Part shown: positions 1 through 64,000 of the stretch, piece after piece
Position numbering within the stretch: position 1 is the first letter of the stretch
Layout of the letters: the number at the start of each line of letters is the position of its first letter
Origin: a virus
Lineage: Duplodnaviria; Caudoviricetes
Reading direction: 5' to 3' (one strand)
IMG/VR virus record: IMGVR_UViG_3300021167_000382
Span: 128,001 to 192,000 of that record
Length of the DNA stretch: 64,000 nt
The notes under the pieces: model-generated
The model's input: only the letters and a program-made list of their open reading frames with translations
Database searches by the model: none
Told to the model about the DNA's origin: nothing
Made by a program: the position numbers and the translations under genes

Positions 1-436
1 TCTTCTTATCACTCATCTTTTCTTTGAGGTTATCGCGAGTCTTTTGCCAGAACTCATTCCCCATGTAAATCGCTTTGTTCGTTGGGTTAACCAAACCTTC
101 TTCAATGAGGTTACGGCCCTTGAAAGTATCGAATGAATATGCAAGGTTGAGCATCCGGTGCTCGTGGGTGTTGATCTCGGTGTCGTAAGGGTTGTAAAAC
201 AACTCGTTAGCGGCAATACGATACATACGGCTCAGCGCCGAGAAGATCATAAACCGCATCACCGTTGTCTTAAAACAGTTACCCGGGCCAACGATACCAG
301 TAATGTTAGATACACCGCCTAGGAAAACACGCTGATCGTGCGTACCTGTCAGATACTCACCCGTTGGAATATCCAACAGCGAGCCACAAGGCATTGCATA
401 CATCACGGGTGGGGGGAGGGTCATTTGAGGACGCAT
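1..436 (-). CDS. uvsX: UvsX/RecA-like recombinase (phiKZ gp152-like), 3' end beyond window
   Basis: Manual translation from ATG at 436: MRPQMTLPPPVMYAMPCGSLLDIPTGEY...GIVGPGNCFKTT (Walker A)...YDTE; frame open to window edge; purine-rich RBS upstream. Confidence 0.8.
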   Translation of the reverse strand, partial: MRPQMTLPPPVMYAMPCGSLLDIPTGEYLTGTHDQRVFLGGVSNITGIVGPGNCFKTTVMRFMIFSALSRMYRIAANELFYNPYDTEINTHEHRMLNLAYSFDTFKGRNLIEEGLVNPTNKAIYMGNEFWQKTRDNLKEKMSDKK

Positions 437-559
437 CTTCTTTCCCTTTAAGATTAGAGGAATTATTCACACACTCTATCACCTCCTCTGAGGAGAATTT
501 CAAAGCGTATTTAAGAATTAGATGACACTCTTTTCATAATTAGCAAAAGGATTAATATC

Positions 560-1414
560 ATGATTTGCGCTGCCACCGAGACTGTACATTCCACCGATCA
601 TCTTCGTAAGATGCTGGCTATTGAGTCCATCCATGGAAGTAATCAATCGGTTCTAGATATCTTCGGTCGTCTTGTTTCAAACTCCTCAGAAGTTCTGAAC
701 TCATTCATCGCACCGATTTCTAGCTTTGTCGGGAAATCGTCAGACAACTCCATCAAGAATAGCGATTACCGTAAAACACTTAAGGCTGTGAAGGTGCTTC
801 CCTTTGCAGCTTATCAAGACACATTGATCCAGGTACCTGAAGGTTTCACGGGTTCTTTGGATAAGTACATTGAAATGCTCCTGAATGTCCATGGGCAGCT
901 TGTTAGTGCGGCTAATGAAGTATTGATTAGCTATAGTGATGAACTGGCCATCTTCCTGAACAATGTGGATCATCGTAAATCCATCAAGAACTACGAAGCC
1001 TTCTATAAGAAGATGACAGCTGACCGGACGCGTTTCAATAAAGAAATGGAAGTCTTCTTTAAGAAAGACAGCAATCTGTCCCGTGTGAAACTGGGTTCCG
1101 TGATGTCTCGTTTTGGTGACTTGGACGGTATCTTTGCCAACGCAGAGAAACTTGAAGCCGTTCATGCTAAGACCTCGTTGTCTGAATTAACTAGCAATGT
1201 CAAACACGCCGTCAGCCTTCTTGGACTTATTCGTGATAAGGTTGAACACGATAAGGAACTGAACATCTCTGGTCAGATGGCCATGCATATTTCTGAAGGT
1301 GCCTATGAAGCGGCTCGTTATGTTGAGCTGGTTTCTTTGGCATGCTATAACATCGAGGTTGGTTTGACCACGGTTCGTAATCTCTCCGAGCAATTCAACA
1401 AGATTACCGGCTAA
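560..1414 (+). CDS. Putative virion (head) structural protein, phiKZ gp153-like
   Basis: 284-aa helical ORF divergent from uvsX as in phiKZ; A-I-E motif near the N-terminus resembles a prohead protease cleavage site; followed by a long hairpin. Confidence 0.55.
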   Translation: MICAATETVHSTDHLRKMLAIESIHGSNQSVLDIFGRLVSNSSEVLNSFIAPISSFVGKSSDNSIKNSDYRKTLKAVKVLPFAAYQDTLIQVPEGFTGSLDKYIEMLLNVHGQLVSAANEVLISYSDELAIFLNNVDHRKSIKNYEAFYKKMTADRTRFNKEMEVFFKKDSNLSRVKLGSVMSRFGDLDGIFANAEKLEAVHAKTSLSELTSNVKHAVSLLGLIRDKVEHDKELNISGQMAMHISEGAYEAARYVELVSLACYNIEVGLTTVRNLSEQFNKITG

Positions 1415-1422
1415 TACTGATA

Positions 1423-1459
1423 CTGACATCCTGGGAGGTTATACCTCCCAGGATGTCAG
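1423..1459. terminator. Bidirectional hairpin terminator
   Basis: CTGACATCCTGGGAGGT-TAT-ACCTCCCAGGATGTCAG, 17-bp stem between convergent genes. Confidence 0.8.
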
Positions 1460-1466
1460 ATGTTTG

Positions 1467-1916
1467 TTAGATCATGGAACCGTAAACATAGATGTCACAG
1501 TCATGATGATGCGATAGACGGTTAACAATCAATTCCCGAACAGATTCCCAAGGAAGTCCACCAAAGCCACAGCCAAGCTGAGGAATGGCAATGGATTTGA
1601 CTTGCATCGATTCAATAGCCTCAGAGAGACTAGAGAGACCTTGGTCGATGTTCTCCAAAAGACTTTTATCAGACCAATGATTCTTGGTTGGGAAACTGAC
1701 AATCGCTGGAAAAGCCGCGTTTTGATGAAGATGTACTCGACCCAAACGAATCATTCCATCATCACAAAGACCTTTGTACTGTTGGAAGTAGGAGGGGTAT
1801 TTCTTTTTGAATTGAAGAGCAAGACCTTTACCCATGACCCCATAACAGTTAACAGGGTTCACTAAGACTTCGGTCTTACTTTCCAAGAGATCACCAAGGA
1901 CAAAGTGGATAGCCAT
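1467..1916 (-). CDS. Macrodomain ADP-ribose glycohydrolase (DarG/Poa1p-like)
   Basis: GDLL...VNPVNCYGVMGKGLALQFKKKYP...FPTKNHW...SIAIPQLGCGFGGLPW signature. Confidence 0.9.
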   Translation of the reverse strand: MAIHFVLGDLLESKTEVLVNPVNCYGVMGKGLALQFKKKYPSYFQQYKGLCDDGMIRLGRVHLHQNAAFPAIVSFPTKNHWSDKSLLENIDQGLSSLSEAIESMQVKSIAIPQLGCGFGGLPWESVRELIVNRLSHHHDCDIYVYGSMI

Positions 1917-1918
1917 TA

Positions 1919-2344
1919 TTACGCCGAACGAAAGGTTGCACGAGTGACAGCTTCGTAAACATCCGCTGCCATGAGCTGCTCACTACCGTACTGGAGCCAA
2001 GAGGGACATCGATTCGCAAATTGCAAGCAGATTCCCCAGCGTTCTGTGTTTTCCATTTCCCTAAGGGATAGGATCTTGTTCTGTTCAGTAACAAGATCGG
2101 CCCAGATATGATCAGAGATGTATGCAGGGAAAAGCATGCTGTTAGCGCCATAAGCCACTTTCAGCGCTTCGTTAACTCTTGCAAGAATTGCAGGGTCAGG
2201 TGTCTTTGAAAACAACACACCGATCACTGATCCCACATACAACAGACGCTTGATCCGCATAGGGAGTAATTCCCTTAACTTCTCACAAAGCATCCGCGTT
2301 AAGAAGTTACCCATACCCAAGCCATAACGTTTGTTAAGACTCAT
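1919..2344 (-). CDS. Hypothetical protein
   Basis: 141-aa ORF tightly packed between the RNase H and macrodomain genes, with GGAG RBS. Confidence 0.7.
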   Translation of the reverse strand: MSLNKRYGLGMGNFLTRMLCEKLRELLPMRIKRLLYVGSVIGVLFSKTPDPAILARVNEALKVAYGANSMLFPAYISDHIWADLVTEQNKILSLREMENTERWGICLQFANRCPSWLQYGSEQLMAADVYEAVTRATFRSA

Positions 2345-2357
2345 GGCAATTTCTCCT

Positions 2358-3839
2358 TCATTTTTTCAAAAGAATATTGTTTGCGAAGTAGTTTGACCAT
2401 ATTCCAACAGCGTCGTCTGTTTTCACAATCGTCGCATATCGAACCAAATAATCACCATCTTTCCATGCAACAATATAAACCAAGGGGTTGATCAACTCGA
2501 AATGCTTGAAACTATTCCGAGGCGGGACGTCTTCACTAAAAGACAAGATCACATCAAGTTCAGTGACATCCTTATCTTTAAAAGGAATCGTCAGGCGGGT
2601 ATTCTGAATACCAACACCGAAATCTTTCTTCAGTTCATGGATTTCAATCTCATCTTTACCTGACTTCTTCAGTCGAGTAGTATAGAAGTGATCGGTTACA
2701 TCGCACAGCTGGAAACCTCTACCATCTCCTTCAAAGAACTTACTGAAGGTTAGGTAGTTATTCTGAAATTCAATCAGAAGTGATTCCAGGTGAGTCATGG
2801 CTTCGAATGCCCGTAAGGGGAGTTCATCTGCTCGAACTTCAACGACGATTGGTTTCTTGTCCAATGTGTTCATGTTCAGATTGCGGCGATCAGGTACGAA
2901 AGCTAAGGCACCCCAGTGGTTAACCTGCTGAAGTACTTCTTGATTTCGAATCATGTCCACTTTACCGTAGACGATTCGGTTGTAGTCACTTTTACGAGCG
3001 ATCGTTGCTTGAATCGCTGCTTCCATCACTACGTCAGGTTCATTCAAGCAGACCACGGAGAAAGTAGCTTCACTAGAACGTTTACCAGTGATGAACTCCT
3101 TACCGCTACCGTCACTCTGATAGTACATACCTGGTTGGTGGAAGTCTTCATTCGTATTGAAGTAAACCCGTTTCAGAGAGATAAATGGATGAACACTCTC
3201 AAGCTTAGCGAAGTATTCACTGGCCGGCCAAGTAACAACAGTGCGACCTAGGTCACCGAGATAGGAGCGAGTTACTGCCATGGTCGCTAGGCAATCCGCT
3301 TTGCTATTACCGAAGTCATCGTTATGACCCTTGATCCAACCAGAAGTCAGTTCGAATTTACTACCAGAGATAACCATGAGGTCATCGAGTTTTTTCCAGA
3401 AAGTCTGGTTCTTGACAGGGCTGCCGTCAGACAAAGTCCATCGACGGTTCTTCCATCCTGGAATCCATTCATTCATCCCTTTTAACGTGTATTCGCTATC
3501 GCAGATGATATGAACCCGGGCTATACCGGAAATTGTATTAGCAAACTCGAAACCAGCGATCACCGCATTCATCTCAGCGATGTTATTGGTACCGAGTCCG
3601 ATCGCATCCACGATCTCAACAATTTGCTCAACCACGACACCTTGCTTCATACCAGTGTCGAAGTCTTTCTTAAGGACATAGCCTTCATCAGTGGCTATCC
3701 AGGAATCAATCCGAGTAGGTTTCCCTTTCTCTTCCGGAATACCATAGATATAGCCATGGACACCTGAACCTGACGGACCATTGGGATTTGGATTAGCCCC
3801 ACCATCACAATAAAGTACCAAACCGCGCGTTGCTGACAT
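2358..3839 (-). CDS. rnhA: Ribonuclease HI with C-terminal extension (phiKZ gp155-like)
   Basis: YCDGG, TNNIAEM, CDSEY, GWKNRRW, WIKGHNDDFGNSKADCLA RNase HI motifs. Confidence 0.9.
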   Translation of the reverse strand: MSATRGLVLYCDGGANPNPNGPSGSGVHGYIYGIPEEKGKPTRIDSWIATDEGYVLKKDFDTGMKQGVVVEQIVEIVDAIGLGTNNIAEMNAVIAGFEFANTISGIARVHIICDSEYTLKGMNEWIPGWKNRRWTLSDGSPVKNQTFWKKLDDLMVISGSKFELTSGWIKGHNDDFGNSKADCLATMAVTRSYLGDLGRTVVTWPASEYFAKLESVHPFISLKRVYFNTNEDFHQPGMYYQSDGSGKEFITGKRSSEATFSVVCLNEPDVVMEAAIQATIARKSDYNRIVYGKVDMIRNQEVLQQVNHWGALAFVPDRRNLNMNTLDKKPIVVEVRADELPLRAFEAMTHLESLLIEFQNNYLTFSKFFEGDGRGFQLCDVTDHFYTTRLKKSGKDEIEIHELKKDFGVGIQNTRLTIPFKDKDVTELDVILSFSEDVPPRNSFKHFELINPLVYIVAWKDGDYLVRYATIVKTDDAVGIWSNYFANNILLKK

Positions 3840-3864
3840 GACGTTTCTCCGAATCTCTTTTTAA

Positions 3865-4269
3865 CTACTCCATCTTGTCATGTAGCGCTTTTTTATCGTG
3901 AGGTTTTGGCTTAGTTTTCAAAGGCTTAAACCGGTCTCGGTTCTCTTCGAAAAGTTGCTCATAGTGACTGATTGTCAGATTTAGTTTTTCGATTTCCGTC
4001 TCTTTAACTTTCTGTTCTTTCCTGACCTCGAGATAACTCGTCGACGTTTCATAAAAGCGTTCAAGGAGCCAGAGATTTAAAAAGAATGAAAGCATCAGCG
4101 CCACAGCCACACTGACCTTATTTGAATTAAACTTCTTACTTCTGAAGTCATATTCTTCTTTGCTGTCAAAGAGTAATTCCTTGACAACGAACCAAAACAT
4201 TTTAAGCAAGTGTAGCATATCCAAAATTCCTTTCTTATTATTCGAGGTGAACCAATGCGTCTTATCCAA
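3865..4269 (-). CDS. Hypothetical membrane-anchored coiled-coil protein
   Basis: Hydrophobic stretch VSVAVALMLSFFLNLWLL followed by a charged helix; start may be downstream. Confidence 0.6.
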   Translation of the reverse strand: MDKTHWFTSNNKKGILDMLHLLKMFWFVVKELLFDSKEEYDFRSKKFNSNKVSVAVALMLSFFLNLWLLERFYETSTSYLEVRKEQKVKETEIEKLNLTISHYEQLFEENRDRFKPLKTKPKPHDKKALHDKME

Positions 4270-5547
4270 GGCTTTGTTACCAAAGATTCATTTATCATCA
4301 ACCAAGATGGTCAGGTAAATGAGTTCTTTGAGCTGTCTCCGCTGTCCTTGACTTTCTCTAAAGAACGCGGTGAGTATCAATCTATTGCCAATGTGGGTGA
4401 TATTCTACATACCTTCACCACCAGGGACACTACCACCGGTCTCGGATTTACATTGGATGCTGTTTCTGTTTCAGATACACTGTCCATCACGGGTGCGATT
4501 CTCGCATACTGTAGTGGTAACACGTTCAGCAGCACTGAATTCATTAACTTCATCCGAACGTCCTTCAATGGAAAGATCGTCAACTTCACCCACGGTGCGT
4601 TGTATGAAGGAAATCTATACTCCATTCCAGATTGGTCCGCTTGGACGCTGATGGATGGGACTGAAGTACGTATCTGGCATCGTGATGAAGCTTTCCAGAA
4701 TCAATACTCCTTCTACGAGATCGTCACCGTAGCGCCATTGGATAACATCGACCAGTTTTTCTCTCGGTATAGTGATATGGTCTCACGGATCAGTGCGCTT
4801 TCCATATCCGCAGTCATGGAACGTATCCAAACTGCCAAGGGTGTCTATCCTGATACCTATACACGTATTCTGACATTCAAGTTGCACAATCAGAATAACG
4901 TCGATCAATCGATCGATACACAGTGGGGAGTTCTGGTTTACGGTAAGAACGGCGATAACATCGATAGTATCAAAGACGCCATCGTTGATTTCCTGCTTAA
5001 TAACAGCACGCATAGTGAAGCAGAGTGGAAGGTCATCTTTCCAGAAATCTTCATGCGAACTGAGTTTGCTTTCTATCCTCGTTGGGATAAAGTCGCTATT
5101 CGAAATACAGCAGAACTTGGTAGTATCTACAGTGCTGTCTATAAGCCGACTGATATGCTGGACCACGTCATCAGTAACAGTCCGTCACCGATCACGCAAA
5201 CATTCGCCAGCAATAACCTCAGCGTAATGCCGTTTGATTATAAGTCTATCACCTGTGGTGTCATTTGCGGTTCTACGAATCTTGCAGCAATTGATGATAT
5301 CACTGAAATCTTCCCAGACTACATTCCGGTTAACACTAGTTCACTGGACTTCAACCGTATGTCACACAGTACCCGAGAGTGGGTTTTGAAAATGGTTGAA
5401 CTGATCCGGATTGCTGAAACAGTGACTGAGTATAGCACTGTGATCAACCCCATGCGCCGTGTAACTCGTAATGGCAAGCTTTTTGTTTGTTTTGTCTACG
5501 ATAATGTGAACTTCCTGGTCTCTGCCAAGAAGAATACCATTCTCTAA
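4255..5547 (+). CDS. Putative virion structural protein (phiKZ gp157-like by synteny)
   Basis: 430-aa ORF with GAGG RBS, located between the RNase H and SbcC genes as in phiKZ-like phages. Confidence 0.55.
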   Translation: MRLIQGFVTKDSFIINQDGQVNEFFELSPLSLTFSKERGEYQSIANVGDILHTFTTRDTTTGLGFTLDAVSVSDTLSITGAILAYCSGNTFSSTEFINFIRTSFNGKIVNFTHGALYEGNLYSIPDWSAWTLMDGTEVRIWHRDEAFQNQYSFYEIVTVAPLDNIDQFFSRYSDMVSRISALSISAVMERIQTAKGVYPDTYTRILTFKLHNQNNVDQSIDTQWGVLVYGKNGDNIDSIKDAIVDFLLNNSTHSEAEWKVIFPEIFMRTEFAFYPRWDKVAIRNTAELGSIYSAVYKPTDMLDHVISNSPSPITQTFASNNLSVMPFDYKSITCGVICGSTNLAAIDDITEIFPDYIPVNTSSLDFNRMSHSTREWVLKMVELIRIAETVTEYSTVINPMRRVTRNGKLFVCFVYDNVNFLVSAKKNTIL

Positions 5548-5559
5548 CAAGGAAACACT

Positions 5560-6168
5560 ATGACCATGGTGATCACACCGCCTCTGGGTGCCAAAGGGAT
5601 CTACTCACTCGCTTCTCCTTTTGACCGTCTGGTCGATACTGGGATCGAGTACACCTGTCTCGCTGTCCGGAAGCTCAGTGACTATATTGCTGCCAATGAA
5701 AACCCGAAGGATCTTATCTATAAGACCTACGGTATTGAGCCATCTTTCGATGACGATCTGGCAAAAGACGTCTATATCGTTTCACTTCAATCACGCCGTG
5801 GCCACTGGCTGTACATTCCTGAACAGTATGTACTTGCATTTCCTTCTGGCAGCGGACATCGGTATCGTTCAGTCAGTCTAGTGTTCGCACTTCCATCACT
5901 TCCAGTCACAACAGACCTCACCGCTATTCAGACTGAAGTGATGGAATTGATCAAGGCTCGTCTAGGTGTCGATGTGAAATCTAAACCTGTTGAAACTTCC
6001 CAAGTAACACTAGTGACAGATGATCGTCATGTCGAGATCTCGACAGCACGAACTCTTGCTAAAACCGCGAATGGTTCATGGGAAGAAATGCAGCATCTTC
6101 GTAATCATAACCAAGAACTTCGTAACAAAATAGCACTGTTGGAAGCACACATTCAAGCTAACGCTTAA
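5560..6168 (+). CDS. Conserved jumbo-phage hypothetical/virion protein
   Basis: 202-aa ORF with AAGGA RBS, co-oriented with the previous gene, followed by a terminator. Confidence 0.6.
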   Translation: MTMVITPPLGAKGIYSLASPFDRLVDTGIEYTCLAVRKLSDYIAANENPKDLIYKTYGIEPSFDDDLAKDVYIVSLQSRRGHWLYIPEQYVLAFPSGSGHRYRSVSLVFALPSLPVTTDLTAIQTEVMELIKARLGVDVKSKPVETSQVTLVTDDRHVEISTARTLAKTANGSWEEMQHLRNHNQELRNKIALLEAHIQANA

Positions 6169-6170
6169 TG

Positions 6171-6208
6171 ACGATACTCGGAGAGGCAGATGCCTCTCCG
6201 AGTATCGT
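6171..6208. terminator. Bidirectional hairpin terminator
   Basis: ACGATACTCGGAGAGGCA-GA-TGCCTCTCCGAGTATCGT between convergent genes. Confidence 0.8.
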
Positions 6209-6209
6209 A

Positions 6210-8732
6210 CTAACTGATGATGGCGCAACTGTTATAGGTAAGATGTTTCGGCATAGAGACATTCGCGTCACAGAGAACTGTGATATCCGCTGCACTTAAA
6301 CTAGAGTAGCCGTTTTCATAATGGCTGATTAGAAAAACCTGACTTACATTGGCTTCATCGATGAGATACTCGATGATGCTATAAGCTGCTTTTCGATGCG
6401 CGTCATCCATCTTGACAGCGAATTCATCCAAGAACACAGGATGATGTTCGAAGCCCATGAATCGCATACAGGTGATCACGCACGCTAGGTGGATGATTTC
6501 ACGCATACCGCTAGACGTACTTGCGATATCTGGAGAACTGCCTGTGTTGTTTACATTCACAATGAATTTGTAATCCAGATCGATCTCATCATCACCTTCA
6601 GGCTTGATGGTGTCTAGAGATAACGGATAGCTCCATACTTTTGCAATGAACCGGTTCACTCGTTCAATGAACGTATTAATAAATAGACTCATTCCTTGCG
6701 CAATCAGTCCAGTTTTAGGAGAAAGTGCATCGATGGCTATGTTAACTAAACGAAGCTCGTCCTTATAACTCTGGATAGAGACCTCTGTATTTTGAATCAC
6801 TGCTTTCTTCATTGAGACCTGGGCAACAGAACGTTCTTTTTGAACAATTTCAGTTTTCAGGTTATTAATGAGATCACCAAGAACCCCGTCCAAGTAAGTT
6901 TCTATGGTACACTGTTCAAGTTTCTTAATCTCAGTTTGAAGATGGCTGAAACGTCCATAGAGGTCATAGATCTCCTTCATGGTCGATAGTTCTTCTTGTA
7001 ATGTAGAGGACATCAGCGTTAGTGTTGTGACACGCTGCTGAACCGTCTGGATAGTTTCTTCAAGCTCACGGAAAGCTTCCTTAAGCTTACCTTTGTTTTT
7101 GTTCAAGGCTGCTTCATACACAGCTTTCAATCGAAGCTTCTCATCGAGCAGCTTGTTACAGTTATCTAACATGGATAACGCTGAAAGATGTTGCTTCAGT
7201 CGCGTAGATTCATGTAAGAATCGTTCAGGGTATTTAGAGAAGACATTCTCTTTAGCCAAGTAGTTCCAGAAGGGTGACAGTGCTTCATACTGCTCCATTG
7301 TACTGGTCACAGTTCGCCGAACTTGAATGTAGTGATCGAACTCAGCCTTCAGCGCTCGCAGTCGTTCTATTTCTTTTGTTCGACGGTCGTAAGACTCTTG
7401 AGTAACCTTCAGATCATTCTGAAGATGTTGGAACTTGCTTAAGCTGTAGCCAAGGTGCCACGAATGGTTACAGTTTGGACAAGACACTTCGGCTTGTTCC
7501 TTAGATTTAAGCATGTCATCTATCTGAGTCTTGCTATAAGAGATCATACCAGCTTCACGACGATAAATATCTTCATGCATTAGGAGATCGTCCGCTACCT
7601 TCTTGTAACTGGAAGGCGTTACATCAGTGACTTCAGCTCTTTCAGAATAAGGCTGTAGTTCATCAGCACAATGCTGGAGCGCAGTGAGTGACATGGATAA
7701 CATATCCAACAGGTATCCCGGTTTATGAACGTCAAACGTAAATATCCAGGGTATGTCCATCTCAAGTAACTGACTTGTCGCTGTCTTCTTAGCGGTCAGT
7801 TCTTCGATCTCGTCTTTCAGTTTACCAAAATCAAGAGAATCGACTACTTGAAACTCTCTTAACTCCGATTCTATTTTCAGGTGTTGCTCGTAGCGTATTT
7901 TGAGTTCTTTTCTAGACTCGGTTAGCTGGTGCGATGTCGTTTGATACGCCGCCTCTAGTTCGTCTAATGATTTCCTAGAAGCAATACGCTCGTAGCGTGC
8001 GAACGCATCGGTGATCTCACACTGTAACGTATTATAAAGTTCAACGGAGGCACTACGTTGATGTTCAATGGTTCTCGGATCAACAGAAGTGATTTCTTTC
8101 GACATCAGAAGTGACTCGAGAATACCCCTCATCTCTTCAGCTTCGCGTTTTACGACGATTTCTTGCTCTGGGGTAAGCAACCCCTCAATCTCGCTCGATA
8201 AACGCTTCTGGAGCTGTGTAACGGTACCTTGTAGATCCCGTGCTCTATCCTTAAGGCGATTGAAGTACTGGAAAGCGTAAGTGTAGTCGACGTTATTCAT
8301 ACTCATGAAGAGTTTACGTCGGTCATTCACACTCAGTTCATGGAACAAAACTCGACCCGTCATCAACGCATGGAGTTCAGCGCTGTAGTTAAAGTGTTCT
8401 TTAACCAGTTCTTTAAAAACAGTCACAGTTCGACCTGGATTCAGGTTGACGCCATCACAGTAGAATTCAAAGAGATTGCCTTCAGCTGGAAAGCTTGAGA
8501 CTAGATAGTATTCCTTCCCTCGGAATTCAATCCAAATTTCCTTACTCCCACCTTTTCGGTATTCGGCAGGCACTGCTGGTAGGGGTGAGAGTTCTTTCAT
8601 CAATGAGGATTTACCGCTACCATTACTTCCAAGGATGATCTGTGTCTTTTCCTTAGGAGTGTATTCAATCCGATCAATCGATCGAAGGCTTAGCCGAAGA
8701 AAGCCTGTGAGAATCAGTTTTGTTATTTTCAT
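6210..8732 (-). CDS. sbcC: SbcC/Rad50-like SMC ATPase
   Basis: Walker A GSNGSGKS, long coiled coil, zinc hook CPNC, signature SSGMRE, Walker B VFLDE, H-loop LISH. Confidence 0.92.
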   Translation of the reverse strand: MKITKLILTGFLRLSLRSIDRIEYTPKEKTQIILGSNGSGKSSLMKELSPLPAVPAEYRKGGSKEIWIEFRGKEYYLVSSFPAEGNLFEFYCDGVNLNPGRTVTVFKELVKEHFNYSAELHALMTGRVLFHELSVNDRRKLFMSMNNVDYTYAFQYFNRLKDRARDLQGTVTQLQKRLSSEIEGLLTPEQEIVVKREAEEMRGILESLLMSKEITSVDPRTIEHQRSASVELYNTLQCEITDAFARYERIASRKSLDELEAAYQTTSHQLTESRKELKIRYEQHLKIESELREFQVVDSLDFGKLKDEIEELTAKKTATSQLLEMDIPWIFTFDVHKPGYLLDMLSMSLTALQHCADELQPYSERAEVTDVTPSSYKKVADDLLMHEDIYRREAGMISYSKTQIDDMLKSKEQAEVSCPNCNHSWHLGYSLSKFQHLQNDLKVTQESYDRRTKEIERLRALKAEFDHYIQVRRTVTSTMEQYEALSPFWNYLAKENVFSKYPERFLHESTRLKQHLSALSMLDNCNKLLDEKLRLKAVYEAALNKNKGKLKEAFRELEETIQTVQQRVTTLTLMSSTLQEELSTMKEIYDLYGRFSHLQTEIKKLEQCTIETYLDGVLGDLINNLKTEIVQKERSVAQVSMKKAVIQNTEVSIQSYKDELRLVNIAIDALSPKTGLIAQGMSLFINTFIERVNRFIAKVWSYPLSLDTIKPEGDDEIDLDYKFIVNVNNTGSSPDIASTSSGMREIIHLACVITCMRFMGFEHHPVFLDEFAVKMDDAHRKAAYSIIEYLIDEANVSQVFLISHYENGYSSLSAADITVLCDANVSMPKHLTYNSCAIIS

Positions 8733-9127
8733 GTTCGAAACTCATAGTAGAGTTGACGGTATTGTTCTGACAGTTGACCTAGCATACCGTAATCAACACC
8801 AGTGATTACTGAGATAACTTGACCTTGGGCACAGTAATGAAGAATCGTTTCTTTTCCATCTACCATTAAAGCTTCTAACGCTGAAGCCACTTCATCCGTG
8901 TCAAGTTGAGTATAGTGCTCCGATGTATCTCTTTGCTTAAACAGTTCAACATTAATTCGCTCAGTCTCACTGTGGCCAAGAAATCCATGATCCTTGAGAT
9001 AGTTTTTTCTAATCAATCTCGACCATCTGAAAAAGGGTTGTTCCATATCTGAAGTGACTAGGAAGTAACCAGTTTTAACATGGTAATGGTTAGGTATCTC
9101 AGGATGAGGTATGAAGATTTCATTCAT
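8729..9127 (-). CDS. Hypothetical protein
   Basis: 132-aa ORF overlapping the sbcC start (ATGA coupling). Confidence 0.65.
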   Translation of the reverse strand: MNEIFIPHPEIPNHYHVKTGYFLVTSDMEQPFFRWSRLIRKNYLKDHGFLGHSETERINVELFKQRDTSEHYTQLDTDEVASALEALMVDGKETILHYCAQGQVISVITGVDYGMLGQLSEQYRQLYYEFRT

Positions 9128-9214
9128 CTTTTTAACCTATTATCCATAACTAAAGGATAGGGCGCTGGCGAGTAAAAATAAAGAGTCGGTGGGTATCTTC
9201 TGACATAACTTTTA

Positions 9215-10186
9215 ATGGTGATTAACATGGCTCTAAATGATGAAAATAGTGGCGGATATCGTTTCTATTCACTAGGTATCGTCGTGGTCGATAAGGAAGA
9301 GGGTAGTGATACCATCACGGTTACACCGATTGAAGATTTCTCTATGGAACTGGGTGAGTTATCTTCTACGGATCGTAAGAAAGAATCAACGACCGCGAAT
9401 TCGGCAGGTGTGAAGAAGACCTCGAATATTGAAGGGGGTAGTACCGTAGAAGCAAGATGGGTTCCGCTCTCAAACCCTAATCGCGATAATGCCCCGGACG
9501 TCTATCGGTCAGAAACGGTCATGTTGTATAAATATGCCGATACCCAAGACTATTACTGGACTACATTCTTCCGTGAACCTTCGTTACGAGGTCGGGAACG
9601 GGCACGGACTGCACTTTCTAATAAAGATGCAGGTGGCGAAGCGTATAACCCGGACTCGTCTTACTGGGTAGAGATCGATACGAAGTATAAGCACATGAAG
9701 ATTCATACGTCGGATAATGACGGTGAACCAACGACTTACGATATCACGATCAATACCAAGCAAGGAACGATTACTGTTGAAGATAAACTCGGTAACAGTA
9801 TTCTGCTAGAATCAGTGCCTGGACATCTAGAAGTGACCACTGAACAAAGTGTCACTGTGAATACACGACGTTATGTGTTGAACGCTACTGAGTCCGTGGA
9901 GATCAATACACCGAAGTACACACTGAATGCGAATTCAACCGCTGAAGTCAATACGCCTGACCATACGCTGAACGCTGACAAAGCTGAAACGAATGGGACA
10001 CTTAACCAGGTGAATAGTGAACTTGTCGCTACAGAAGGTTTCCATTTGTCAGGTGGTTCTGGAAGTAGTACAGGTACCTTCGTGGGTAACTTTAAAGTCC
10101 AAGGCAATATTGACGTTGATGCTAATATCACAGCTGCTGGTAGTATCATTGACGGCGGCGGGAATACTAATCACCACAGCCACTGA
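9215..10186 (+). CDS. Baseplate central spike (gpV/phiKZ gp164-like)
   Basis: Beta-repeat C-terminal half (YVLNATESVEINTPKYTLNANSTAEVNTP) ending in NTNHHSH, an HxH iron-binding tip motif. Confidence 0.8.
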   Translation: MVINMALNDENSGGYRFYSLGIVVVDKEEGSDTITVTPIEDFSMELGELSSTDRKKESTTANSAGVKKTSNIEGGSTVEARWVPLSNPNRDNAPDVYRSETVMLYKYADTQDYYWTTFFREPSLRGRERARTALSNKDAGGEAYNPDSSYWVEIDTKYKHMKIHTSDNDGEPTTYDITINTKQGTITVEDKLGNSILLESVPGHLEVTTEQSVTVNTRRYVLNATESVEINTPKYTLNANSTAEVNTPDHTLNADKAETNGTLNQVNSELVATEGFHLSGGSGSSTGTFVGNFKVQGNIDVDANITAAGSIIDGGGNTNHHSH

Positions 10187-10190
10187 GTAA

Positions 10191-10222
10191 ACAGAGGGAG
10201 AGGCATTCGCCTCTCCCTCTGT
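10191..10222. terminator. Bidirectional hairpin terminator
   Basis: ACAGAGGGAGAGGC-ATTC-GCCTCTCCCTCTGT. Confidence 0.8.
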
Positions 10223-10227
10223 ACGTA

Positions 10228-10875
10228 TTACCAAAAATGAGGCCCAAGAACAATTTGATTCTCTTCAAGCACCGTAACTCGATCTTCAAGTGTCGATACA
10301 CGAGCATCGTTAGATGCCATATATGACATGAATGCCATATTAAGAGAACTGATCACGCTGTTAACTGCAGCGATTGCAGTGCTGAGTTCAACCTTAGTCG
10401 CGTAATTACCAAGCTGCTGTGTGATTGAACTAACGTCGTTCTGTAGCATCATCAGTGCATTAGTAATCGGCTGAAGTGCGACATTGATCGCTGTTTGAAC
10501 ATCTTGGATACTAGCCTTACTTTGAATGGCCAGTTGCAACGAATCGACGGCTTGGGTCAGTGTTTCGAGACTAACCACATTTCCAAACTGCTGAACAAAC
10601 AGATTCCATTCTTCACGGCTAACTACGTCTGCCGCATCTACCTTTTGAAGCAGTGCTTGCTGAGTTGCTGTTGAAATGGGTTTGTCAAGATCTGACGTGT
10701 TATTGACATTCTCAAGACCAAGACGAGTTTTCGTAATCAGAGACAGCAGCGTACTGAGTAATACGCGATAATCTCGTCCATTGTAGACGACATACAACTG
10801 CATGCTGTCGTCAGCGGCAGTCGCAAGTGTCCGTGTGAGTAGATTTTTACCTTCACCTGCCACGGGGACCTCCAA
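10228..10875 (-). CDS. Tail fibre-associated coiled-coil protein
   Basis: LGLENVNNTSDLDKPISTATQQAL motif typical of phage fibre proteins; heptad coiled coil. Confidence 0.65.
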   Translation of the reverse strand: MEVPVAGEGKNLLTRTLATAADDSMQLYVVYNGRDYRVLLSTLLSLITKTRLGLENVNNTSDLDKPISTATQQALLQKVDAADVVSREEWNLFVQQFGNVVSLETLTQAVDSLQLAIQSKASIQDVQTAINVALQPITNALMMLQNDVSSITQQLGNYATKVELSTAIAAVNSVISSLNMAFMSYMASNDARVSTLEDRVTVLEENQIVLGPHFW

Positions 10876-10977
10876 GTTAATCTTTAGTGATTTCGTACCA
10901 TCAGATTACACCCGGCATAAACTAGGAGCCCGAAGGCCCCTAGTCTACGTAGTGATTTTTAGAGGAAGATCCTCAGA

Positions 10978-12222
10978 TTACCACTCGCTGCCGGTGTGCT
11001 GAACGGTAGCAACCAGTTGACCGTTGAAGGTCAGCAGGCCACCGGACTCACCCAGCTTGGCCAGGAGAGCTTGGTTCAGGTCCATGAAGTTCATGGATTC
11101 GTATTCAGCAACCTTGGAGAACGAATCGTCAGCCAGGTTGTAGAAGTACATGGCAGCGCCAACATCGACGGTAGCATCACCGGTAGCATCAGCAACCAGA
11201 ACGAACGAAGACTTGGTCAGAACCAGTGCGTCACGAGCAGCGATGTCAGCTGCGAAGACGGCGGAGTTGGTCATGTCCAGAGCGCCGATAGCGGTGGCGA
11301 TCTTGGTGTCGGTCGTGTTCAGGATGGCAACCTTTTCAGCGGCCAGCTTGGTGTCGCTGTAGGACTGAGCAGCAGACTGAGCATTGGCGATGGCGGTGCC
11401 GAGATCGGAACGAACCAGAGCTTCGCGGGTATCCGTGTAGGTCTTGGCAGTGTTCAGGGCAACGGTGTCGGCGGCAGCAAAGTCAGTGCGGATGACGGCT
11501 TCACGTGCGTCCGTGTAGGCCTTGGCTTCGGTAACGCCAACGCCAGTACCCGAGGCCATGTCGGCACGGATCGCGGCTTCACGGGTGTCGGTATAGGCGC
11601 CAGCAGTAGCGACGGAGGCAGCATCACCGGCAACCAGATCGGTGCGGATGGCAACTTCACGTGCATCGGTGTAAGCGGTCGAGGCAGTTTCGTTGGCGGA
11701 CAGACCGGCATCGGTGTAAGCCTTAGCAGCGACCAGGCCGGCAGCATCAGCAGCAGCGAAATCGGTACGGAGGACAGTTTCACGACCATCGGTGTAAGCC
11801 TTGCCAGCATTCAGAGAAGCCGTGTCACCAGCCGCGATCACCAGAGCCTGAGCAGCATCTTGACCATCAGCATAGACCTTGGCAGCAGCCAGAGCAGCGG
11901 CATCGCCAGCGGTCAGATCAGTACGGATAGCGACTTCACGGGCATCGGTGTAAGCCTTACCGGCGTTCAGGGTGGTGGTGTCACCAGCAGCCAGTTCGGA
12001 ACGGATAGCGGCAGCTTCGGCAGCCAGAGCAGCGGAAGCGCTACCGGCAGCGGCGTCGATCAGTGCCTGAACTTGGGCAGTGGTCTTGGTCTTTTTGATA
12101 ACGTCACCGGTCTGGCCAGTAACGACGATCTGCAGGCCGTCGGCGGTTTCGTCGCCGGTCATGTAGATGGTGTTGGCAGCCAGGGTAACCGGCAGAACGA
12201 GTACGCGTGCGATATTCAGCAT
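10978..12222 (-). CDS. Repetitive Ala-rich fibre-like protein (AKAYTD repeats)
   Basis: About nine degenerate repeats of A(K)AYTD(A)RE(V)AIRTD..AGD; GC-richer codons than the flanks; AGGAG RBS. Confidence 0.75.
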   Translation of the reverse strand: MLNIARVLVLPVTLAANTIYMTGDETADGLQIVVTGQTGDVIKKTKTTAQVQALIDAAAGSASAALAAEAAAIRSELAAGDTTTLNAGKAYTDAREVAIRTDLTAGDAAALAAAKVYADGQDAAQALVIAAGDTASLNAGKAYTDGRETVLRTDFAAADAAGLVAAKAYTDAGLSANETASTAYTDAREVAIRTDLVAGDAASVATAGAYTDTREAAIRADMASGTGVGVTEAKAYTDAREAVIRTDFAAADTVALNTAKTYTDTREALVRSDLGTAIANAQSAAQSYSDTKLAAEKVAILNTTDTKIATAIGALDMTNSAVFAADIAARDALVLTKSSFVLVADATGDATVDVGAAMYFYNLADDSFSKVAEYESMNFMDLNQALLAKLGESGGLLTFNGQLVATVQHTGSEW

Positions 12223-12311
12223 GTAAAACTCCTAAAGATGTGGGGTCCAGTGGAATGATATTCCACTGGATATTACAAGAGGAAAAACAGAGAAAGAGCG
12301 ACTACAGCAGG

Positions 12312-12728
12312 TTAGATCTCAACCCATTGAGTCGAGTTACCGTCATTGTACTGGTAATGCATCACAGACGACGAAGGCTTGAACCAATACGGGTTAGTGT
12401 TCGGCAGTTCCGGTGGCGTCTCGGATTCGAGCGGCGAGGCACTCTGAACTTCCATCGACGGCATCCATACAGGACCCTTACCCGGATCAGGCTGAACTTG
12501 AACAAAGAGTTTACCTTGCATCGGTTCAAACCAGAAAGGATTCGAATTTGGCACCGGGGGTTCGGTTTCAGACAGGATAGGCATCTGCGTCATCACAACC
12601 GGTGCTACGTTTTCCGGCAGCGTGTTCGTGAAGAGATCCCAGCGACCAGCGTTGAACTGGAACTTACGACCATTCGGGAGAATGTCGACCTGACCTTGCG
12701 TAGGATTTTGGGTAAATTGATAAGGCAT
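12312..12728 (-). CDS. Small virion fibre-associated protein
   Basis: Duplicated SET(E)PP.PN.NP(F/Y)WF.P module and QYNDG.S.QWVE motif. Confidence 0.65.
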   Translation of the reverse strand: MPYQFTQNPTQGQVDILPNGRKFQFNAGRWDLFTNTLPENVAPVVMTQMPILSETEPPVPNSNPFWFEPMQGKLFVQVQPDPGKGPVWMPSMEVQSASPLESETPPELPNTNPYWFKPSSSVMHYQYNDGNSTQWVEI

Positions 12729-12742
12729 ATTGTTCTCCTATC

Positions 12743-13153
12743 TCACCATTCCATTGCGCCAATTTTGGCGTAGGTTTCGTCGTGGTTATGGTCAGCGCGA
12801 GCCATGTCCGGAGACGTGCCGGTGCCACCAAACTCAGGGACATAGTGGGAAGGAATGGCCTCGACCCACTGCACGCTCTGACCGTCGTTATACTGAACGT
12901 AAAGCGTGAAAGTGGACGTGTTCATCCAGAACGGGGTATCGTTCGGAAGAGCCGGCGGGAGATCCTGGTAAGCGACCGTCGAACCAAGAACTTCGCTCTT
13001 GGTCGGAATGTGAGAGATCAGAGAACCGTCAGCCGAAGTCAGCCAGAGTTCAAGATTCCCATTGTTCCGTACGAAGTACAGGGTATCGCTAGGATACATT
13101 CCCTGCCCATCCGGTACCGGAACACTGGTCACCTTCTTGATTTGCATAACCAT
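12743..13153 (-). CDS. Small virion fibre-associated protein
   Basis: Shares QYNDG.S.QWVE module with its neighbour; ARADHNH motif typical of fibres. Confidence 0.65.
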   Translation of the reverse strand: MVMQIKKVTSVPVPDGQGMYPSDTLYFVRNNGNLELWLTSADGSLISHIPTKSEVLGSTVAYQDLPPALPNDTPFWMNTSTFTLYVQYNDGQSVQWVEAIPSHYVPEFGGTGTSPDMARADHNHDETYAKIGAMEW

Positions 13154-13215
13154 AGTTAATCCTTCATGAAGGGGTTGTTGACGTGATAGCCACTTAATCT
13201 TAAGAATTCATTATC

Positions 13216-13249
13216 GACAGATGGGTAGGGTTTTCCCTACCCATCTGTC
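13216..13249 (-). terminator. Hairpin terminator
   Basis: GACAGATGGGTAGGG-TTTT-CCCTACCCATCTGTC. Confidence 0.7.
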
Positions 13250-13270
13250 AGTCTTTTAACATTTGTTACT

Positions 13271-16219
13271 TTAACCCAAAGTTTGGATCAAACGTTCTTC
13301 AACGATAGCGAGGTCACTGCGAATATCGACAATCGTAGCACCCGGTTCAATCGCAGCAAGGTCCGGTAGGATTGCTGACCGAACTAGATCCGCAGTCGAT
13401 GTTCTGTCTGCGATGGTTAGAGAAGCAGAAAGCTTCGTCCAAAGTGCAAAAGACAGCAGTAGCCCACTGGTGTTCTTCTGAACTGGTTTGAAATTCGGAT
13501 ACTGAACAAGAACCTCGGGTTCTACTTCCACATAGATCGGAAGGTAGATCCCTGTATCCGGCAGCACCGTGACACTGTCTGCAATTTTTCCGTAGAATTT
13601 ATTTGTCTTGAGGACAAGTCCCCCATCTACAAACTTATAGATATCCACGGTTCCTGAAACCAAGGCACCTGCTGCAGCCATATAGCCCAGCTTAACCAAG
13701 TAGTAGTGTAGTGCATCCAGGACCATCTCTGGCGCATACTGACTCATGTCCATGTTCACTGCAAGGAAGACGCCGCCTTGTGCATCGATACCTGCAGAGA
13801 AATGCGTTGAAAGCATGTCACGTGTGACTGTGTCGAGAGACGGCGAAATGGTCTCAGGAATCATCGTGATATTATTGGCACCTGGGAAATTCCCCATGCC
13901 ACTGATCAACTTTGGCTTATAGCCATAGCTATGAACATAAACCACGATGTTATCGTTAGAGTTCACATCCAGATAGCGCTCTGTTTGATTGTACGCCCAG
14001 CCTGTGATCGGATTACCGCCATAGAACGTCCCGTTGATCATGATTAAGCTAGATAGACCAATACCGTCAGCCGAAGCAATCGTCATGCGTTCTTTATAGT
14101 CTAGCGTAATATCAGGACCACTGTTCACCACGACGGTTGTTGGTGGCGGCTGAACGATGATACTTCCACCACTGATATTAACCAGTGTCAGAGTTCCCTG
14201 AATTGACGCCGTGCGAAGATCGTAAGTACCTGCGACGGTCAGTCGAAGGGTTACATCATGAAGCGATGGATTCCAGATACCTGTAGTAGAGCGCACCACA
14301 GTACCATGATAAACATCACCAACCACATCACCAGTCAGTACGCCATTGATGTAGAGATTTCCAGTTAAGGAATTAGCGCCTGTGTAGAGTACACCACTGG
14401 ACAGACCAAGGGCAGAATCATTCACAGTGAGGTCAACATTCGACAGGAATAAGATCTCAGATGTCAGGGAAGCATCGATTGGATTACGAATACCGATGAC
14501 GGTTTGATTGTAGTAAGCTGCCCAGTCTCTGACCTGTTGTACGGTAGAAAGACTGGTGTAAGCTGAGACATTTGAATAACTGTCAATAATGGTAGCATCC
14601 GGCACCATTACTGCAATGGCGTTATCCACACCACCACCCGTAACATTGATCGATAACTTACATGGCTCATAGCCATAAAGCTCAAAATGAGCATTCCAGG
14701 TTCCGGTAGAACCAGCTGGATAGTAAAGTTGCACTGAGGAACCAGCGACTATAGCGTTATACTGTTCGACGTTGTTGTTATCTGTAACTCGCAAACGAGT
14801 ACCAGGTTGGCTTATGGCGATGTTGATTTCTTCACGCGTCCCAGAGTCATCTGTATAAATACCAGTCAAGCTACCTGGATTCTGAATAACCAACGTCCCG
14901 ACAATGACAAGTATTCCGTTAGCGATAGTGAGTTTGCTTTGAGAGATTGCGAATTGAGCAATCTGTGAAGTCCAGTGCTTCCATGCATTATAGACTTCTT
15001 GGATATCACGACCTTCAGTGATCGTTACGGTCACTTTTCCTGTGCCGCTATTGTAAGAGAAGTTAACACCTGTGATCGCTGCGGCCTGGGAGTAAGTCCC
15101 TGTAAAATTAGGATCACGAACGTGACCTACTTCAGAAGGATCACTACTACTTCCAATCTTAACAGTCGGCGTGACGTTCAATACGGATTCGATAATGTCC
15201 GCTCGACGGATCTTTCGAAGCCAGATGATGTTCTTCAATGTGAAGTTACGGATTGTTGCTGGATCAGAAAGTCCTGAGGACCGCGTTGTTCCGCTGTCAA
15301 CGGTATTCTGAACTAACAGCGTTGTTCCGGGATACTCCGTCACACCGTCAGTCAAGTACCCGTTTGAATTCACAGAACGAGTGAAACCGGCTTGAGAAGA
15401 AGTTCCAGAAGAGGCTGTCGGTGTGAAATCAACATTCGCACCGCTTAACGTAACACCGTCAAGAATGAACTTCTCATACCGCGTAAACGATTTGAAACAG
15501 AGTTCAGTGCCAGCAGCTGGTGTCAGATTGATTGCAATCTTCGAAAGATTGATCGTGGAATCGATGAATCGGAAGCGGTTAGCCGCGTTACCACCACCTA
15601 ACCATGCATCATACGTCGTATAACCAGCAACCCCGTCAGCGCCCGTGTAAGTTGTACCTACTAGAGTACCAGATCCAAAGACAACATCGCGAATCGTGAG
15701 ATCACCAGCTTCCCAGTTCAGCAAATTGATGCCGCAGTTTTTATACTGCATATTCTGAAATACTAAAGGTGCACCGGAGACTTCATGGACATAGATACCA
15801 TCCAGAATAGAAGAATCCAGAATCGCTTGATTCCCTGCTTGGGTATAAACAAAAGCCAAACCACCAGCGCCAGTTTTCACCGAACGAACTTCGCTTCGAA
15901 CCAGCGAAGTGAAACGAATATTCTTCCGTGCAGTAGTTAGGTTCCAATGCACCATGCTGTCAGTGAGATTCACTTGTGCGTTGGTATCGCCATTGTTAGT
16001 ACCATAGCTCAGCGCATAATCACGATTATTAATCTTGATCAGAGAATTCAGAAAATTCAACCGAGTACCAACAGCATTGTTAGAAACCAACGCACTATCG
16101 ACGTCTAACGTGATAGCTTCATCCTGGCAAGTAGCGACCATCCCTGCCGCTTTAGTTTGAGCACTGGTGACACGATAGACACCACTGGTCATTGTTGCTG
16201 TGATATTTGTTATGGACAT
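13271..16219 (-). CDS. Large beta-rich virion/receptor-binding protein (putative)
   Basis: 982-aa Gly/Thr/Ser/Asn-rich ORF inside the fibre cluster. Confidence 0.55.
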   Translation of the reverse strand: MSITNITATMTSGVYRVTSAQTKAAGMVATCQDEAITLDVDSALVSNNAVGTRLNFLNSLIKINNRDYALSYGTNNGDTNAQVNLTDSMVHWNLTTARKNIRFTSLVRSEVRSVKTGAGGLAFVYTQAGNQAILDSSILDGIYVHEVSGAPLVFQNMQYKNCGINLLNWEAGDLTIRDVVFGSGTLVGTTYTGADGVAGYTTYDAWLGGGNAANRFRFIDSTINLSKIAINLTPAAGTELCFKSFTRYEKFILDGVTLSGANVDFTPTASSGTSSQAGFTRSVNSNGYLTDGVTEYPGTTLLVQNTVDSGTTRSSGLSDPATIRNFTLKNIIWLRKIRRADIIESVLNVTPTVKIGSSSDPSEVGHVRDPNFTGTYSQAAAITGVNFSYNSGTGKVTVTITEGRDIQEVYNAWKHWTSQIAQFAISQSKLTIANGILVIVGTLVIQNPGSLTGIYTDDSGTREEINIAISQPGTRLRVTDNNNVEQYNAIVAGSSVQLYYPAGSTGTWNAHFELYGYEPCKLSINVTGGGVDNAIAVMVPDATIIDSYSNVSAYTSLSTVQQVRDWAAYYNQTVIGIRNPIDASLTSEILFLSNVDLTVNDSALGLSSGVLYTGANSLTGNLYINGVLTGDVVGDVYHGTVVRSTTGIWNPSLHDVTLRLTVAGTYDLRTASIQGTLTLVNISGGSIIVQPPPTTVVVNSGPDITLDYKERMTIASADGIGLSSLIMINGTFYGGNPITGWAYNQTERYLDVNSNDNIVVYVHSYGYKPKLISGMGNFPGANNITMIPETISPSLDTVTRDMLSTHFSAGIDAQGGVFLAVNMDMSQYAPEMVLDALHYYLVKLGYMAAAGALVSGTVDIYKFVDGGLVLKTNKFYGKIADSVTVLPDTGIYLPIYVEVEPEVLVQYPNFKPVQKNTSGLLLSFALWTKLSASLTIADRTSTADLVRSAILPDLAAIEPGATIVDIRSDLAIVEERLIQTLG

Positions 16220-16223
16220 TTAC

Positions 16224-16694
16224 TTATCCTTGTTTTTCGACCAAGAGACCGCCCATGGTAAGTGCTGCATTACGGACAGTAGCGGGACTGAATCGCCAAG
16301 CACCCTCAAACTTCAATGCCTCCGCCGCCCACTCACTGCAGAAGTATTTAACCGCATGCTCTCTCAACATCCAAGGAAAAGCGAAGCGTCCAACGCCCAT
16401 ATAGTCATAGGGAAGACCTTTGGTCTTATCGAACAATGCTTCAATATCCTCAGCTTTAGCATAAGGAAGTTCAAGCACTTCCCAGTGTTCAGGATCGACC
16501 TGCATCATCTTAACGCGGACACCGTGGTCCACGCCACTGGCAGAATAACAAGCCACTACACCTTCAAGCGGATTTCCGATACAAATTTCACTATGGCTGA
16601 ATTCCGTCTTATCCAACGTACGGATAATGCGATTCACAAGCCCAGTTAATCCGGACCGAACTGACTTGTAGCTAGCAATGTAAACTTTTTCCAT
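16224..16694 (-). CDS. Permuted papain-like (NlpC/P60, YaeF/YiiX-type) amidase
   Basis: FSHSEI (His) upstream of YDY and YFCSEWAAEAL (Cys), the permuted catalytic order. Confidence 0.8.
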   Translation of the reverse strand: MEKVYIASYKSVRSGLTGLVNRIIRTLDKTEFSHSEICIGNPLEGVVACYSASGVDHGVRVKMMQVDPEHWEVLELPYAKAEDIEALFDKTKGLPYDYMGVGRFAFPWMLREHAVKYFCSEWAAEALKFEGAWRFSPATVRNAALTMGGLLVEKQG

Positions 16695-16704
16695 GACCTA
16701 CTCC

Positions 16705-17121
16705 TTAACTATAAACCAAGTTTGTTCGGTCATCCCAAGCTTGCTGCTGGGTCAACGCTGAGTTCGATGGATCAGTATCACGAGAATAAGATACAATACC
16801 CGCACCAGTGATACGTTTGATACGCCAACTTGTTCCTGAAGTTTGACGAATATAGATCGTCGAGCCCCAAGATCCACCATGGTCATACTGAATACCTTCC
16901 CAGACTACCGGAATCGTAGCAACTACTGCAGCAATCTGTGCAGCCACATAGGCTTCAACAACAGACATGATTTCAGCCAGTGATGATGTCTTTCTGACAA
17001 TATCTCCTGTACCTCCTGTCACTACTACGACTAAACCAGTAGCTGTACCATCACTCATCAAGTAAATGGTGTTCGCTTCCACTGGGTCAGGTAGCGATAT
17101 TACTTTTTTGATTTCAATCAT
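16705..17121 (-). CDS. Virion accessory protein, N-terminus paralogous to 10978-12222
   Basis: IKKVISLPDPVEANTIYLMSDGTATGLVVVVTGGTGDIVRKT aligns with IARVLVLPVTLAANTIYMTGDETADGLQIVVTGQTGDVIKKT. Confidence 0.7.
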   Translation of the reverse strand: MIEIKKVISLPDPVEANTIYLMSDGTATGLVVVVTGGTGDIVRKTSSLAEIMSVVEAYVAAQIAAVVATIPVVWEGIQYDHGGSWGSTIYIRQTSGTSWRIKRITGAGIVSYSRDTDPSNSALTQQQAWDDRTNLVYS

Positions 17122-17205
17122 TGTTTCCTCACTAACTTGTGTATAGCGGTATGTGGTTGGGAATTCCGCTACTTCACGCCATGGTTATTTAACTTCCTCG
17201 AATCC

Positions 17206-17218
17206 TATTCACTTTATC
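17206..17218 (-). promoter_or_regulatory. Candidate middle/late (nvRNAP) promoter motif GATAAAGTGAATA
   Basis: Identical 13-mer at 22372-22384; related ATArrGTG upstream of the genes starting at 436, 35768 and 53793. Confidence 0.45.
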
Positions 17219-17240
17219 CCGTGTAAATAGATAGTTTATA

Positions 17241-17801
17241 TCAAGACAGAATAACAGGCGGTGGTCCTGGTGGGGGTGAAGGTGGCGTTGGGGGTGTTGG
17301 TTGTTCTGGTACAGGTGCAGCGGCTAAAGGCGGTGCTAACGCATCGCTCATGAACGCAAGGAAGTCTCCGTCCATGAACTGGATCATGTCATTATCCATG
17401 AACATGACCGTAGAGAATTCAAAATCCTCACCCTTCAACCATCTGAACTTATAGATGCATTGATCTTTGTAAAATCTAGCAACTTCACCGGTGACTACAT
17501 AGACCTCATCACCAAGTCCGAGATTGACAACAACGTTCTGAATGGTCTCCACTCGAACAATGTGATCACGAGTGATATCACCCAGACTGAAATACAACAT
17601 AATGATAACGTTGTCATCACTACGCATGGTTTGAACCTGGTAGCCGTAGGTATAACCATAGGCTTTCATGACCGATTTAATCTGACACAGTCCAGGGTTT
17701 AGCTTTTTACCGTACTTTTTATTGTACGAATCTACTGCAAACTTGATCAGGAAATCCTTTTCAGGTAAGTATTCCTGAGAAACATTAGAGAACCGTGACA
17801 T
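17241..17801 (-). CDS. Putative virion protein with poly-proline C-tail
   Basis: Start MSRFSNVSQE with AGGAAG RBS; C-terminus PTPPTPPSPPPGPPPVILS. Confidence 0.6.
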   Translation of the reverse strand: MSRFSNVSQEYLPEKDFLIKFAVDSYNKKYGKKLNPGLCQIKSVMKAYGYTYGYQVQTMRSDDNVIIMLYFSLGDITRDHIVRVETIQNVVVNLGLGDEVYVVTGEVARFYKDQCIYKFRWLKGEDFEFSTVMFMDNDMIQFMDGDFLAFMSDALAPPLAAAPVPEQPTPPTPPSPPPGPPPVILS

Positions 17802-17829
17802 GGTTTTCTTCCTATTTATAAACCACTGG

Positions 17830-17867
17830 ATCACGGAGAGGGAGGCGTCGGCCTCCCTCTCCGTGAT
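17830..17867 (-). terminator. Hairpin terminator
   Basis: ATCACGGAGAGGGAGGC-GTCG-GCCTCCCTCTCCGTGAT. Confidence 0.75.
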
Positions 17868-17877
17868 GTCGCAGTAG

Positions 17878-18246
17878 TTACTTACTTAGCGAATGAATGT
17901 TTGTTTGCATCTGTCGTGACGTGAAGACCCCTTGTGTATCCTTACAAGGCTTGTAGAAAAGCAAATCGACCAGTTCCTTAGTCAGCAGAAACTCCTTACA
18001 ACTCTCTGGGTCATAGAACCGATAGACAACTTGTCCAGGGTTACGTCGACCAGGTTCAATACCGACCAGAATGTAATCTAGGAAGTAAGGACGGAAGATC
18101 ATCAAATCTTTGTACTTAGATTCCTCTTCAGGCATCTGCATGCCTTCATCCTCCATTCCTGTTATGAGAACGTTGGTGCGAAGAATCTGAGGTTTAAAAA
18201 AAGAAGCAAGGTGTCTATAGAACGCCTTAACGTGATTTAAGATCAT
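17878..18246 (-). CDS. Hypothetical protein
   Basis: ATG at 18246 with GGGAGA RBS, overlapping the end of the upstream gene. Confidence 0.6.
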   Translation of the reverse strand: MILNHVKAFYRHLASFFKPQILRTNVLITGMEDEGMQMPEEESKYKDLMIFRPYFLDYILVGIEPGRRNPGQVVYRFYDPESCKEFLLTKELVDLLFYKPCKDTQGVFTSRQMQTNIHSLSK

Positions 18247-19663
18247 TATCGATTTCTCCCTTAACACCGGCATAGTCAATATCCGGAATGTGTTTGAATG
18301 CTTCGACTGCAATAGAGAGTCGAACTGTAGTACGGTAAGCTTGTGTATTGTACTTACCCACACGAGTGGTCATGCCATGGACAAAAAGAATCGTCCCATT
18401 GACACTGATGGCTTTTCCTTGACTCAGGTAGGTGTATCGACACGGCATACCTGGATAGATCAATTCTTCATCTGCGTTTTCCCACACGAGATCAAGCTGA
18501 CCAAGAGAATTTTGAAGAACCTTACTCTTCTGTATATAAGGGTTACTGCTAGGACCACCTTGAACTACAGGCGCATAGTCTAAGCCATCCTTACGGTTCT
18601 TCACGACGAGTTCATGATTCAGCTGAGCGCGACTGCCTACTGGACCATCTTTCGACATCAGGACTGGTTTCTTCATGAATGAACGGGCATCCGGCATTCT
18701 GAAACCATTCCCACCATTCATCATACCAAGCTCTGCAGAGTCAGTATACTTTCGCTGAGCAGTCACTGCCACTTTAAGGATATCACCGTCAAGGGTGTAT
18801 GAGCGATCCAGCTGAGGAAGTTTCTCCTGAGGCACCGCATAGAACACTACCCGAGGTTCTTTCCCGTCAAATCTTTCCGTGTCGTAAGTCGGATAAACAA
18901 AGAGTGTTCGTTTCCCTCTGTAATTCTGAAAGAAGGTACCGATGCCTCGATTATAGATCCCTAGTTCATTTTGAAGAAAAGTGGGAAGATTAACAACACG
19001 TGTCCCCGTTGGTACGGTGATATGAGGTATAGTGGTAGCGTTGTCTGGATCAACGATATTAATCGCATCGATACACGGCTTTCCATCCACCAGAACTTGA
19101 TTCGCTTCATGACCGATGATTGCATTGAGGAAAGTAGCGAGCGTTTGATTCTTATAAACACCATCTGTGGTCTTGATACGGAAAGGTTCTAAACTTCGAT
19201 GACAGAGTTCAATCTGTACTTCCACTAAGTCGATGGTGTTGAGATCTTGAATGTGATACATCTCGATATCACTCGCACCGACTGGTGGATTGTTCTTCGG
19301 GTTAAAGATTGCCTTGTACCGCGTGATAGCGATCTCTTTATTTGGCTTACGTCTTGAACCAGATTCATTGATCGGTGTACGTTTCAGAGTGAACTCTAAG
19401 TTATCCCGGAATGGGTGTAGTCGGTTGACGTAGTCACCCATGGGCATTTTGAAAGTGATGACACGAGTATCGCCGATGTTTGTTAAGTAATCTCGTTCGG
19501 TTAGAATGGGGTTGATGTCCCAAATTCCCATGTCTTCTTTTTCAGTGTGAAGAATACCTTTATAGTCAAAAAGACTTGTTCCGGTACTCTTACCGATGAT
19601 ATTCTTAACCTCAAGCCAAACCGTAGAGCTATCGTAGGTTGGTTTCTTACTCTTGTTTGCCAT
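18227..19663 (-). CDS. Putative virion structural (baseplate hub-like) protein
   Basis: 478-aa ORF in a tightly coupled late operon; position resembles the phiKZ gp127-130 block. Confidence 0.5.
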   Translation of the reverse strand: MANKSKKPTYDSSTVWLEVKNIIGKSTGTSLFDYKGILHTEKEDMGIWDINPILTERDYLTNIGDTRVITFKMPMGDYVNRLHPFRDNLEFTLKRTPINESGSRRKPNKEIAITRYKAIFNPKNNPPVGASDIEMYHIQDLNTIDLVEVQIELCHRSLEPFRIKTTDGVYKNQTLATFLNAIIGHEANQVLVDGKPCIDAINIVDPDNATTIPHITVPTGTRVVNLPTFLQNELGIYNRGIGTFFQNYRGKRTLFVYPTYDTERFDGKEPRVVFYAVPQEKLPQLDRSYTLDGDILKVAVTAQRKYTDSAELGMMNGGNGFRMPDARSFMKKPVLMSKDGPVGSRAQLNHELVVKNRKDGLDYAPVVQGGPSSNPYIQKSKVLQNSLGQLDLVWENADEELIYPGMPCRYTYLSQGKAISVNGTILFVHGMTTRVGKYNTQAYRTTVRLSIAVEAFKHIPDIDYAGVKGEIDNDLKSR

Positions 19664-20324
19664 GGATACCTCCTAAGGTACCAGCGCGTTCCATCTGCTC
19701 AATAAAGAGCTTGCTAAGATCTTCGCGTTCTCTAACAGGTGCTTGACGATGGTCAGTGACTGTTTTCTTAGCCACCTGCTCACCTGACGCTGTAACGCTA
19801 ACCGTTTCAATTTTCGAATAACCCTTGTTGAGGATATTGAAGAAGTTGATAGTCTGTATACCAGCAAAGGCATGGCTATGAACTGCCGCACGCTCTTGCT
19901 CAGTAAAGATAGACTTCGCTTTGTCATAGACGATACTAGCAAACTTATCCAGGTCCACCAAGTCTTCTAGAAGTTCTTTATTACTTCCATTGATAGTGAA
20001 CCGAATGAACTCACCTGTCTTAACGAGGTGACGTTGAATGATCTCGTAGATCTCGGCACAGTCTTGATAGTTAGCAACTTTAACCGTGACACCCTTCCGC
20101 CACATCTCAAACATAGCGTCAATCGAGAGCTCGCTGTCGATCTCATAGCTTTCAATCGTGGCATCGATGGAAGGCACGCCTGAAACCCGTACGCCATAGC
20201 GTCGAAGATTTTCCGGGCTACGGGATTGGAAGTGACGATACCGGACCGCATAGTAGCGTTCAAAGAGGTCTCGGTGATCGTAGTGGAGTTTTTGATTCAT
20301 CTCAATAGTATCCAGCAACCGCAT
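19647..20324 (-). CDS. Conserved jumbo-phage protein (virion operon)
   Basis: 225-aa ORF overlapping both neighbours. Confidence 0.55.
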   Translation of the reverse strand: MRLLDTIEMNQKLHYDHRDLFERYYAVRYRHFQSRSPENLRRYGVRVSGVPSIDATIESYEIDSELSIDAMFEMWRKGVTVKVANYQDCAEIYEIIQRHLVKTGEFIRFTINGSNKELLEDLVDLDKFASIVYDKAKSIFTEQERAAVHSHAFAGIQTINFFNILNKGYSKIETVSVTASGEQVAKKTVTDHRQAPVREREDLSKLFIEQMERAGTLGGIHGKQE

Positions 20325-21663
20325 CCTTCAACAGCACAAGAAGAATCGGAGTGTAGTAGAACTTCTCAACACGACCCCAGGACTTCCAGCTATTGACCAG
20401 CATGGCTAGATGACCAAGATGCGGTGTTTCAGCCTTCAAGTAACTGGTAGTCAGAATTTCCAAAAGGGACATACTCCCTGCATCTTGCCCATAGAAGCTT
20501 TCAGACAAGACATAGAACCCATTCTTGTTAGCTTCGTAGATCAGAGGAATGGTTTTCCCAGCATATTCAATCGAAGGGATTGGATCAGCCAGAGGTACAC
20601 CAATGAACGGTCCAATCATTCCAGCCAGATTAGCGCTAGCAGATAGTCGATTATAGACCAGATTAGCGGCATCGAGATCAGGATAAACATACTGATCCAC
20701 ATTCCAACAATTCGTGGTGGTTAAGAAACTATTCTGAGCGAAGAACGAACGAAAGACCTTGGATACTTTCGGCAATGCGACCGAGAGCATATCGATATTA
20801 CGCTGAAGAATCACCGTCCAAATAGACGACAATGTCAAATAAGGATCACGGTCATGTGAGACACGGTGGATGTAAGTGGCTTCAGGCGCAATTTCAGGAT
20901 CAACAATGGCGTGTACAAAACCAGCAGCACGGCTATCGTACAAGTAGTCGTCATCAGGAACGATCAAGAGACGGTCAAGATGTGAAGTAAACAACGTCAA
21001 ATAAGTCTTGGTTAAGGTAGCGTATTTCCCACGAAGTTCATTGACATCGCCATGTTCTTCTGTGGTGAGTAATGAAACTTGACCCGCCTGGAGACGTTCT
21101 TTGTGGAAATGAAACTCCTTTACTACGCGGTGTTCAAGTGCCTCATAGCGCGGTTTAGCAGTGTCACTGTCCACATAGCCGATCAGGATATAGTCAATCT
21201 CATAAACACTGCCGTTGTTATAGGTCTTACGTGTTGAAGTTGTGACCATGAAGAGACCAAGTCCACGAACACCGACATCTGTCACAAAGTAGTCGTAGGC
21301 ATTCGGAATCATACCGATAGCGACTGCAGAGCCCTTGACATCGTTACGGCCCGTTGTTTCATCATAGGACTGCGATAGTTCTGACTGAACACGAAGCTCG
21401 ATGTTGTTCAGTTTCCGATACTGTTGTAGGGCTGCGGATTGCCCGAGGTCAATTTCACGAATATCGTCATGACGATCACCAAGCTGACTGTAGTAAGTGA
21501 CCGTCCAAGGCATACCTTCCATGTAGAGGACAAGTGATTCTGGCGGGTTAATGGCCGAATCAGCCGCTGCAGTCTTGTAAATATTCTTCTCTTTCAGCAT
21601 CTCTCCGACAGGCAAAGGAGATTTGTCTACAACAACTTCAGGTTTCTTTTTAGCGATAGGCAC
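20302..21663 (-). CDS. Putative virion structural protein
   Basis: 453-aa ORF, GTG start with AGGAG RBS; EGMPWTVTYYSQ and FYYTPILL motifs resemble phiKZ-like virion proteins. Confidence 0.55.
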   Translation of the reverse strand: MPIAKKKPEVVVDKSPLPVGEMLKEKNIYKTAAADSAINPPESLVLYMEGMPWTVTYYSQLGDRHDDIREIDLGQSAALQQYRKLNNIELRVQSELSQSYDETTGRNDVKGSAVAIGMIPNAYDYFVTDVGVRGLGLFMVTTSTRKTYNNGSVYEIDYILIGYVDSDTAKPRYEALEHRVVKEFHFHKERLQAGQVSLLTTEEHGDVNELRGKYATLTKTYLTLFTSHLDRLLIVPDDDYLYDSRAAGFVHAIVDPEIAPEATYIHRVSHDRDPYLTLSSIWTVILQRNIDMLSVALPKVSKVFRSFFAQNSFLTTTNCWNVDQYVYPDLDAANLVYNRLSASANLAGMIGPFIGVPLADPIPSIEYAGKTIPLIYEANKNGFYVLSESFYGQDAGSMSLLEILTTSYLKAETPHLGHLAMLVNSWKSWGRVEKFYYTPILLVLLKDAVAGYY

Positions 21664-21718
21664 AGCGATCTCCTAAATTAAATTCATTACCAAGGGATTT
21701 CAAGGCTAAATCAAAAAA

Positions 21719-21744
21719 GAAGAGGAGGGAGATCCCTCCTCTTC
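21719..21744 (-). terminator. Rho-independent terminator
   Basis: GAAGAGGAGGGA/TCCCTCCTCTTC stem followed by a U-tract on the minus strand. Confidence 0.8.
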
Positions 21745-22359
21745 TCACCATTTATGGTAAATAGACACTTTATCCAGGATCAACTCTTTAACTACTTTCT
21801 TGACCTTGACAATCCCTTTCTCAGGGTAGACCATCAAATGCGGCACGGCAGCAGCGTACTTCATCTTAATGTCATTAAAATTAGGCCGAGAGGGAAGTGC
21901 CAGATAAGCCTCGAGTGTTTTTCCTTGATTCTTCAAAATAGCTTTCTTTAAAGCGCTAGGTTGATTACCAAGATAACCCAACTTAATAAGTTCTTTCTTC
22001 TCAAATGCGCGCCACTGATCACCCGTTAGATCATCTAACTTAGGATCGTAGAAATGAACCATCATCTCTACAGATTCGGCGACTTTATACCAAGCCGGCA
22101 GAATGTCATCTACTTCAACTTCATGTCTATAGACATGCGTACCTGGTTTCCAGAACGGGTGGTTACCTTTAAACACCGCCGCTACAGCGTTAAGCGGTAA
22201 CGGTTCCATGAAGAAAGATATGTGACGATAGTAAGGAAGATAGTCCAAGTCCATCTTCTTTCCGTTGTCAATTTCTACTTCTTCAGCGGTGACTTCGCCT
22301 CGTTCAAGACGAGTTGCGAGGTTTTCATACTTACTTGCTGCATAGTGATAGAGTTTCAT
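21745..22359 (-). CDS. Hypothetical protein (monocistronic)
   Basis: 204-aa ORF, AGGAG RBS, own promoter-like motif and terminator; ends SIYHKW. Confidence 0.75.
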   Translation of the reverse strand: MKLYHYAASKYENLATRLERGEVTAEEVEIDNGKKMDLDYLPYYRHISFFMEPLPLNAVAAVFKGNHPFWKPGTHVYRHEVEVDDILPAWYKVAESVEMMVHFYDPKLDDLTGDQWRAFEKKELIKLGYLGNQPSALKKAILKNQGKTLEAYLALPSRPNFNDIKMKYAAAVPHLMVYPEKGIVKVKKVVKELILDKVSIYHKW

Positions 22360-22418
22360 TCAGAGCTCCTTTATTCACTTTATCTCGACTCTGTTACAAA
22401 AGAAAAAAGAAAGGTTGA

Positions 22419-22451
22419 CCAGAGTGCCGGGGTTTCCCCTCAGCACTCTAG
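22419..22451 (-). terminator. Hairpin terminator closing the structured-RNA unit
   Basis: AGAGTGC..GGGG-AAA-CCCC.GCACTCT stem, with a U-rich tract a few nt further on the minus strand. Confidence 0.65.
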
Positions 22452-22735
22452 CTAGACGATTCGCCGTCAGTCGTCAGACCGCCTCATCGAGGCATTGGTA
22501 TTCGCGGTGATTACGATCAACTGTAATCACCGGCTCTATCTCTTCACAGATCAAAGACTTGCTGCACAGTCTACTGTGAATACTTCGAGAAGGAACCAGG
22601 CTCTTGAACCCTGTATTAGTATGCAGACTTTAGTATGGTACTTGGAGACTACTAGGTACTTCAGGTGATGCTATACTACTTGGGTTTTATATCCGTTACA
22701 CGCCACGGGATCGGGCGACCGGTCTTTGCCGATTG
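22452..22735 (-). ncRNA. Putative structured non-coding RNA (3' tract)
   Basis: No convincing ORF; stems CGGTGATTAC/GTAATCACCG, TTCACAG/CTGTGAA with inner AGACT/AGTCT, GCCTC/GAGGC, all enclosed by AGACCG/CGGTCT. Confidence 0.5.
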
Positions 22736-23089
22736 TCAGGTCAACGAAGTACCCCGTTCCTTCAAGAATCGAAGGATCGCTACACCGGTGTATTTATCAC
22801 CGGAAGTAGTTTGAAAGTAGATAGCATTGAAATGCATCTCTTTACTTTCAAAGGCTTTACGAAACTCAGCTACTGTCTCGTAATCGTAGAATGCAATGTC
22901 CCATTCAGAACCATAGCTCCGAATAGTAAATTGCATCCCAGGCGATTCCAGGCACCAGGTCCCCTTGATAGGAGTCTTGCGCCAAGAATTACCAAACCGC
23001 TTGACAAGATCGTCAACGGCGCCGCCTTGACCGATGCCACCGATTAATTCCGGTTTGACATCAGGTAAAACAAAATCTACTAACTCCAT
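22736..23089 (-). CDS. Small hypothetical protein embedded between structured RNA tracts
   Basis: 117-aa ORF with strong TAAGGAGGT RBS. Confidence 0.75.
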   Translation of the reverse strand: MELVDFVLPDVKPELIGGIGQGGAVDDLVKRFGNSWRKTPIKGTWCLESPGMQFTIRSYGSEWDIAFYDYETVAEFRKAFESKEMHFNAIYFQTTSGDKYTGVAILRFLKERGTSLT

Positions 23090-23099
23090 ACGACCTCCT

Positions 23100-23337
23100 T
23101 AAAGGAAAGAGCGAGAGTGCCCAAAGTATGAATAGGGTATATACCAACCCGTGGTGGTTTCCGATGGCGCTAGTCGGATTGCTATTTACGAAGAGGCGAG
23201 TCTTCAACCTAGACTATAGAGTCACCTAGGAAACTTACTACATGTAGGAAGTTCAGCGGATGTAAAGCTGGCCTTTTCACGATGCTCCCTCGGGATAACA
23301 TCTATGAAACGGTGCCTCATCATAACTTCCTACATGT
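23100..23337 (-). ncRNA. Putative structured 5' leader / ncRNA
   Basis: Perfect 14-bp inverted repeat ACATGTAGGAAGTT (23240-23253 / 23324-23337) enclosing three hairpins, followed by further hairpins (CCTAG/CTAGG, GAAGA/TCTTC, TCCGA/TCGGA); starts right at a promoter motif. Confidence 0.55.
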
Positions 23338-23350
23338 TAAATATACATGA
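23337..23350 (-). promoter_or_regulatory. Early (virion RNAP) promoter motif TCATGTATATTTAA
   Basis: One of nine intergenic copies of YCAYRTATATnnnA, all on the minus strand at operon starts. Confidence 0.7.
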
Positions 23351-23382
23351 GTGAAATACTTTAAGTACAGGAAAGAAAAAAT

Positions 23383-23410
23383 GAGATCAGGGGAGAAATC
23401 CCCTGATCTC
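23383..23410 (-). terminator. Rho-independent terminator
   Basis: GAGATCAGGGG/CCCCTGATCTC stem followed by a U-rich tract. Confidence 0.75.
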
Positions 23411-23449
23411 ACCATTTGTGATAGATGGATGCTAGATTTGAAATCTGAA

Positions 23450-24142
23450 CTATGTAGCACCGGCGTTAGTTTTCGATTTCTGAATATCGTGAAGTTGTTT
23501 CTTAAAATCATCAATATACTTCATGACATCGGATAATTTCCAATACCGAACACCATTCTCGCTCTTACAATGTATAACCTTGTTCATTCGAAGAATGACC
23601 TTACCTAGTATCTCGAAATCATCAGTGAAAATCCCAGAATCAACGAGGCAGTTATGAAGACCCTTAATGTCAACTACAGCATCTTCCTCTAATTGAAAAG
23701 GAGGTGGTATTGGTTGCGCATTTTCTATTTTGATAGCGTCAATGGAAATCAACCTTATCTCGACCAGTCGAATGGCGTCGTTGTCACCTTTCTCCATCGC
23801 AGCAGTGCTCCGAGGACGAAACGCGATTAAGTTATTTTGAAACAAGTTATAGAGGCTATTCCCTGCAGGGCCAGCGACTGGTTTTATCGTTGCCATAACA
23901 AGACCCGTGGTTTCTTCGATGTAGACATCGGTAACCTTGTGAGTGATATCTTCCCCATTAAGAATGAGTACATCATCCTTCGAAAGATTCTCATAAGTAT
24001 CTACCACCGTACCGTAGAGCCGACCTTTACATTCATCGATAGCCTTGACCATCGCTGCACGCGTGTAAATTCGTTTATTTGAGTCAGGTGTTCCTACTCG
24101 GCAAATTTCAACTTTGAATTCTGTTTGTTCTGAAGCGGTCAT
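23450..24142 (-). CDS. Prohead protease-fold protein (T4 gp21/phiKZ gp175-like), probably inactive
   Basis: SNKRIY...RLYG...ITHKV...KPVAGPAG..L..L.....AFRPRS pattern matches the fold; the expected catalytic Ser position reads Arg. Confidence 0.55.
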   Translation of the reverse strand: MTASEQTEFKVEICRVGTPDSNKRIYTRAAMVKAIDECKGRLYGTVVDTYENLSKDDVLILNGEDITHKVTDVYIEETTGLVMATIKPVAGPAGNSLYNLFQNNLIAFRPRSTAAMEKGDNDAIRLVEIRLISIDAIKIENAQPIPPPFQLEEDAVVDIKGLHNCLVDSGIFTDDFEILGKVILRMNKVIHCKSENGVRYWKLSDVMKYIDDFKKQLHDIQKSKTNAGAT

Positions 24143-24158
24143 TGTTGACTCCTAATAC

Positions 24159-25739
24159 TTAAAAACGTTTAAAACCAATATAGCCTGTTGGATTTGATTT
24201 AGGAACGAGTGGATCGAGCATTACATCCTTACGCTCCTTACACCAGTCTCGGAACATCTCGATCTTGTTCTGATGGTATTCCACATGCTTCGGTATTGAA
24301 CTACAGTACAAGTAATAGAACCGAATATCTCGTCCAGCGATTTCCCGCAACCGTCCAAGTACCTGAAGATTACTCTTGATACTATTCAGATTGATGGTCT
24401 GGATTGAAACGGTTAATCCACCGATATCATGCGCAGTACCGCCACTCAACACAGTGGTTACTCGGATATCGCTATCCATCAAGTTCTCGATGGGATCACT
24501 TTCCAAATAAGTCCTTGTGTCAAGATCAGGCAAGGCTTTCCGAAGTACCTTGCAGACCTCTCGAGCCATCGCATGCGATGAAACAAACACCGCACACTTA
24601 TCACCAGCCTGCATTGTCTTAACAAACGACCCCTTCACCATACGAACGATCATATCGACATACTGACTTTTCATGACATGGCTTGAGAGTATACTCTTCT
24701 CAAAAGCGATATGGGAGTAGTTATTCGATCCGTACTCCTGTGTTCTGATTCTGGAGTTTGCAAAGTCTTGAATCTGATATTGACACGAGTACACCGTGAT
24801 GTAGCGCTTCATCTTAATCTTCTCGAAGCGTTTGTGTCTCGGATACATCATGCGCTGGATGCGAAGTTCAGTTTCGTCTTCGGAGGTTAACGTGGCAGAT
24901 AGAGAGATGGTCTTTGGAATATGAAGGAAACAGAACATGCGATAAACTGCATGAAGATGCTGGTGACTCTCATCGAAGATGTTTGTTCCGATGCGCGCCT
25001 TCTCCATCAACTCCCAAGGTTTCATCCCATACATGTCGTAGGTTGGGTTAAATGGGTCTTCAATATAGCCCTTATACCACTTACTAATGGTATTAATCGA
25101 GATAATTGTAACCTTTGGTAATTTTTCAGGTGTCTCTTGATTCTCCAACACTAGCTGACAATAGTCAACTAGACTGTTCTTCCCTTCAATACGATAGATG
25201 TCTTTTTGATTGATTTCATAAGCACCAAGAACATCTTTATTCCATTTTTCAACATACCCAGCTAACACACTAATTGCTAATCGTTTTCCTATTCGTGAAG
25301 CAGTGGTTAGTGCGCATATGGTCTTTCCGCTACCCATTGGCATGGATAAAAGGGGTGCATGTGAGCCTTCTGAAGACATGTCTATGATGAATTCAGCGGC
25401 CTCTTCCTGTTCAGCACGAAGTACGAATTTTGGCTGGATTGGATATGATTCTTCACATGGCTCATAAAGTGGCATGTGGTAGACATCCAGATAAATACCA
25501 GCAGCCTGACACGACTGAAGCATTCGGTTAAGTTGGCCGATATGGAAACGGAATTCATCATTCAGTTTAGTATAGAAGCCAAAAGTCTTCACTGGCTTCC
25601 AAACACGTTTCCTTCGTTGTTCATCAAAGACCATGCCGAACACAGTGTAATCTGCAGCCAGCGTGTACAGAATCTTTCTAAGTTCTATTTCTGGGTTCTG
25701 TACTGTAAAGAAATGTGAGTAGACAATAACATGATTCAC
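24159..25739 (-). CDS. Superfamily 2 (DExH) helicase, phiKZ gp75-like
   Basis: MPMGSGKT, FDESHQ, SLSAT, QVLGRLR motifs. Confidence 0.9.
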   Translation of the reverse strand: MNHVIVYSHFFTVQNPEIELRKILYTLAADYTVFGMVFDEQRRKRVWKPVKTFGFYTKLNDEFRFHIGQLNRMLQSCQAAGIYLDVYHMPLYEPCEESYPIQPKFVLRAEQEEAAEFIIDMSSEGSHAPLLSMPMGSGKTICALTTASRIGKRLAISVLAGYVEKWNKDVLGAYEINQKDIYRIEGKNSLVDYCQLVLENQETPEKLPKVTIISINTISKWYKGYIEDPFNPTYDMYGMKPWELMEKARIGTNIFDESHQHLHAVYRMFCFLHIPKTISLSATLTSEDETELRIQRMMYPRHKRFEKIKMKRYITVYSCQYQIQDFANSRIRTQEYGSNNYSHIAFEKSILSSHVMKSQYVDMIVRMVKGSFVKTMQAGDKCAVFVSSHAMAREVCKVLRKALPDLDTRTYLESDPIENLMDSDIRVTTVLSGGTAHDIGGLTVSIQTINLNSIKSNLQVLGRLREIAGRDIRFYYLYCSSIPKHVEYHQNKIEMFRDWCKERKDVMLDPLVPKSNPTGYIGFKRF

Positions 25740-25789
25740 TTTGCATCCCTCAATAAAAAAGAGAGCGTGGGTGAACCACGCTCTCTTAC

Positions 25790-27826
25790 CTAGCGATATT
25801 TTGCTTCAACTACTTCCTGCGGACACAGGAATACATCCATCGGGTTGTCCGGCCGAGTACCTTGGTAGAAGTACGTCGGCTCGAAGATCGCGGACTCATG
25901 TGCTTGGAATGCCATCGCGGGACCCAAACTACGGTGAATCGTCAGTGTATCGCCAATACCAAGAACAGGGGTACTCGACCCACGTGACAGGGCATAGCTA
26001 TTATCCGACTCCGTCATGAGGCTATAGATCAGAATTTCCATCGGGAGAATGTTGATACGAAGCTTCTGATTAACCACATCGAACAATTCCTGCAGCAGCA
26101 CCCGATAGGCATTCGCTTGAATTCGTTTCTTGTGATCCTTCTGACTGGACTGAATCATGCGCTTCACTTCATCCGCAAGATCCACAAAACTTTCCTCTTT
26201 ACCTTGCAGCTCAAGGATCGGTTTGTTATAAGTCCAGTCTGTCATGTCGAACATGAAGTTGTTATCTTCATCGACACTCCAGCCTCGTTTCGCCAAGTAC
26301 CCTAGTAACTCATGTGTGAGCATGGGTTTGTTTTGCTTGACGCGAACATCTAGCGGAATCTCTTCCCGCATCTCGGCGCCATTGATCGTCTTCACGATCG
26401 TGAGGCGAATAGTGGAGATTTGACTGATCCGAGGGAGGGAGAGTTGCATGTAGCTATTATCCCCATTCTCGGTATCGATCTCCAATAGCCCAGGCGCTTC
26501 GTCGCTAAGAATAGACATGAACAACTTCGTGCCACGTTCAGGCTTGTTCAGGTAAAACCCTTCTCCCTTCGTACCTGTGTTCATGTAGCGTTGCTCAAAC
26601 TCACCGATTAGAATCCGAAGAATAACCGATGACATGTTCACGTGTTTGATAGAAAGTATGTTCTGTGTAAAGTCTTTCGACAGTGTCACAGAACCCAAGT
26701 GACCGACGTTAGCGAAGCGAGAGATATTTTGCGAGAGTTTACCAGCGCAGATATGACAGACTGAATGCGCATCGGGATGCTTACAGTCTAGCGATGTACG
26801 GAACCAGATGGTCTTTCCGACCAAGTGGTCTTCATTCCCTTCAATGATTCGATAGTCATCATCCTTATTTTGTTTGTAGTACTTACCGACCAGCATCGGC
26901 AAATCGCTCGGGTAGATCTCAGTCCCAGACGAGTCGTAGCGCTTACCTTGAACTTTCCAAGGCATCAGGTCCGTTGACCCGCAGTCTTCATACACGATTC
27001 GTTCTAACACCACCGCATTCAACTGGAACTTACGGGCACGGTACTCGGAATCCTTCAATGCCGAGTCACTGTAGAAGTGAGACTTCGCAGCAGTACGGCT
27101 GTCCGTTACCAAGTCATAGAACTTATTCAGTCCGTCAACATAGTTACCCCAGACCGCATGTTTGAAGATGGTGCCATCGACTTCAGTTGGGAACCCTCGG
27201 AAAGCTACACACTGCATGACTTGATTGATCTTGACCATCTTACTGCGAACCGCTTTAGCTAGTCCATTATCGTCAAAGACCGGATTGGTCTCGATTTCTT
27301 TCAGGATAGCTTCATAGGCGTAGAGAATCTTTTCAGGATTCTCCATTGCCTCTTTCTTCAATTCAACGGTTCGTGGATGGTGCGCGATCTGAACAAAGTC
27401 CAAGATATCGATCGAGATGACACAGTCTTCTGTTTCGATAGCCAAGAAACCCATGACATCCGAGATCGTCTTATAGATCAATTCAAGCAGAGGTTCTTTG
27501 GCTTCAGGTAGCAGCATGTCGTAGGCTTCAACGACCGACTTCAAGATTTCTGTCCCAAGCTTCAAGTGCGTGTTAGTGGTAAGATCCTCCTTTCCGCACT
27601 TGAGTGTCTTATTGACATGGTGTTTCGGTTGAATAACCGTATTAGGATACTGACGAAAGATCTCCCAGAACCAGTGGCTGTATTTGGTTTCGGCCTTAGT
27701 ACAATTCGGAAGGGATTCGGTATTATCGAACACCACCGTGTGAAAGATCTCACCAGGGATCAGAAAGTCAAGTTGAGTAGGCGATAGCGCCAGAAGATCG
27801 CGTGCACGGAATATAGGTTGTTGCAT
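25790..27826 (-). CDS. rpoC: Non-virion RNA polymerase beta' subunit, C-terminal part (phiKZ gp74-like)
   Basis: QCVAFRG, DCGS, CKH...VCHICAG zinc site, TQNILSIKH trigger-loop motif. Confidence 0.88.
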   Translation of the reverse strand: MQQPIFRARDLLALSPTQLDFLIPGEIFHTVVFDNTESLPNCTKAETKYSHWFWEIFRQYPNTVIQPKHHVNKTLKCGKEDLTTNTHLKLGTEILKSVVEAYDMLLPEAKEPLLELIYKTISDVMGFLAIETEDCVISIDILDFVQIAHHPRTVELKKEAMENPEKILYAYEAILKEIETNPVFDDNGLAKAVRSKMVKINQVMQCVAFRGFPTEVDGTIFKHAVWGNYVDGLNKFYDLVTDSRTAAKSHFYSDSALKDSEYRARKFQLNAVVLERIVYEDCGSTDLMPWKVQGKRYDSSGTEIYPSDLPMLVGKYYKQNKDDDYRIIEGNEDHLVGKTIWFRTSLDCKHPDAHSVCHICAGKLSQNISRFANVGHLGSVTLSKDFTQNILSIKHVNMSSVILRILIGEFEQRYMNTGTKGEGFYLNKPERGTKLFMSILSDEAPGLLEIDTENGDNSYMQLSLPRISQISTIRLTIVKTINGAEMREEIPLDVRVKQNKPMLTHELLGYLAKRGWSVDEDNNFMFDMTDWTYNKPILELQGKEESFVDLADEVKRMIQSSQKDHKKRIQANAYRVLLQELFDVVNQKLRINILPMEILIYSLMTESDNSYALSRGSSTPVLGIGDTLTIHRSLGPAMAFQAHESAIFEPTYFYQGTRPDNPMDVFLCPQEVVEAKYR

Positions 27827-27828
27827 GA

Positions 27829-29997
27829 CTACTTCTGTTCCTTTCTATAGACGTGACGAATACCGAGGCAGTAGTTGAACTGATTCACGATCTGCAACGG
27901 ACGAGTGTTGTTGAATTTGATTTTATCCCGATCAACGAGACAAGGGATACTGGATGGATTCTCCGCTCTCAGGATCTGTCGTGGCATTTCCCTTTGCGTT
28001 GCGATGTTACCGTTCCGATCCATGAGTTCAGCGATGAAGAGTTGACCGCCATAGTTACAGTACAGACGACCTTCCGTTTCACCGATCACCCGGGGTGCAG
28101 TGCGCCGCCACGGACGTGTGTGTTTATCCGGACGATTCATGGCAGTGACAATGCCGAGATTACTATGCTTACCAATGTCAGAGGCAAGCCAGCTATCAGC
28201 GATCTTATCCAAGAGCATAATGGAGATCGGTGCAATACGAATATTGTTCCGAGTCGTGACGGGTTTTCCGCTATGGCCAACGTAAGTCACCGGACCATAT
28301 GTCATCTTAAAACGAGACGCTACCGTTTTGGCTAGATCAGGGTCAATCTCCTTGAAGTATTCGAACTCCATCTGCTTCACCATCTCACTATAGGAACCAG
28401 TTTTGTTTCCGATTGGGAAATAGTTACGTAGCATGTTGTTGAAGATATCCAGCAACCAAACCCAGCGCTCATCGACAGTCAAGCGCTCAGTAAATTCTTC
28501 AAAGCTATAGATCGACGTCAGCTTGTAATAATCCAACATCAGTGCAATAGCGTCATCGATCTTCTCCGCAGGTAATGTCTGGAGTTCTTCCAGCGTTAGT
28601 TTACCATTGAAGTTACGAGGAAGTCCAATCGCTTCCAACATCTGCTTTCGGACATCACGCGCAGCCGCATTGAAGAATGGGCCATGAAGACGCCCAAGGT
28701 TCATGCGGCCAGGTACTGAATCAGGACCAGTAATGATATCTGCTCGATTCCCATCAGCATCGACTGGCATGTTTTCAGGTTCTTCAATTCTACAAATAAC
28801 ACCCTTTCCTCCGTTAGAACAGGATAATTTGAACCCTCGGTCAGGCGTGATTTCATACTCTACCACAAACTCGACGCGCCATACATCCAGCGGTTTCTTC
28901 TTATGAATCAGCGTCAAGTCGGATTGACCTTGGCGCGGCTTACCAGCGATCGCCATCGCTTGCACGATAAGATTATGAAGCGGCCGTGTCAGTCGAACGT
29001 TGCCACCTTGTCCAAGTTTCCAGCTTTCACTAACCTTGGTTTCATAGAAGTTGAGAATCTCCCGGTAGTAATGAAGATACCCTGCTTTGTACTTTTCCAA
29101 CTGGTGCGTCATCGCTGCAGGTAGACGACGTGTGGAGTTTGTAGACTCGATCACGCTAACATCTACTACACGACCTACGCCAGTACGAGCAAAGACAGGT
29201 GTGTCGAAGTGGTAATCGATACGTTGAGCATCACGAACGCTAGTTAGAGCCGGTGCCAAGACCGGGTCATAACGACGCAATACTGCTAGCAGTCCCGACT
29301 CTTTAACATAGTCACCAATGTCTGGAAATGGTTTATAGTGATGATCGTCGCCATAGATGTTCAGTGGAAACTCAGATGAACCAAATTCAAAGGTTCGTTT
29401 CTCGTAAATCCGAAACTTGAAGAACGGAAGTGCATCACGAGAAACCACGTAGCCGTCCAGTCCTACATTCGGATGAGACATATAGGCAAGATTCAACATC
29501 TTACCATACGTGTAATGGCTATCCCCCTTCACCGCGGGACTATCTGCAAAGATCGTTCCCTTAGGGATATCTGCACCCGCATTGATCTTGTCAGCTGCAG
29601 ACTTGATGTCATACTTGAAACCGAAGACCGGGTCATGGCTACAATAATAAGGAATCGTGAAGCAACCGAATTCACCTGTGGCATGGCTCTGGTAAATGAC
29701 CAGTGTTTCAGGATTAAAATCCACAGACTCTTCAGTAACACCACGGGAATACTTCATGATCTTAGCAACGATCGTGCCATCCTCCGGCATTTTAATGCTG
29801 AAGGTATACTTCCCCATCTCTTCTTCAACCCCAGTTACCGTCTGATTGGGTTCAGAACCATCAATCACAGGACGCTGAGAGAAATGCGAACCAAACATCA
29901 CGCAGCGCGCAGGTGCATTGTTCATTGCATGTGCGTTCATCGATTGAATGGAAAGAATCTCAGGAGTAATTTCAGATACGAAAGCTTGGTCTGACAT
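27829..29997 (-). CDS. rpoB: Non-virion RNA polymerase beta subunit, C-terminal part (phiKZ gp71-73-like), uninterrupted
   Basis: ARCVMFGSHFSQ, GFKLSCSNGGKGVI, GRMNLGRL, LLDKI, GETEGR motifs. Confidence 0.92.
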   Translation of the reverse strand: MSDQAFVSEITPEILSIQSMNAHAMNNAPARCVMFGSHFSQRPVIDGSEPNQTVTGVEEEMGKYTFSIKMPEDGTIVAKIMKYSRGVTEESVDFNPETLVIYQSHATGEFGCFTIPYYCSHDPVFGFKYDIKSAADKINAGADIPKGTIFADSPAVKGDSHYTYGKMLNLAYMSHPNVGLDGYVVSRDALPFFKFRIYEKRTFEFGSSEFPLNIYGDDHHYKPFPDIGDYVKESGLLAVLRRYDPVLAPALTSVRDAQRIDYHFDTPVFARTGVGRVVDVSVIESTNSTRRLPAAMTHQLEKYKAGYLHYYREILNFYETKVSESWKLGQGGNVRLTRPLHNLIVQAMAIAGKPRQGQSDLTLIHKKKPLDVWRVEFVVEYEITPDRGFKLSCSNGGKGVICRIEEPENMPVDADGNRADIITGPDSVPGRMNLGRLHGPFFNAAARDVRKQMLEAIGLPRNFNGKLTLEELQTLPAEKIDDAIALMLDYYKLTSIYSFEEFTERLTVDERWVWLLDIFNNMLRNYFPIGNKTGSYSEMVKQMEFEYFKEIDPDLAKTVASRFKMTYGPVTYVGHSGKPVTTRNNIRIAPISIMLLDKIADSWLASDIGKHSNLGIVTAMNRPDKHTRPWRRTAPRVIGETEGRLYCNYGGQLFIAELMDRNGNIATQREMPRQILRAENPSSIPCLVDRDKIKFNNTRPLQIVNQFNYCLGIRHVYRKEQK

Positions 29998-30042
29998 ATA
30001 ACAACCTCTTTTGTTTTAGGTTTATGAATTCCTACTGCCAAG

Positions 30043-30056
30043 TAAGATATATGTGA
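30043..30056 (-). promoter_or_regulatory. Early promoter motif (TCACATATATCTTA)
   Basis: Consensus match upstream of the beta subunit gene. Confidence 0.65.
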
Positions 30057-30084
30057 TCGAATTGACCCTTGAAGGAGTTTTGTT

Positions 30085-30417
30085 GTGAGTTTACTTGAAG
30101 ACATTAATACGCCGGATGATATTGTAAAAGATCCGGATTACTACGAAGTTCTGGAGAGTCACCTTAGTTTCATGAAGACTCACCGCAGCACAAAGACCAT
30201 TTCGATTGGATTGGATCAAGCTGCTATTTATAAAGGAGATTTCTACGGACTACTGAATTCGCTACATGTGGATAAAAAATATCATTATCCTATTATGCGA
30301 GTCAACGGTCTTCTTTCTTCATCTGACTATGACGGTATTTTGTCAGAGATCATTCAGCCAAGCGAAGAAGTGATCAATGACATTACAACGATTTATCTTT
30401 CGGTAGAAGTAAAGTAA
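30085..30417 (+). CDS. Small conserved protein, possibly LysM/gp53-like baseplate component
   Basis: GTG start with AAGGAG RBS; YKGDFYGLL...IMRVNG motif; opposite strand to its neighbours. Confidence 0.55.
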   Translation: MSLLEDINTPDDIVKDPDYYEVLESHLSFMKTHRSTKTISIGLDQAAIYKGDFYGLLNSLHVDKKYHYPIMRVNGLLSSSDYDGILSEIIQPSEEVINDITTIYLSVEVK

Positions 30418-30426
30418 AAAAGAAGA

Positions 30427-30458
30427 CACAGGTGAGGGCAACTGCCCTCACCTGTGTT
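30427..30458. terminator. Bidirectional hairpin terminator
   Basis: ACACAGGTGAGGGCA/TGCCCTCACCTGTGT between convergent genes. Confidence 0.8.
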
Positions 30459-30465
30459 ATGTTAG

Positions 30466-31890
30466 TTAAACGCCTTGGATACCAGGCATGATAGGCCGCC
30501 CGTAGGCATCGTACTGCATTTGCTGATTCATCATTGGCTGCATCATGGTCTGCTGCATACCTACCGGTCTGCCCCATGGATCAACTGGCATACCCATATT
30601 AGGATACATACCAGGCATCATGTTCGGTGCCATACCGACCATGGCTGCCATAGACGGCGAGTTCATCATTGCCGCTTGCTGCGCCATCTGGTACATCTGC
30701 TGCTGTTGCTGCGTTATAGGTGAACTAAATGCTTGAGGCATGGCTGTCATCGGACTAGATTGAACCAAGCTATCGAAGCTAACCTTCCCATCGGCATTAT
30801 GCTTAACAGGCACAGGAGCCTGCATCTGGCCAGGTCCGTAGCCAGGATACTGAGGCTGTAGCGGTTGAACCGCGTCGCCGTAGATGGGTGTAGTTTGGGT
30901 AGATTGGACCGGATGCCGGCGTTCAACGAATTGCTGTTCCTGCACAGGTGCTGGTACAGGTGCCGGGTTCAATGCAGTGGCAGTCACCATCGGTACACTT
31001 TGCTTCACAGGTGCAGGTTTGGTATCAGGTTCTCCTTCATTGCCGCGTTGGGAAGGGATCATCATAATCTCCTTCTTATAGCTGTCCAAGTTATCAAACT
31101 CATCGACCCATTCCAGGTTAAAGTCGATCACGTTTTCGTTGTTGATGAACTTTCCATAGAGCGACCAGAGTTCATTCAGACGACCAGCGATATTAATCGA
31201 TGTCCGTAGTAGACAATCCAGCCATGGACAATCCGTGCTATCGCTGTAACTGTTATAGGCTTCGCCATCCGCCTGACCAGGGAAAATGAAGTCCAGAAGC
31301 TGAACCACTTTCTTCCAATCTTTCTCCTTGAACTTCTGGAAGCCAGCTGGAACATCTGTTGAAGCTGGAAACGAGACCACGCCGACACGCGCATGGCGTT
31401 CACCTTGGAAAGTGCCGCTCTTCTTGGTGTAGATATTCACAAAGAGCGCATCCGGCGTTTCAGCGAAGGCAGCAGTGGATGCAGCCATGAACTTTCCACG
31501 AAAGACTTCATCGACTTCGCCTACTGACTTGATCAGTTCCCGCTGCTGCGGATTCATCTTGGCATGAAGCGCTGGCGTACTAAGGATCTCCATCAAACCG
31601 TCCAACATAGACAAGGTCGAAAGATTCAGACGGACATTCACCACACGACGCAGTTTGCGAACCACATCGGACTCGCCTCGATTGATGAACTCCTGTAGCG
31701 GGTGGAAAATGATTTCCTTAGTGGAGTCAAAGTTCTTCAACGAAGCGTCATACGGGAATTTCAACAACTTCCCATCGATATCTGCCGGAAACTCTCGGCC
31801 ATTCAGTGAAACAAACATATTACCGTCATCGGCAACGGTGAAGCCTGCGAAATCCAGGATGTTCTTATAGAGAGTGTGAAGCTTGTTCAA
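30466..31890 (-). CDS. Core protein (phiKZ gp70-like) with Q/M/P-rich disordered C-tail
   Basis: FHPLQEFINRGES motif, synteny; C-terminal ~180 aa of low complexity. Confidence 0.6.
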   Translation of the reverse strand: MNKLHTLYKNILDFAGFTVADDGNMFVSLNGREFPADIDGKLLKFPYDASLKNFDSTKEIIFHPLQEFINRGESDVVRKLRRVVNVRLNLSTLSMLDGLMEILSTPALHAKMNPQQRELIKSVGEVDEVFRGKFMAASTAAFAETPDALFVNIYTKKSGTFQGERHARVGVVSFPASTDVPAGFQKFKEKDWKKVVQLLDFIFPGQADGEAYNSYSDSTDCPWLDCLLRTSINIAGRLNELWSLYGKFINNENVIDFNLEWVDEFDNLDSYKKEIMMIPSQRGNEGEPDTKPAPVKQSVPMVTATALNPAPVPAPVQEQQFVERRHPVQSTQTTPIYGDAVQPLQPQYPGYGPGQMQAPVPVKHNADGKVSFDSLVQSSPMTAMPQAFSSPITQQQQQMYQMAQQAAMMNSPSMAAMVGMAPNMMPGMYPNMGMPVDPWGRPVGMQQTMMQPMMNQQMQYDAYGRPIMPGIQGV

Positions 31891-31901
31891 GATCCTGCTC
31901 C

Positions 31902-33371
31902 TTAAACGGTTTGAATAAAGTTGCTCATCACGGGCTTATTGATCCCGACATAGTTCAGGATTTCTTCGACACCGGTGATTAAGCTGTTATAATTAGTCCG
32001 ATCGACAGTCATCGTAGACTGAAGCAAACTATCTGCAAAGCTGGGATACGCGAACGGAATACCAGGTCGTCCATCGATAGAGACCGTTACATGCGTCTCG
32101 TTGTAAATATCCGCACTCACTGTGATAGCGACAGGGATCAGATTGTTAGCTGTCAGATCAGGCATCACTTCAGTCGCAAAACGTGAGGTGAAGAGCGTGT
32201 AAGCGGAGACCGGATCAGACGTACTGAAGGAGATCCCAGGTGCGGTCATCTCAACGCTGATCTGGTTACCGATAGTGATGTTTGTTGCGAAGAAATGCGC
32301 TGTAACCAAACCGGACGCCTGCATCAGTGATGCGGTTGAATTGGCAACCATGTAGGCAATCTGAGTTTGCTTATCCGCAGCACCCCAGTCAGACGTCATA
32401 CCTACCGAGTGAACCATCGCATTACTTTCCAGAGGACTGTAGTAGACTCGCTGCTGCATGGTCGGATCGATCCGTGCCAGCTCTTCCAACGTGAACCAAG
32501 CGGACGCAGAGATACCGTTATTTTGAAGTTGTGACAATGCGGCGATGAATGCATTATCCATAGGGCTCTTTTCATGGAGCTTCTGAATAGCGCGATCGTA
32601 GACATTTTCATTACCTTGTCCAAAGTCAACTAGTGTTTCCGCTTCCCGCCAGGTATTGATCAGTCCGGACATCATAGTGCACGGAATGGCGTTGTTACGA
32701 TTATTGCTGAAGGTCTTATCAACCAAACCAATACGCGTATCAGTCAACGGCATCGATGTATCGCTAATGCCTTGACTGAGATAGCTGGACTGCACCCCGA
32801 TGAACAAATCTTCAGGACGAATACCATACAGCTGCGAGGCATTGTTAGCGCCGTACATACCGTTCAGTACCTGCCTGGATTCCAAAACGCGATCAATGTA
32901 ACCACCGACGGGATTCGTCGGATCAGTCATCCGCGATACCCGAGTATAGCTGTTAATAAAGAAGACGAGCTTCGGATTGATGTTGTTGCCATGACTCACG
33001 TCGAAGTATTCCGAATACCCCTGAAGATAACAGAGTTCTTCAGCAAAACCAGTTTGAATCGACACTGTCATGGTGAAACGGAAGCGGCGTTCATTCCAGC
33101 CGTTTACGATACCGGTAGGTTGGTCAGGCGTGGCTGAAACGGTGATCAGTCCATCAGACATACCAGAAACCAGATCATTATCGATGCGACCAACTGAGTT
33201 ACGATGAATAGTTCCTTCAATCCGACGTGATAGCGATTCAAGCGCATCATGACGAATGATGGCTTCGTAAGGACGGTGGAACTGCTGATTAAATGTTCCC
33301 GTTTCCTGCAACCGAAGTTCAACAATATTGATCTTGGTGCTACGAGAGTACATGTTATTAAACAAAGTCAT
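31902..33371 (-). CDS. picA: PicA/Imp1-like phage-nucleus import protein (phiKZ gp69-like)
   Basis: ETGTF.QQF.RPY and I.NGW.E.RFRF...YLQGYSEY motifs; position between gp68-like and gp70-like genes. Confidence 0.65.
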   Translation of the reverse strand: MTLFNNMYSRSTKINIVELRLQETGTFNQQFHRPYEAIIRHDALESLSRRIEGTIHRNSVGRIDNDLVSGMSDGLITVSATPDQPTGIVNGWNERRFRFTMTVSIQTGFAEELCYLQGYSEYFDVSHGNNINPKLVFFINSYTRVSRMTDPTNPVGGYIDRVLESRQVLNGMYGANNASQLYGIRPEDLFIGVQSSYLSQGISDTSMPLTDTRIGLVDKTFSNNRNNAIPCTMMSGLINTWREAETLVDFGQGNENVYDRAIQKLHEKSPMDNAFIAALSQLQNNGISASAWFTLEELARIDPTMQQRVYYSPLESNAMVHSVGMTSDWGAADKQTQIAYMVANSTASLMQASGLVTAHFFATNITIGNQISVEMTAPGISFSTSDPVSAYTLFTSRFATEVMPDLTANNLIPVAITVSADIYNETHVTVSIDGRPGIPFAYPSFADSLLQSTMTVDRTNYNSLITGVEEILNYVGINKPVMSNFIQTV

Positions 33372-33409
33372 TCCCCTTGAATAAGTGTGAACCTAAAAAT
33401 ACAGAAACC

Positions 33410-34975
33410 TTAAACCGCTTGGATCTGGTTTGATGAGATACTGCGTTGTGCGTGCCGTTCTTCGATTGAAATGATCAACCGAGCAAGGATATTCTTGATA
33501 TCCGAAAACACCGTAATCTTGCGGCGGATTTCCCCAAAGACTTGCTGTAGACGATCTTCGGAAGCCGTTGCTCGATAGGCGTGGAAAGTGAGATAGTCAA
33601 CCATGTGGTCGATAGACAGTACGACAGGGTGTGGTTGAATGATCTCATCACCTTTCCGAATAGTTGACCATTCATACGGGTAATAGACTTTCAACTGGTC
33701 AATCAAACTCTGATCGATCTGTTCCCTGCTCGAGATATTACCGACTGTTACTTCTTCCACATCGACGATCGCGTGTGCTGTAATGATCAAAGCGAGATAG
33801 TGATATCCCCATTTCCATAGCACCGCTTCCAATGCACCGAGTAAGTTGATGATATGCTGCTGTGAGACATAGTGCAGCGCATGAGGGGTGATCTGATCTT
33901 TAATCATTTCACCGGCTAGAACAGTCTGTGCATCCGTGATCAGCGTACCTTTCAAGGATTGAGCCGTCTGTATCGAAAACTGTATCTCTTCTTCCGTCAG
34001 CGTTGGCTCAAGACGCTGCGCGATACCGACCACATCACTCAGTGCATACTCGAGCTCAGCGATCTCACCCAAACTAAGTTCCGTTCGTTTCCGATAGGTC
34101 TCCAGAATGGAATGCTTCCCTGAGTCAGCACCGCCAGCGTCATCACGAAGATTCTCTTTCTTGAGCATCACGTCCGATTCAGGCTGGTTGAAGGTCTTCT
34201 GCGCCATGAACTTGAAGATCGTGGCCACCAGCTGAGTCTTATTGTCGATGCCACGCAGGTCACCCAGACAAAGCCGTTTCACACAGACGAGCGACAGAAA
34301 GAGAAAACCCATGTCCTCGCTAGAGAAACTATCCAGGATCTTTCCATAGTCGATGTCGTCTGAGTTGACAGCCGCGTCAATATAGACACGAAGGCGATTC
34401 ATCGCGACACATTCCAGGATACCCGTACCGTTCAGGAGCTGCATCGCAATAAACTCTTTACGATTCATCTCACTGTTCTTCCGGATGGATTCGATATACT
34501 GACCCCAGATCGGTAACACTGTACGAAGAAACATTGACAGCGTTAACAAAGGAAAGTAGTCCATCCGTGTGTAAGTCTTTTCCTTAGTGAACATATTCTC
34601 GCTTGGATCAGGCGGAAGTTCCTTAACTGAATCCGGTACGCAGATCGTTGGATTGGAAGCCAGCCAGAATTCCAAATTATCCAACGGATGAAGCTGAAGG
34701 AGACGACGAATGCAGTTGTTCAGAATGGTGTAAACAACTTTGGTATCGTCAATGATATCGAAAGCTGCATCAGCATCCTTATAGACTTCGAAGATTTCGT
34801 CTTGACGCTGCATCGGGAGTCCGGCCCAATACGCATTGATCTGCTCGAAGACATCGAAGCCACTGCCACAGAGTGACTTACGGGTGAAGACATTGGCAAG
34901 GAAGATAAGCTTGTGGCCTGCGTGTTCCACGACTACTTCCAGCTTTTGCTTCAAATCATTGGGATATATTTTCAA
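33410..34975 (-). CDS. nvRNAP fifth, sigma-like promoter-specificity subunit (phiKZ gp68-like)
   Basis: 521 aa; FEQINAYW, KTYTRMDY, LPIWGQY motifs; synteny. Confidence 0.7.
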   Translation of the reverse strand: MKIYPNDLKQKLEVVVEHAGHKLIFLANVFTRKSLCGSGFDVFEQINAYWAGLPMQRQDEIFEVYKDADAAFDIIDDTKVVYTILNNCIRRLLQLHPLDNLEFWLASNPTICVPDSVKELPPDPSENMFTKEKTYTRMDYFPLLTLSMFLRTVLPIWGQYIESIRKNSEMNRKEFIAMQLLNGTGILECVAMNRLRVYIDAAVNSDDIDYGKILDSFSSEDMGFLFLSLVCVKRLCLGDLRGIDNKTQLVATIFKFMAQKTFNQPESDVMLKKENLRDDAGGADSGKHSILETYRKRTELSLGEIAELEYALSDVVGIAQRLEPTLTEEEIQFSIQTAQSLKGTLITDAQTVLAGEMIKDQITPHALHYVSQQHIINLLGALEAVLWKWGYHYLALIITAHAIVDVEEVTVGNISSREQIDQSLIDQLKVYYPYEWSTIRKGDEIIQPHPVVLSIDHMVDYLTFHAYRATASEDRLQQVFGEIRRKITVFSDIKNILARLIISIEERHAQRSISSNQIQAV

Positions 34976-35019
34976 GACTTTCTCCTTATTTTAGAAATGC
35001 TAGGCGATCCTAGGTCAAG

Positions 35020-35033
35020 TAAGATATATATGA
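35020..35033 (-). promoter_or_regulatory. Early promoter motif (TCATATATATCTTA)
   Basis: Consensus match upstream of the gp68-like gene. Confidence 0.65.
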
Positions 35034-35042
35034 CCAAACAAC

Positions 35043-35077
35043 ACTCAGACACAGGCCGAGGGAGCCTGTGTCTGAGT
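35043..35077 (-). terminator. Hairpin terminator
   Basis: ACTCAGACACAGGC/GCCTGTGTCTGAGT stem. Confidence 0.7.
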
Positions 35078-35087
35078 CATGTATTCG

Positions 35088-35768
35088 TTAAAACGAGATA
35101 TCCGTGCTGACGTCGAACCCCGGTGCACCTGGGGCATCGATTCCTTTCCCACCCTTACGCTTGCTGGGGTCAGGTTGCCAAGCCGGTTTAAGACGTGCTG
35201 TCCAGCGATCCATCGCACGACGCACACTTTCAATCAATGCCAGCGCATTACGCTTAGACATGTCTTCCTGAGAAACCTGGGACCCATCGCCATGTTTGAA
35301 CACGTGCCAGATCGAAGGAAGGATCTTGAATGCAATATTCAAAGCATCCTTCTGCTGGATACCAAGCCAAACGATGCCTTCTTCCGTCTTGCCGAAAACA
35401 AGGGAGTTCTTCGGGACCTTGTTCACGGTGTCACGATTAGTCTTGCGATCCATCTGAACAGTCGGGTCCGGTTGAAGATTTACGATCTCACGTTTCTGAG
35501 GACCGTTCGCTAGCACGACTTCCTTGAATTCATTCAGGAACTGTTCAAAGATAACAGGCGCCATCCCTGCAACCAGTACCGCAGGACCACTTTCTGCATT
35601 GGTGAAAACGGTGATACGCGGTGCACCGTTACGTTCACCAAACGTGAGACGACTACGGAAGCCAGGCCGATTCGGGGTATCGACCCACAATGTGTATTGT
35701 TCGAGGTCGTGGAGCTTTGCCTCTTGTTGAGGACGGCTGAATACTTCAGCGATATTCGGGTCAGTCAC
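35088..35768 (-). CDS. Core protein (phiKZ gp67-like), possible ssDNA-binding protein
   Basis: NGAPRITVFTN motif; Gly/Lys linker and acidic-aromatic C-terminus (DVSTDISF) reminiscent of SSB tails; synteny. Confidence 0.5.
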   Translation of the reverse strand: MTDPNIAEVFSRPQQEAKLHDLEQYTLWVDTPNRPGFRSRLTFGERNGAPRITVFTNAESGPAVLVAGMAPVIFEQFLNEFKEVVLANGPQKREIVNLQPDPTVQMDRKTNRDTVNKVPKNSLVFGKTEEGIVWLGIQQKDALNIAFKILPSIWHVFKHGDGSQVSQEDMSKRNALALIESVRRAMDRWTARLKPAWQPDPSKRKGGKGIDAPGAPGFDVSTDISF

Positions 35769-36040
35769 GATTTACTCCTTAAAGGGTGGTTTTGTTGTTT
35801 CATTTGCTTGACACTCTATTGAAAGGGAAGAAGTTTTTCTTCTGTGGGTAAATTTAATTATATTCTTCTGATGAGGTGAACTAGGGAAGATTCTCTGATA
35901 CCTAAATACATATATTTATATATATGTATATATAGTAGATAAAATCCTGTGATGTGTGGCGTGATGTTTTGATTATTCAGGATAAAAAGGAACAGGAGTT
36001 TATCTTTTGTTAGTAGTACCGTATTAACCAAGACACCATG

Positions 36041-36072
36041 ACACAGACAGAGGCAGATGCCTCTGTCTGTGT
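36041..36072 (-). terminator. Hairpin terminator
   Basis: ACACAGACAGAGGCA/TGCCTCTGTCTGTGT stem. Confidence 0.7.
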
Positions 36073-36079
36073 TTGATCG

Positions 36080-36958
36080 TTAGTTGTAGCTACGAAGCAT
36101 GGCGGCGACAGCGGGGTCAAGGATCGATATCTGAAGATCCAAGTTGATTTTCTCCATTCCCGTAAGCGGCGTCCAGTTCTTTCGTTTAGAAACCTCATAG
36201 ACTTGGTTCCGTACGTTCATTGGACCAGGTTTGATTTCAGTCTTATCACCAAACACGAAGAGAAGCTTTCGGCAGAAAGGAAGATGGCTGAGATCGTGTT
36301 CACCGAGTGGATGGTACTTGGATGACCAGGCATACCGAGGTTTCAGTACGCCAGTGTTTGATTCCAGTAGATCAATCTGCTTGAACTTCCCATAGTGGAT
36401 CAGGTCATACGGGTGATGTGTTATCACTAGAGCACGTTCATAACTCGCAGCCTCCAGTGAGTCTTTAAACTTCAGGATTGAATCCGTGAAGGTGTCGAGT
36501 GCATTCAGACACTTGACTTCTTGTGCATGAAAGAACTTTTGATTGTCTGTATTCGCTTCACGTAATTTCACGCCTACCAAACGACCACTACTGACCATAG
36601 AACGTAGGTCACTATGATCTGCACGATAGAATTTCGCTACACAGCCCTGACCTTCAGAGTCGAAGAGACCTTGAATAACGCCGATCTCCTCGATCAGAGT
36701 AGCGATCAGGTCATTCACACTGGCCGTGTTGAAGAGATTCTTGTCCAACGCACCAACCATATTACGGTAGAGTGTCTGAAGGTTGATATAGCAGGTATCG
36801 TAATCTGCCGGATTAACTTTATTCGGAACCTTTCGATCGGGGTCAAAAGGCTTCTGCATCGGTTCGAATATAGATTCTAGGGCAAGCGATGTCCCGATGG
36901 ATAGCGGAAAAGCACTGACCATCCGTTCTGCAAGAGAAATACCACTAAGAAAGTCCAC
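36080..36958 (-). CDS. Conserved phiKZ-like core protein (gp66-like by synteny)
   Basis: PLSIGTSLALES, INLQTLYRN, LLESNTG, LFVFGD motifs; 292 aa. Confidence 0.55.
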   Translation of the reverse strand: MDFLSGISLAERMVSAFPLSIGTSLALESIFEPMQKPFDPDRKVPNKVNPADYDTCYINLQTLYRNMVGALDKNLFNTASVNDLIATLIEEIGVIQGLFDSEGQGCVAKFYRADHSDLRSMVSSGRLVGVKLREANTDNQKFFHAQEVKCLNALDTFTDSILKFKDSLEAASYERALVITHHPYDLIHYGKFKQIDLLESNTGVLKPRYAWSSKYHPLGEHDLSHLPFCRKLLFVFGDKTEIKPGPMNVRNQVYEVSKRKNWTPLTGMEKINLDLQISILDPAVAAMLRSYN

Positions 36959-36973
36959 TTAAGACTCCTTCAC

Positions 36974-37234
36974 TTAAATACGAGGAACAAGACCAACAAG
37001 CTTAAGCAAGTGATCGTACCATTCCCCTGTATGGAGATTAATCCAGGAAGCCAGGTCATCCCAACTACTAGGACGAGGGTGACTTTGTGCACAGTCACAG
37101 GAAGAATCGTAATAGATTTCTCCACGACTAACGATATAGCCAACTGGCGCATCACAGACTCCACACCGATGGTGAGGTATCCAGGTGATGTCCTTAGCTA
37201 GAACGGATAGCTTAACTTCTTCCGCTGTTACCAT
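36974..37234 (-). CDS. Small Cys-rich hypothetical protein
   Basis: HHRCGVC...CDC; 86 aa. Confidence 0.6.
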   Translation of the reverse strand: MVTAEEVKLSVLAKDITWIPHHRCGVCDAPVGYIVSRGEIYYDSSCDCAQSHPRPSSWDDLASWINLHTGEWYDHLLKLVGLVPRI

Positions 37235-37252
37235 ACTACCACCTACTGTTAA

Positions 37253-38533
37253 TTAGTCATCGTAGCTTCGTAGACTGAGTTCCGCGTTGATGGATTCCTT
37301 CAGCGAACCAGGAAAGTCAGATTCACTAGTTGACATGGTGTCCCTAGCAACAAGAAGCTGAGGTATCGATAGTTCGGATAGTGTTAGCCACTTTCCGGAT
37401 ACATTTCCATCCTTCATGTGTTTGAAATGAAACTCCCAGTGCCCGTTCTCATGGCGGAAATAGAAGTCATGATCAAAATACGGTACCGAGTCAGTACCAG
37501 TGGATGGTGGTTGTTGTGTAGCCGGAATGACACAGACCTCAGCTGCCTCTAGGAAAAACGGATCTTGTTTCGACATCAGTCGTTTATCACAATTGATCTT
37601 TGTTAGTTTCCGCATAGCGTGGTCAAGTACACGTTGGATATCGATGTCCTTGGCTTGAACCATGTAACTGACAGCTGCAAAGAGATCGCCAATTTCAACT
37701 TCAAGATTATCAATCTCGATGGCGTATTCATTGACCTCACCGAAACGATCGATCTTACACAAGCTCTTAATCACCTCAGAGCACTCTTCAGTGAGTAATG
37801 TGCGACGTTCTTCTTTTGCTTTTTCGATGCAGAAAGGAATTCTAGGCATGAACGTGGTAAATTCCCCAGGCTTCCAGTTATACTGTTGTAAATAGTGACC
37901 CTGGTTTCGGCTTTCCTGAACAACTATTAATGCCCTATGTGTAATTTCAACATCTGCTGATCCTGACCTAAAAGGTTCCAATGCGGCTAGAACTTGAGTT
38001 AGAATATCCTCAGGAATCTCTGTTAAAATAGCCCAATCGCTACTATTCAAGCGATAGAGCCATCCTGGCGTTGAAAAGTCAATTTCTACTCGACCTTCTT
38101 GAAGATAGATCGTGATCCCATTTTCGATCGTTTCGATGGTTCCGGGTTTCTTTTGTTGTTTCATGATTTCTCCCTTTTCAAAGTTATGAATCTCACCTGA
38201 GTTATGAATAGATAATTTTTCTATCTCCGTCCAATCACCGGTTGAAGATAAATGAAATCGTTTCCAAAGAATTCGTTTCAGTTCCTTATCGAATTCCAAC
38301 AGAATGTGTTTGTCAGTATCGAGCTTATCGGACTGAATATTTTCAGCGATTGCCAGGGAAAAACTTTGAATGGAAAATGAGTCAAAAGTTTCGACAGGTA
38401 TAAACCCATCGCCTTCTATAAGCTGAACACCCCATCCAGTTACACCGTTGTAGATAGTAACATAGCTATGTTCGCTGAGATATAGCTTGGTCGCCAGCTT
38501 AGCGTTTTCCGTATTTTCAATAGCATCAGGCAT
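37253..38533 (-). CDS. Multidomain protein with MazG-like NTP pyrophosphatase domain
   Basis: LLTEECSEVIKSLCK...LEVEIGDLFAAV (EExxE...ExxD signature). Confidence 0.7.
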   Translation of the reverse strand: MPDAIENTENAKLATKLYLSEHSYVTIYNGVTGWGVQLIEGDGFIPVETFDSFSIQSFSLAIAENIQSDKLDTDKHILLEFDKELKRILWKRFHLSSTGDWTEIEKLSIHNSGEIHNFEKGEIMKQQKKPGTIETIENGITIYLQEGRVEIDFSTPGWLYRLNSSDWAILTEIPEDILTQVLAALEPFRSGSADVEITHRALIVVQESRNQGHYLQQYNWKPGEFTTFMPRIPFCIEKAKEERRTLLTEECSEVIKSLCKIDRFGEVNEYAIEIDNLEVEIGDLFAAVSYMVQAKDIDIQRVLDHAMRKLTKINCDKRLMSKQDPFFLEAAEVCVIPATQQPPSTGTDSVPYFDHDFYFRHENGHWEFHFKHMKDGNVSGKWLTLSELSIPQLLVARDTMSTSESDFPGSLKESINAELSLRSYDD

Positions 38534-38582
38534 AATGACTACTCCTTAGATAGGTTTAACATATAAATACTGCTAGCTCAAT

Positions 38583-38596
38583 TAAAATATACATGA
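38583..38596 (-). promoter_or_regulatory. Early promoter motif (TCATGTATATTTTA)
   Basis: Consensus match upstream of the MazG-domain gene. Confidence 0.65.
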
Positions 38597-38600
38597 CCAT

Positions 38601-38638
38601 AGTGAGTCTAGAGAGGGACGTCCCTCTCTAGACTCACT
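38601..38638. repeat. Perfect 38-bp palindrome with no spacer
   Basis: AGTGAGTCTAGAGAGGGAC|GTCCCTCTCTAGACTCACT. Confidence 0.9.
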
Positions 38639-38652
38639 GGAGATAGAGCTAT

Positions 38653-39156
38653 TTAGCCAATCCACTTTTTATAAATACTTTCATTTGCTATTTTCAGAGG
38701 AACAGCTTGACAGGCGTCTTCAATATAAACTCCGAGATGCGCGCCGTTTTTAACAAGCCCAGAGAGTTCTTTTACTTTGAACCATCCTGACCTATCGAAC
38801 TTCTTAGGCTCCAAAACCTTAATCATCTCGCCGCTGTATGGGTAGGTATAGAAGAGCATGTTCGCATTGAAAGTGGGATCGTATTTTTCAAAGACTAATG
38901 CTAACTTATCTTTATCCAAATCCAACCCAATCTCTTCCTTGGTTTCACGAATAAGACATTCCTCAGCAGTTTCTCCGTGATCCAAAACGCCACCCGGCGT
39001 AATCCAACGACGATTCGGTGTTCCTTGGCCAGATGCATTCTTTCCATTTCTAAGCATCATGAAAAACTTGTCTTTGTTGATTAAGAGCAGACGCGTAACT
39101 GTAAGAGGTGTTTTCATCATCAATGTCTTCAAATTGGTTAAGTGATCTTCATACAT
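38653..39156 (-). CDS. Nudix hydrolase
   Basis: Nudix box GGVLDHGETAEECLIRETKEEIG. Confidence 0.92.
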   Translation of the reverse strand: MYEDHLTNLKTLMMKTPLTVTRLLLINKDKFFMMLRNGKNASGQGTPNRRWITPGGVLDHGETAEECLIRETKEEIGLDLDKDKLALVFEKYDPTFNANMLFYTYPYSGEMIKVLEPKKFDRSGWFKVKELSGLVKNGAHLGVYIEDACQAVPLKIANESIYKKWIG

Positions 39157-39162
39157 ATAACA

Positions 39163-39192
39163 AGCCTAGAGAGGGACATCCCTCTCTAGGCT
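39163..39192. repeat. Hairpin nearly identical to the core of the 38601-38638 palindrome
   Basis: AGCCTAGAGAGGGACATCCCTCTCTAGGCT. Confidence 0.8.
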
Positions 39193-40331
39193 CATGCGTG
39201 GAGTTCTTCAAGAAGTTGGAAAAGTTGCTTTCCTTCTTCAGGTTTTAATTCATGACGAAGACTGACTTCACTGAAAATAGCTTCAGTCAGCGTTTGACGA
39301 TTCAGAGAGACTGGTGTGTAATCCACCTCTTTACTGATCTCTTCTTTCGCTGCTTCTTCCTTCACAATTTTCTTACTAAACTGGAAGAAAGGATACTTTA
39401 AACGAATCTCGTCGAAGGCTTGAAAAACGTCATGCGTCGCCGTGGCAGCGATACGGACATAACTTCCATGCGGAAGGTCGCCGATCTCTTTATCGAGCTT
39501 CCTGAGTACCTTCTCGAGCGTCCCAGTAACCTCTACAGTGATATATTGCTTCGCTTGTTTGTTCTCAAGGAAAATAGGCAACCATTGATGCGGTCGCTGT
39601 TCCTTAAAATACCAAGCACCTTTAGGCATAGGTTCACCATGGGCAATACGGTCAAAAGATCCTTGAGCAAAGATCCGTTCATATTGAGACCGGGTATGGA
39701 TATGACCGATGACAATAAAGTACTCGACCAGGTTCAGGTAAAGTTCTTCGTCATGAACCTTTGCATTCATCGGGATCGTACCGAGCTGATACTTGAACAT
39801 ACCATGCATCACACCGATCCCAACCTTAGACAACTGATGCTGCTTAAGGAGATCCAGAATATCCTGATAGCACCCTTCAGCAGTGGGACGGCATTCGTCC
39901 GGTACGTACAATACAGTTGTTTCCAATACCGCAAGATACTCGATGCTAAGATCCTTAACATACTTAAAGTCAAGACCAGGACAGATTACTTCCGTGTAAG
40001 CCGCAATCGTTATCCCTTGTAGGCGGTCATGCTTCGGTGTTCCTTCCAAGACCCGTACTGTAATCTTCTTTCGTTCACACCAATGCGTAAACTTATACCA
40101 GAACTGGAAGAAACCTGGAAGATGCTCCGATGAAAGCTGAAGCGTATCATCCCAGAGATCCCCCGCAATGAAGATCACTTTCAAATCGTTGAAGTTATCC
40201 TTCAGATTGAAATTCCCGAAGAAGTCTTCTAGATTTTTAAGGATGAACCCTGCAGGGGTATTTCGATTACCAAGATGAACGTCGGATAAGGACAGAATAC
40301 CGCGATTATTCATCGAAGCTGAAGTCATCAT
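39192..40331 (-). CDS. sbcD: SbcD/Mre11-like metallophosphoesterase nuclease (phiKZ gp65-like)
   Basis: SDVHLG, AGDLWD, EGTPKHD, MHG, GHIH, QGSFDR motifs. Confidence 0.9.
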   Translation of the reverse strand: MMTSASMNNRGILSLSDVHLGNRNTPAGFILKNLEDFFGNFNLKDNFNDLKVIFIAGDLWDDTLQLSSEHLPGFFQFWYKFTHWCERKKITVRVLEGTPKHDRLQGITIAAYTEVICPGLDFKYVKDLSIEYLAVLETTVLYVPDECRPTAEGCYQDILDLLKQHQLSKVGIGVMHGMFKYQLGTIPMNAKVHDEELYLNLVEYFIVIGHIHTRSQYERIFAQGSFDRIAHGEPMPKGAWYFKEQRPHQWLPIFLENKQAKQYITVEVTGTLEKVLRKLDKEIGDLPHGSYVRIAATATHDVFQAFDEIRLKYPFFQFSKKIVKEEAAKEEISKEVDYTPVSLNRQTLTEAIFSEVSLRHELKPEEGKQLFQLLEELHA

Positions 40332-40893
40332 CGATACGCTTATTCGATTCTTGTACAGACGATGTACCTTCAGGTTTTTGGATCAGCTTGTAGAAGCTGA
40401 AGACTTCTTCCCAAGGGTTATGCGGTGTTTCACTGGGTTTAATCAGTGCATCCAGTCGTTTCGTAGCGGCAGCACTGAATTCACCTACGGCCGCTCTTGG
40501 ATTAACCGAGGCATTGTCGATAAGCGAGCCAAAGATATGGCGATAGGACTCCACCCCAAACTTCTGCTCTTCCGTATTCAAACGACTACTATCGTAGAGC
40601 GGTGGCACAGTGAAGAGCTTGTTACCCTGAACGTCGACGATATCTGCGGGTTCCATAGGAGATCCGACCACGCCCGCCCAATGCGCAGTGAACTCGCCTG
40701 TCCGTTTTTCCAAGTCTGGATCAAGCCCTGCGAATACAGGAAGAAAGATTTCACGGAAGACATTCTCCGGAATCCGCTTCACGGGTTCCTTGATTTGCTC
40801 CATCATGCCTGAAATGAAGTCAGCGGCTTCAGCTTTATCAAACTGATCCATCTGCTCCATCATTCGGTCAATACGGTCTTTTTTCTCAATCAT
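40306..40893 (-). CDS. Conserved phiKZ-like core protein
   Basis: IPENVFREIFLP...W.GVVG...LFTVPPL motif; synteny. Confidence 0.6.
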   Translation of the reverse strand: MIEKKDRIDRMMEQMDQFDKAEAADFISGMMEQIKEPVKRIPENVFREIFLPVFAGLDPDLEKRTGEFTAHWAGVVGSPMEPADIVDVQGNKLFTVPPLYDSSRLNTEEQKFGVESYRHIFGSLIDNASVNPRAAVGEFSAAATKRLDALIKPSETPHNPWEEVFSFYKLIQKPEGTSSVQESNKRIDDDFSFDE

Positions 40894-40901
40894 TTTAATA
40901 C

Positions 40902-41309
40902 CTAACCTTTGAGGATGTTAACGATTTCGACGATCTTCAGGTTGTTATACCGAAGTAGTCGATTAAGATTGAACATTTCCCCAGTATTATCAGAGAAAGC
41001 CAGAAAGAAGCTCAAGGAGTTCGTATTAACTGATCCTTCATCTTGGATCGCAAGAACTTCAACCTGAACATCGTTAAACTGTTGAGTAAAATAACTTTTC
41101 AACAATTCCTGAATCTGCAATGCAAGCTGAGATGCGTCGTCAGCGTACCGTTGAACCAACCAAGGAAAGGATTTCACCTTATCAGGCCAGGTCGAAGTCT
41201 GGCTATACTCTGATAGAAAGAAGTCACTGAGCATCTGGTCAGCGACATGGATAGATGATTTTGTCCAACCATCTATGGATAATGACGGATGTAAATATTT
41301 AGAAGGCAT
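40902..41309 (-). CDS. Conserved phiKZ-like core protein
   Basis: PSLSIDGW...FFLSEYSQT motif; 135 aa; GAGG RBS. Confidence 0.6.
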   Translation of the reverse strand: MPSKYLHPSLSIDGWTKSSIHVADQMLSDFFLSEYSQTSTWPDKVKSFPWLVQRYADDASQLALQIQELLKSYFTQQFNDVQVEVLAIQDEGSVNTNSLSFFLAFSDNTGEMFNLNRLLRYNNLKIVEIVNILKG

Positions 41310-41401
41310 AGCTACCTCAGAAGTTCTTGTGTCACACTATTCGCACCATTGAACAAAAAGAAAAAAGAAGAGGGCAAGGTGCCCTCTTCTTAGTTGCGTG
41401 A

Positions 41402-42079
41402 TTACTCACCCATTAGGGAAACGATCAAAGCCATTCTGTATTGCTCAACACCAGTCAAGCGATACAGACTTGCTTTGTTATCCGGACGCTCCATCACTAG
41501 GAAGTCACTGGTTGCAGGGTCACGATAAAGAATGCATGACGTGAAGTCATCGGTTGCCGAGTAATATGTTATTTCAATGTTTCGAGATGCATCGTCTGTG
41601 AATTCCAACGCAATCACGCGACGGTAGCCGTCCTTGAAAGGATGGAACTTTTGCATGAACTGAACTTCCATCAGTGGTTCATGATTGATGTATGTCGGAT
41701 CAACCTCAGTCATAGCACGAACGATGTGGTCGTGATGCAGGCAGCTTCGTTCTTCCTGGATTGCGATTTCCAGATGAAAAGCTTCATCGACCGGGGAAGT
41801 ATTTGCGGCCTGAATAACCGCCACAGCTGCATTAAAGCCGTACCAGAGGTCGATATTCGGTACCTCATCCTTAAACTTATAAAGACAGACTTGAATCGAG
41901 GTAGGGAGCTTCATTCCAAGACTATTCAGTATGGTGGCAGCTCGGATAATAGTTTCATTGCAGATAGCCCAAGCGCTACGGTCGTGTTCAAATAGAACTT
42001 GAGTGAAATTAGACTCGGAGAGAGACATGAGTGAACGTACGGTCAGAAGTACGTGCTGTCCGGTTTTATGGTCTGACAT
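41402..42079 (-). CDS. Hypothetical protein
   Basis: 225-aa ORF, AAGGAG RBS, terminator at 41365-41391. Confidence 0.7.
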   Translation of the reverse strand: MSDHKTGQHVLLTVRSLMSLSESNFTQVLFEHDRSAWAICNETIIRAATILNSLGMKLPTSIQVCLYKFKDEVPNIDLWYGFNAAVAVIQAANTSPVDEAFHLEIAIQEERSCLHHDHIVRAMTEVDPTYINHEPLMEVQFMQKFHPFKDGYRRVIALEFTDDASRNIEITYYSATDDFTSCILYRDPATSDFLVMERPDNKASLYRLTGVEQYRMALIVSLMGE

Positions 42080-42227
42080 TGTGAAAACTCCTTGAGTTAA
42101 TAAACTTGTGAACGATCTTTCGAGATTAATTCCCAGTAGGTTTAATAATCGGCTGTTTAAGTCTCGGTAGGTCCTTCTTTAGAGGTGTAAAAAGGGAAGG
42201 AGGCGTGCGCCTCCTTCCCTCTATTGA

Positions 42228-42869
42228 TTAACCGCCGATATTTCCATTGAAAATATCAGTAGGATCGATCTTCGCCGCTAGTGCTGAATCGATAATATCC
42301 CAAACGCTCAGGATCGTGAACTTCTCCTCATCATTCAAGAGTCGATCGCCGGCATGGAGATCTTCCAAGTAGTGCGAGATAACGAGTCGATCTTCACCTG
42401 TCGCTGGGTCAGCTTCAGTTCGAATTACATGTTCCATGACACGCCGGTAGTCGTAGTGGTCTTCACCCACGGCATCAGGTTGGAAATCCGTGTAGGTATC
42501 GCTATAACCATCACAGAGCTGCCGATGGTAGAGTTCACGAAGCGATGGCTGCGCCATGATGTAACGCTGCATGATGGGTTTCGCTGATTGCACCTGATCG
42601 ATCGTATTCAGTGACACGATTGCGTTCGGGTGTAGCAGCGATTTTACTGTACGAGCGATCTTTCGAGCAGAACGTTCGATAGTGCCATCATTATAGACCG
42701 CATGAAGCTCAGTCGCACGATTCAAGAAACCCCGTCCAACATCCGTCAAGATGCCAGTTGCTGCTTGGAGTTGATTAGAGATCCATTCCCGAGCATGTGG
42801 AGCAATCTCAGGAAAGGACATCATCGTCATAGCGCCAGGGTGGGATGGTGGTAAGACGTTGACTTGCAC
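42228..42869 (-). CDS. Conserved core protein (phiKZ gp59-like by synteny)
   Basis: MQRYIMAQP..R.LY....DGYSDTY...GEDHYDYRRVM...DPT motif; directly downstream of the beta' N-part gene. Confidence 0.6.
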   Translation of the reverse strand: MQVNVLPPSHPGAMTMMSFPEIAPHAREWISNQLQAATGILTDVGRGFLNRATELHAVYNDGTIERSARKIARTVKSLLHPNAIVSLNTIDQVQSAKPIMQRYIMAQPSLRELYHRQLCDGYSDTYTDFQPDAVGEDHYDYRRVMEHVIRTEADPATGEDRLVISHYLEDLHAGDRLLNDEEKFTILSVWDIIDSALAAKIDPTDIFNGNIGG

Positions 42870-42875
42870 AGGGGA

Positions 42876-45375
42876 TTAACCTCCTTGATGGGTGGCTTGA
42901 GCTGCATCCCGACGACTACGCCGCAACCATTCAGAGGTTGAAGCGATCACACTGTCCGTCATCGAGGCATTTTTCGAGAGTTCCAATGGTTTATCGAGCA
43001 ACAGCAAGTTGAAATGAGGGCGGAATGGGTAATACAGATCTTCCATGAAATGGTCCATGGCTGGCATGAAATTAACTTCGTCTACTAGTTACGTGGACTA
43101 TATCTTAGCAAGCATAGCTCGCTCCCCCCGTTTCGGAACAGTGTCTCTCGACAGTAATCCCTACTCTACTCGGTTCGTCTCCCGACGCCTTTCGATAGTC
43201 TCTGAACGTTCACCAGTTAAGGCGCTTCGCTGCTGATTGTACCTGACTCTCGATTTTCAAGCATATCGCGCTCACCGTTTCCAGTCACGCTGTAGCTCAA
43301 GAGCTTCATGGGTAGTTTCCAGCAATTAGAGGGGTTTAACGACGGCAACGTTATTTCTTTCTACCGTCATAGTCCTTATTGTCCAACTAAGTCGCCTATT
43401 AGTCTTAGTTCGGTGTGCGTCGACACCCGCACGACATCTCTGCCGTGAACAGATCATATCTTCACCTTCACCCGTGGTGGTAAGGTGCTTCCTTTTTCTT
43501 CCCCTCAGTGGCTTAGGGGTTCTACTCTACTCGGTTCGTCTCCCGACGCCTTTCAATGATCGTTGAACGTTCACCCTCCCGGGTGCTTCGCTGCGGGTTA
43601 TCTAAACTCAACTTCTTTTACCATACCCAGTTAGTTAAGCTGGCCGCGCACCACTTTCGTTTATGCGTTTGGTGTGTTGAGTAATAAAGACTTTCCCGTC
43701 AATTAAGGAAGATTCACTCTGATTTTTTCAAACCAGGTGGCCTGAGGTATCCCCAGCATTCATGGAAGTTGCGATAAGATCCGAAATTGAGACTGTAGTG
43801 TCAAGAGGGTTAGTCTTGAACTTGGTAATTCGCACTGTCTCAGCCGAACCTTGCATCAGAGATGGCTTTTGTCCATTCAGTTCGCTAGACTGAACCGGTA
43901 CGCTAGGTACCTGCTATAGCTTTCACTATAGAACAGACTATATCTTAACCTTCACCCTTGGTGGTCAGGTTCTCCCGTTCACCGCGCTTGCGGTACCTAG
44001 TCGTTGAGCACACACCTTACCCTCTCGGGCTATAGGCGCTTCGCTGCGGATTTCCCAATACACGTCTCTTTTACCATACCTGAGTGATTAGTTCAGCCGC
44101 ATAGTCTCTTTCGAGCGTATGCTTGGTGTACGTGTCTCTAAGGGGGTCCCCGTCAGTTAGAGAGATTTTACAGTAGTATTTCTACTACAGGCAACCGAGT
44201 TGATTGCGTTGGATGGTACTGATGATCGCACCATGACGACTACCCTTGATCAGATCCTGCATCATGGCATCCAGCTTCGGATGATATTTCCCAACATGAT
44301 CCATGAGGAAGTTGGTTGCTTCACCATGGGTCATACCGCCATGAGGATGATCTCGTCGGAGTAGAACGGCCATATGGTGCTGCCACCAGACTGTAACCCC
44401 AACACCCCAAGGCACATGGATCTCGTCATACTCATGAATCCCGTCATGCGAGGTGATCACCGCTCGGAAGCTATAGTTACCTCGTGTCCCATACACATGC
44501 TTCCGATACGTCCCAGTCTTGGGGCGAAGGTTGGTAGCGATGTAGTTTTCGTAGTAATCACACAACATCAGCAGAATCTTAGCAGTCCGATTCTCAATAA
44601 CAGTCGGGGTCTTGTCATGATAGTCGGTGTCAATGCTCAGCATCGTGTTCATGATGTTGTGCATGTCCAGTACGTGGGATTCTACGAAACGACCCAGGTC
44701 ATTGGCTTCCACCACCAACAGCGCACGATTGATCAGTGGTAGATAGTTGCAGAAGATGAGATGCCGGTGCGTCTGGACAAAGTATTCCAGTGGGTCAGTG
44801 TCTGGCGGCACACCGACCATATCCCGAGTTGTCTTGTGCAGATGGCTCTTGGTCACGAACTCCCCAGACCGGATGAGGTAGGAGAAGATCTCGTCAAACT
44901 GCCGAATGAAGTTATTCAAACCACGTGGGAGGCCGTCCGAGATCATCTTCGTTAAGATCGCTGGCCGTGCTTGCGGCACATAGCTTCGATCAATCAGCCA
45001 GCGGATGATGTTGCAACCCTTCTTACTGAAACGATGTTGAAGCATGATCAGTACATGCGGAACGATCAACGCATCAACACCCATCGGCTTACGGAACCAG
45101 AGCATGGACTTGATATCATCTTTGATGGATTGTTCCACAGGGGTCTTACAGGATTCACACAGCATACCCACATACTGCTCGCCACGGAGTTCACCGCAGC
45201 GACACTTCGGCATCATGGTGACCATATCCGCGGTATGTGTCTCCTTGATCAGCCAGTTAAAATATTCACGATCCCTTTCTGTTCTATTTGGAAGATCGTT
45301 GATGATGATGACTTCGTTCGGCGGAAGCGTTTCGAAATCCCTATTGTAGTTGACAAGTTCTTGAAAAACCGGCAC
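42876..45375 (-). CDS. rpoC: Non-virion RNA polymerase beta' subunit, N-terminal catalytic part (phiKZ gp55/56.1-like); spliced from 4 exons: 45375-44203, 43865-43755, 43374-43363, 43082-42876 (500 aa)
   Basis: CRCG..CESC zinc finger, K.G.YRKHVYGTR..FRAVI; joined exons restore QRN|PSLMQGS and MNA|DYDG|DEVN (NADxDGD). Confidence 0.9.
43083..43362 (-). ncRNA. Group I intron 3 (280 nt, no ORF; apparent terminal A)
   Basis: P1 exon GACGGU / intron GCCGUC; P AAUUGCUGGAAA, Q AAUCAGCAGC, R UCAGAGACUA, S AAGAUAUAGUC. Confidence 0.88.
43375..43754 (-). ncRNA. Group I intron 2 (380 nt, no ORF)
   Basis: Follows exon U, ends in G; P AAUUGACGGGAAA, Q AACCCGCAGC, R UCAACGAUCA, S AAGAUAUGAUC (compensatory P7 change). 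Confidence 0.9.
43866..44202 (-). ncRNA. Group I intron 1 (337 nt, no ORF)
   Basis: P1 exon GCAAU / intron GUUGC; ends in G; P AACUGACGGGGA, Q AAUCCGCAGC, R UCAACGACUA, S AAGAUAUAGUC. Confidence 0.92.
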
Positions 45376-45407
45376 AGACAGCCTCCTATTGTTAAGGTTA
45401 CCTCAAG

Positions 45408-45421
45408 TAGTATATACATGG
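45408..45421 (-). promoter_or_regulatory. Early promoter motif (CCATGTATATACTA)
   Basis: Consensus match upstream of the beta' N-part gene; identical 14-mer at 50307-50320. Confidence 0.7.
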
Positions 45422-45471
45422 TCAAGATACAACTAGAAGCGGGTGGGGTCCACCCGCTTCTATAACCATCG

Positions 45472-46083
45472 TTACTTCTTAAGATACGCAGTGACGTCGA
45501 AAGCTTCGGTGGTCAGATTGCCCGAGTTAGTCATGAGTTGGTCGAAGGAGACCTTATTTCCAGTCGGTTTGGTTGGTTTACTCACTACCGTGGTCTCGGC
45601 CACTGTGGCAAGTTCATCGAAAGAGATCATTGAAGATTTCTTAGGAGTCACTGCTGTTGCAGGCTTGGCCATGTAAGACGGTGAAGCTGGTTTAACCTCA
45701 GCATGTTTGGCTGTTTCTTTTTCAGCAGCAGCACTTGAGGAATCTGATTTCATGGCAGCAGCCAAGCCCGCAGCCAAAGACGACTTGGCACGGGACAAGC
45801 GACGGCCGAGTTCCGCTTCCTTCGTGATCTTTTCAACAGACTTCTTAGCCTGCTTAGTTTCAGCGATTGTCGCGATCGATTTACCGACTTCAGCGATCGA
45901 TTTTTCTGGAGACATCTTCTTAGCCGCGATCTTATCAACGGCAACATTGACAGCCTTTTTCACGGCTTCGATCTTTTGGGCTTTCTTGATGGTCTTATCC
46001 ACCACAGGAACGGCTTTCTTGATATCAGCCGATTCAGATTTCTTCACAGCGACTTGCTTTGTAGGTTTCTTGGCGGTGGCCAT
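45472..46083 (-). CDS. Lys/Ala-rich basic, histone H1-like protein
   Basis: Start MATAKKPTKQVAVKK with GGAG RBS; many KK/AKK/PKK motifs; low complexity. Confidence 0.65.
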   Translation of the reverse strand: MATAKKPTKQVAVKKSESADIKKAVPVVDKTIKKAQKIEAVKKAVNVAVDKIAAKKMSPEKSIAEVGKSIATIAETKQAKKSVEKITKEAELGRRLSRAKSSLAAGLAAAMKSDSSSAAAEKETAKHAEVKPASPSYMAKPATAVTPKKSSMISFDELATVAETTVVSKPTKPTGNKVSFDQLMTNSGNLTTEAFDVTAYLKK

Positions 46084-46084
46084 A

Positions 46085-47137
46085 TTAGGACTCCTTCTCG
46101 ATTTGAAAATCTTCAACAGTGAAATTAACAACCGACTTCTTCGGAACAAAATCCGGAATCGGCAAGATGGCGAGGGCGTTATCTGAAACCAGAGTAGTCA
46201 GTAGTTCTTTGGTTTCGGCGTTGGACTTGTGGTAGGTCAGGTCCGAGATGATTTCCAGAGAAACCGGAATAAGGTTGCATTCAGCCGCTACCTTGCTCAG
46301 CAAGAAACTGAACATCGGCAATACCTGATAATACACCGTCTGAACTTCACACGGCGTTAACTTAACCTGCAGGGTTAGTTCAGTAGTACCAGGAGAAACC
46401 CAGAAATGAAGCGAGTCTAGGAACCCATAAGCCGCCGCACGATCGAGAATGGGTTGCTCTTTATCGCAGAAATCAGGCAATGGTGATGTGGCGGGATGTG
46501 ATAGTGAAACGCGTATGCTAGCCCCACCTTTCTTCAGAGAAACCAGTACACGGTTCAGCTGATCCACCGCAGAGCAGTAAATGATCTTGGTGTAGGTTTC
46601 GACACTATCCGAAAACTGCTGGCGGTCTTCCGGTGACATATGTTCCCAAACATCTGCACAGTTCTTCACCATGTTTTCAGGAATACTGGAGAATGCAGTG
46701 CTTGCGACAGCAAAAGGATGAATGCCTTCATTGATAGCTGGATAATGCCGCAGGAGATGACCCGCGTAACGACCAATCGAACGCTTACAGCTGTCGTACA
46801 GATCTTTGAATACGAAAGCTGCGTATTCATTAGCGATGACTTCATACGAAATCAATGCATCGACATGGTCCTTTGCAGTTTTCTCATCCACTGCAAATTT
46901 CTGAAGGTAGTCACTACCCATGCCTTCAGGAAGGACTGTGTCACCAGTTATCATGAAACACATGTCCATGATCTGACCATCGACCTGTGCTTTCGCAGTA
47001 TCGTTGTTGATACAGATGACAGAGTCCGGTTGAATCTGGAACCGGATTGTTTCCGCTGTATCCGAGAAGAACACGGTGTTCTCATCAGCATCAGTCATTG
47101 CTTCAAGCGTTGCTTTCAAATCTTCTTTTGTAGTCAT
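46085..47137 (-). CDS. Degenerate thymidylate synthase (ThyA)-fold protein
   Basis: VDQLNRVLVSLK...HP...LP and FSFLLSKVAAECNLIP spacing follows ThyA, but PCH, RSxD and HIY are absent. Confidence 0.5.
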   Translation of the reverse strand: MTTKEDLKATLEAMTDADENTVFFSDTAETIRFQIQPDSVICINNDTAKAQVDGQIMDMCFMITGDTVLPEGMGSDYLQKFAVDEKTAKDHVDALISYEVIANEYAAFVFKDLYDSCKRSIGRYAGHLLRHYPAINEGIHPFAVASTAFSSIPENMVKNCADVWEHMSPEDRQQFSDSVETYTKIIYCSAVDQLNRVLVSLKKGGASIRVSLSHPATSPLPDFCDKEQPILDRAAAYGFLDSLHFWVSPGTTELTLQVKLTPCEVQTVYYQVLPMFSFLLSKVAAECNLIPVSLEIISDLTYHKSNAETKELLTTLVSDNALAILPIPDFVPKKSVVNFTVEDFQIEKES

Positions 47138-47145
47138 AGTGACTT

Positions 47146-47805
47146 TCAGGCAGTGAGGTGGTCGTTAATTCCGTAAAGGATCGTCGCAGCGTTCATTTTC
47201 GGATCGGCAGTTGAATCGATGCGGATAACTTCGGTATGAGGCGTACCGCAGAGTTTACGATGTGTCTGGAGCTCCTGGAACCCGTACAATGCAGTTTGGT
47301 AGTTATTGAAAACCCGCATATGGTAAACATCGCCCAGGCGCTCGATACTGTCGAGTGGCACGCCGCGTTTCTTGAGGTTTTCCTGTGCAGCTTCAAAAGA
47401 GATATCCAGGAAGACTAGAAAATTAATATGCGGGAAGTCACCGATGATACCGTTGAGATTCCGACATTCAGTCACCAACATGTCCGTCATGGACTGGTAG
47501 ACTGTCCGACTAAGTTCTGTCCGTTCAAGAATAACCCAACAACCGTCTTCCAATGCCTGACGACATTGCCGTGCAGCTTCCATAGCACAGAGACCGATTA
47601 AAAGAAGCCGTTCACGCTCAGTCCAATGCGAGTTCTGGAGAAGCAGTTCTCGAGCAGGACAATGAGCAAGCATCGCCACACGGCGATTACGAATACCTTC
47701 ATTATCCAGGCGATCCTGGAGAGCGCCGGCGAGCGTGGTCTTTCCGCAGCCATCGACACCCTCCAATGCAATGATACCTGGCGTATGTTCTTTCAATATT
47801 TTCAT
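47146..47805 (-). CDS. tmk: Thymidylate kinase
   Basis: IALEGVDGCGKTT P-loop, WVILER...S..VYQ, VFLDI, DSIE. Confidence 0.88.
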   Translation of the reverse strand: MKILKEHTPGIIALEGVDGCGKTTLAGALQDRLDNEGIRNRRVAMLAHCPARELLLQNSHWTERERLLLIGLCAMEAARQCRQALEDGCWVILERTELSRTVYQSMTDMLVTECRNLNGIIGDFPHINFLVFLDISFEAAQENLKKRGVPLDSIERLGDVYHMRVFNNYQTALYGFQELQTHRKLCGTPHTEVIRIDSTADPKMNAATILYGINDHLTA

Positions 47806-47810
47806 GCCAC

Positions 47811-50265
<2,455 letters not shown>

Positions 50266-50306
50266 TTCTTATTCCTTATTTAAAAACTTTAGATTCCTGG
50301 TACACG

Positions 50307-50320
50307 TAGTATATACATGG
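50307..50320 (-). promoter_or_regulatory. Early promoter motif (CCATGTATATACTA)
   Basis: Consensus match heading the ligase-tmk operon, next to the terminator at ~50343-50372. Confidence 0.7.
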
Positions 50321-50377
50321 CTGAAAACAAAAAGTAAACAGAGACAGGAGGGGCGATTGCCCCTCCTGTCTTCTATT

Positions 50378-50797
50378 TCAAAGGTAGTATTTCTGAGCGA
50401 TATCGCGGTTATGTGAAATCACAATAACAACATTAATCAATGCGTTTTTAAGTTCGCTCGTATAATGCATCAGTGGGATGTGCGGAGAATCAACCGCGAG
50501 TGTCAGGACTTCAATGATGCGTGTTACATTTGAACAGATCAAGTCAAACTTGGGTGGTGTGAGTTTGATGTTCAGCATCGTTGAATAATAGTGAAACCGA
50601 CTCACTTCCCGAATACAGACACCAACGCAGCGTCTGAAAAGACACGAGACCATTTCAGGACTATGAAGACTACAGCGGTCGATGATGTAGACTAATCGAC
50701 GATTGAGATCGGCATCCTTGTCCTTGAAACCTTCTTCTTCCAGTTCCTTAATGAAAATCAGAATACTTTCATTAAGTTCTTCTTCTACGGTTGACAT
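50378..50797 (-). CDS. Hypothetical protein
   Basis: 139-aa ORF in operon. Confidence 0.6.
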   Translation of the reverse strand: MSTVEEELNESILIFIKELEEEGFKDKDADLNRRLVYIIDRCSLHSPEMVSCLFRRCVGVCIREVSRFHYYSTMLNIKLTPPKFDLICSNVTRIIEVLTLAVDSPHIPLMHYTSELKNALINVVIVISHNRDIAQKYYL

Positions 50798-50809
50798 GAC
50801 GTAAAACCT

Positions 50810-51985
50810 TTATTCGAACGTTTGATCTTGAAGATAGCGACCCAAGTCACTCGGTTGGACAGTAAAACCTGCTGCATTACGATGGCCACCGCCATTGAAC
50901 AGTTCACAGATCACGTTGACCGGCGGACCGTCGTCCGTGCCACGAACAGTAAGTCGAGCACGACCGTCCCGAGTAGAGAGAAATACCACGATCGCTGTGT
51001 TAATCTTTTCTTTGAAATGGTCCAAGATAACAGAAGCGAGTTGAGACCGTCCATCGCTATGAAACGCGTAAGCGATCTTATACTCATGCTCCTTATACTT
51101 CCAAGTCATAAAGAAAACGGATTCCTTTACGATGTTAGCTTGAATCAATTCACGACTCTTTGTCACAGCTTCACCCATTTGGAGAAGCTTAGTCAGAAAC
51201 CCGATAGATTCGGTTGCATTACCAGCGAAAGAGAAAAGCTGACGAAGGATTTCAGTGTGTCTGACTTCGACATCAAACCAACATGAGAGATCCTTTGCCT
51301 CTTTTGAAAGCTGTTTATGTAGCACGCCATCGCCATTTTTATACTGCCAGGTGTCATGGAAATGAGTCAGGTAGGCGATACGTTCGGTCACATAGAGTTC
51401 TTTAGGACGACATGACGCCGAACGAGCGGTTGCTACCATACGCCAAGTCAACTCAGCCGTCGAGTACACGTCGGTGATGAAGATGGTATCGTTGTCAATA
51501 CGAATCTCAACGTCATCCTTCTCTTGGATGAGATGATGGTCCACCCAAACCACATGGCTGAACTTATTTTTTAAAATACCATAAAGCTCGGCGTTGAAAC
51601 TATGATCGAGAATAAATACTGCATAGTCATCGTCGTAAGACGAAACAGTTTCTTCAGCATTCTTAAAGAACGCTGATCCAGATCCAATCTCCACCAGTGA
51701 TACATCTTCAGAGATTCCTGAAACCTTGAGATAGTCTTCAAGAATCAATGCGGCAACAACACCGTCTTGATCGCTGTCATGAATGATCAGAATACGAGCA
51801 CCTGCGACATAGTTCTTGGTCAACTCTAGGAGCGCTTCACCTGCACAGCAGTCGTGTGACGTGTACTTCGCTCCAAGATAGTTACTGAGTCCTGCGCCAA
51901 TATCGCCATTTTCTACTAATGGAACCGCAACGCCTCTGAGTAGTTCATGATATTGCAACAACTTTGTGATTTTGATATTTTCCAT
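50810..51985 (-). CDS. DHH/DHHA1 family phosphoesterase
   Basis: HDSDQDG, ILDHS, WVDHH, GGGHRNAAGF; probable start MENIK at 51985. Confidence 0.88.
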   Translation of the reverse strand: MENIKITKLLQYHELLRGVAVPLVENGDIGAGLSNYLGAKYTSHDCCAGEALLELTKNYVAGARILIIHDSDQDGVVAALILEDYLKVSGISEDVSLVEIGSGSAFFKNAEETVSSYDDDYAVFILDHSFNAELYGILKNKFSHVVWVDHHLIQEKDDVEIRIDNDTIFITDVYSTAELTWRMVATARSASCRPKELYVTERIAYLTHFHDTWQYKNGDGVLHKQLSKEAKDLSCWFDVEVRHTEILRQLFSFAGNATESIGFLTKLLQMGEAVTKSRELIQANIVKESVFFMTWKYKEHEYKIAYAFHSDGRSQLASVILDHFKEKINTAIVVFLSTRDGRARLTVRGTDDGPPVNVICELFNGGGHRNAAGFTVQPSDLGRYLQDQTFE

Positions 51986-51989
51986 AGCT

Positions 51990-52400
51990 CTATTTCCAAC
52001 GATTGAAGGCAAAGTGAATAACTGAATTTTGAAAATGAGGATGGAGATCTTCCATATGGAATTCTTCTTGTTCGGTAGTCTGAATAATCTGAACCATGAC
52101 ATCGACTACTGCCTCTGGTCGTAGTTTCAACTGATGTCGTCGGATGATGGTTAAAACGATTGCATTCTGAAGGGATGCTTCTTGATCAGAGGTTCCATCC
52201 GGTAATCCTAAAGCTTGATCTCTCAACCAGGTTCTACAAAAAGGCTTCATCGGTGGTATAGGGGTACAGTCAATACTAGGCTGCATCCGGAATACCATCT
52301 CGCCATCATAAACCATGAGCTGAGCCGTACCGTAATCTATAGAAGCAACAACATAAGCGGTTGTCCGATAGAAGTTTTGTTGTAACTTAATGATATTCAT
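51990..52400 (-). CDS. Hypothetical protein
   Basis: 136-aa ORF in operon. Confidence 0.6.
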   Translation of the reverse strand: MNIIKLQQNFYRTTAYVVASIDYGTAQLMVYDGEMVFRMQPSIDCTPIPPMKPFCRTWLRDQALGLPDGTSDQEASLQNAIVLTIIRRHQLKLRPEAVVDVMVQIIQTTEQEEFHMEDLHPHFQNSVIHFAFNRWK

Positions 52401-52446
52401 GGCCAGTTATCCGATTTAAGGGTAGGGACTACCCTACCCTTGATCA

Positions 52447-53025
52447 TCAGTAGTGTCTAACTACTTTACCTTCATAACGAAGGATCATTCGTAGGAAGCC
52501 TTCCTTCGTATAGACCACAGCTACATCACCTGTATTCGGAAATTCGATATCCCAGAAATCCAGAGGTTCAGTGCCGAAGAACGTCGAGGGAATCTTTTCA
52601 AAGGGACCTTTGAGCGGACAGACGCCAGCTCCATCTTTCTTGATGAAGTAGTTTAGCGGTTCGGATAGACCAATCGCTGCGACAGTTTCATGTACCTGAC
52701 AACGCTTCAGGTATATATTGAAGGCGTTCAGGAACATCGCGTCCTGTTTCGTTGACACACGCTGCAGTCCCTCATAGCGTGAATCCGTATCCTGCGATAC
52801 CCAAGGAAAACCTGACTTAGCCAGCAGTGAGTAAGCTTCTGTGATATAGATCTCAGGAGGTACAGTGAACACGAAATCCGCACCATATACCAATGCTTGA
52901 CCGTAGGTAGCTAGAAAGCTACTGATTGCTGGTACATCGTCATTCTTAAACACAGGAATACGCTGTGTCGCAGCCAATTCAGCAAAGGCATCGCATACTT
53001 CAGTATAGCTAAGATAATCCGACAT
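52447..53025 (-). CDS. Hypothetical protein
   Basis: 192-aa ORF with GGAG RBS. Confidence 0.65.
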   Translation of the reverse strand: MSDYLSYTEVCDAFAELAATQRIPVFKNDDVPAISSFLATYGQALVYGADFVFTVPPEIYITEAYSLLAKSGFPWVSQDTDSRYEGLQRVSTKQDAMFLNAFNIYLKRCQVHETVAAIGLSEPLNYFIKKDGAGVCPLKGPFEKIPSTFFGTEPLDFWDIEFPNTGDVAVVYTKEGFLRMILRYEGKVVRHY

Positions 53026-53130
53026 GTTAACTCCAAAAGTGAACTTGATTCATTCCATCTAACTTAAATAGAAAAACATACACAGGAGGGTCGCCCCTCC
53101 TGTGTATGGGTAGCGATTAGGCTATGGGTA

Positions 53131-53376
53131 TTACGGTGCAGGGGTTTCCTGAACCGGTGCCGGCGAAGCAACCCACGCCTGGCGTGCGGCTTCATCGGTG
53201 ACTTGCATTTCACCCAGGGTGTAGATCATGCCTTCTTGCGGTTCAGTCGGGTACGGGTCAGCGATGACCGGGACCCATTGACCATACGGCAAGCCGGAAG
53301 CGATGGATGCATTTTCCTGGCAGCAGAGTTCGGTCAGGGAGATGACTTGCTTGGAAACTTTATTGCAGTAAAACAT
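53131..53376 (-). CDS. Small putative virion accessory protein
   Basis: 81 aa, AAGGAG RBS, GC-richer codons; terminator at 53077-53108. Confidence 0.6.
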   Translation of the reverse strand: MFYCNKVSKQVISLTELCCQENASIASGLPYGQWVPVIADPYPTEPQEGMIYTLGEMQVTDEAARQAWVASPAPVQETPAP

Positions 53377-53391
53377 CAGGGATCTCCTTGA

Positions 53392-53793
53392 TTACTTCGA
53401 GTCGCTGGAAACGACGCCCATTTCGAAACGGACGCCGCCATCGCGGGTGTAGCCAGCCAGGACGCAACGGCCCGAGGTCGGCAGGGTGGGAGGCGTGCCC
53501 TTGTCCCACTTGAAGGAAGCCGGCCAGGTCACGTTAGTTGCAGCAGTCAGAACGATTTCCAGTAGGAACTCATCGATGACGCCGGAAGCCAGCGGGTTGA
53601 TGACAGAGACAGAGACAGCGGCGCCGCTCAGATTCAGAACGTGAACGTCGCTCTTGGAAAGATCGACGACGCCTGCGGCGACGGTAGCGATCTCGTTACC
53701 GTTGCTTTTTCCCCAGACACTATTGTTGGCGATAAAACGCTGACCGTTGAGGCGAATAGTTGCGCCGTCTACCGGATTGTTCGGAAAGTCCAT
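53392..53793 (-). CDS. Small putative virion/fibre accessory protein
   Basis: MDFPNNPVDG...NG..F...W N-motif and VTWPASFKW.GT.PTL...YTRDGG C-domain typical of fibre ends. Confidence 0.65.
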   Translation of the reverse strand: MDFPNNPVDGATIRLNGQRFIANNSVWGKSNGNEIATVAAGVVDLSKSDVHVLNLSGAAVSVSVINPLASGVIDEFLLEIVLTAATNVTWPASFKWDKGTPPTLPTSGRCVLAGYTRDGGVRFEMGVVSSDSK

Positions 53794-53854
53794 TGGAACT
53801 CCTCTAGTTAACAGTAAAGAAAAACCTATACTCCACCTTATTTCAGACTTTTAC

Positions 53855-54295
53855 TCAGAACTGAGTTTTTAGTAGTAAGCGATCCTTTAAAACGCTAGTA
53901 ATATCCTTCATCACGTCGCTGTTTGTTGTTTCGGCCGTCAGCCGAATTTTGACTGAAATACCGTGTCTCTGGTCAACTAGTTCAATGTCTTCATAGAGCG
54001 CGGTCCTATCTTCAGTTAGGAAGAAACAACGAAGTTTCTTAGGGATCTCTAAAAAACGTTTCTTCAACTGCATCAGTTTATACCGAACATAATAACCTGA
54101 TGAAATTGACTCTGGTAGATTTTCCTTCTTGAGCATGAGAACTTCTTCATCGCTGATACATCCGAAGTCTTCAGGTGACATATCCATTAACTTGATTGGA
54201 TTTGAATCTTCATCATAAATGACGATACCTGTCTTTTCAGGATTCACTGAAAAAGAGACAGGCCAACCAAAACCTTGGGTGGTGGTGTTAGTCAT
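53855..54295 (-). CDS. Hypothetical protein
   Basis: 146-aa ORF with AGGAG RBS. Confidence 0.65.
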   Translation of the reverse strand: MTNTTTQGFGWPVSFSVNPEKTGIVIYDEDSNPIKLMDMSPEDFGCISDEEVLMLKKENLPESISSGYYVRYKLMQLKKRFLEIPKKLRCFFLTEDRTALYEDIELVDQRHGISVKIRLTAETTNSDVMKDITSVLKDRLLLKTQF

Positions 54296-54322
54296 GGCGA
54301 ACTCCTAGTTTATTGAGGGATC

Positions 54323-54454
54323 TTATTCTTGAGGGTTCCGTAATTCGAGCTTTTTCTTCACGATATCGAAAATCTCAGAAATGAAACTTATATTTGCAGT
54401 GTTAAAAAGAATGCGAATTCTGACATCTAGTCCTGTTATTTTATCCTTCAGGAA
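54323..54454 (-). pseudogene. Start-less 3' remnant of a paralog of 53855-54295
   Basis: 43 codons FLKDKITGLDVRIRILFNTANISFISEIFDIVKKKLELRNPQE align with ELVDQRHGISVKIRLTAETTNSDVMKDITSVLKDRLLLKTQF. Confidence 0.55.
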
Positions 54455-55048
54455 TCACACTACTGGGAGTTGCACACCTGTTTGTCCTTGGTATTTACCA
54501 CCACGGTCAGCATAGGACACATCACAAGGCTCACCCTCAAAGAAGATGAACTGTGCGATGCCTTCATTGACATAAACACGAATTGGGGACGGCGTTCCAT
54601 TTGCTGCTTCGATGACCACATACCCTTCAAACCCTGCTTCGATTGGCGTACAGTTGATCAGTAGACCGGAGCGAGCGTAAGTTGATTTCCCAACCACAAT
54701 CACTTGGATATTTCGAGGAATACAGAAGTACTCTTCCGTTCGACCCAGTAAGTAACCATTTGGCGGAAGAATTACATAAGAACTACCGTCTTCATCTTCG
54801 AGGAGTTCCAGGTCAAGTAGAAGCTTTTTCTCATCGAAACGCTTTGGATCAACAATCCCGCCAAGCATGTTGTGAAAGATCTTCACATCGCTTGCAAGTT
54901 TAACATCATAGCCATAGGAGGAAAGTCCATGGCTGATGACTTTAGCTGCCTCCGTCTTGCGAATAAGCCTGTTGCTGAACGGAGCAATCATCGGCTTGAG
55001 TAAAGCCTCATCACTCAGCAGCGTAATCTGGGTATCATTGAGGACCAT
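54455..55048 (-). CDS. dcd: dCTP deaminase
   Basis: ISHGLSSYGYDV, GKSTYARSG, TPIEAGFEG, EGIAQ, SYADRGGKYQGQ. Confidence 0.95.
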   Translation of the reverse strand: MVLNDTQITLLSDEALLKPMIAPFSNRLIRKTEAAKVISHGLSSYGYDVKLASDVKIFHNMLGGIVDPKRFDEKKLLLDLELLEDEDGSSYVILPPNGYLLGRTEEYFCIPRNIQVIVVGKSTYARSGLLINCTPIEAGFEGYVVIEAANGTPSPIRVYVNEGIAQFIFFEGEPCDVSYADRGGKYQGQTGVQLPVV

Positions 55049-55151
55049 TTAGTTTCTCCTAATTATGCATAGTAAGTTGATCTACAGAATGAAGCCCGGA
55101 AACAAAAAAAGAAAGAGAGGGACATTGTCCCTCTCCATCTCTAGCGAACTA

Positions 55152-55388
55152 TCAGTCAGTCGCTTCAATATCCATCATGACTTCCAGTCGATCAAGGATG
55201 TCGTCGATGAAGATCTTGCGGCCAATAGGAAGTTCTTTCAAGAGTCGATCGTATTCCGTTCGAATCTTGGTATCCTGACAACCAACGATCGCTTCTCTGA
55301 TATAACCGATACGGCGAACGCGAAGGATGTTTTCGACTTCATAGGTCAGGCAACGGAGATCAGGCGTACTGAGTTTACTGACATCAAT
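55152..55388 (-). other. In-frame open continuation (78 codons) after the TGA of 55389-56258
   Basis: IDVSKLSTPDLRCLTYEVENILRVRRIGYIREAIVGCQDTKIRTEYDRLLKELPIGRKIFIDDILDRLEVMMDIEATD*, ending just before the terminator; no early ATG/GTG. Confidence 0.55.
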
Positions 55389-56258
55389 TCAAAGACGTTC
55401 TTCGGTAATCAATGCTGCAGTTGGCTGAATCATGGGACTATCTTCTTCCTTTATTAACGGAGCCGTATTGACATTACGTCCTGAATATTGATTAAAAGAC
55501 GTGAACGAATTCTTCGGAGATTCTTGGGTACTGACACCTGTGATCTTTTCTACTAGGTCATCTTGCATATCCAGAAACTCTTCGATCATCGTGACCAGTG
55601 TCTCAACGCCTGCATCCGTAAAACCTCGTTGAATGAGCGTTTGTTTAAAATAACTAGGAACACACCGAGGTTTCGTCTGCATTTGCGCCATCGATATAGC
55701 GACACCGTTCCGTTTTGGTATGGCGATCACCACACTACGGCCGCTTGTGAGGGAGTCCATCGCATAAGCTGTAACTTGCTGTTGATATATAGGCGACCAG
55801 CAACAGAGCCCATCGTCAGTATTGGTGAGTTTCCCCATAAGGACGGTTTTCCAATCCTTTATAACCTGCAGGGTCATCACTGAAACGAGCGGGTCACAGA
55901 CAAGACTATATCTAAACGGAATCGAACCTCTCCAGAGAAACGACTTTGCCAGATTAAAAGGTTCTTTTTCCTTGAAACCAAATAGCAAGCTGGAGACCTT
56001 TTTAGACTGGAATAAATCAGGTCTATTAGGAACACCGAAATCAACAGCAGCTTGGTTTTGTTGAGAACCTGGCATTCTAAATTCCGGAGTAATAGCTTTC
56101 TTCACAAGGTTTTCAAAGTAACCGGATATCGCTGGTGATTTATCGATAAATGCGATTATCAACGCGATGATGACTTCGACGCTGAATTCCGCTGGCCATT
56201 TCTTAGGGAATTTAAAATCGCCATACTTGACAGATAAATCAGCAGGCGTAAGCATCAC
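55389..56258 (-). CDS. Hypothetical protein
   Basis: 289-aa ORF coupled to the upstream gene. Confidence 0.65.
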   Translation of the reverse strand: MMLTPADLSVKYGDFKFPKKWPAEFSVEVIIALIIAFIDKSPAISGYFENLVKKAITPEFRMPGSQQNQAAVDFGVPNRPDLFQSKKVSSLLFGFKEKEPFNLAKSFLWRGSIPFRYSLVCDPLVSVMTLQVIKDWKTVLMGKLTNTDDGLCCWSPIYQQQVTAYAMDSLTSGRSVVIAIPKRNGVAISMAQMQTKPRCVPSYFKQTLIQRGFTDAGVETLVTMIEEFLDMQDDLVEKITGVSTQESPKNSFTSFNQYSGRNVNTAPLIKEEDSPMIQPTAALITEERL

Positions 56259-56536
56259 TTTATGAACCCGGCTACCAGAAGGTACGTGTATGTGAAATCA
56301 TACTTAAGCATTTCAGAATCATGAGCGTAATGGATAAAGGCGCACAGTTCTTCCTGTCCTTCGAAATCAAACCGAAGTTGACTGACCTCATCAATGAAAA
56401 CACGACCCACTCGAAGATTACCTTCTTCTGTTTCCAAGTTAATCATTATGTAACGAGAGTTACCATAGCGAACCAGACTGCATTTAAAGTCGTTCTTAAT
56501 AGTAGGAACAACGAATTCAATTTTTCGTAACGTCAT
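56255..56536 (-). CDS. Hypothetical early protein
   Basis: 93-aa ORF, AGGAG RBS, first gene after the promoter motif. Confidence 0.65.
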   Translation of the reverse strand: MTLRKIEFVVPTIKNDFKCSLVRYGNSRYIMINLETEEGNLRVGRVFIDEVSQLRFDFEGQEELCAFIHYAHDSEMLKYDFTYTYLLVAGFIK

Positions 56537-56581
56537 TTTGAATCTCCTAGGTGAAATAGAAGCATAGGCTTCAGGGACACT

Positions 56582-56595
56582 TTAAATATACATGA
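56582..56595 (-). promoter_or_regulatory. Early promoter motif (TCATGTATATTTAA)
   Basis: Identical to the copies at 23337 and 59807. Confidence 0.75.
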
Positions 56596-56643
56596 GTGAA
56601 AATGTTTACATGAATCTTGAAGATAAATAAAAAATAAACGGCA

Positions 56644-56675
56644 TAGACGAGGGAGGCATCGGCCTCCCTCGTCTA
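56644..56675 (-). terminator. Hairpin terminator
   Basis: TAGACGAGGGAGGC-ATCG-GCCTCCCTCGTCTA. Confidence 0.75.
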
Positions 56676-56681
56676 GTGTTA

Positions 56682-57218
56682 TTACGGGACCAGCTTACTT
56701 TCCTGCTCAGTAAGTACAGGTTTGGGTTCTGGGTGAAGCGCGGCATAAAGCTTGAGGAAGAAATCCTCATGCTTCTTCACGAAGTTAACCAGCACCTTAC
56801 TGACATTGATTCGACAGCCCGGTGGCAAACGGTAGTTCAGATTGATGGCGTACGGAGCATCAGTCTTGATAGCATTAGCGATCGAGGCCATGTTATGAAG
56901 CACATGCAGTGAAATAACCGGTGCGAAAGTCTTTTCAGAAAGCGCAGTCGCTTGCTGAAGCATTGCCATGACTTCTTCTTTCGTGACTTCTTCATGGACA
57001 CCTGATACCGTAGCGGCAGCCATCAGCCAAGGCAGATAGCTGTTCTCGATGTAGGTGGCGTATTTTTCTTGACGATCGCCCGTGCCGATGAAGACAGAGG
57101 CTTTCGGGGCAAGAATAGAGCGAGCAGTGATTACCAGATTAACCGGCTTGACACTTTCCAACACTGCGTTTTTAGCAACAACAGCCAAACCGCTCAGTTC
57201 AGTTTCTTTCGATTCCAT
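56682..57218 (-). CDS. Hypothetical protein
   Basis: Probable start MESKETE at 57218. Confidence 0.65.
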   Translation of the reverse strand: MESKETELSGLAVVAKNAVLESVKPVNLVITARSILAPKASVFIGTGDRQEKYATYIENSYLPWLMAAATVSGVHEEVTKEEVMAMLQQATALSEKTFAPVISLHVLHNMASIANAIKTDAPYAINLNYRLPPGCRINVSKVLVNFVKKHEDFFLKLYAALHPEPKPVLTEQESKLVP

Positions 57219-57234
57219 GTTTTTCTTTCTTAAG

Positions 57235-57723
57235 TTAATGAATCCAGGGAGTCGGCTCATACAGAATGAAGTCGTAACTGTCAGACTGATAATACGCCGA
57301 GAGTTTTGAGAGCTTACTATGAATCAAACGTTCTCTGAGTGTGTCATCGACTGGCACTCTCATGAACTGTCGTGGTGCGGTACCTTGGATAATGAACATC
57401 AAAGGCATCATTTTAGCTAATTGGCTTACTTGATCCAATTTACTCATGGCTGTTAAGACAGTCCTTGACAAGTCAACAGCCGTTTCTTCAGGGATAGGAC
57501 TTTCTAATCTACGAGGTCCGAGATAAATAACGATCTCAGGAAAACCTTGATTAACCAGTCCGATGGTGTGGAACATGAGACTATCCACCGATGTCAAATA
57601 GCCATCGACCGGTGATAATTCAATATTCAAACCAATTTCTTCTCCACCCTTGGTCTTCCAGTCAAATAGTTCCTTGACAGTTGAGAAGAATGGAGAAGGA
57701 TCTTGTTTTACACGGGACATCAT
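57235..57723 (-). CDS. Hypothetical protein
   Basis: 162-aa ORF; HTIGLVNQGFPEIV motif resembles DUF4262-type proteins. Confidence 0.55.
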   Translation of the reverse strand: MMSRVKQDPSPFFSTVKELFDWKTKGGEEIGLNIELSPVDGYLTSVDSLMFHTIGLVNQGFPEIVIYLGPRRLESPIPEETAVDLSRTVLTAMSKLDQVSQLAKMMPLMFIIQGTAPRQFMRVPVDDTLRERLIHSKLSKLSAYYQSDSYDFILYEPTPWIH

Positions 57724-59246
57724 GCAGCCGTTTTATTCGATCGAATAACCACATGCTGAATACCGTAGAACTTACAGCGTTCGATCATGTGTTTGCTACC
57801 ATGAGACTCACCATCCCAGAGTATTAGACCAAAAGTAGCATACTGTGCCATTTCTTCATTTCGAATGAATCCGGCAGCTTTCCCATTCTTATCCCAATCA
57901 GCAGGGAACTTCATACAGGGAAGGTTTTCTTCAGCCGCAATAGTGATACAGGATGCATCTGGACCACGTTTTGCAACGCCAGACACGAACTCGATAACCT
58001 TGATCTTAAGATCACGATAACAAGCACGAACCAAATCGTCGTCGTTGATCGTTCGGCTACCAGCGATTAAGAGCTTATGCGCTTTTCCATTCAGGAAATC
58101 ACGCACGTCCTCAATGTATTCGTGTATCCAGGAAAAAGCTTCCGGGTAAGTGATTCGGTATTCCTTCTCATCACCCCAGATGTAGTAATGTGTCAACGGA
58201 ATACTGGAGTTTTTCAACAGACTGCACAGACGTTCATTCTGCTCAATCTTACAAAGAATCGCTTTCTTGATTTCCGCATTGAAGCCCTTCATCTCAGGCT
58301 TCTTATTTCCTTGCTTCTCAAGTGCATCTCGAAGAACACTACCTTCCTTCTTGGCTTGAAAGCCATAGAGGCTTCGTAAGTTGTCATGCTGCTTACCCAA
58401 TGATAACCAATACCAGAATGCTTCCACCGATGAGAAGTAGCCGTATTCGGGATGCTTGAAAGGCGTATGGCCGAAGTTACTCAACAGGCGACCCAGCTCC
58501 GTCTTACCCTTAGAGTAGACGTTGATATGCGTGATGCCGTCTTCTGCTGGATCGAAATCGATCTTCTGATGGTTATGATCATTCTTGAAGTGATGATAGG
58601 CAAGTTCATATTCAAGATTGTTCTTACGGAACTCCGAAACGAACTCCGCGATGATGACCAGTTTACTGGCTTCATACGGTGTCATCGGCGTGATGTTCAA
58701 TTCAGTCTGGTTTTCGATGATACCCCGGAAAGCGTTTTCAACAGCAGGATCACGGGCCATGATCTGTCGGGCTAGGTAGTTACGATACAGCTCTACTGCC
58801 TTAGCATCGTCATTGAGCGATTTGTGTTCAGGATGCTCGAGTGCGAGCAAGCATTGTACATTAGTAGACATCATCGTCCCTTTCTTCTGGACATTGCCAT
58901 AAACCCAATCAAAGAGTTCTAGCGACTGAGAGACTCCGCCTTCTCGATGGAAGAACTCCCATATTTCTTTTACGGTATCGCCATGGCAAGCAGCAGGCTT
59001 ACAATAGCACATGATCAAATCATCCTCTTTCAACGATTCAATCGCTGAGAGAATACGCTGGTCTCTTTCTATGATCCGAGCAATGAAATAGGCTCTGAAT
59101 CGTTCTATGGATTGTTCTCTATTACAAGAATCAGTAATAGGGAAAGGATTCTGAAGTGGCGAAGGGCGGCCGATGTAAACTGCGCGAGTACGTTCTTCAG
59201 GGGAAGCTTTATATTTGTTAATTACTTCCACGGAACACTCCTTCAA
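57720..59246 (-). CDS. Fusion: DUF4326 (plus degenerate copy) - NADAR-like - YspA-type SLOG domain
   Basis: VYIGRPSPLQNPF...CYCKPAACHGD; HINVYSKGKTELGRLLSNF...FSSVEAFWY; LLIAGSR...VSGVA.G.D...PADW...GKAAGFIRNEEM...WDGESHGSKHMI. Confidence 0.8.
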   Translation of the reverse strand: MKECSVEVINKYKASPEERTRAVYIGRPSPLQNPFPITDSCNREQSIERFRAYFIARIIERDQRILSAIESLKEDDLIMCYCKPAACHGDTVKEIWEFFHREGGVSQSLELFDWVYGNVQKKGTMMSTNVQCLLALEHPEHKSLNDDAKAVELYRNYLARQIMARDPAVENAFRGIIENQTELNITPMTPYEASKLVIIAEFVSEFRKNNLEYELAYHHFKNDHNHQKIDFDPAEDGITHINVYSKGKTELGRLLSNFGHTPFKHPEYGYFSSVEAFWYWLSLGKQHDNLRSLYGFQAKKEGSVLRDALEKQGNKKPEMKGFNAEIKKAILCKIEQNERLCSLLKNSSIPLTHYYIWGDEKEYRITYPEAFSWIHEYIEDVRDFLNGKAHKLLIAGSRTINDDDLVRACYRDLKIKVIEFVSGVAKRGPDASCITIAAEENLPCMKFPADWDKNGKAAGFIRNEEMAQYATFGLILWDGESHGSKHMIERCKFYGIQHVVIRSNKTAA

Positions 59247-59323
59247 TTTGACTTAAAGATTTCATGCACTCAATACTTCACCACTGAAGAAAAAAGAGAG
59301 ACCGAAGTCTCTCTAGTTACTGA

Positions 59324-59734
59324 TTAGTCATCGTTGTCAGGTGGGAACTCGGCATCGTAGTCGGCTTGATCCTTGCGCCGACGTTCGACATGCTTCTCTT
59401 TCACCCAACACGCTTTACAGATGTCAAGTGGTTCATCGCCAGAAGGGGCATAAAAATCGTACCATTTCCACTTCAAAGCATCTTTCGCTTCGACCTCTTT
59501 CCCGCAGTCATGACAGGTGACAAGTTCTTCACCTTCACGTTCTTCTGCTTCAGCATTACATGCCTCGCAGCAAACGTAAGACGCTACTGTACCGAAAGTA
59601 TCCATCTCTTTACGGTTATAAGCAGCACATGAAGGATCTGCTTCGACATGTGGACAGCAGCTGTCGTCAGCGGCATGCTCTTTCTTATATGCTACCGATT
59701 TTCTTTCGATATAATCCACTGTAAACCAGTTCAT
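59324..59734 (-). CDS. Cys-rich (zinc-binding) early protein
   Basis: CCPH, CCEAC, CHDC, CKAC; AGGAG RBS. Confidence 0.7.
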   Translation of the reverse strand: MNWFTVDYIERKSVAYKKEHAADDSCCPHVEADPSCAAYNRKEMDTFGTVASYVCCEACNAEAEEREGEELVTCHDCGKEVEAKDALKWKWYDFYAPSGDEPLDICKACWVKEKHVERRRKDQADYDAEFPPDNDD

Positions 59735-59806
59735 GGTAAATCTCCTAATGCGCTATGAAGAAGACCCGTCGTAGCTCAGGTTAAAGATAATGCGACTAAC
59801 TACACT

Positions 59807-59820
59807 TTAAATATACATGA
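59807..59820 (-). promoter_or_regulatory. Early promoter motif (TCATGTATATTTAA)
   Basis: Consensus match; terminator of the upstream operon at 59842-59876. Confidence 0.75.
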
Positions 59821-59882
59821 ATAAAAAAGAATAGAAACACATAGGACAGAGACGGGAACTCCCCGTCTCTGTCCTAGTTAAA

Positions 59883-60221
59883 TTATTTCTTCGTTGATTC
59901 AGCTGCTGCCAGTTCGTTATTCGTCTTGACCTTGGTTTTCAATTCCGTCATTGTAGACAGAATCGTATTCCAAAAGCTTGATCCGCCGGACACTGCAAGG
60001 CCGGTGATAAGCACCGTAGCCCATAAAGGCATCGATACCGATGGGATGGTCAAGGGTGCGCTGTATGCCAGCCCAGCGCCGAATAGACCAGAGAGGACCT
60101 GATACACGGAAGGATTCACTTCCAGCTTGCTTAGCCAAGCTTTCTTGAAGATATCGGTCAGTCGCTCTGCCGCCACACTCAACAGTGCGAAGTACGTGAT
60201 GATTTCGGTGAATTTATCCAA
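59883..60221 (-). CDS. Small multi-pass membrane protein (holin-like)
   Basis: Three hydrophobic segments; LITGLAVSGGSSFWN motif; basic C-tail. Confidence 0.6.
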   Translation of the reverse strand: MDKFTEIITYFALLSVAAERLTDIFKKAWLSKLEVNPSVYQVLSGLFGAGLAYSAPLTIPSVSMPLWATVLITGLAVSGGSSFWNTILSTMTELKTKVKTNNELAAAESTKK

Positions 60222-60232
60222 ACTATGACTCC

Positions 60233-60754
60233 TTATGGAATTTTGAACTCGAAAGTATGGTAGACTTCGTCCATAAGATCGTTCTGTAAGGACATGATCA
60301 CATGATCATCGTCACTCAACCAATGAGGTTTTATTCCACGTTGTCTGATACGGTCTTGAAAAACTACCGCTGTGGGGGACGGAATCATCTCAACAACGAT
60401 TTGACTGTATTGGCGAGTTAACCGAACGAAGCTTCCGGTGTAGTCACCCCATTCCTCTGCTTCTTTACAAGCTGCGACAAATTCATCATGGACCGCTGGC
60501 GACTTCCCAATAAATACCTTAGCAACAGGGATAAGTAACGTCCCGCCACAGCAATCGAAGTCTCGCACCAACGCGTTACATGAAGACTTCAGTGATTCAC
60601 GGAGAATCTCATACGCCACTCGGTCATCCCTTATGTAAGCAGGAATATCGAAATAGTAGTTCAATGGATATGCTTCTTTCTTATGCTGACTCCGGCGCCA
60701 GTAAATCACGGTCAGCAGAATGAAAAAGATCACGATAAGAAACCAGTTATTCAT
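60233..60754 (-). CDS. N-terminally membrane-anchored hypothetical protein
   Basis: WFLIVIFFILLTVIYW followed by RR. Confidence 0.65.
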   Translation of the reverse strand: MNNWFLIVIFFILLTVIYWRRSQHKKEAYPLNYYFDIPAYIRDDRVAYEILRESLKSSCNALVRDFDCCGGTLLIPVAKVFIGKSPAVHDEFVAACKEAEEWGDYTGSFVRLTRQYSQIVVEMIPSPTAVVFQDRIRQRGIKPHWLSDDDHVIMSLQNDLMDEVYHTFEFKIP

Positions 60755-60766
60755 AATGTTACTCCT

Positions 60767-61168
60767 TTAGATGACGCTCTTCTTACTGCGTCGCAGTCCG
60801 CCTCGTTCATTGAGTCGACTTAGATTAACTAAGATCTCCTCTCGAGAAGGTGACCAGTGTCCTAACCAAGATGCATCGATACCAATCGTAAGACTGTCAT
60901 CATCCGGAAAGTTCACCGCTCGCCCTCGAATAAGACACTCTCTAACCAGTGACCGATAGCGTGACCTTAACCAACCAAGTTTGTTGAAGAAGAACTTCAC
61001 GTGTCCTTTGCCAAGCACATACTGACTTGGAATCTCAATGTCCTTAGGCGTCAAGCCTCTTGATTGCACTTGACGCACGAGGTTGAAGATACGAGGGAGT
61101 TCACGATACTCAGCACCCAGATGTTTATCTAGCAAGTAGACGGGATCGATCAGGTTAATCCTTGTCAA
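60767..61168 (-). CDS. denV: Pyrimidine dimer DNA glycosylase (T4 endonuclease V)
   Basis: MTRINL...DKHLGAEYRELPRIF...YVLGKGHVKFF. Confidence 0.95.
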   Translation of the reverse strand: MTRINLIDPVYLLDKHLGAEYRELPRIFNLVRQVQSRGLTPKDIEIPSQYVLGKGHVKFFFNKLGWLRSRYRSLVRECLIRGRAVNFPDDDSLTIGIDASWLGHWSPSREEILVNLSRLNERGGLRRSKKSVI

Positions 61169-61187
61169 GGTAAGCTCCCTCTAATAA

Positions 61188-61808
61188 TCATTCAACAGGA
61201 ATATGCATGCCAGAGAGATCTAACGCTACACATCGACCGGTCTTGGTATTGAACAGAATGAGTTGCTGCGTTTGAATGTTTGAATACATCGCTATCAGAC
61301 CCGGCATGATATCAACGCCGCAGCGTTCAACGTCATAGCGGAAAGGATTCTCCCCTGGGGGGATGGATGCGATTTCTTCAACTAGAACTGCAGGAAGCTG
61401 ATCGCTTTTGATCAGGGTAACTGTCTTCTTTTGAAAGGGTGCCAAGTAGAGCAGGTCGACGATGGCGGCGATTTCCGCATCGTCCGGATTAATGATCTCG
61501 CTATGGCTACTACCACTGCGTTCAGCCAATTCGATCAGAATGCCGGAAGCATAGAAATCAAACATTCTGGAAGTCTCAGCCACTGGAAGCAATACGCCGT
61601 CGTCATTCCGAACAATCCGAGGAGAATCCAGCTTAGCGGCTTCGATACGCACCAGCCTGCTACCGGTGTCCTGATAAATAAAGAACTCCCAATCTTTCAC
61701 AACTTTATTGAAAACGATTTCATTACTAAGGAATTCTACGTCTTTTTCAACATAACCTTGACGCATGTTATTGTAGTGTTGATAGATGCCGCTAATCTTG
61801 GTTCTCAT
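61188..61808 (-). CDS. Hypothetical early protein
   Basis: 206-aa ORF with AAGGA RBS after the promoter motif. Confidence 0.65.
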   Translation of the reverse strand: MRTKISGIYQHYNNMRQGYVEKDVEFLSNEIVFNKVVKDWEFFIYQDTGSRLVRIEAAKLDSPRIVRNDDGVLLPVAETSRMFDFYASGILIELAERSGSSHSEIINPDDAEIAAIVDLLYLAPFQKKTVTLIKSDQLPAVLVEEIASIPPGENPFRYDVERCGVDIMPGLIAMYSNIQTQQLILFNTKTGRCVALDLSGMHIPVE

Positions 61809-61845
61809 TTTTAAATCCTTTTCAAGGGTAGGTTAAGGCTTCACT

Positions 61846-61859
61846 TTAAATATATGTGA
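61846..61859 (-). promoter_or_regulatory. Early promoter motif (TCACATATATTTAA)
   Basis: Consensus match; terminator at 61871-61904. Confidence 0.7.
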
Positions 61860-61903
61860 GTAAAAAAGAAACAGAGACAGCGTGGAAGTCCACGCTGTCT
61901 CTG

Positions 61904-62227
61904 TCAATCTTCACGAGGGAGCATGAGCTCTCGGCGTTTTGCTACGTTCCGATGCTTCAGGTATTCGTTAATCTTCTCGAAGGAAAACTGCCGAAGGTTC
62001 TTTGCGGTATTTCGATCCTTGAAGAGTACTTGTGTCGGCGTTACATGCGCTACCACACACTGATCCGTGTGGCGGTATTTCACCAAGAAGACATTGGACT
62101 CATCACCTGCACGCCAACGTAGTGCGCGTCGACGTACACAGAACTGACGATCACCTGTGGTGTATTGAAGAAAAACACGTGCAGCGGCTTCAAGAAAATC
62201 AAACCGCTGCATGTCTTCAGGCGACAT
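61904..62227 (-). CDS. Hypothetical protein
   Basis: 107-aa ORF overlapping the upstream gene. Confidence 0.55.
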   Translation of the reverse strand: MSPEDMQRFDFLEAAARVFLQYTTGDRQFCVRRRALRWRAGDESNVFLVKYRHTDQCVVAHVTPTQVLFKDRNTAKNLRQFSFEKINEYLKHRNVAKRRELMLPRED

Positions 62228-62729
62228 GATACTTAGCTTTCAGCTTCTTCATGATACCAGTTTCAAAGAACTTCGTTACCAACAGACGTTCAAAGTCAAT
62301 GATCGGTCCATTGCGACTACGGACCAGTTCTTGAATCTTGACAGAGCACCATGGCGTCACACGCATACCGAAGATATCGTCTTCATCATTATGTACGTGG
62401 ACAAAAGTTCCAAGCGTACTACTATCCACCTTACAGTAATCACTCAGATAGATATTGCCAATCTGGATGAAGTCTTCGGGCTTCATGCTTTGGATAGAGC
62501 GAAGTGGGTCGGCCTTGGATGTATAATAGACTTCACTGCACGATCCAAAAACAATGCTTCCCAAATTATCCGAGTGATCCACCGGTTCAAAATAGAAACA
62601 GCTGTCAGCCAGGAAACTGAGGTTTTTTGGAAGACCTTCGGCGCTGGTCAGGACGGTGCCAGTTAGGCACCGAGCTTCAGGAGCAACATCACAAGATGCA
62701 AAGTGAAACAAATGATTGGTTCTCAACAT
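62217..62729 (-). CDS. Hypothetical protein
   Basis: 170-aa ORF with AAGGA RBS. Confidence 0.6.
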   Translation of the reverse strand: MLRTNHLFHFASCDVAPEARCLTGTVLTSAEGLPKNLSFLADSCFYFEPVDHSDNLGSIVFGSCSEVYYTSKADPLRSIQSMKPEDFIQIGNIYLSDYCKVDSSTLGTFVHVHNDEDDIFGMRVTPWCSVKIQELVRSRNGPIIDFERLLVTKFFETGIMKKLKAKYHVA

Positions 62730-62755
62730 GGTAAATCCTTCAATTGAGGAGAAAA

Positions 62756-62783
62756 GAAGAGGAGAGGTCTGCCTCTCCTCTTC
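62756..62783 (-). terminator. Rho-independent terminator
   Basis: GAAGAGGAGAGG/CCTCTCCTCTTC stem followed by a U-tract on the minus strand. Confidence 0.75.
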
Positions 62784-62790
62784 GCTTTTG

Positions 62791-64000
62791 TTAAGCGGCA
62801 GCGACTTCGTTCTGAACGATACCTACCTGCACATCACGTTCCTTCACGTAATCCTTCAATGCATCCGGGTAGCTTTCAACCACCCAAGCATCTTCCGGAT
62901 CAAGGAACTTCGTGACGTCGACACCCCAGCCCTTGTAGATTTCCAAATTGGCATCGTGGGTATAGCCCAACTTGGCCGAGGCATAGTCCTTGTAGATCGG
63001 AAGATCTTCAATATGACGCCAGACCACATAGAGTTCACGCAGGAAAGCCTTGACCATATAACGTACTGCCATGTTGTGAATGTGGGCAGCTGTCAAGCCT
63101 TGATGCGATGGCTTGGTGGAGCTTTCAATCCGAGCACGGTAGTCATAATAGATCTTAGCGAACGGACCGATCTTGGTTTCGACGCTGTAACCATTAGCAC
63201 GAAGGAATGCGATCACCTGGGCTTTCTTCACAGCAGCGGACGATGACGGCGTAGCGGTCCAACCAAGGGTCTTCGCGATACCTTCACGAGCAGCCGTAGA
63301 CATCTTTTCGCCGTCCACATACGTTGCTGTCTGTTTCAGGAAGCTGCCGCCCAACACACCGATCAACTTCGTCTTCAGATAGGGATTGAAGGTGATGCTG
63401 TTACGCACTGCTTCTTCACCGCTGGCGTTGGTATACTGACGCACCACCTGAGAAACCCGGCTACGATCACGACCCTTGGTCTTGAATTCAACCGGGTAAC
63501 CATTGACTTCCATCGGAAGGCTACTATCCTTATCCCGATAGTAGGCATTAATTTCCGACATAGTCACCGTGTTCACGGTGCCCTTGTTGTCCGTGTATTC
63601 ACCGTAGATCACGGTATCCAAGCCAGCATAGGCCCAAAGATTACGAACGTACTTGGTTTGGTAGATGTCGATTTCAGAAATGATCACACCGGCAATCTTC
63701 GGACCAACCCCAGCGATCTTCTGCAAGTAGTAGGTGTAGATCGGATATTCGTCCAATGCATATTCCAGCTGGCCGATGTTGATTTCTTCGTTATCCACCA
63801 AGCGGAGATACTGGTCCACCAGCAGCAACTCAGAATAGCTATTGATCAAGTTACTGGGCTGGAATTTCTTCGGTGTCGGAAGATTACCGGCCTTACCCTT
63901 CTTGTAGTTGTTCTCGATGACTTCGTCCGTGATACGCTTGTATTCACTTTTGACAGCATCCAAGGCGACGGCGTATTCCTTCTCCAACTTCTCCTGATCA
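62791..64000 (-). CDS. IS110/IS116-related (Nop-domain, Tas-like) protein, probably 5'-truncated by the window edge
   Basis: LQKIAGVGPKIAGVIISEID...LWAYAGLD...FNPYLKTKL...YYDYRAR...HIHNMAVRYMVKAFLRELYVVWR; frame open to position 64000. Confidence 0.7.
   Translation of the reverse strand, partial: DQEKLEKEYAVALDAVKSEYKRITDEVIENNYKKGKAGNLPTPKKFQPSNLINSYSELLLVDQYLRLVDNEEINIGQLEYALDEYPIYTYYLQKIAGVGPKIAGVIISEIDIYQTKYVRNLWAYAGLDTVIYGEYTDNKGTVNTVTMSEINAYYRDKDSSLPMEVNGYPVEFKTKGRDRSRVSQVVRQYTNASGEEAVRNSITFNPYLKTKLIGVLGGSFLKQTATYVDGEKMSTAAREGIAKTLGWTATPSSSAAVKKAQVIAFLRANGYSVETKIGPFAKIYYDYRARIESSTKPSHQGLTAAHIHNMAVRYMVKAFLRELYVVWRHIEDLPIYKDYASAKLGYTHDANLEIYKGWGVDVTKFLDPEDAWVVESYPDALKDYVKERDVQVGIVQNEVAAA

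Follow-up and report, generated by a model that had tools for sequence, protein, structure and literature searches.

A candidate cis-acting 46-nt RNA element behind an orphan gene of an uncultured phiKZ-like jumbo phage

Organisation of the ORF117 unit

The 64-kb stretch of DNA analysed here (the window) comes from a 210-kb phiKZ-like virus record, that of an uncultured giant (jumbo) phage. A compact unit on its minus strand reads in the order promoter motif, 250-nt leader, 117-aa open reading frame (ORF117), 3' tract of about 320 nt and terminator hairpin, and the self-contained unit described in an earlier sequence-only reading is real, although the details of that reading are confirmed only in part. 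The 5' boundary is the terminator of the upstream 230-aa gene; further boundary evidence comes from the promoter motif and the downstream terminator hairpin. We infer the transcription start and the 3' end of the unit, and likewise the stability of its RNA. The features are listed below in the direction of transcription.

23380..23413, minus strand: intrinsic terminator of the upstream 230-aa gene; 15-bp stem then T-run, with a 13-nt perfect inverted repeat
23337..23356, minus strand: early-class promoter motif TTTCACTCATGTATATTTAA, 20 nt, core TGTATAT
23238..23339, minus strand: 5'-terminal hairpin domain of about 100 nt; perfect 14-bp stem (23337-23324 with 23253-23240)
23090..23237, minus strand: rest of the leader, 148 nt; no excess structure, no homologue
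22736..23089, minus strand: ORF117, conserved orphan phage protein of 117 aa, with a homologue family and an AlphaFold2 model
22693..22738, minus strand: block A, conserved 46-nt 3'UTR element with two small hairpins, H1 and H2
22733-22718, minus strand: hairpin H1 within block A, AUCGG-CAAAGA-CCGGU
22708-22693, minus strand: hairpin H2 within block A, CCGU, 8-nt loop, ACGG
22612..22692, minus strand: A/C-rich, G-poor tract with four AGUA[CG][CU] motifs (22680-22675, 22660-22655, 22653-22648, 22642-22637)
22592..22611, minus strand: block B, GGGUUCAAGAGCCUGGUUCC, conserved only with L003-L005
22476..22591, minus strand: variable region with hairpins; does not align with the relative (about 30-45% identity)
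22451..22475, minus strand: block C, GACGACUGACGGCGAAUCGUCUAGC, conserved only with L003-L005
22398..22449, minus strand: terminator hairpin (22449-22421), conserved spacer GGUCAACCU and U-run

The assignment of an early-class promoter motif to the start of the unit holds. The motif TTTCACTCATGTATATTTAA occurs 11 times in the 210-kb genome when up to four mismatches are allowed, always on the minus (coding) strand, and each copy is followed after 40-250 nt by an ORF that has a Shine-Dalgarno sequence; it is also present in the relatives L003, L004 and L018. Early promoters of jumbo phages, which are used by the virion RNA polymerase, are strongly conserved AT-rich motifs present in many copies upstream of operons and centred near -10, and by sequence TTTCACTCATGTATATTTAA falls in this class (PMC7598289).

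ORF117 has the strong ribosome-binding site ascribed to it, AAGGAGG (23100-23094), six bases before the ATG. It also has a genuine homologue family, with 13 close homologues at 48-66% identity and a wider family of about 50 representative clusters (50% identity clustering); comparison of these sequences indicates that the family is real and under selection. The AlphaFold2 model is confident (pLDDT 87) and the pI of ORF117 is near neutral (5.1-8.5). No functional match was obtained in Pfam, PHROGs, PADLOC or a PDB sequence profile search, and no fold match in Foldseek (PDB and BFVD; none at E <= 0.001) or VIA-align wide, for which the best score (Z = 4.4) was to unrelated small alpha/beta proteins. 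A recognisable RNA-binding fold was likewise not found in the model by Foldseek or VIA-align; levivirus coat proteins in the Foldseek output were not significant (E 0.09-1.1, TM 0.2-0.25) and were not relied on. The fused family members P0052, P0054 and P0062 contain no Pfam domain. GenBank phages gave no match to the tract or to three ORF117-family members (blastn, tblastn), nor did protein-based locus searches of IMG/VR give a match.

The searches recognised no tRNA, Rfam family or tandem repeat array in the unit, in line with what had been noted from the sequence for tRNAs, intron cores and repeat arrays. ARAGORN detected no tRNA or tmRNA gene in the window, and covariance models (Rfam, up to E 10) gave no match within the unit itself; those reported coincide with terminators nearby, fall within ORF117 or lie on the other strand. 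Tandem Repeats Finder returned just a 7-nt A-rich unit in 2.1 copies, and a repeat search of the unit gave no direct repeat array. A group I or II intron with the ORF in a loop was considered and rejected: the tract has no Rfam match up to E 10, and the unit is bounded by the stop codon and terminator of the upstream gene and by its own promoter.

Leader and 3' tract

The leader, put at about 240 nt in the sequence-only reading, measures about 250 nt, compared with 40-91 nt at the other ten promoter copies, and it opens with the perfect 14-bp stem previously described, the arms of which are 70 nt apart. The first 100 nt or so fold with an energy of -41.6 kcal/mol as against -21.0 +/- 3.3 for shuffles (z -6.27; 0/200 shuffles equally stable). 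Sister transcripts of the same promoter class likewise begin with small hairpins; the 5' domain itself is not present in the relative L003. Several more hairpins had been proposed for the remainder (23237-23090), but this segment is no more stable than its shuffles (z +0.74), and it is unique in the genome and among the fetched loci, with no coding signal found. Comparison with shuffled controls bears out the structure claimed for the first 100 nt and fails to do so for the rest of the leader, the 3' tract showing little excess stability.

The transcript would thus open with a very stable hairpin of about 100 nt, specific to this phage, the most likely role of which would be to protect the 5' end from decay. 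Stabiliser hairpins at the 5' terminus exist on bacterial and phage mRNAs, for example in the ompA 5'UTR, and here too a stable stem lies at or beside the predicted first transcribed bases, although at about 100 nt, and with a perfect 14-bp stem, the domain is far larger than those of the sister leaders. The 3' arm of the 14-bp stem is also half of a 22-bp near-palindrome, on account of which the site may act as a DNA operator.

On the 3' side, a terminator follows block A directly in five sequence contexts (L001, L002, L006, L007 and L008), whereas in this phage and one relative (L003) 240-280 nt are inserted. The insert comprises an A/C-rich tract with 4-5 AGUA[CG][CU] motifs and two conserved blocks, and has little excess folding stability; it would represent a lineage-specific 3'UTR extension and may add protein-binding sites. 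The motif cluster, which the sequence-only reading had overlooked along with block A, is the densest on either strand of the 210-kb genome, and L003 has five motifs at the same place in positions that do not align. We know of no binding site that matches AGUA[CG][CU]. CsrB and RsmZ are protein-sponge RNAs with repeated short motifs, and the 4-5 copies within 45-70 nt of non-coding tract in two lineages, at unaligned positions, are reminiscent of them, although the copies here are far fewer and the tract belongs to an mRNA 3'UTR.

Blocks B and C, which are seen in two lineages only, are identical at 19/20 bases (a single A/G change) and 24/25 bases, respectively, with a T/A and A/T swap in block C that preserves a local 3-bp stem. 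The UUCRA of block B resembles a T-loop, nothing more. Between the two blocks, the variable region forms hairpins at positions similar to those of the relative, with different sequences. The AGACCG/CGGTCT helix, which had been thought to close a nested set of hairpins across the 3' tract, is part of the minimum free energy (MFE) fold in this phage, but a central mismatch interrupts it in the relative, and a hairpin conserved in seven sequences competes with it. Moreover, the score of the tract, z -3.87, depends on the terminator hairpin; without it, z is -2.02 (7/200 shuffles as stable), and the homologous tract of L003 gives z -0.15. The hairpin of the candidate terminator at the end of the unit has three compensatory pairs relative to L003 and is followed by a conserved 9-nt spacer, GGUCAACCU, and U-run. 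The site is nevertheless absent from the list of a consensus terminator scan, because the U-run sits 9 nt past the stem.

The part of the leader that follows the hairpin, together with the variable parts of the 3' extension, may simply be leftover, non-functional sequence, for instance after loss of a gene of the 107-aa type, and we regard this as a tentative possibility. L003 has a 107-aa gene at the position of the leader, a homologue of which is found elsewhere in the genome of this phage, and these parts show neither excess structure nor conservation. Against this, the flanks retain no residual protein similarity in any frame, as decayed coding sequence might, and blocks A, B and C are left unexplained, as are the motif cluster and the 5' hairpin.

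The 46-nt element past the stop codon

Block A is found behind genes of the ORF117 subfamily in seven of eight sequence contexts (the window, L003, L001, L002, L006, L007 and L008, of which L001 and L002 are near-identical). In all seven it starts 0-10 nt after the stop codon, while the neighbouring genes differ; in this phage the UGA of block A is the ORF117 stop codon. Mean identity is 86% over block A and 95% over its first 25 nt, whereas the ORF reaches 65% and its third codon positions 47%. The profile of the locus between the window and L003 follows the same pattern, with the neighbouring genes at about 35-45%, the ORF at 60-70% and blocks A and C at about 90%. The comparison thus indicates that block A is under strong purifying selection and is inherited with the ORF117 subfamily across phage contexts. 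A functional link between the block A RNA and the ORF117 gene is likely, because the two are inherited jointly in 7/8 contexts and the constraint on the element is much stronger than that on the gene. The distant family members P0013, P0040 and P0046 are without block A and therefore the ORF117-family protein does not need it. More distant homologues of the 204-aa neighbour occupy other contexts, without the RNA (synteny search).

A model with two hairpins accommodates the alignment well, with 98.4% of cells paired across the seven sequences. A U.G to C-G change in H1 preserves pairing and the remaining differences fall in loops; pair 34:43, in H2, covaries as AU (4), UA (2) and CG (1), so that covariation amounts to one pair in seven sequences, two of them (L001 and L002) near-identical. 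The observed pairing score was reached by 4/500 shuffles, a result inflated by the shared ancestry of the sequences. H1 is part of the MFE fold in 6/6 sequences folded, and the folding stability of block A is not unusual (z -1.1 to +1.1 in six sequences). An alternative register for H2 (columns 25-31 with 40-46) was discarded since its inner pairs are broken in most sequences (manual alignment count). The element occurs once per genome and has no Rfam match in this unit or in five homologous loci. It contains an invariant 8-bp palindrome, GACCGGTC, which would also suit a site in double-stranded DNA.

Block A is non-coding: its variable positions lack a three-base period, stops occur in all frames and tblastx gave no coding signal. 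A translated peptide was considered because an in-frame reading seemed to give conservative substitutions; this was rejected, as the variable sites show no preference among the three codon positions and the element stands in different frames to the ORF in different phages. A SECIS or readthrough signal was also discarded, since in L001, L006 and L007 the conserved UGA does not share the frame of the ORF. Exact-pattern scans of IMG/VR for blocks A, B and C gave either no match or one match inside an unrelated coding region. A metagenome scan gave five matches, all in G+C-rich bacterial coding sequence without further similarity, and a scan of prokaryote genomes (one per species, 185,579 species) gave two, in Acidobacteria MAGs, which by our estimate is about the number expected by chance.

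Possible roles of the element

Our preferred reading, held with middling confidence, is that the locus is a monocistronic, early cassette of an uncultured phiKZ-like jumbo phage with a cis-acting 46-nt RNA element in its 3'UTR. Block A would serve as a signal at the end of the message, its two small hairpins placed just past the stop codon, and would most likely be recognised by a protein through both sequence and shape. The simplest candidate binders are the ORF117 product itself, or else an RNA chaperone or RNase, and binding would set mRNA stability or 3' processing. Because block A is within reach of the terminating ribosome, translation of the ORF would melt H1, which would couple ORF117 translation to the state of the element. 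Several points weigh against this reading, namely the ordinary folding stability of block A, the single covarying pair, the near-neutral pI of ORF117 with no RNA-binding fold recognised, the lack of block A in distant family members, the confinement of blocks B and C to two lineages, and the fit of the palindrome to duplex DNA. Hairpins of phage mRNAs that act as protein operators include the MS2 and Qbeta coat protein operators and the sites of T4 RegA and gene 32. Block A shares with these a small hairpin with a conserved loop, carried on an mRNA and linked to a small phage protein, but the known operators sit at translation starts whereas block A lies past the stop codon, and its binding by ORF117 is putative.

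Alternatively, the 3' end of the message could give rise to a small RNA acting in trans, in which the conserved 25 nt are the seed and the terminator provides a stable 3' end, with the long form in this phage being an enlarged version. Small RNAs derived from bacterial 3'UTRs, such as CpxQ, SdhX and DapZ, usually have the layout of block, spacer and terminator. The five short-form contexts (L001, L002, L006, L007 and L008) share an mRNA 3' end of just this kind, with a conserved block, a 6-8-nt spacer and a U-tailed intrinsic terminator, which together span about 85-90 nt, and as in the bacterial examples the short block is more conserved than the coding region. The combination of very high sequence conservation and weak structure would also suit a base-pairing seed. 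Nevertheless, the phage genome contains no complementary stretch of at least 13 nt and its single 12-mer match is within chance, as are, by our estimate, the two matches among the 185,579 prokaryote species; furthermore, H1 takes up some of the conserved block, which is to that extent paired and not free. The case differs from CpxQ, SdhX and DapZ in being a candidate from sequence alone, with no target matched and the block partly paired, and in belonging to a jumbo phage that is lytic and has RNA polymerases of its own. PhiKZ-like phages are reported to have small RNAs (PMC11512511), but on balance we consider this origin unlikely. The few small RNAs predicted in giant phages come from transcript maps, and include 201phi2-1 sRNA005 and the phiKZ gp182 5'UTR, which are premature-termination products upstream of a tail gene (PMC11512511, PMC8244752). 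These too are conserved non-coding RNAs tied to a particular gene in giant phages; they are located in a 5'UTR, whereas block A is in the 3'UTR behind an orphan early gene, and the GenBank phages contain neither the ORF nor the RNA.

A more ambitious proposal, which we think unlikely, is that ORF117 and the 46-nt element form a specific RNP in which the protein binds its own mRNA end, either for self-regulation or with the RNA as part of its function, and that in this phage lineage the 3'UTR has expanded to a protein-binding RNA of about 320 nt, complete with repeated AGUA[CG][CU] sites, block B and block C, which early in infection would titrate an RNA-binding factor of the host or the phage. 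If true, this would be a new kind of RNA-protein module for host takeover in nucleus-forming jumbo phages; the RNP and decoy ideas of the sequence-only reading are speculation.

Control of termination, or of readthrough into the 204-aa gene, by the block A hairpins and here also by pairing of block B with the spacer appears quite unlikely. Block A always lies just before a terminator, and the conserved 9-nt spacer that separates the stem from the U-run is unusual for a simple terminator. In the RNAalifold structure block B (AGAG..GGUU) pairs with the spacer and U-run (AACCUyUCU), and two one-sided changes keep this pairing, although it is based on two sequences. Against this role, a terminator aid seldom requires sequence conservation of 95%. 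In the window the 204-aa gene lacks a preceding promoter motif, while L003 has a promoter-like sequence there; even so, the gene may well have its own promoter, because the middle and late promoters of these phages are not recognisable by sequence (PMC7598289).

It is very unlikely that block A works as double-stranded DNA, as a single-copy site for protein binding or recombination that is centred on GACCGGTC and marks or mobilises the cassette. The palindrome is invariant, there is one copy per genome, the cassette occupies different genomic places in different phages, and thermodynamic support for an RNA structure is weak. The conserved site is, however, confined to the 3' side, the 5' side having each phage's own promoter, and both the compensatory pair in H2 and the fixed place 0-10 nt past the stop, in the transcript before a terminator, suit an RNA better.

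Finally, it is barely credible that all 940 nt of the transcript form a single large structured ncRNA or RNP scaffold, one loop of which holds the ORF, or that the transcript amounts to a type III toxin-antitoxin-like pair, readings which the comparative data largely refute: for all the strong 5' hairpin, the conserved 3' blocks and some long-range 5'-3' pairs in the full-transcript MFE fold, conservation of the leader does not extend to the nearest relative L003, its duplex energy with the 3' tract is no better than that of shuffles (z +0.9), the flanks are short (110-170 nt) in most homologues, and there is neither a repeat array nor a match to any nuclease fold (Foldseek, VIA-align). The likeness to ToxIN is confined to a small protein gene with a non-coding RNA, bounded by promoter and terminator, in a phage setting; here there are no tandem repeats, the RNA is downstream rather than upstream of the gene and no ToxN-like fold was matched.

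What survives of the sequence-only reading is thus the unit itself with its 5' hairpin domain, most of the large structured flanks being phage-specific or at chance level, and of its interpretation a narrow link between RNA and gene through the 46-nt element, the large ncRNA and the type III pair finding no support. The covariation in the flanks for which it had proposed a search was found at one pair of block A, with no conservation of the leader in L003.

Non-coding RNAs of giant phages have hardly been explored. Block A is a candidate cis-RNA motif, absent from Rfam and defined by comparative data alone; it is linked to a single family of orphan early proteins, and its small size makes direct tests feasible. 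With the large structured flanks mostly lineage-specific, the focus for bench work shifts to block A and the 5' hairpin. An interaction of the protein with the RNA, if there is one, would offer a first way into the function of this orphan family, which is seen only in uncultured phages.

The conserved element behind ORF117

The 117-aa predicted early gene ORF117 (23089-22736, minus strand) is followed, 0–10 nt past its stop codon, by a 46-nt element that reads UGACAAYCGGMAAAGACCGGUC and then some 24 nt, the last three being CGG. It lies behind the ORF in the window, in the closest-relative lineage (L003-L005) and at the related loci L001, L002, L006, L007 and L008, among which L001 and L002 are near-identical (their ORFs are 100% identical at the nucleotide level). 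This pair aside, the gene neighbours differ among the element-bearing contigs; the element is kept nonetheless, so it moves together with its gene. More remote homologues (P0013, P0040 and P0046) have no such element after them. Comparison of the sequences shows that the 3′ element is constrained more strongly than the gene with which it is co-inherited.

Mean identity over pairs of seven sequences
ORF117 amino acids: 63%
ORF117 nucleotides: 65%
ORF117 third codon positions: 47%
46-nt element: 86%
Element, first 25 nt: 95%

The alignment fits a model of two hairpins, with H1 as AUCGG-CAAAGA-CCGGU and H2 as CCGN, an 8-nt loop and N'CGG. In this model 98.4% of cells are paired, falling to 10–44% once the partners are slid, and the observed score was reached by just 4 of 500 shuffles. 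One H2 pair covaries (AU in four sequences, UA in two, CG in one), the sole change in the H1 stem is U.G to C-G, and the two differences between the L001 and L002 elements both fall in loops. Each of the six sequences folded contains H1 in its MFE structure, but the stability of the element is unremarkable (z −1.1 to +1.1). Searched with a covariance model, each genome yields exactly one copy, in every case at this position, and nothing in Rfam resembles it. The element was also considered as coding sequence and rejected: its variable positions favour no codon phase, its register with respect to the ORF changes from phage to phage and stops occur in all frames of the tract, so that it is non-coding.

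The sequence-only reading had recognised no tRNA, intron core or repeat array here, and the searches agree: no tRNA or tmRNA was found, Rfam returned no intron core or other family, and a repeat search found no array. Nor was there any signal in the flanks of decayed coding sequence, which that reading had named as one possible refutation. The leader and the 3′ tract show no excess complementarity.

The leader and the long 3′ tract

The source record of 210,129 bp, of which the window covers bases 128001-192000, carries direct terminal repeats (IMG/VR). The head-to-tail joining protein encoded at 20302-21663 of the window has matches among the Pfam families of phiKZ-like phages; its identity to any GenBank phage is at most 31%, the matches there being jumbo phages of Pseudomonas, Erwinia, Ralstonia and Xanthomonas. 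In a rough map of ORFs, the genome's two longest stretches free of ORFs are 42870-44184 of the window (1315 nt), which overlaps the RNAP region, and 192180-193771 of the whole genome (1592 nt). The genes surrounding the ORF117 unit lie on the minus strand, and the 230-aa gene upstream ends at 23450. The unit itself has defined borders and holds a genuine gene.

23413-23380, minus strand: clean terminator of the upstream 230-aa gene
23356-23337, minus strand: promoter motif TTTCACTCATGTATATTTAA, downstream of that terminator

The ORF117 leader is 250 nt long, compared with 40–91 nt at the ten other copies of the promoter motif, where leaders often open with a small GGAUAC...GUAUCC hairpin. The proposal of a structured leader holds for the first ~100 nt, which contain a perfect 14-bp inverted repeat and whose MFE fold is one long irregular hairpin, rod-like and not a four-way junction (−41.6 kcal/mol against −21.0 ± 3.3 for shuffles, z −6.27), but not for the other 148 nt, which are of ordinary stability (z +0.74 against shuffles); the entire leader reaches only z −1.85. 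No sequence similar to the leader past the promoter was found in the genome or the related loci searched, and in the closest relative (L003/L004) a 107-aa gene separates the shared promoter from an ORF with 60% identity to ORF117 in alignment (66% by BLASTP). The 5′ hairpin, genuine as it is, is thus lineage-specific. A remnant of the 107-aa gene was sought in the leader and none was found. The simplest role for the hairpin would be to shield the mRNA's 5′ end. With its 3′ arm the 14-bp stem overlaps a 22-bp near-palindrome, AACTTCCTACATGTAGTAAGTT (23232-23253). Counting the copy at the predicted transcript start, there are three half-sites resembling ACATGTAG[G/T]AAGTT, and the near-palindrome could serve as an operator in the DNA.

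At L001, L002, L006, L007 and L008 an intrinsic terminator stands 6–8 nt past the element; the window and L003-L005 alone carry an extra 240–280 nt after it. When these two lineages are compared, the neighbour genes are essentially unalignable (~35–45% nucleotide identity), the ORF retains 60–70% identity, and the element and block C (22451-22475, 25 nt) ~90%. Block C, block B (22592-22611, 20 nt) and the spacer and U-run past the terminator stem are near-identical, while the sequence separating the blocks has diverged, with indels. In a comparison of two sequences the terminator stem has three compensatory pairs and block C a T/A with A/T swap that preserves a 3-bp stem; block B may form pairs with the spacer and U-run, both of them conserved. 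The 3′ tract had been read as structured, and these signs of pairing speak for it, but thermodynamic support is weak (z −3.87 if the terminator is included, −2.02 if not, −0.15 in the relative). The AGACCG/CGGTCT helix proposed to close the tract is lost in L003 and competes with H1. A separate complementarity links the last codons of ORF117, GUUGACCUGA (22745-22736), with the conserved spacer UCUGGUCAAC (22423-22414) past the terminator stem; this helix would close the entire 3′ tract just ahead of the U-run and is lost in L003.

Between the element and block B the tract is A/C-rich (12–13% G) and carries AGUA[CG][CU] motifs, four in the window and five in L003. Neither strand of the 210-kb genome has a denser cluster of this motif (background ~1 per kb). 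The positions of the motifs do not align between the window phage and L003, and the retention of copies all the same suggests selection for the copies themselves. That the leader and extension are filler where they are not conserved, and only there, is possible though doubtful.

Possible role of the element and the ORF117 protein

Given that the element always lies within the transcript, ahead of the terminator, we infer that it works in cis, as RNA, at the mRNA's 3′ end, a reading to which we give about an even chance. With the element so near the stop codon, a ribosome that terminates there would sit over the 5′ arm of H1, and strong sequence conservation combined with modest structure suggests recognition by a protein rather than a self-contained fold. 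The layout of the unit is like that of 5′ stabiliser hairpins, mRNA operator hairpins and 3′UTR-derived sRNAs; that the element is itself a trans-acting sRNA of the last kind is unlikely. Control of termination or readthrough is less probable again, and a double-stranded DNA site slightly less probable still.

The sequence family of this putative cis-acting RNA is new, its layout of known kinds: the family was not found in Rfam, GenBank phages, IMG/VR or the JGI metagenome contigs scanned. Small RNAs have been predicted in phiKZ and 201phi2-1, mostly from 5′UTR premature termination, one of them conserved upstream of a tail gene (PMC11512511; PMC8244752); none corresponds to the 46-nt element.

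ORF117, preceded by a strong Shine-Dalgarno sequence, is an orphan small alpha/beta protein known from uncultured phage contigs only. It has 13 homologues at 48–66% identity, and a profile search of 1.84 billion proteins gave 50 representative clusters, with pI across the family of 5.1–8.5. The AlphaFold2 model is confident (pLDDT 87). Structure searches returned nothing significant (Foldseek best E 0.086 in PDB and 0.02 in BFVD; VIA-align wide best Z 4.4), and there was no significant match in PDB sequence profile, Pfam, PHROGs or PADLOC. In P0052 (246 aa), P0054 (296 aa) and P0062 (277 aa) an ORF117-like domain forms the C-terminus of a longer protein whose N-terminal part has no Pfam domain.

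The putative promoter motif and predicted early units

The 20-nt promoter motif has 11 genomic copies at up to 4 mismatches, every one on the minus strand and mostly right behind a T-rich terminator tail, and is shared with the relatives L003, L004 and L018.

23356-23337, 56601-56582, 59826-59807 and 61865-61846, minus strand: copies in the window
30914, 33224, 70385, 86889, 96331, 101360 and 200693 of the whole genome, minus strand: seven further copies

According to a review of RNA polymerases of jumbo phages, each of these phages has an AT-rich conserved motif of ~10 nt near −10 of early operons that can be detected bioinformatically, their middle and late promoters not being predictable in this way (PMC7598289). 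Since the motif matches this description, we accept it as a predicted early-class promoter. Many predicted transcripts from it would begin CAUGUCCCUGGAUAC...GUAUCC, a small 5′ hairpin, with UAGGAGAUUU as their ribosome-binding site. No promoter motif of its own precedes the downstream 204-aa gene in the window (22360-22397); in L003 (1850-1948) a promoter-like sequence, CATCCGTGTACATTTATCATGACCC, stands ahead of a 199-aa gene whose DNA is almost unalignable with it.

The 107-aa gene between promoter and ORF117 homologue in L003 (733-1056) has a homologue with 51% identity outside the window (95925-96257 of the whole genome, minus strand), preceded by the same motif, so that early genes are evidently shuffled among promoter-headed units. 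The ORF117 homologues in L001, L002 and L006 likewise have, upstream, a terminator and an AT-rich motif particular to the phage concerned (ACATATATAATAGTTG), which suggests that members of the family are stand-alone early genes in every phage that has them. For this phage, the 11 motif copies provide a ready list of predicted early units.

Follow-up and report, generated by a model that had tools for sequence, protein, structure and literature searches.

Results

A polymerase subunit gene in four exons

We analysed a 64,000-nt window of the IMG/VR virus record IMGVR_UViG_3300021167_000382 (positions 128,001-192,000 of a 210-kb record). The minus strand of 42876-45375 was translated in separate pieces, and four coding segments of what appears to be one gene were recovered:

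Exon 1, 45375-44203, minus strand: nvRNAP beta' N-terminal subunit gene, 391 codons, GTG start, ending ...STIQRN
Exon 2, 43865-43755, minus strand: 37 codons, PSLMQGSAETVRITKFKTNPLDTTVSISDLIATSMNA, encoding PSLMQGS...ATSMNA
Exon 3 (micro-exon), 43374-43363, minus strand: 12 nt, GACTATGACGGT (GACUAUGACGGU), encoding DYDG
Exon 4, 43082-42876, minus strand: 68 codons and a stop codon, DEVNFMPAMDHF..., encoding DEVNFMPAMD...stop

An AGGAGG lies seven bases upstream of the GTG start at 45375. The product of exon 1 matched the gp55/56.1 chain in the solved structure of the phiKZ non-virion RNA polymerase (PDB 7ogp_A; phmmer, E 7.8e-39), and covered positions 3-380 of PHROG 2987 (E 2.6e-91). Exons 2 and 4 correspond to positions 381-417 and 422-476 of PHROG 2987, leaving exactly four positions between them (418-421), and these are filled by DYDG. 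By tblastn, exon 4 aligned to phiKZ gp56.1, and phiKZ gp55 was likewise matched. A Pfam search of every exon piece gave no match. Taken together, these results support the identification of the gene, which is present as a single copy in the genome, as a phiKZ gp55/56.1-like nvRNAP beta' N-terminal subunit gene of a phiKZ-like jumbo phage.

Joining the exons gives a coding sequence of 1503 nt and a predicted product of 500 aa. The DYDG of the micro-exon contains the first two aspartates of the NADxDGD motif and the third opens exon 4, and indeed, NADYDGD with its three aspartates arises only once exons 2, 3 and 4 are joined. The joined product aligned to 15 uninterrupted homologues with no gap through either QRNPSLMQGS or NADYDGDE. 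A preliminary description of this DNA had proposed these exon and intron borders, a 12-nt exon supplying two of the three catalytic aspartates, and a 500-aa spliced product alignable to phiKZ gp55/56.1 through the NADxDGD region. Translation of the pieces showed the coordinates to be exact, and the alignments above agree with the other proposals. It had further placed the stop of the annotated ORF directly after QRN. Exon 1 does end at QRN, but the annotated ORF (396 aa) extends five codons further (QLGCL and a stop) into intron 1. The same description noted, correctly, that the ORF track misses this gene structure.

Gene callers annotate the 396-aa ORF alone, and jumbo-phage RNAP subunits are known to be naturally split (PMC7598289), so that the exon ORFs might be thought to yield separate polypeptides with no splicing, a further split of an already split polymerase. 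We consider this extremely improbable. The 4-codon and 37-codon pieces have neither a start codon nor a ribosome-binding site, and the third aspartate lies upstream of the only ATG of exon 4. Furthermore, the phiKZ enzyme contains the fused chain, and all three spacers of the window gene are group I ribozyme cores, as described below.

The spacers are group I introns lacking open reading frames

Each of the three spacers gave a full-length match to the Rfam group I intron covariance model (RF00028, gathering score 50 bits), the third below the gathering score. Arrows mark the insertion points:

Group I intron 1, 44202-43866, minus strand: 337 nt, site QRN↓PSL, Rfam 62.4 bits
Group I intron 2, 43754-43375, minus strand: 380 nt, site MNA↓DYDG, Rfam 51.8 bits
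Group I intron 3, 43362-43083, minus strand: 280 nt, site DYDG↓DEVN, Rfam 44.8 bits

The 5' splice site of intron 1 follows a U and its last nucleotide is G. Its P1 is formed by exon GCAAU and the IGS GUUGC (44195-44191), with a U.G pair at the splice site. Intron 2 is also preceded by U and ends in G; its P1 is weak, with an exon part of 3 bp (GCU with GGU or GGC), and its P7 is a compensated variant (GAUCA/UGAUC). No sense-strand ORF longer than 43 aa was found inside the three introns. Thus the earlier recognition of three ORF-less group I introns stands, while the U.G-containing P1 helices attributed to all of them are well formed in introns 1 and 3 and only weak in intron 2.

Parts of the cores are shared between the introns. 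Introns 2 and 3 have a common 54-nt block (91% identity), and introns 1 and 2 a common 40-nt block (87.5% identity). When GenBank phages were searched with the region by megablast, the one hit was a 60-nt stretch of intron core in Enterococcus phage iF6. Intron 2 also has a 37-nt block that is identical in a fourth intron elsewhere in the genome.

An allele without introns 2 and 3 supports the junctions

The strongest evidence for the predicted junctions is a metagenome contig, L095, in which intron 1 is present and introns 2 and 3 are absent, with 89% identity to the window in this part. At the positions of introns 2 and 3 it reads AATGCG-GACTACGACGGT-GACGAAGTC uninterrupted, and its stretch ...ATGAATGCG GACTACGACGGT GACGAAGTCAAC... 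is the predicted ligated sequence save for synonymous changes. L095, PHROG 2987 and the homologues all agree with the earlier proposal that removal of the introns restores QRN↓PSLMQGS and MNA↓DYDG↓DEVN. Over the 95 codons of exons 2-4, we counted 51 codons with synonymous differences only between the window and L095, and 5 amino-acid changes. This synonymous excess suggests that the downstream exons, including the micro-exon, are under purifying selection.

L095 was the sole match to a degenerate DNA pattern in metagenome contigs; the same pattern gave no match in viral contigs. The protein collection held no longer proteins containing exon 4, such as would derive from spliced cDNA or intron-less alleles, and an exact look-up of the 63-aa exon-4 ORF found it not on record.

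We consider it very probable that the gene has four exons and three group I introns, all within 45 codons around the NADxDGD catalytic loop. Structure, cores, junctions and distribution can be read directly from the DNA, and from them we infer the splicing itself and the history of homing. Three features count against this reading: the sub-threshold Rfam score of intron 3, its terminal A, and the weak P1 of intron 2. In addition, splicing of the phiKZ gp56 intron went undetected in an ONT-cappable-seq study under the conditions used there (PMC10914365); however, gp55 and gp56.1 are fused in one chain of the solved phiKZ polymerase (7ogp_A).

Intron 3 has a strong guide and a terminal A

Intron 3 scores below the gathering threshold, although a local search matched the full model (1-253) with E 9e-10, and it has no P9 hairpin. 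It is homologous to G↓D-site introns of relatives that score 68-94 bits, and also to the intron at the same site in the relative L008, which ends in the canonical G (omega-G) and scores only 45 bits. The P1 of intron 3 is the best of the three introns, with 8 bp between AUGACGGU (micro-exon nt 5-12) and GCCGUCGU (IGS 43346-43339) and a U.G pair at the splice site. It is adjoined by a 4-bp P10 between exon-4 GACG and CGUU (43350-43347). We compared these pairings across ten loci with a G↓D-site intron. The guide covaries with the Asp codon (GAC-GUC, GAU-AUC), the P10 covaries with the start of the next exon, and the P10 register always makes the G of the third-Asp codon the first exon base.

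The only frame-restoring junction puts an A at the end of intron 3. The intron ends ...CUAGUA, with A at 43083 (omega-A), whereas all nine of the other G↓D-site introns end in G. Alternative borders were tried and rejected. Splicing after the next G (G43082) causes a frameshift, and junctions at G43082 or G43085, a 5' site moved by 1 nt or moved micro-exon borders lead to a frameshift, a stop or a lost catalytic residue. Splicing after GACG, joining ACGAAG, stays in frame but deletes an invariant Gly and lacks the U.G pair.

In P7, both strands of intron 3 match the omega-G homologue in L008 exactly, with no compensating change, and therefore the guanosine pocket has apparently not been re-tuned to the terminal A. 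This lack of compensation, together with the A itself, the score of 44.8 bits against a gathering score of 50 and the missing P9, could mean that the gene is decaying, with an intron 3 that no longer completes exon ligation and a beta' N gene that is non-functional or poorly functional. We regard this as very unlikely, because the gene is the only copy of an essential polymerase subunit and its exons are intact and under strong purifying selection. The low score is equally seen in the omega-G intron of L008. Furthermore, four independent samples with differences elsewhere share the omega-A tail (the window, ERZ650241, SRR35946901 and SRR30521496, the additional ones reached by look-up of a neighbouring 213-aa gene). 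In the fourth of these, SRR30521496 (L101), the P8 stem has U-A in place of a C-G pair and A-U in place of a G.U pair. Such compensation points to continuing selection on the ribozyme fold. A group I intron in the Coxiella burnetii 23S rRNA is reported to self-splice although it has no omega-G (Raghavan et al. 2007, cited in PMC3428280).

In general, these observations suggest that intron 3 is probably a working natural omega-A intron, the second step of which may be slow or impaired. A search of viral contigs for further introns with its short 3' tail found none. The odd terminal nucleotide of the Coxiella burnetii intron is reportedly also an A.

The active site is an insertion hot spot among relatives

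In the protein collection, many homologues end at ~390-450 aa, compared to ~490-500 aa for others. Relatives were collected by an alignment-based scan of viral contigs; a single-protein scan gave nothing. About 24 of 80 IMG/VR relatives (80 of 123) are interrupted in the same 45 codons, at no fewer than six sites (at least RN↓P, IA↓TS, N↓A, NA↓D, NAD↓F and DFDG↓D), and the number of introns ranges from 0 to 4. Among cultured phages, the matches of several Erwinia, Serratia and Vibrio phages end at the G↓D site. S-element motif counts gave fewer introns than Rfam and were therefore not used to estimate intron number.

The arrangement is not unique to the window. A 12-nt D(F/Y)DG micro-exon recurs in four other lineages, L013, L041, L044 and L086, whose proteins are 33-48% identical to that of the window. 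L024 has four Rfam-confirmed introns with the successive micro-exons PNAD (12 nt) and FDG (9 nt), and micro-exons of 9-27 nt were found altogether in L010, L013, L019, L022, L024, L041, L044 and L086. The relative L010, with an exon 1 that is 99% identical to the window's, carries an endonuclease-like ORF inside intron 1, and an I-HmuI-like HNH intron at DLIA↓TS replaces intron 2, leaving a 27-nt exon encoding TSMNADYDG; its intron 3 has the same omega-A tail.

Introns homologous to intron 1 occupy its site in L008, L009, L010 and L095, and L008 has introns at both RN↓P and G↓D. In L007 an HNH intron follows DLIA↓, and the single, HNH-bearing intron of L005 lies at NA↓D and has a 3' end identical to that of intron 2. 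HNH_3 or I-HmuI-like ORFs are thus carried at the same sites by L005, L007 and L010, and the window copies therefore look like ORF-less derivatives.

Discussion

Predicted splicing of the micro-exon

We propose that each intron would be excised from the pre-mRNA by attack of a free G after the wobble-paired U of P1, followed by exon ligation. Splicing at the predicted sites would join QRN-PSL, MNA-DYDG and DYDG-DEVN to give the 500-aa subunit, and the structure implies that a functional subunit needs all three splicings, as the preliminary description had anticipated. The 12-nt exon would have to serve two introns. Nucleotides 5-12 would form the P1 of intron 3, the splice site of which would be set by the 8-bp P1 and the adjacent 4-bp P10, whereas intron 2 would form hardly any P10 with nucleotides 1-4; presumably, then, the two ribozymes need neither compete for the micro-exon nor wait for each other.

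Omission of the micro-exon would keep the reading frame, a point that had been made before and is true by arithmetic: all introns are phase 0, 12 nt is divisible by 3 and the exon 2-exon 4 join is in frame. This, and the retention of the omega-A across 4 samples, could suggest that the stack is a selected regulatory device, in which three splicings, one of them slowed by the omega-A, time or gate nvRNAP synthesis, and skipping of the micro-exon yields an in-frame, catalytically dead and possibly dominant-negative subunit. We think this distinctly unlikely. Intron number and position differ between near-identical phages (the window and L010) and vary from none to four among relatives, which is the pattern of selfish gain and loss and not of a conserved regulator; moreover, the close relative L095 does without introns 2 and 3. 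Skipping itself should be disfavoured and rare, because the end of exon 2 offers no pairing partner for the IGS of intron 3, and because an A-terminated acceptor would be a poor substrate for the intron 2 ribozyme. Nothing indicates that the dependence on three splicings is used in regulation or that the micro-exon is in fact skipped.

Probable accumulation of mobile introns on a conserved target

The most likely cause of this arrangement, judged from the sequences compared here, is the accumulation of mobile introns on a conserved homing target. The three introns, now without ORFs, most likely descend from mobile introns that encoded HNH homing endonucleases. No other DNA of the gene is as conserved, so several endonuclease families would target it and introns would have piled up there, and the 12-nt exon would simply be what separates two popular homing sites, NA↓D from G↓D. 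The signs of selfish accumulation are the variable number and position of the introns, their mosaic cores and their concentration in one hot spot, and endonuclease ORFs are present in some copies and absent from near-identical ones. The selfish-intron logic has been established for phage introns (PMC12908238, PMC11620839).

The ORF-less stack might also have been selected as armour, in which each occupied site destroys the target of another homing endonuclease brought in by co-infecting jumbo phages, giving an advantage when phages compete, and the omega-A intron adds a slow step that delays nvRNAP synthesis. We consider this idea unlikely, if worth stating. Returning to accumulation by homing, mobile introns at conserved active sites of phage genes are a well-established principle, and the window locus is a real feature that represents a variant of this well-known phenomenon. 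Our literature search, which was incomplete, found no earlier account of micro-exons arranged in this way at the NADxDGD loop, nor of the omega-A intron or the six-site hot spot.

The locus has a practical consequence. Gene callers report a truncated 396-aa protein without the catalytic loop, both here and correspondingly in about one third of related metagenomic phages, so the number of intact enzymes is underestimated when jumbo-phage RNA polymerases are surveyed. It also offers a natural test system, with at least six insertion sites in 45 codons and micro-exons of 9-27 nt that must serve two ribozymes at once, and with a natural omega-A intron that can be compared with related omega-G introns located at its own site. 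This would allow tests of group I splice-site choice under tight packing, and of the effect of competing homing endonucleases on an essential viral gene.

Relation to known intron arrangements

Group I introns in jumbo-phage RNAP genes have already been described (PMC10914365, PMC11620839). In phiKZ, which the preliminary description had named among the phages with group I introns in RNAP genes, the same gene (gp55, gp56 encoding an HNH protein, and gp56.1) has one group I intron, and we found it at APN↓ADFDGD with an Rfam score of 75.6 bits. KTN4 has two introns in the gene, and the second, at HRN↓, corresponds to the first site of the window. Each of these introns has an endonuclease ORF, and neither phage has a micro-exon. 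In contrast, the window combines three ORF-less introns with a 12-nt exon, and its insertion sites at the loop are NA↓D and G↓D, not the N↓A of phiKZ.

Other jumbo-phage and phage genes show parts of this picture. Mobile group I introns that encode HNH endonucleases interrupt jumbo-phage RNAP genes at conserved catalytic residues, one example being PhiPA3 gp210, a virion RNAP beta gene (PMC11620839). Multi-intron genes are reported for the Bastillevirinae, with phage genes that have two or three introns (PMC11878797), and for the intron-rich jumbo genomes of the Jug phages (PMC12880540). These cases concern another subunit or gene than the window's, and the text consulted does not describe a micro-exon.

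The orf142 of Staphylococcus phage Twort has three group I introns, and its ribozymes are reported to cause exon skipping (Landthaler and Shub 1999, as cited in PMC11878797). Like the window gene, it is one phage protein gene with three group I introns; it is a different gene and concerns no polymerase catalytic loop. In the Coxiella burnetii 23S rRNA, the introns Cbu.L1917 and Cbu.L1951 flank a 34-bp exon, and one of them lacks omega-G (Raghavan et al. 2007, as cited in PMC3428280 and PMC5423948). Two group I introns, one without omega-G, thus surround a very short exon, similar to the window; however, the gene is a bacterial rRNA gene with an exon of 34 bp, whereas the window has a phage protein-coding gene with an exon of 12 nt. 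Finally, exons of a few bases between group I introns are found in mitochondrial cox1, for example in placozoans (PMC5436844). These also lie in a highly conserved gene but, unlike the window's, they are organellar and non-viral, and some involve trans-splicing.

Intron complement of the polymerase gene in related phages

The polymerase gene of the window was compared with a locus of a closely related phage (L010:2279-5175, the same locus as L097), whose exon 1 is 99% identical to that of the window. In this relative, intron 1 contains a 221-aa endonuclease-like ORF. Intron 2 of the window is absent, and another, unlike intron sits at DLIA|TS in its stead and encodes an I-HmuI-like HNH ORF of 341 aa. 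Because the intron sets of the two phages differ in this way, the comparison shows that introns turn over between near-identical genomes.

The contig mSE_Wul7 (ENA ERZ22666005) encodes an identical 396-aa ORF, the product of exon 1 and the first five codons of intron 1, but the following gene lies 355 nt nearer than in the window, which suggests yet another intron complement within the lineage. Three Logan contigs of this lineage, all from short-read assemblies (L098, L100 and L102), break inside the first bases of exon 4, and these breaks are likely caused by polymorphic introns that share repeated blocks.

The genome to which the window belongs carries a fourth group I intron outside the window, which interrupts a DnaB-like replicative helicase gene whose pieces correspond to positions 1-384 and 391-501 of PHROG 3213:

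G000:C1:61131-61439 (L001 1501-1809), + strand, group I intron no. 4, Rfam 83.4 bits

A 37-nt block is identical between this helicase-gene intron and intron 2 of the polymerase gene.

Relatives with additional introns and micro-exons

The polymerase gene of an IMG/VR relative (L024, 6143-7664) is more extreme than that of the window in both its introns and its micro-exons. It contains four group I introns, all Rfam-confirmed, and two micro-exons in succession, CCAAATGCTGAT (PNAD, 12 nt) and then TTTGATGGT (FDG, 9 nt). A second relative (L013:6195-7741) also seems to have four introns in this gene, three of which are detected by Rfam; an additional short exon for the residues preceding DYDG should lie near 7024-7098, and the DYDG micro-exon itself is located as follows:

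L013 7461-7472, DYDG micro-exon

Among cultured phages, Pseudomonas phage KTN4 (phiKZ species, KU521356.1; L096:5539-8241) has two group I introns in its polymerase gene (87.5 and 74.7 bits); in its annotation, the intron ORFs and the last exon of the gene are labelled only as hypothetical proteins. A megablast search of the whole polymerase region against GenBank phages gave no match besides Enterococcus phage iF6 (MT909815.1), in which 60 nt (28217-28276) match the intron 1 core (window 44039-44098) at 88%. This segment falls in unannotated sequence and is presumably a related intron.

Follow-up and report, generated by a model that had tools for sequence, protein, structure and literature searches.

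A group I intron ending in adenosine at the catalytic motif of a jumbo-phage RNA polymerase gene

A jumbo-phage gene for the non-virion RNA polymerase (nvRNAP) contains a group I intron, intron 3, whose last nucleotide is an adenosine (omega-A) in place of the usual terminal guanosine (omega-G). The initial annotation had proposed either a genuine omega-A 3′ splice site or a single G missing from the assembly. The A end is confirmed at the level of DNA and of evolution, and the first of these proposals is well supported at both levels, as the end is found in three assemblies and in two diverged lineages and agrees with purifying selection on exon 4 and with the registers of the helices P9.0 and P10. 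We consider it likely that intron 3 is a working ribozyme of which the 3′ splice site would be fixed by P9.0 together with P10, and that its exons are probably ligated with no guanosine at the end of the intron. That ligation after the A occurs in vivo is what we infer from the product that the gene requires and from the selection acting on exon 4.

Organization of the split gene

The stretch of DNA that was analysed, referred to here as the window, is 64,000 nucleotides long and is part of a 210 kb metagenome-derived virus record with terminal repeats. The minus-strand gene at 42876–45375 corresponds to the phiKZ gp55-type N-terminal β′ subunit (β′-N) of the nvRNAP and is split by three group I introns without open reading frames (ORFs), as identified with cmscan. 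Its exon 1 matches chain A (PHIKZ055) of PDB entry 7OGP with an E-value of 4.5e-39 and phrog_2987 with an E-value of 2.5e-91. For gp55, the PDB entry combines PHIKZ055 with PHIKZ056.1. The parts of the gene are as follows, with a slash marking a splice junction here and below.

44203..45375, minus strand: exon 1, nvRNAP β′-N (phiKZ gp55 homologue); matches to PDB 7OGP and phrog_2987
43866..44202, minus strand: intron 1, at QRN/PSL, end ...ACAAAAG, canonical omega-G; cmscan, 62.4 bits
43755..43865, minus strand: exon 2 (PSLMQGSAETVRITKF...SMNA); homologue alignment
43375..43754, minus strand: intron 2, between AAT GCT and GAC TAT, end ...AAUAAG, canonical omega-G; cmscan, 51.8 bits
43363..43374, minus strand: exon 3, 12-nt micro-exon GAC TAT GAC GGT (DYDG); homologue alignment
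43083..43362, minus strand: intron 3, 280 nt, ORF-less group I intron without P2 and P9 and with P7.1/P7.2 (IA2-like), last base A43083; cmscan and the intron-less relative L008
42876..43082, minus strand: exon 4 (DEVNFMPAMDHF... and stop); translation in the spliced frame

The junction of intron 1 was set by comparison with L008 and with Burkholderia phage FLC9, and that of intron 2 by comparison with L005, L030 and L031, three relatives that lack intron 2 and in which SMNADYDG is contiguous. The 3′ ends given by cmscan for introns 1 and 2 (43914 and 43430) are not the splice sites; in both cases the intron continues for about 50 nt more. The joins 44203/43865, 43755/43374 and 43363/43082 give IQRNPSLMQGSAE...SMNADYDGDEVNFMP, which aligns without gaps to gp381 of phage FLC9, an intron-free homologue that reads MQRNPSLERGSAQ...GLNADFDGDQLNFTP. 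It is this gapless fit that identifies exon 3 as a micro-exon of 12 nt. A different model, in which 43429 would be the start of exon 3, the 5′ site would follow GGACAAT and 43082 would be an omega-G (…GQ/YEVN), was rejected: it produces a protein without the DxDGD motif and is contradicted by L005, L030, L031 and L008.

Boundaries of intron 3

Intron 3 is inserted between the GGT and GAC codons of the catalytic DYDG/D motif. The 5′ exon ends in ...GAC TAT GAC GGT at 43363 and the first base of the intron is A43362. On the minus strand, positions 43093–43071 read CGTAACTAGTA/GACGAAGTTAAT, with an A at 43083 and a G at 43082, so that the intron ends in ...CACGUAACUAGUA and exon 4 starts with GACGAAGUU. 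The relative L008, the exon 1 of which is about 72% identical to that of the window, contains intron 2 and lacks intron 3. It joins GATGGT straight to GACGAAGTT and reads GACTACGATGGT GACGAAGTTAAT contiguously. This intron-less allele fixes both boundaries of intron 3 to the base, and the last base is therefore A43083. Intron 3 is also absent from L027, where DFDGDE is contiguous. Related genomes had been named as a check on the 3′ end, and they place it at the A, both through the intron-less L008 and through the omega-A copies of L005 and L030 described below.

The coding sequence leads to the same boundaries. As the initial annotation had stated, DYDG-DEVN is obtained in frame only when 43083–43362 is removed, and the resulting product aligns without gaps with NADFDGDQLNF of FLC9 gp381. 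Its corollary that splicing after the next G would frameshift the gene is likewise correct, as ligation after G43082 would bring exon 4 to a stop after 40 codons. Moving both ends of the intron by +1 or −1 alters the product, and the boundaries are unique. In particular, placing both splice sites one base downstream (GGUA/ ... UAG/) would provide an omega-G and is arithmetically in frame, yet the U·G wobble at the 5′ site would be lost, P10 would be broken and the product would become DYDGNEVN, in which the third aspartate of the catalytic DxDGD motif, invariant in every homologue examined, is replaced. We regard such a double shift as almost inconceivable.

The terminal guanosine by which group I introns are recognized is absent from intron 3 and from its copies in L005 and L030. 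The consensus terminal G is placed by cmscan on G43082 and not on A43083, and automatic annotation would thus misplace the 3′ splice site of intron 3 by one base. An annotation based on the covariance model would as a consequence wrongly predict a frameshifted polymerase gene.

Helices that set the splice sites

Two short segments of the intron are predicted to define its splice sites.

43341..43350, minus strand: internal guide, with CGUU (43350–43347, P10) contiguous with GCCGUC (43346–43341, P1)
43083..43094, minus strand: 12-nt 3′ tail ACGUAACUAGUA, identified from the sequence, with A43083 as the omega nucleotide

In P1, the guide sequence GCCGUC pairs with GACGGU of the 5′ exon (43368–43363) through 6 bp that include a U·G wobble at the 5′ splice site. 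This helix is paired at six of six positions in eight homologous introns, with a compensatory change from C-G to U-A. P10 consists of 4 bp between CGUU of the guide and GACG of the 3′ exon (43082–43079), which is the register with G43082 as the first base of the exon that had been proposed initially. The proposal is upheld by the homologous introns: in all eight, register 0 provides three to six contiguous pairs, compared with one pair at +1 and two at −1. Moreover, there is covariation between position +3 of the exon, a C or U, and its partner in the guide, a G or A.

P9.0 is formed by the two bases just after P7, paired with the two just before the terminal nucleotide (PMC10020454). In intron 3 this would be a helix of 2 bp (AC with GU) between A43094-C43093 and G43085-U43084, which is possible only if A43083 is the omega nucleotide. 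If G43082 is taken as the terminal base, neither pair forms. The four bases concerned are kept in L030 even though two loop bases of the tail differ. As it comprises just 2 bp and is missing in several omega-G homologues, P9.0 carries little weight by itself. As predicted from the pairing, in P10 as in P9.0 the omega position falls on A43083 and the exon begins with G43082.

In the mechanism that we propose, the first step would be ordinary, with an exogenous G attacking 3′ of the wobble-paired U in P1 (GACGGU with GCCGUC). For the second step, P9.0 and P10 rather than the identity of the omega base would determine the 3′ splice site. P9.0 adjoins P7 while P10 is contiguous with P1, and together the two helices would keep the A-G junction in place at the active site even though an A fits the G pocket poorly. 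The ligated mRNA would then carry the GAC codon for the third catalytic aspartate (DYDGD).

Copies of the intron in relatives

The same 3′ end is present in two relatives. The copy in L005 (ENA ERZ650241), of which exon 1 is 98% identical to that of the window and which has another set of introns, ends in CTAGTA/GAC. L030 is a 212 kb Logan contig from SRR28219347 with 83% identity in exon 1 and 89.2% identity in the intron; here the intron ends in CACAUAACUCGUA/GAC (CTCGTA/GAC), again with just one G behind the A, and its tail carries two further substitutions. The copy in L031 (SRR15669520), with an intron that is 94.6% identical, ends in ...CAUUAG/GAC and has a normal omega-G. Over about 590 nt around the intron no difference separates L005 from the window, and their exons 1 differ by 2%. 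This identity makes them a single evolutionary lineage and leaves two omega-A lineages, window/L005 and L030.

These copies also decide on the missing G. An artefact of sequencing or assembly, in which one G was lost from a true end ...TAGTAG/GAC, might be suspected because the virus record to which the window belongs was derived from a metagenome, but an A followed by a single G is present in three independent assemblies from different archives, one of them being the diverged copy with its two other tail substitutions. There is no homopolymer at the 3′ junction of intron 3, and the GG junction of the sister copy L031 was assembled normally, indicating that GG is assembled correctly where it is present. 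The occurrence of the same A end in L005 and in the diverged intron of L030 effectively excludes a missing G, and this part of the initial annotation falls.

Homologous introns at the DxDG/D site are also found in Serratia phage 2050HW, Aeromonas phage D3, L018 and L025. These four and the L031 intron all end in G (5/5), and among the eight homologous introns only the window/L005 and L030 copies have an omega-A. The five omega-G introns have in common with intron 3 the insertion site, P1 (GAYGGU paired with GCYRUC), the register of P10 and the P7.1/P7.2 core, and identities to intron 3 of the window range from 63 to 95% for the metagenomic homologues. The introns of L025, 2050HW and D3 carry a P9 hairpin or longer 3′ extensions, whereas those of the window, L005 and L030 have the 12-nt tail with its A end. 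In both exon and intron identity, the window has a nearer relative in L031 than in L030. Judging from these comparisons, either omega-A was ancestral to the window, L030 and L031, and L031 acquired its G anew along with a rearranged tail, or there was a transfer of the tail between lineages. On the sequences at hand, omega-A is kept through about 11% intron divergence.

Selection on exon 4

The first 55 codons of exon 4 were compared between the window and L030, both of which are omega-A, in the frame that requires splicing after A43083. This yields 21 synonymous codon changes and one non-synonymous change. The frame that is reached after G43082 contains stops in both the window and L030. The 21:1 excess of synonymous changes indicates that translation of exon 4 has kept to the correct frame for as long as the two omega-A copies have been diverging.

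It is conceivable that the ribozyme docks G43082 as an omega-G, in which case the mRNA would lose one base, β′-N would be frameshifted after DYDG and the allele would be dead or yield no more than a trace of correct product. Such docking would be in line with the unchanged G-binding pocket, with the placement of the consensus terminal G by cmscan and with the view that omega-G is essential for the second step (PMC6545197); it is nevertheless at odds with strong purifying selection in the other frame, it leaves P10 with one pair and P9.0 with none, and the codon that would be lost is that of the catalytic aspartate of an essential enzyme. The persistence of omega-A over the intron divergence mentioned above further argues against it, and we find it very improbable.

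Ribozyme core

The strands of P7 were located from the cmscan alignment.

43196..43202, minus strand: P7 5′ strand GAGACUA; cmscan alignment, the same in omega-A and omega-G copies
43095..43100, minus strand: P7 3′ strand UAGUCC, with C43096 as the equivalent of C311; cmscan alignment

In a local search against Rfam RF00028, intron 3 scores 44.8 bits (E = 1e-9), and so falls short of the gathering score, which is 50. For the copy in L005 the score is 46.0, and the introns of 2050HW and D3 pass with scores of 58 and 88, respectively. The shortfall of intron 3 is due to the missing P2 and P9 and to a misfitted P1, and not to a missing core. RNAalifold applied to five copies gives 83 pairs, 18 of which have compensatory changes on both sides, and recovers P1, P3, P4–P6, P7.1, P7.2 and P8 with covariation. 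P8 is a 6 bp hairpin in which C-G is changed to U-A in L031 and G·U to A-U in L030. An insertion of 63 nt that cmscan places between P7 and P3′ folds into two helices (RNAalifold columns 247–272 and 281–307). We describe intron 3 as IA2-like on account of its P7.1/P7.2 insertion alone, which is not a formal classification.

The initial annotation had taken the G-binding pair of P7 to be canonical, and it is a G-C pair in the cmscan alignment. Within the helix formed by GACUA (43200–43196) and UAGUC (43100–43096), G43200 is the equivalent of Tetrahymena G264 and is paired with C43096; A43201 is bulged, and C43095 is the partner of G43202. All homologues compared have the same P7, which hence provides no covariation signal. 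No difference between omega-A and omega-G copies is present in J6/7, either strand of P7 or J8/7. Apart from the tail, L031 is distinguished from the omega-A copies only by two bases of the P4–P6 region and by one compensated pair of P8. With the G43200–C43096 pair unchanged, there is no remodelling of the pocket that explains the terminal A.

In model introns, a change of omega-G to A severely impairs exon ligation. As the G-binding pocket of intron 3 is not remodelled, it probably ligates its exons more slowly or less accurately than the omega-G sister introns do, and a competing use of G43082 could lower the yield of functional mRNA. Taking this further, P9.0 and P10 alone might allow accurate joining of the exons even though the intron ends in A and the pocket is unaltered, with the competing sites turning the intron into an attenuator of the amount of β′/nvRNAP. 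This extended reading appears rather doubtful to us; if it were true, the natural omega-G sister L031 would represent the unattenuated state. The suggestion of the initial annotation that omega-A might slow or gate nvRNAP production is likewise speculative.

Two further observations concern the 3′ junction and the core. The whole catalytic core is the same as that of the omega-G intron of L031, with nothing that visibly compensates for the A, and the G directly downstream of A43083 could serve as a cryptic, frameshifting 3′ site.

Intron 3 might also end in A and splice only with the help of a phage or host protein, or of coupling to translation, that replaces the omega-G contact. The lack of any change in the RNA core to compensate for the A is consistent with such help, as is the proposal that other obligatory introns depend on host factors; the hexacoral mitochondrial intron ND5-717 is discussed among these introns (PMC3679873). 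However, no maturase-like or other ORF is present in or beside intron 3, and the 95%-identical intron of L031 has an omega-G on the same core, which points to an RNA of the ordinary self-splicing type. We therefore consider obligatory protein or translational help to be quite unlikely.

Relation to known introns

The hexacoral mitochondrial ND5 intron that had been cited as an omega-A precedent is indeed documented as one: ND5-717 has a terminal A and its exons are correctly ligated in vivo (PMC6545197; PMC8146996). The terminal A in place of G is the sole feature that it shares with intron 3. ND5-717 is mitochondrial, strictly vertical and obligatory, contains a giant gene-bearing insertion in P8, is back-spliced and presumably relies on host factors. 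In contrast, intron 3 is 280 nt long, ORF-less and optional, being absent from L008 and L027, and it has a 6 bp hairpin for P8 and close omega-G sisters at the same site. The combination of omega-A, obligatory inheritance and a gene-bearing P8 that marks the ND5-717 type is not found in intron 3. The accepted natural omega-A exception is a very large organellar intron that lends itself poorly to in vitro work. Intron 3, being small, having a short exon context and possessing a natural omega-G sister with the same core, would offer an easily testable system for the choice of a 3′ site without a terminal guanosine.

The phage IA2 introns (td, nrdB and sunY of phage T4 and orf142 of phage Twort) have small P7.1/P7.2 cores and are located in conserved sites of essential genes. 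In these introns omega-G acts jointly with P9.0 and P10 in the choice of the 3′ splice site, and it is in this omega-G that they differ from intron 3. An engineered Tetrahymena ribozyme with an A-U G-binding pair is said to accept omega-A, reportedly in work by Been and Perrotta from 1991 and by Michel et al. from 1989. In that ribozyme the pocket was changed from G-C to A-U, whereas in intron 3 it stays G-C (G43200–C43096).

The RNA polymerase introns of the phiKZ family (phiKZ gp55/gp56 and PhiPA3 gp210) reside in the same family of host genes as intron 3, but carry homing endonucleases, while intron 3 is without an ORF. Introns have been predicted in gp56, gp72 and gp179 of phiKZ (PMC10914365), and in PhiPA3 (gp210 intron) an intron endonuclease mediates competition between phages (PMC11620839). 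No report of a non-G terminus was found for the RNA polymerase introns of the phiKZ family, nor was any found for phage or bacterial group I introns in the open-access literature.

Searches for further copies

A search for relatives of exon 1 among viral contigs returned none. Pattern scans of viral contigs for the intron returned the record of Serratia phage 2050HW and otherwise zero or chance matches, and a pattern scan of genome contigs gave 0 matches. With blastn against GenBank phages, only the intron core was matched. A scan of metagenomes yielded two distant introns at the DxDG/D site in AT-rich phages, one of them with an ORF.

Mosaic intron occupancy of the β′ gene

Over a stretch of about 150 nt in the β′ gene, intron occupancy is mosaic between the window (43083-44202) and the related loci L005, L008, L017, L025, L027, L030 and L031. 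At least four insertion sites are found there (QRN/P, DLIA/T, NA/D and DG/D, the slash marking the point of insertion), and the combination that is filled differs among the relatives and the window. Several of the relatives' introns contain HNH endonuclease ORFs, unlike introns 1-3 of the window, in which there is none:

L005, 3488-4513, HNH endonuclease ORF in a β′ intron
L030/L031, 5697-6545, HNH endonuclease ORF in a β′ intron
L025, 3975-4982, HNH endonuclease ORF in a β′ intron

Between the window and L005 there are no substitutions across about 590 nt (window 42750-43337), a tract that takes in the part of intron 3 beyond the P2 site, exon 4 and the start of the next gene. In exon 1, by contrast, the same two sequences show 26 differences over about 1200 positions, all but two of them synonymous (24). 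This pattern of identity suggests that gene conversion took place recently, or that an ORF-less intron homed together with its flanking exon. Just beyond the tract, the intron copies of L005 (4893-4920), L030 and L018 carry a P2 hairpin, roughly 20-27 nt long, where the window (43338-43341) and L031 have GUU, an indel that does not track whether these copies end in A or in G.

Micro-exon and intron architecture

Introns 2 and 3 are separated by a very short coding segment:

43363-43374, minus strand, 12 nt micro-exon encoding DYDG, flanked on both sides by group I introns

It must do double duty, serving as the 3′ exon for intron 2 and providing the P1 strand for intron 3. If it were skipped, most of the catalytic motif would be lost; exon skipping is reportedly possible in engineered tandem group I introns. 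Its bases GACUAU (43369-43374, minus strand) have the same sequence as the P7 5′ strand of intron 3 and are thus able to pair with the P7 3′ strand AUAGUC (43095-43100, minus strand), a pairing that was picked in the RNAalifold fold. It could represent a competing fold of the precursor or be a mere coincidence.

Introns 2 and 3 share a 73 nt block with 84% identity (43522-43594 and 43158-43230, respectively, minus strand), which spans P7.1/P7.2, contains GGCGUCGGGAGACGAACCGAGUAGAGUAG unchanged in both and shows conservation in L018 and L025 as well. For introns 1 and 2 the Rfam model stops about 50 nt short of the true 3′ splice sites:

Intron 1, minus strand, model end 43914, true 3′ splice site 43866
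Intron 2, minus strand, model end 43430, true 3′ splice site 43375

Each has additional 3′ hairpins, and their terminal sequences are alike (GGACAAAAG and GGACAAUAAG).

A fourth group I intron of the same phage genome lies beyond the window (locus L013, G000:C1:61131-61439, plus strand) and scores 83.4 bits against RF00028.
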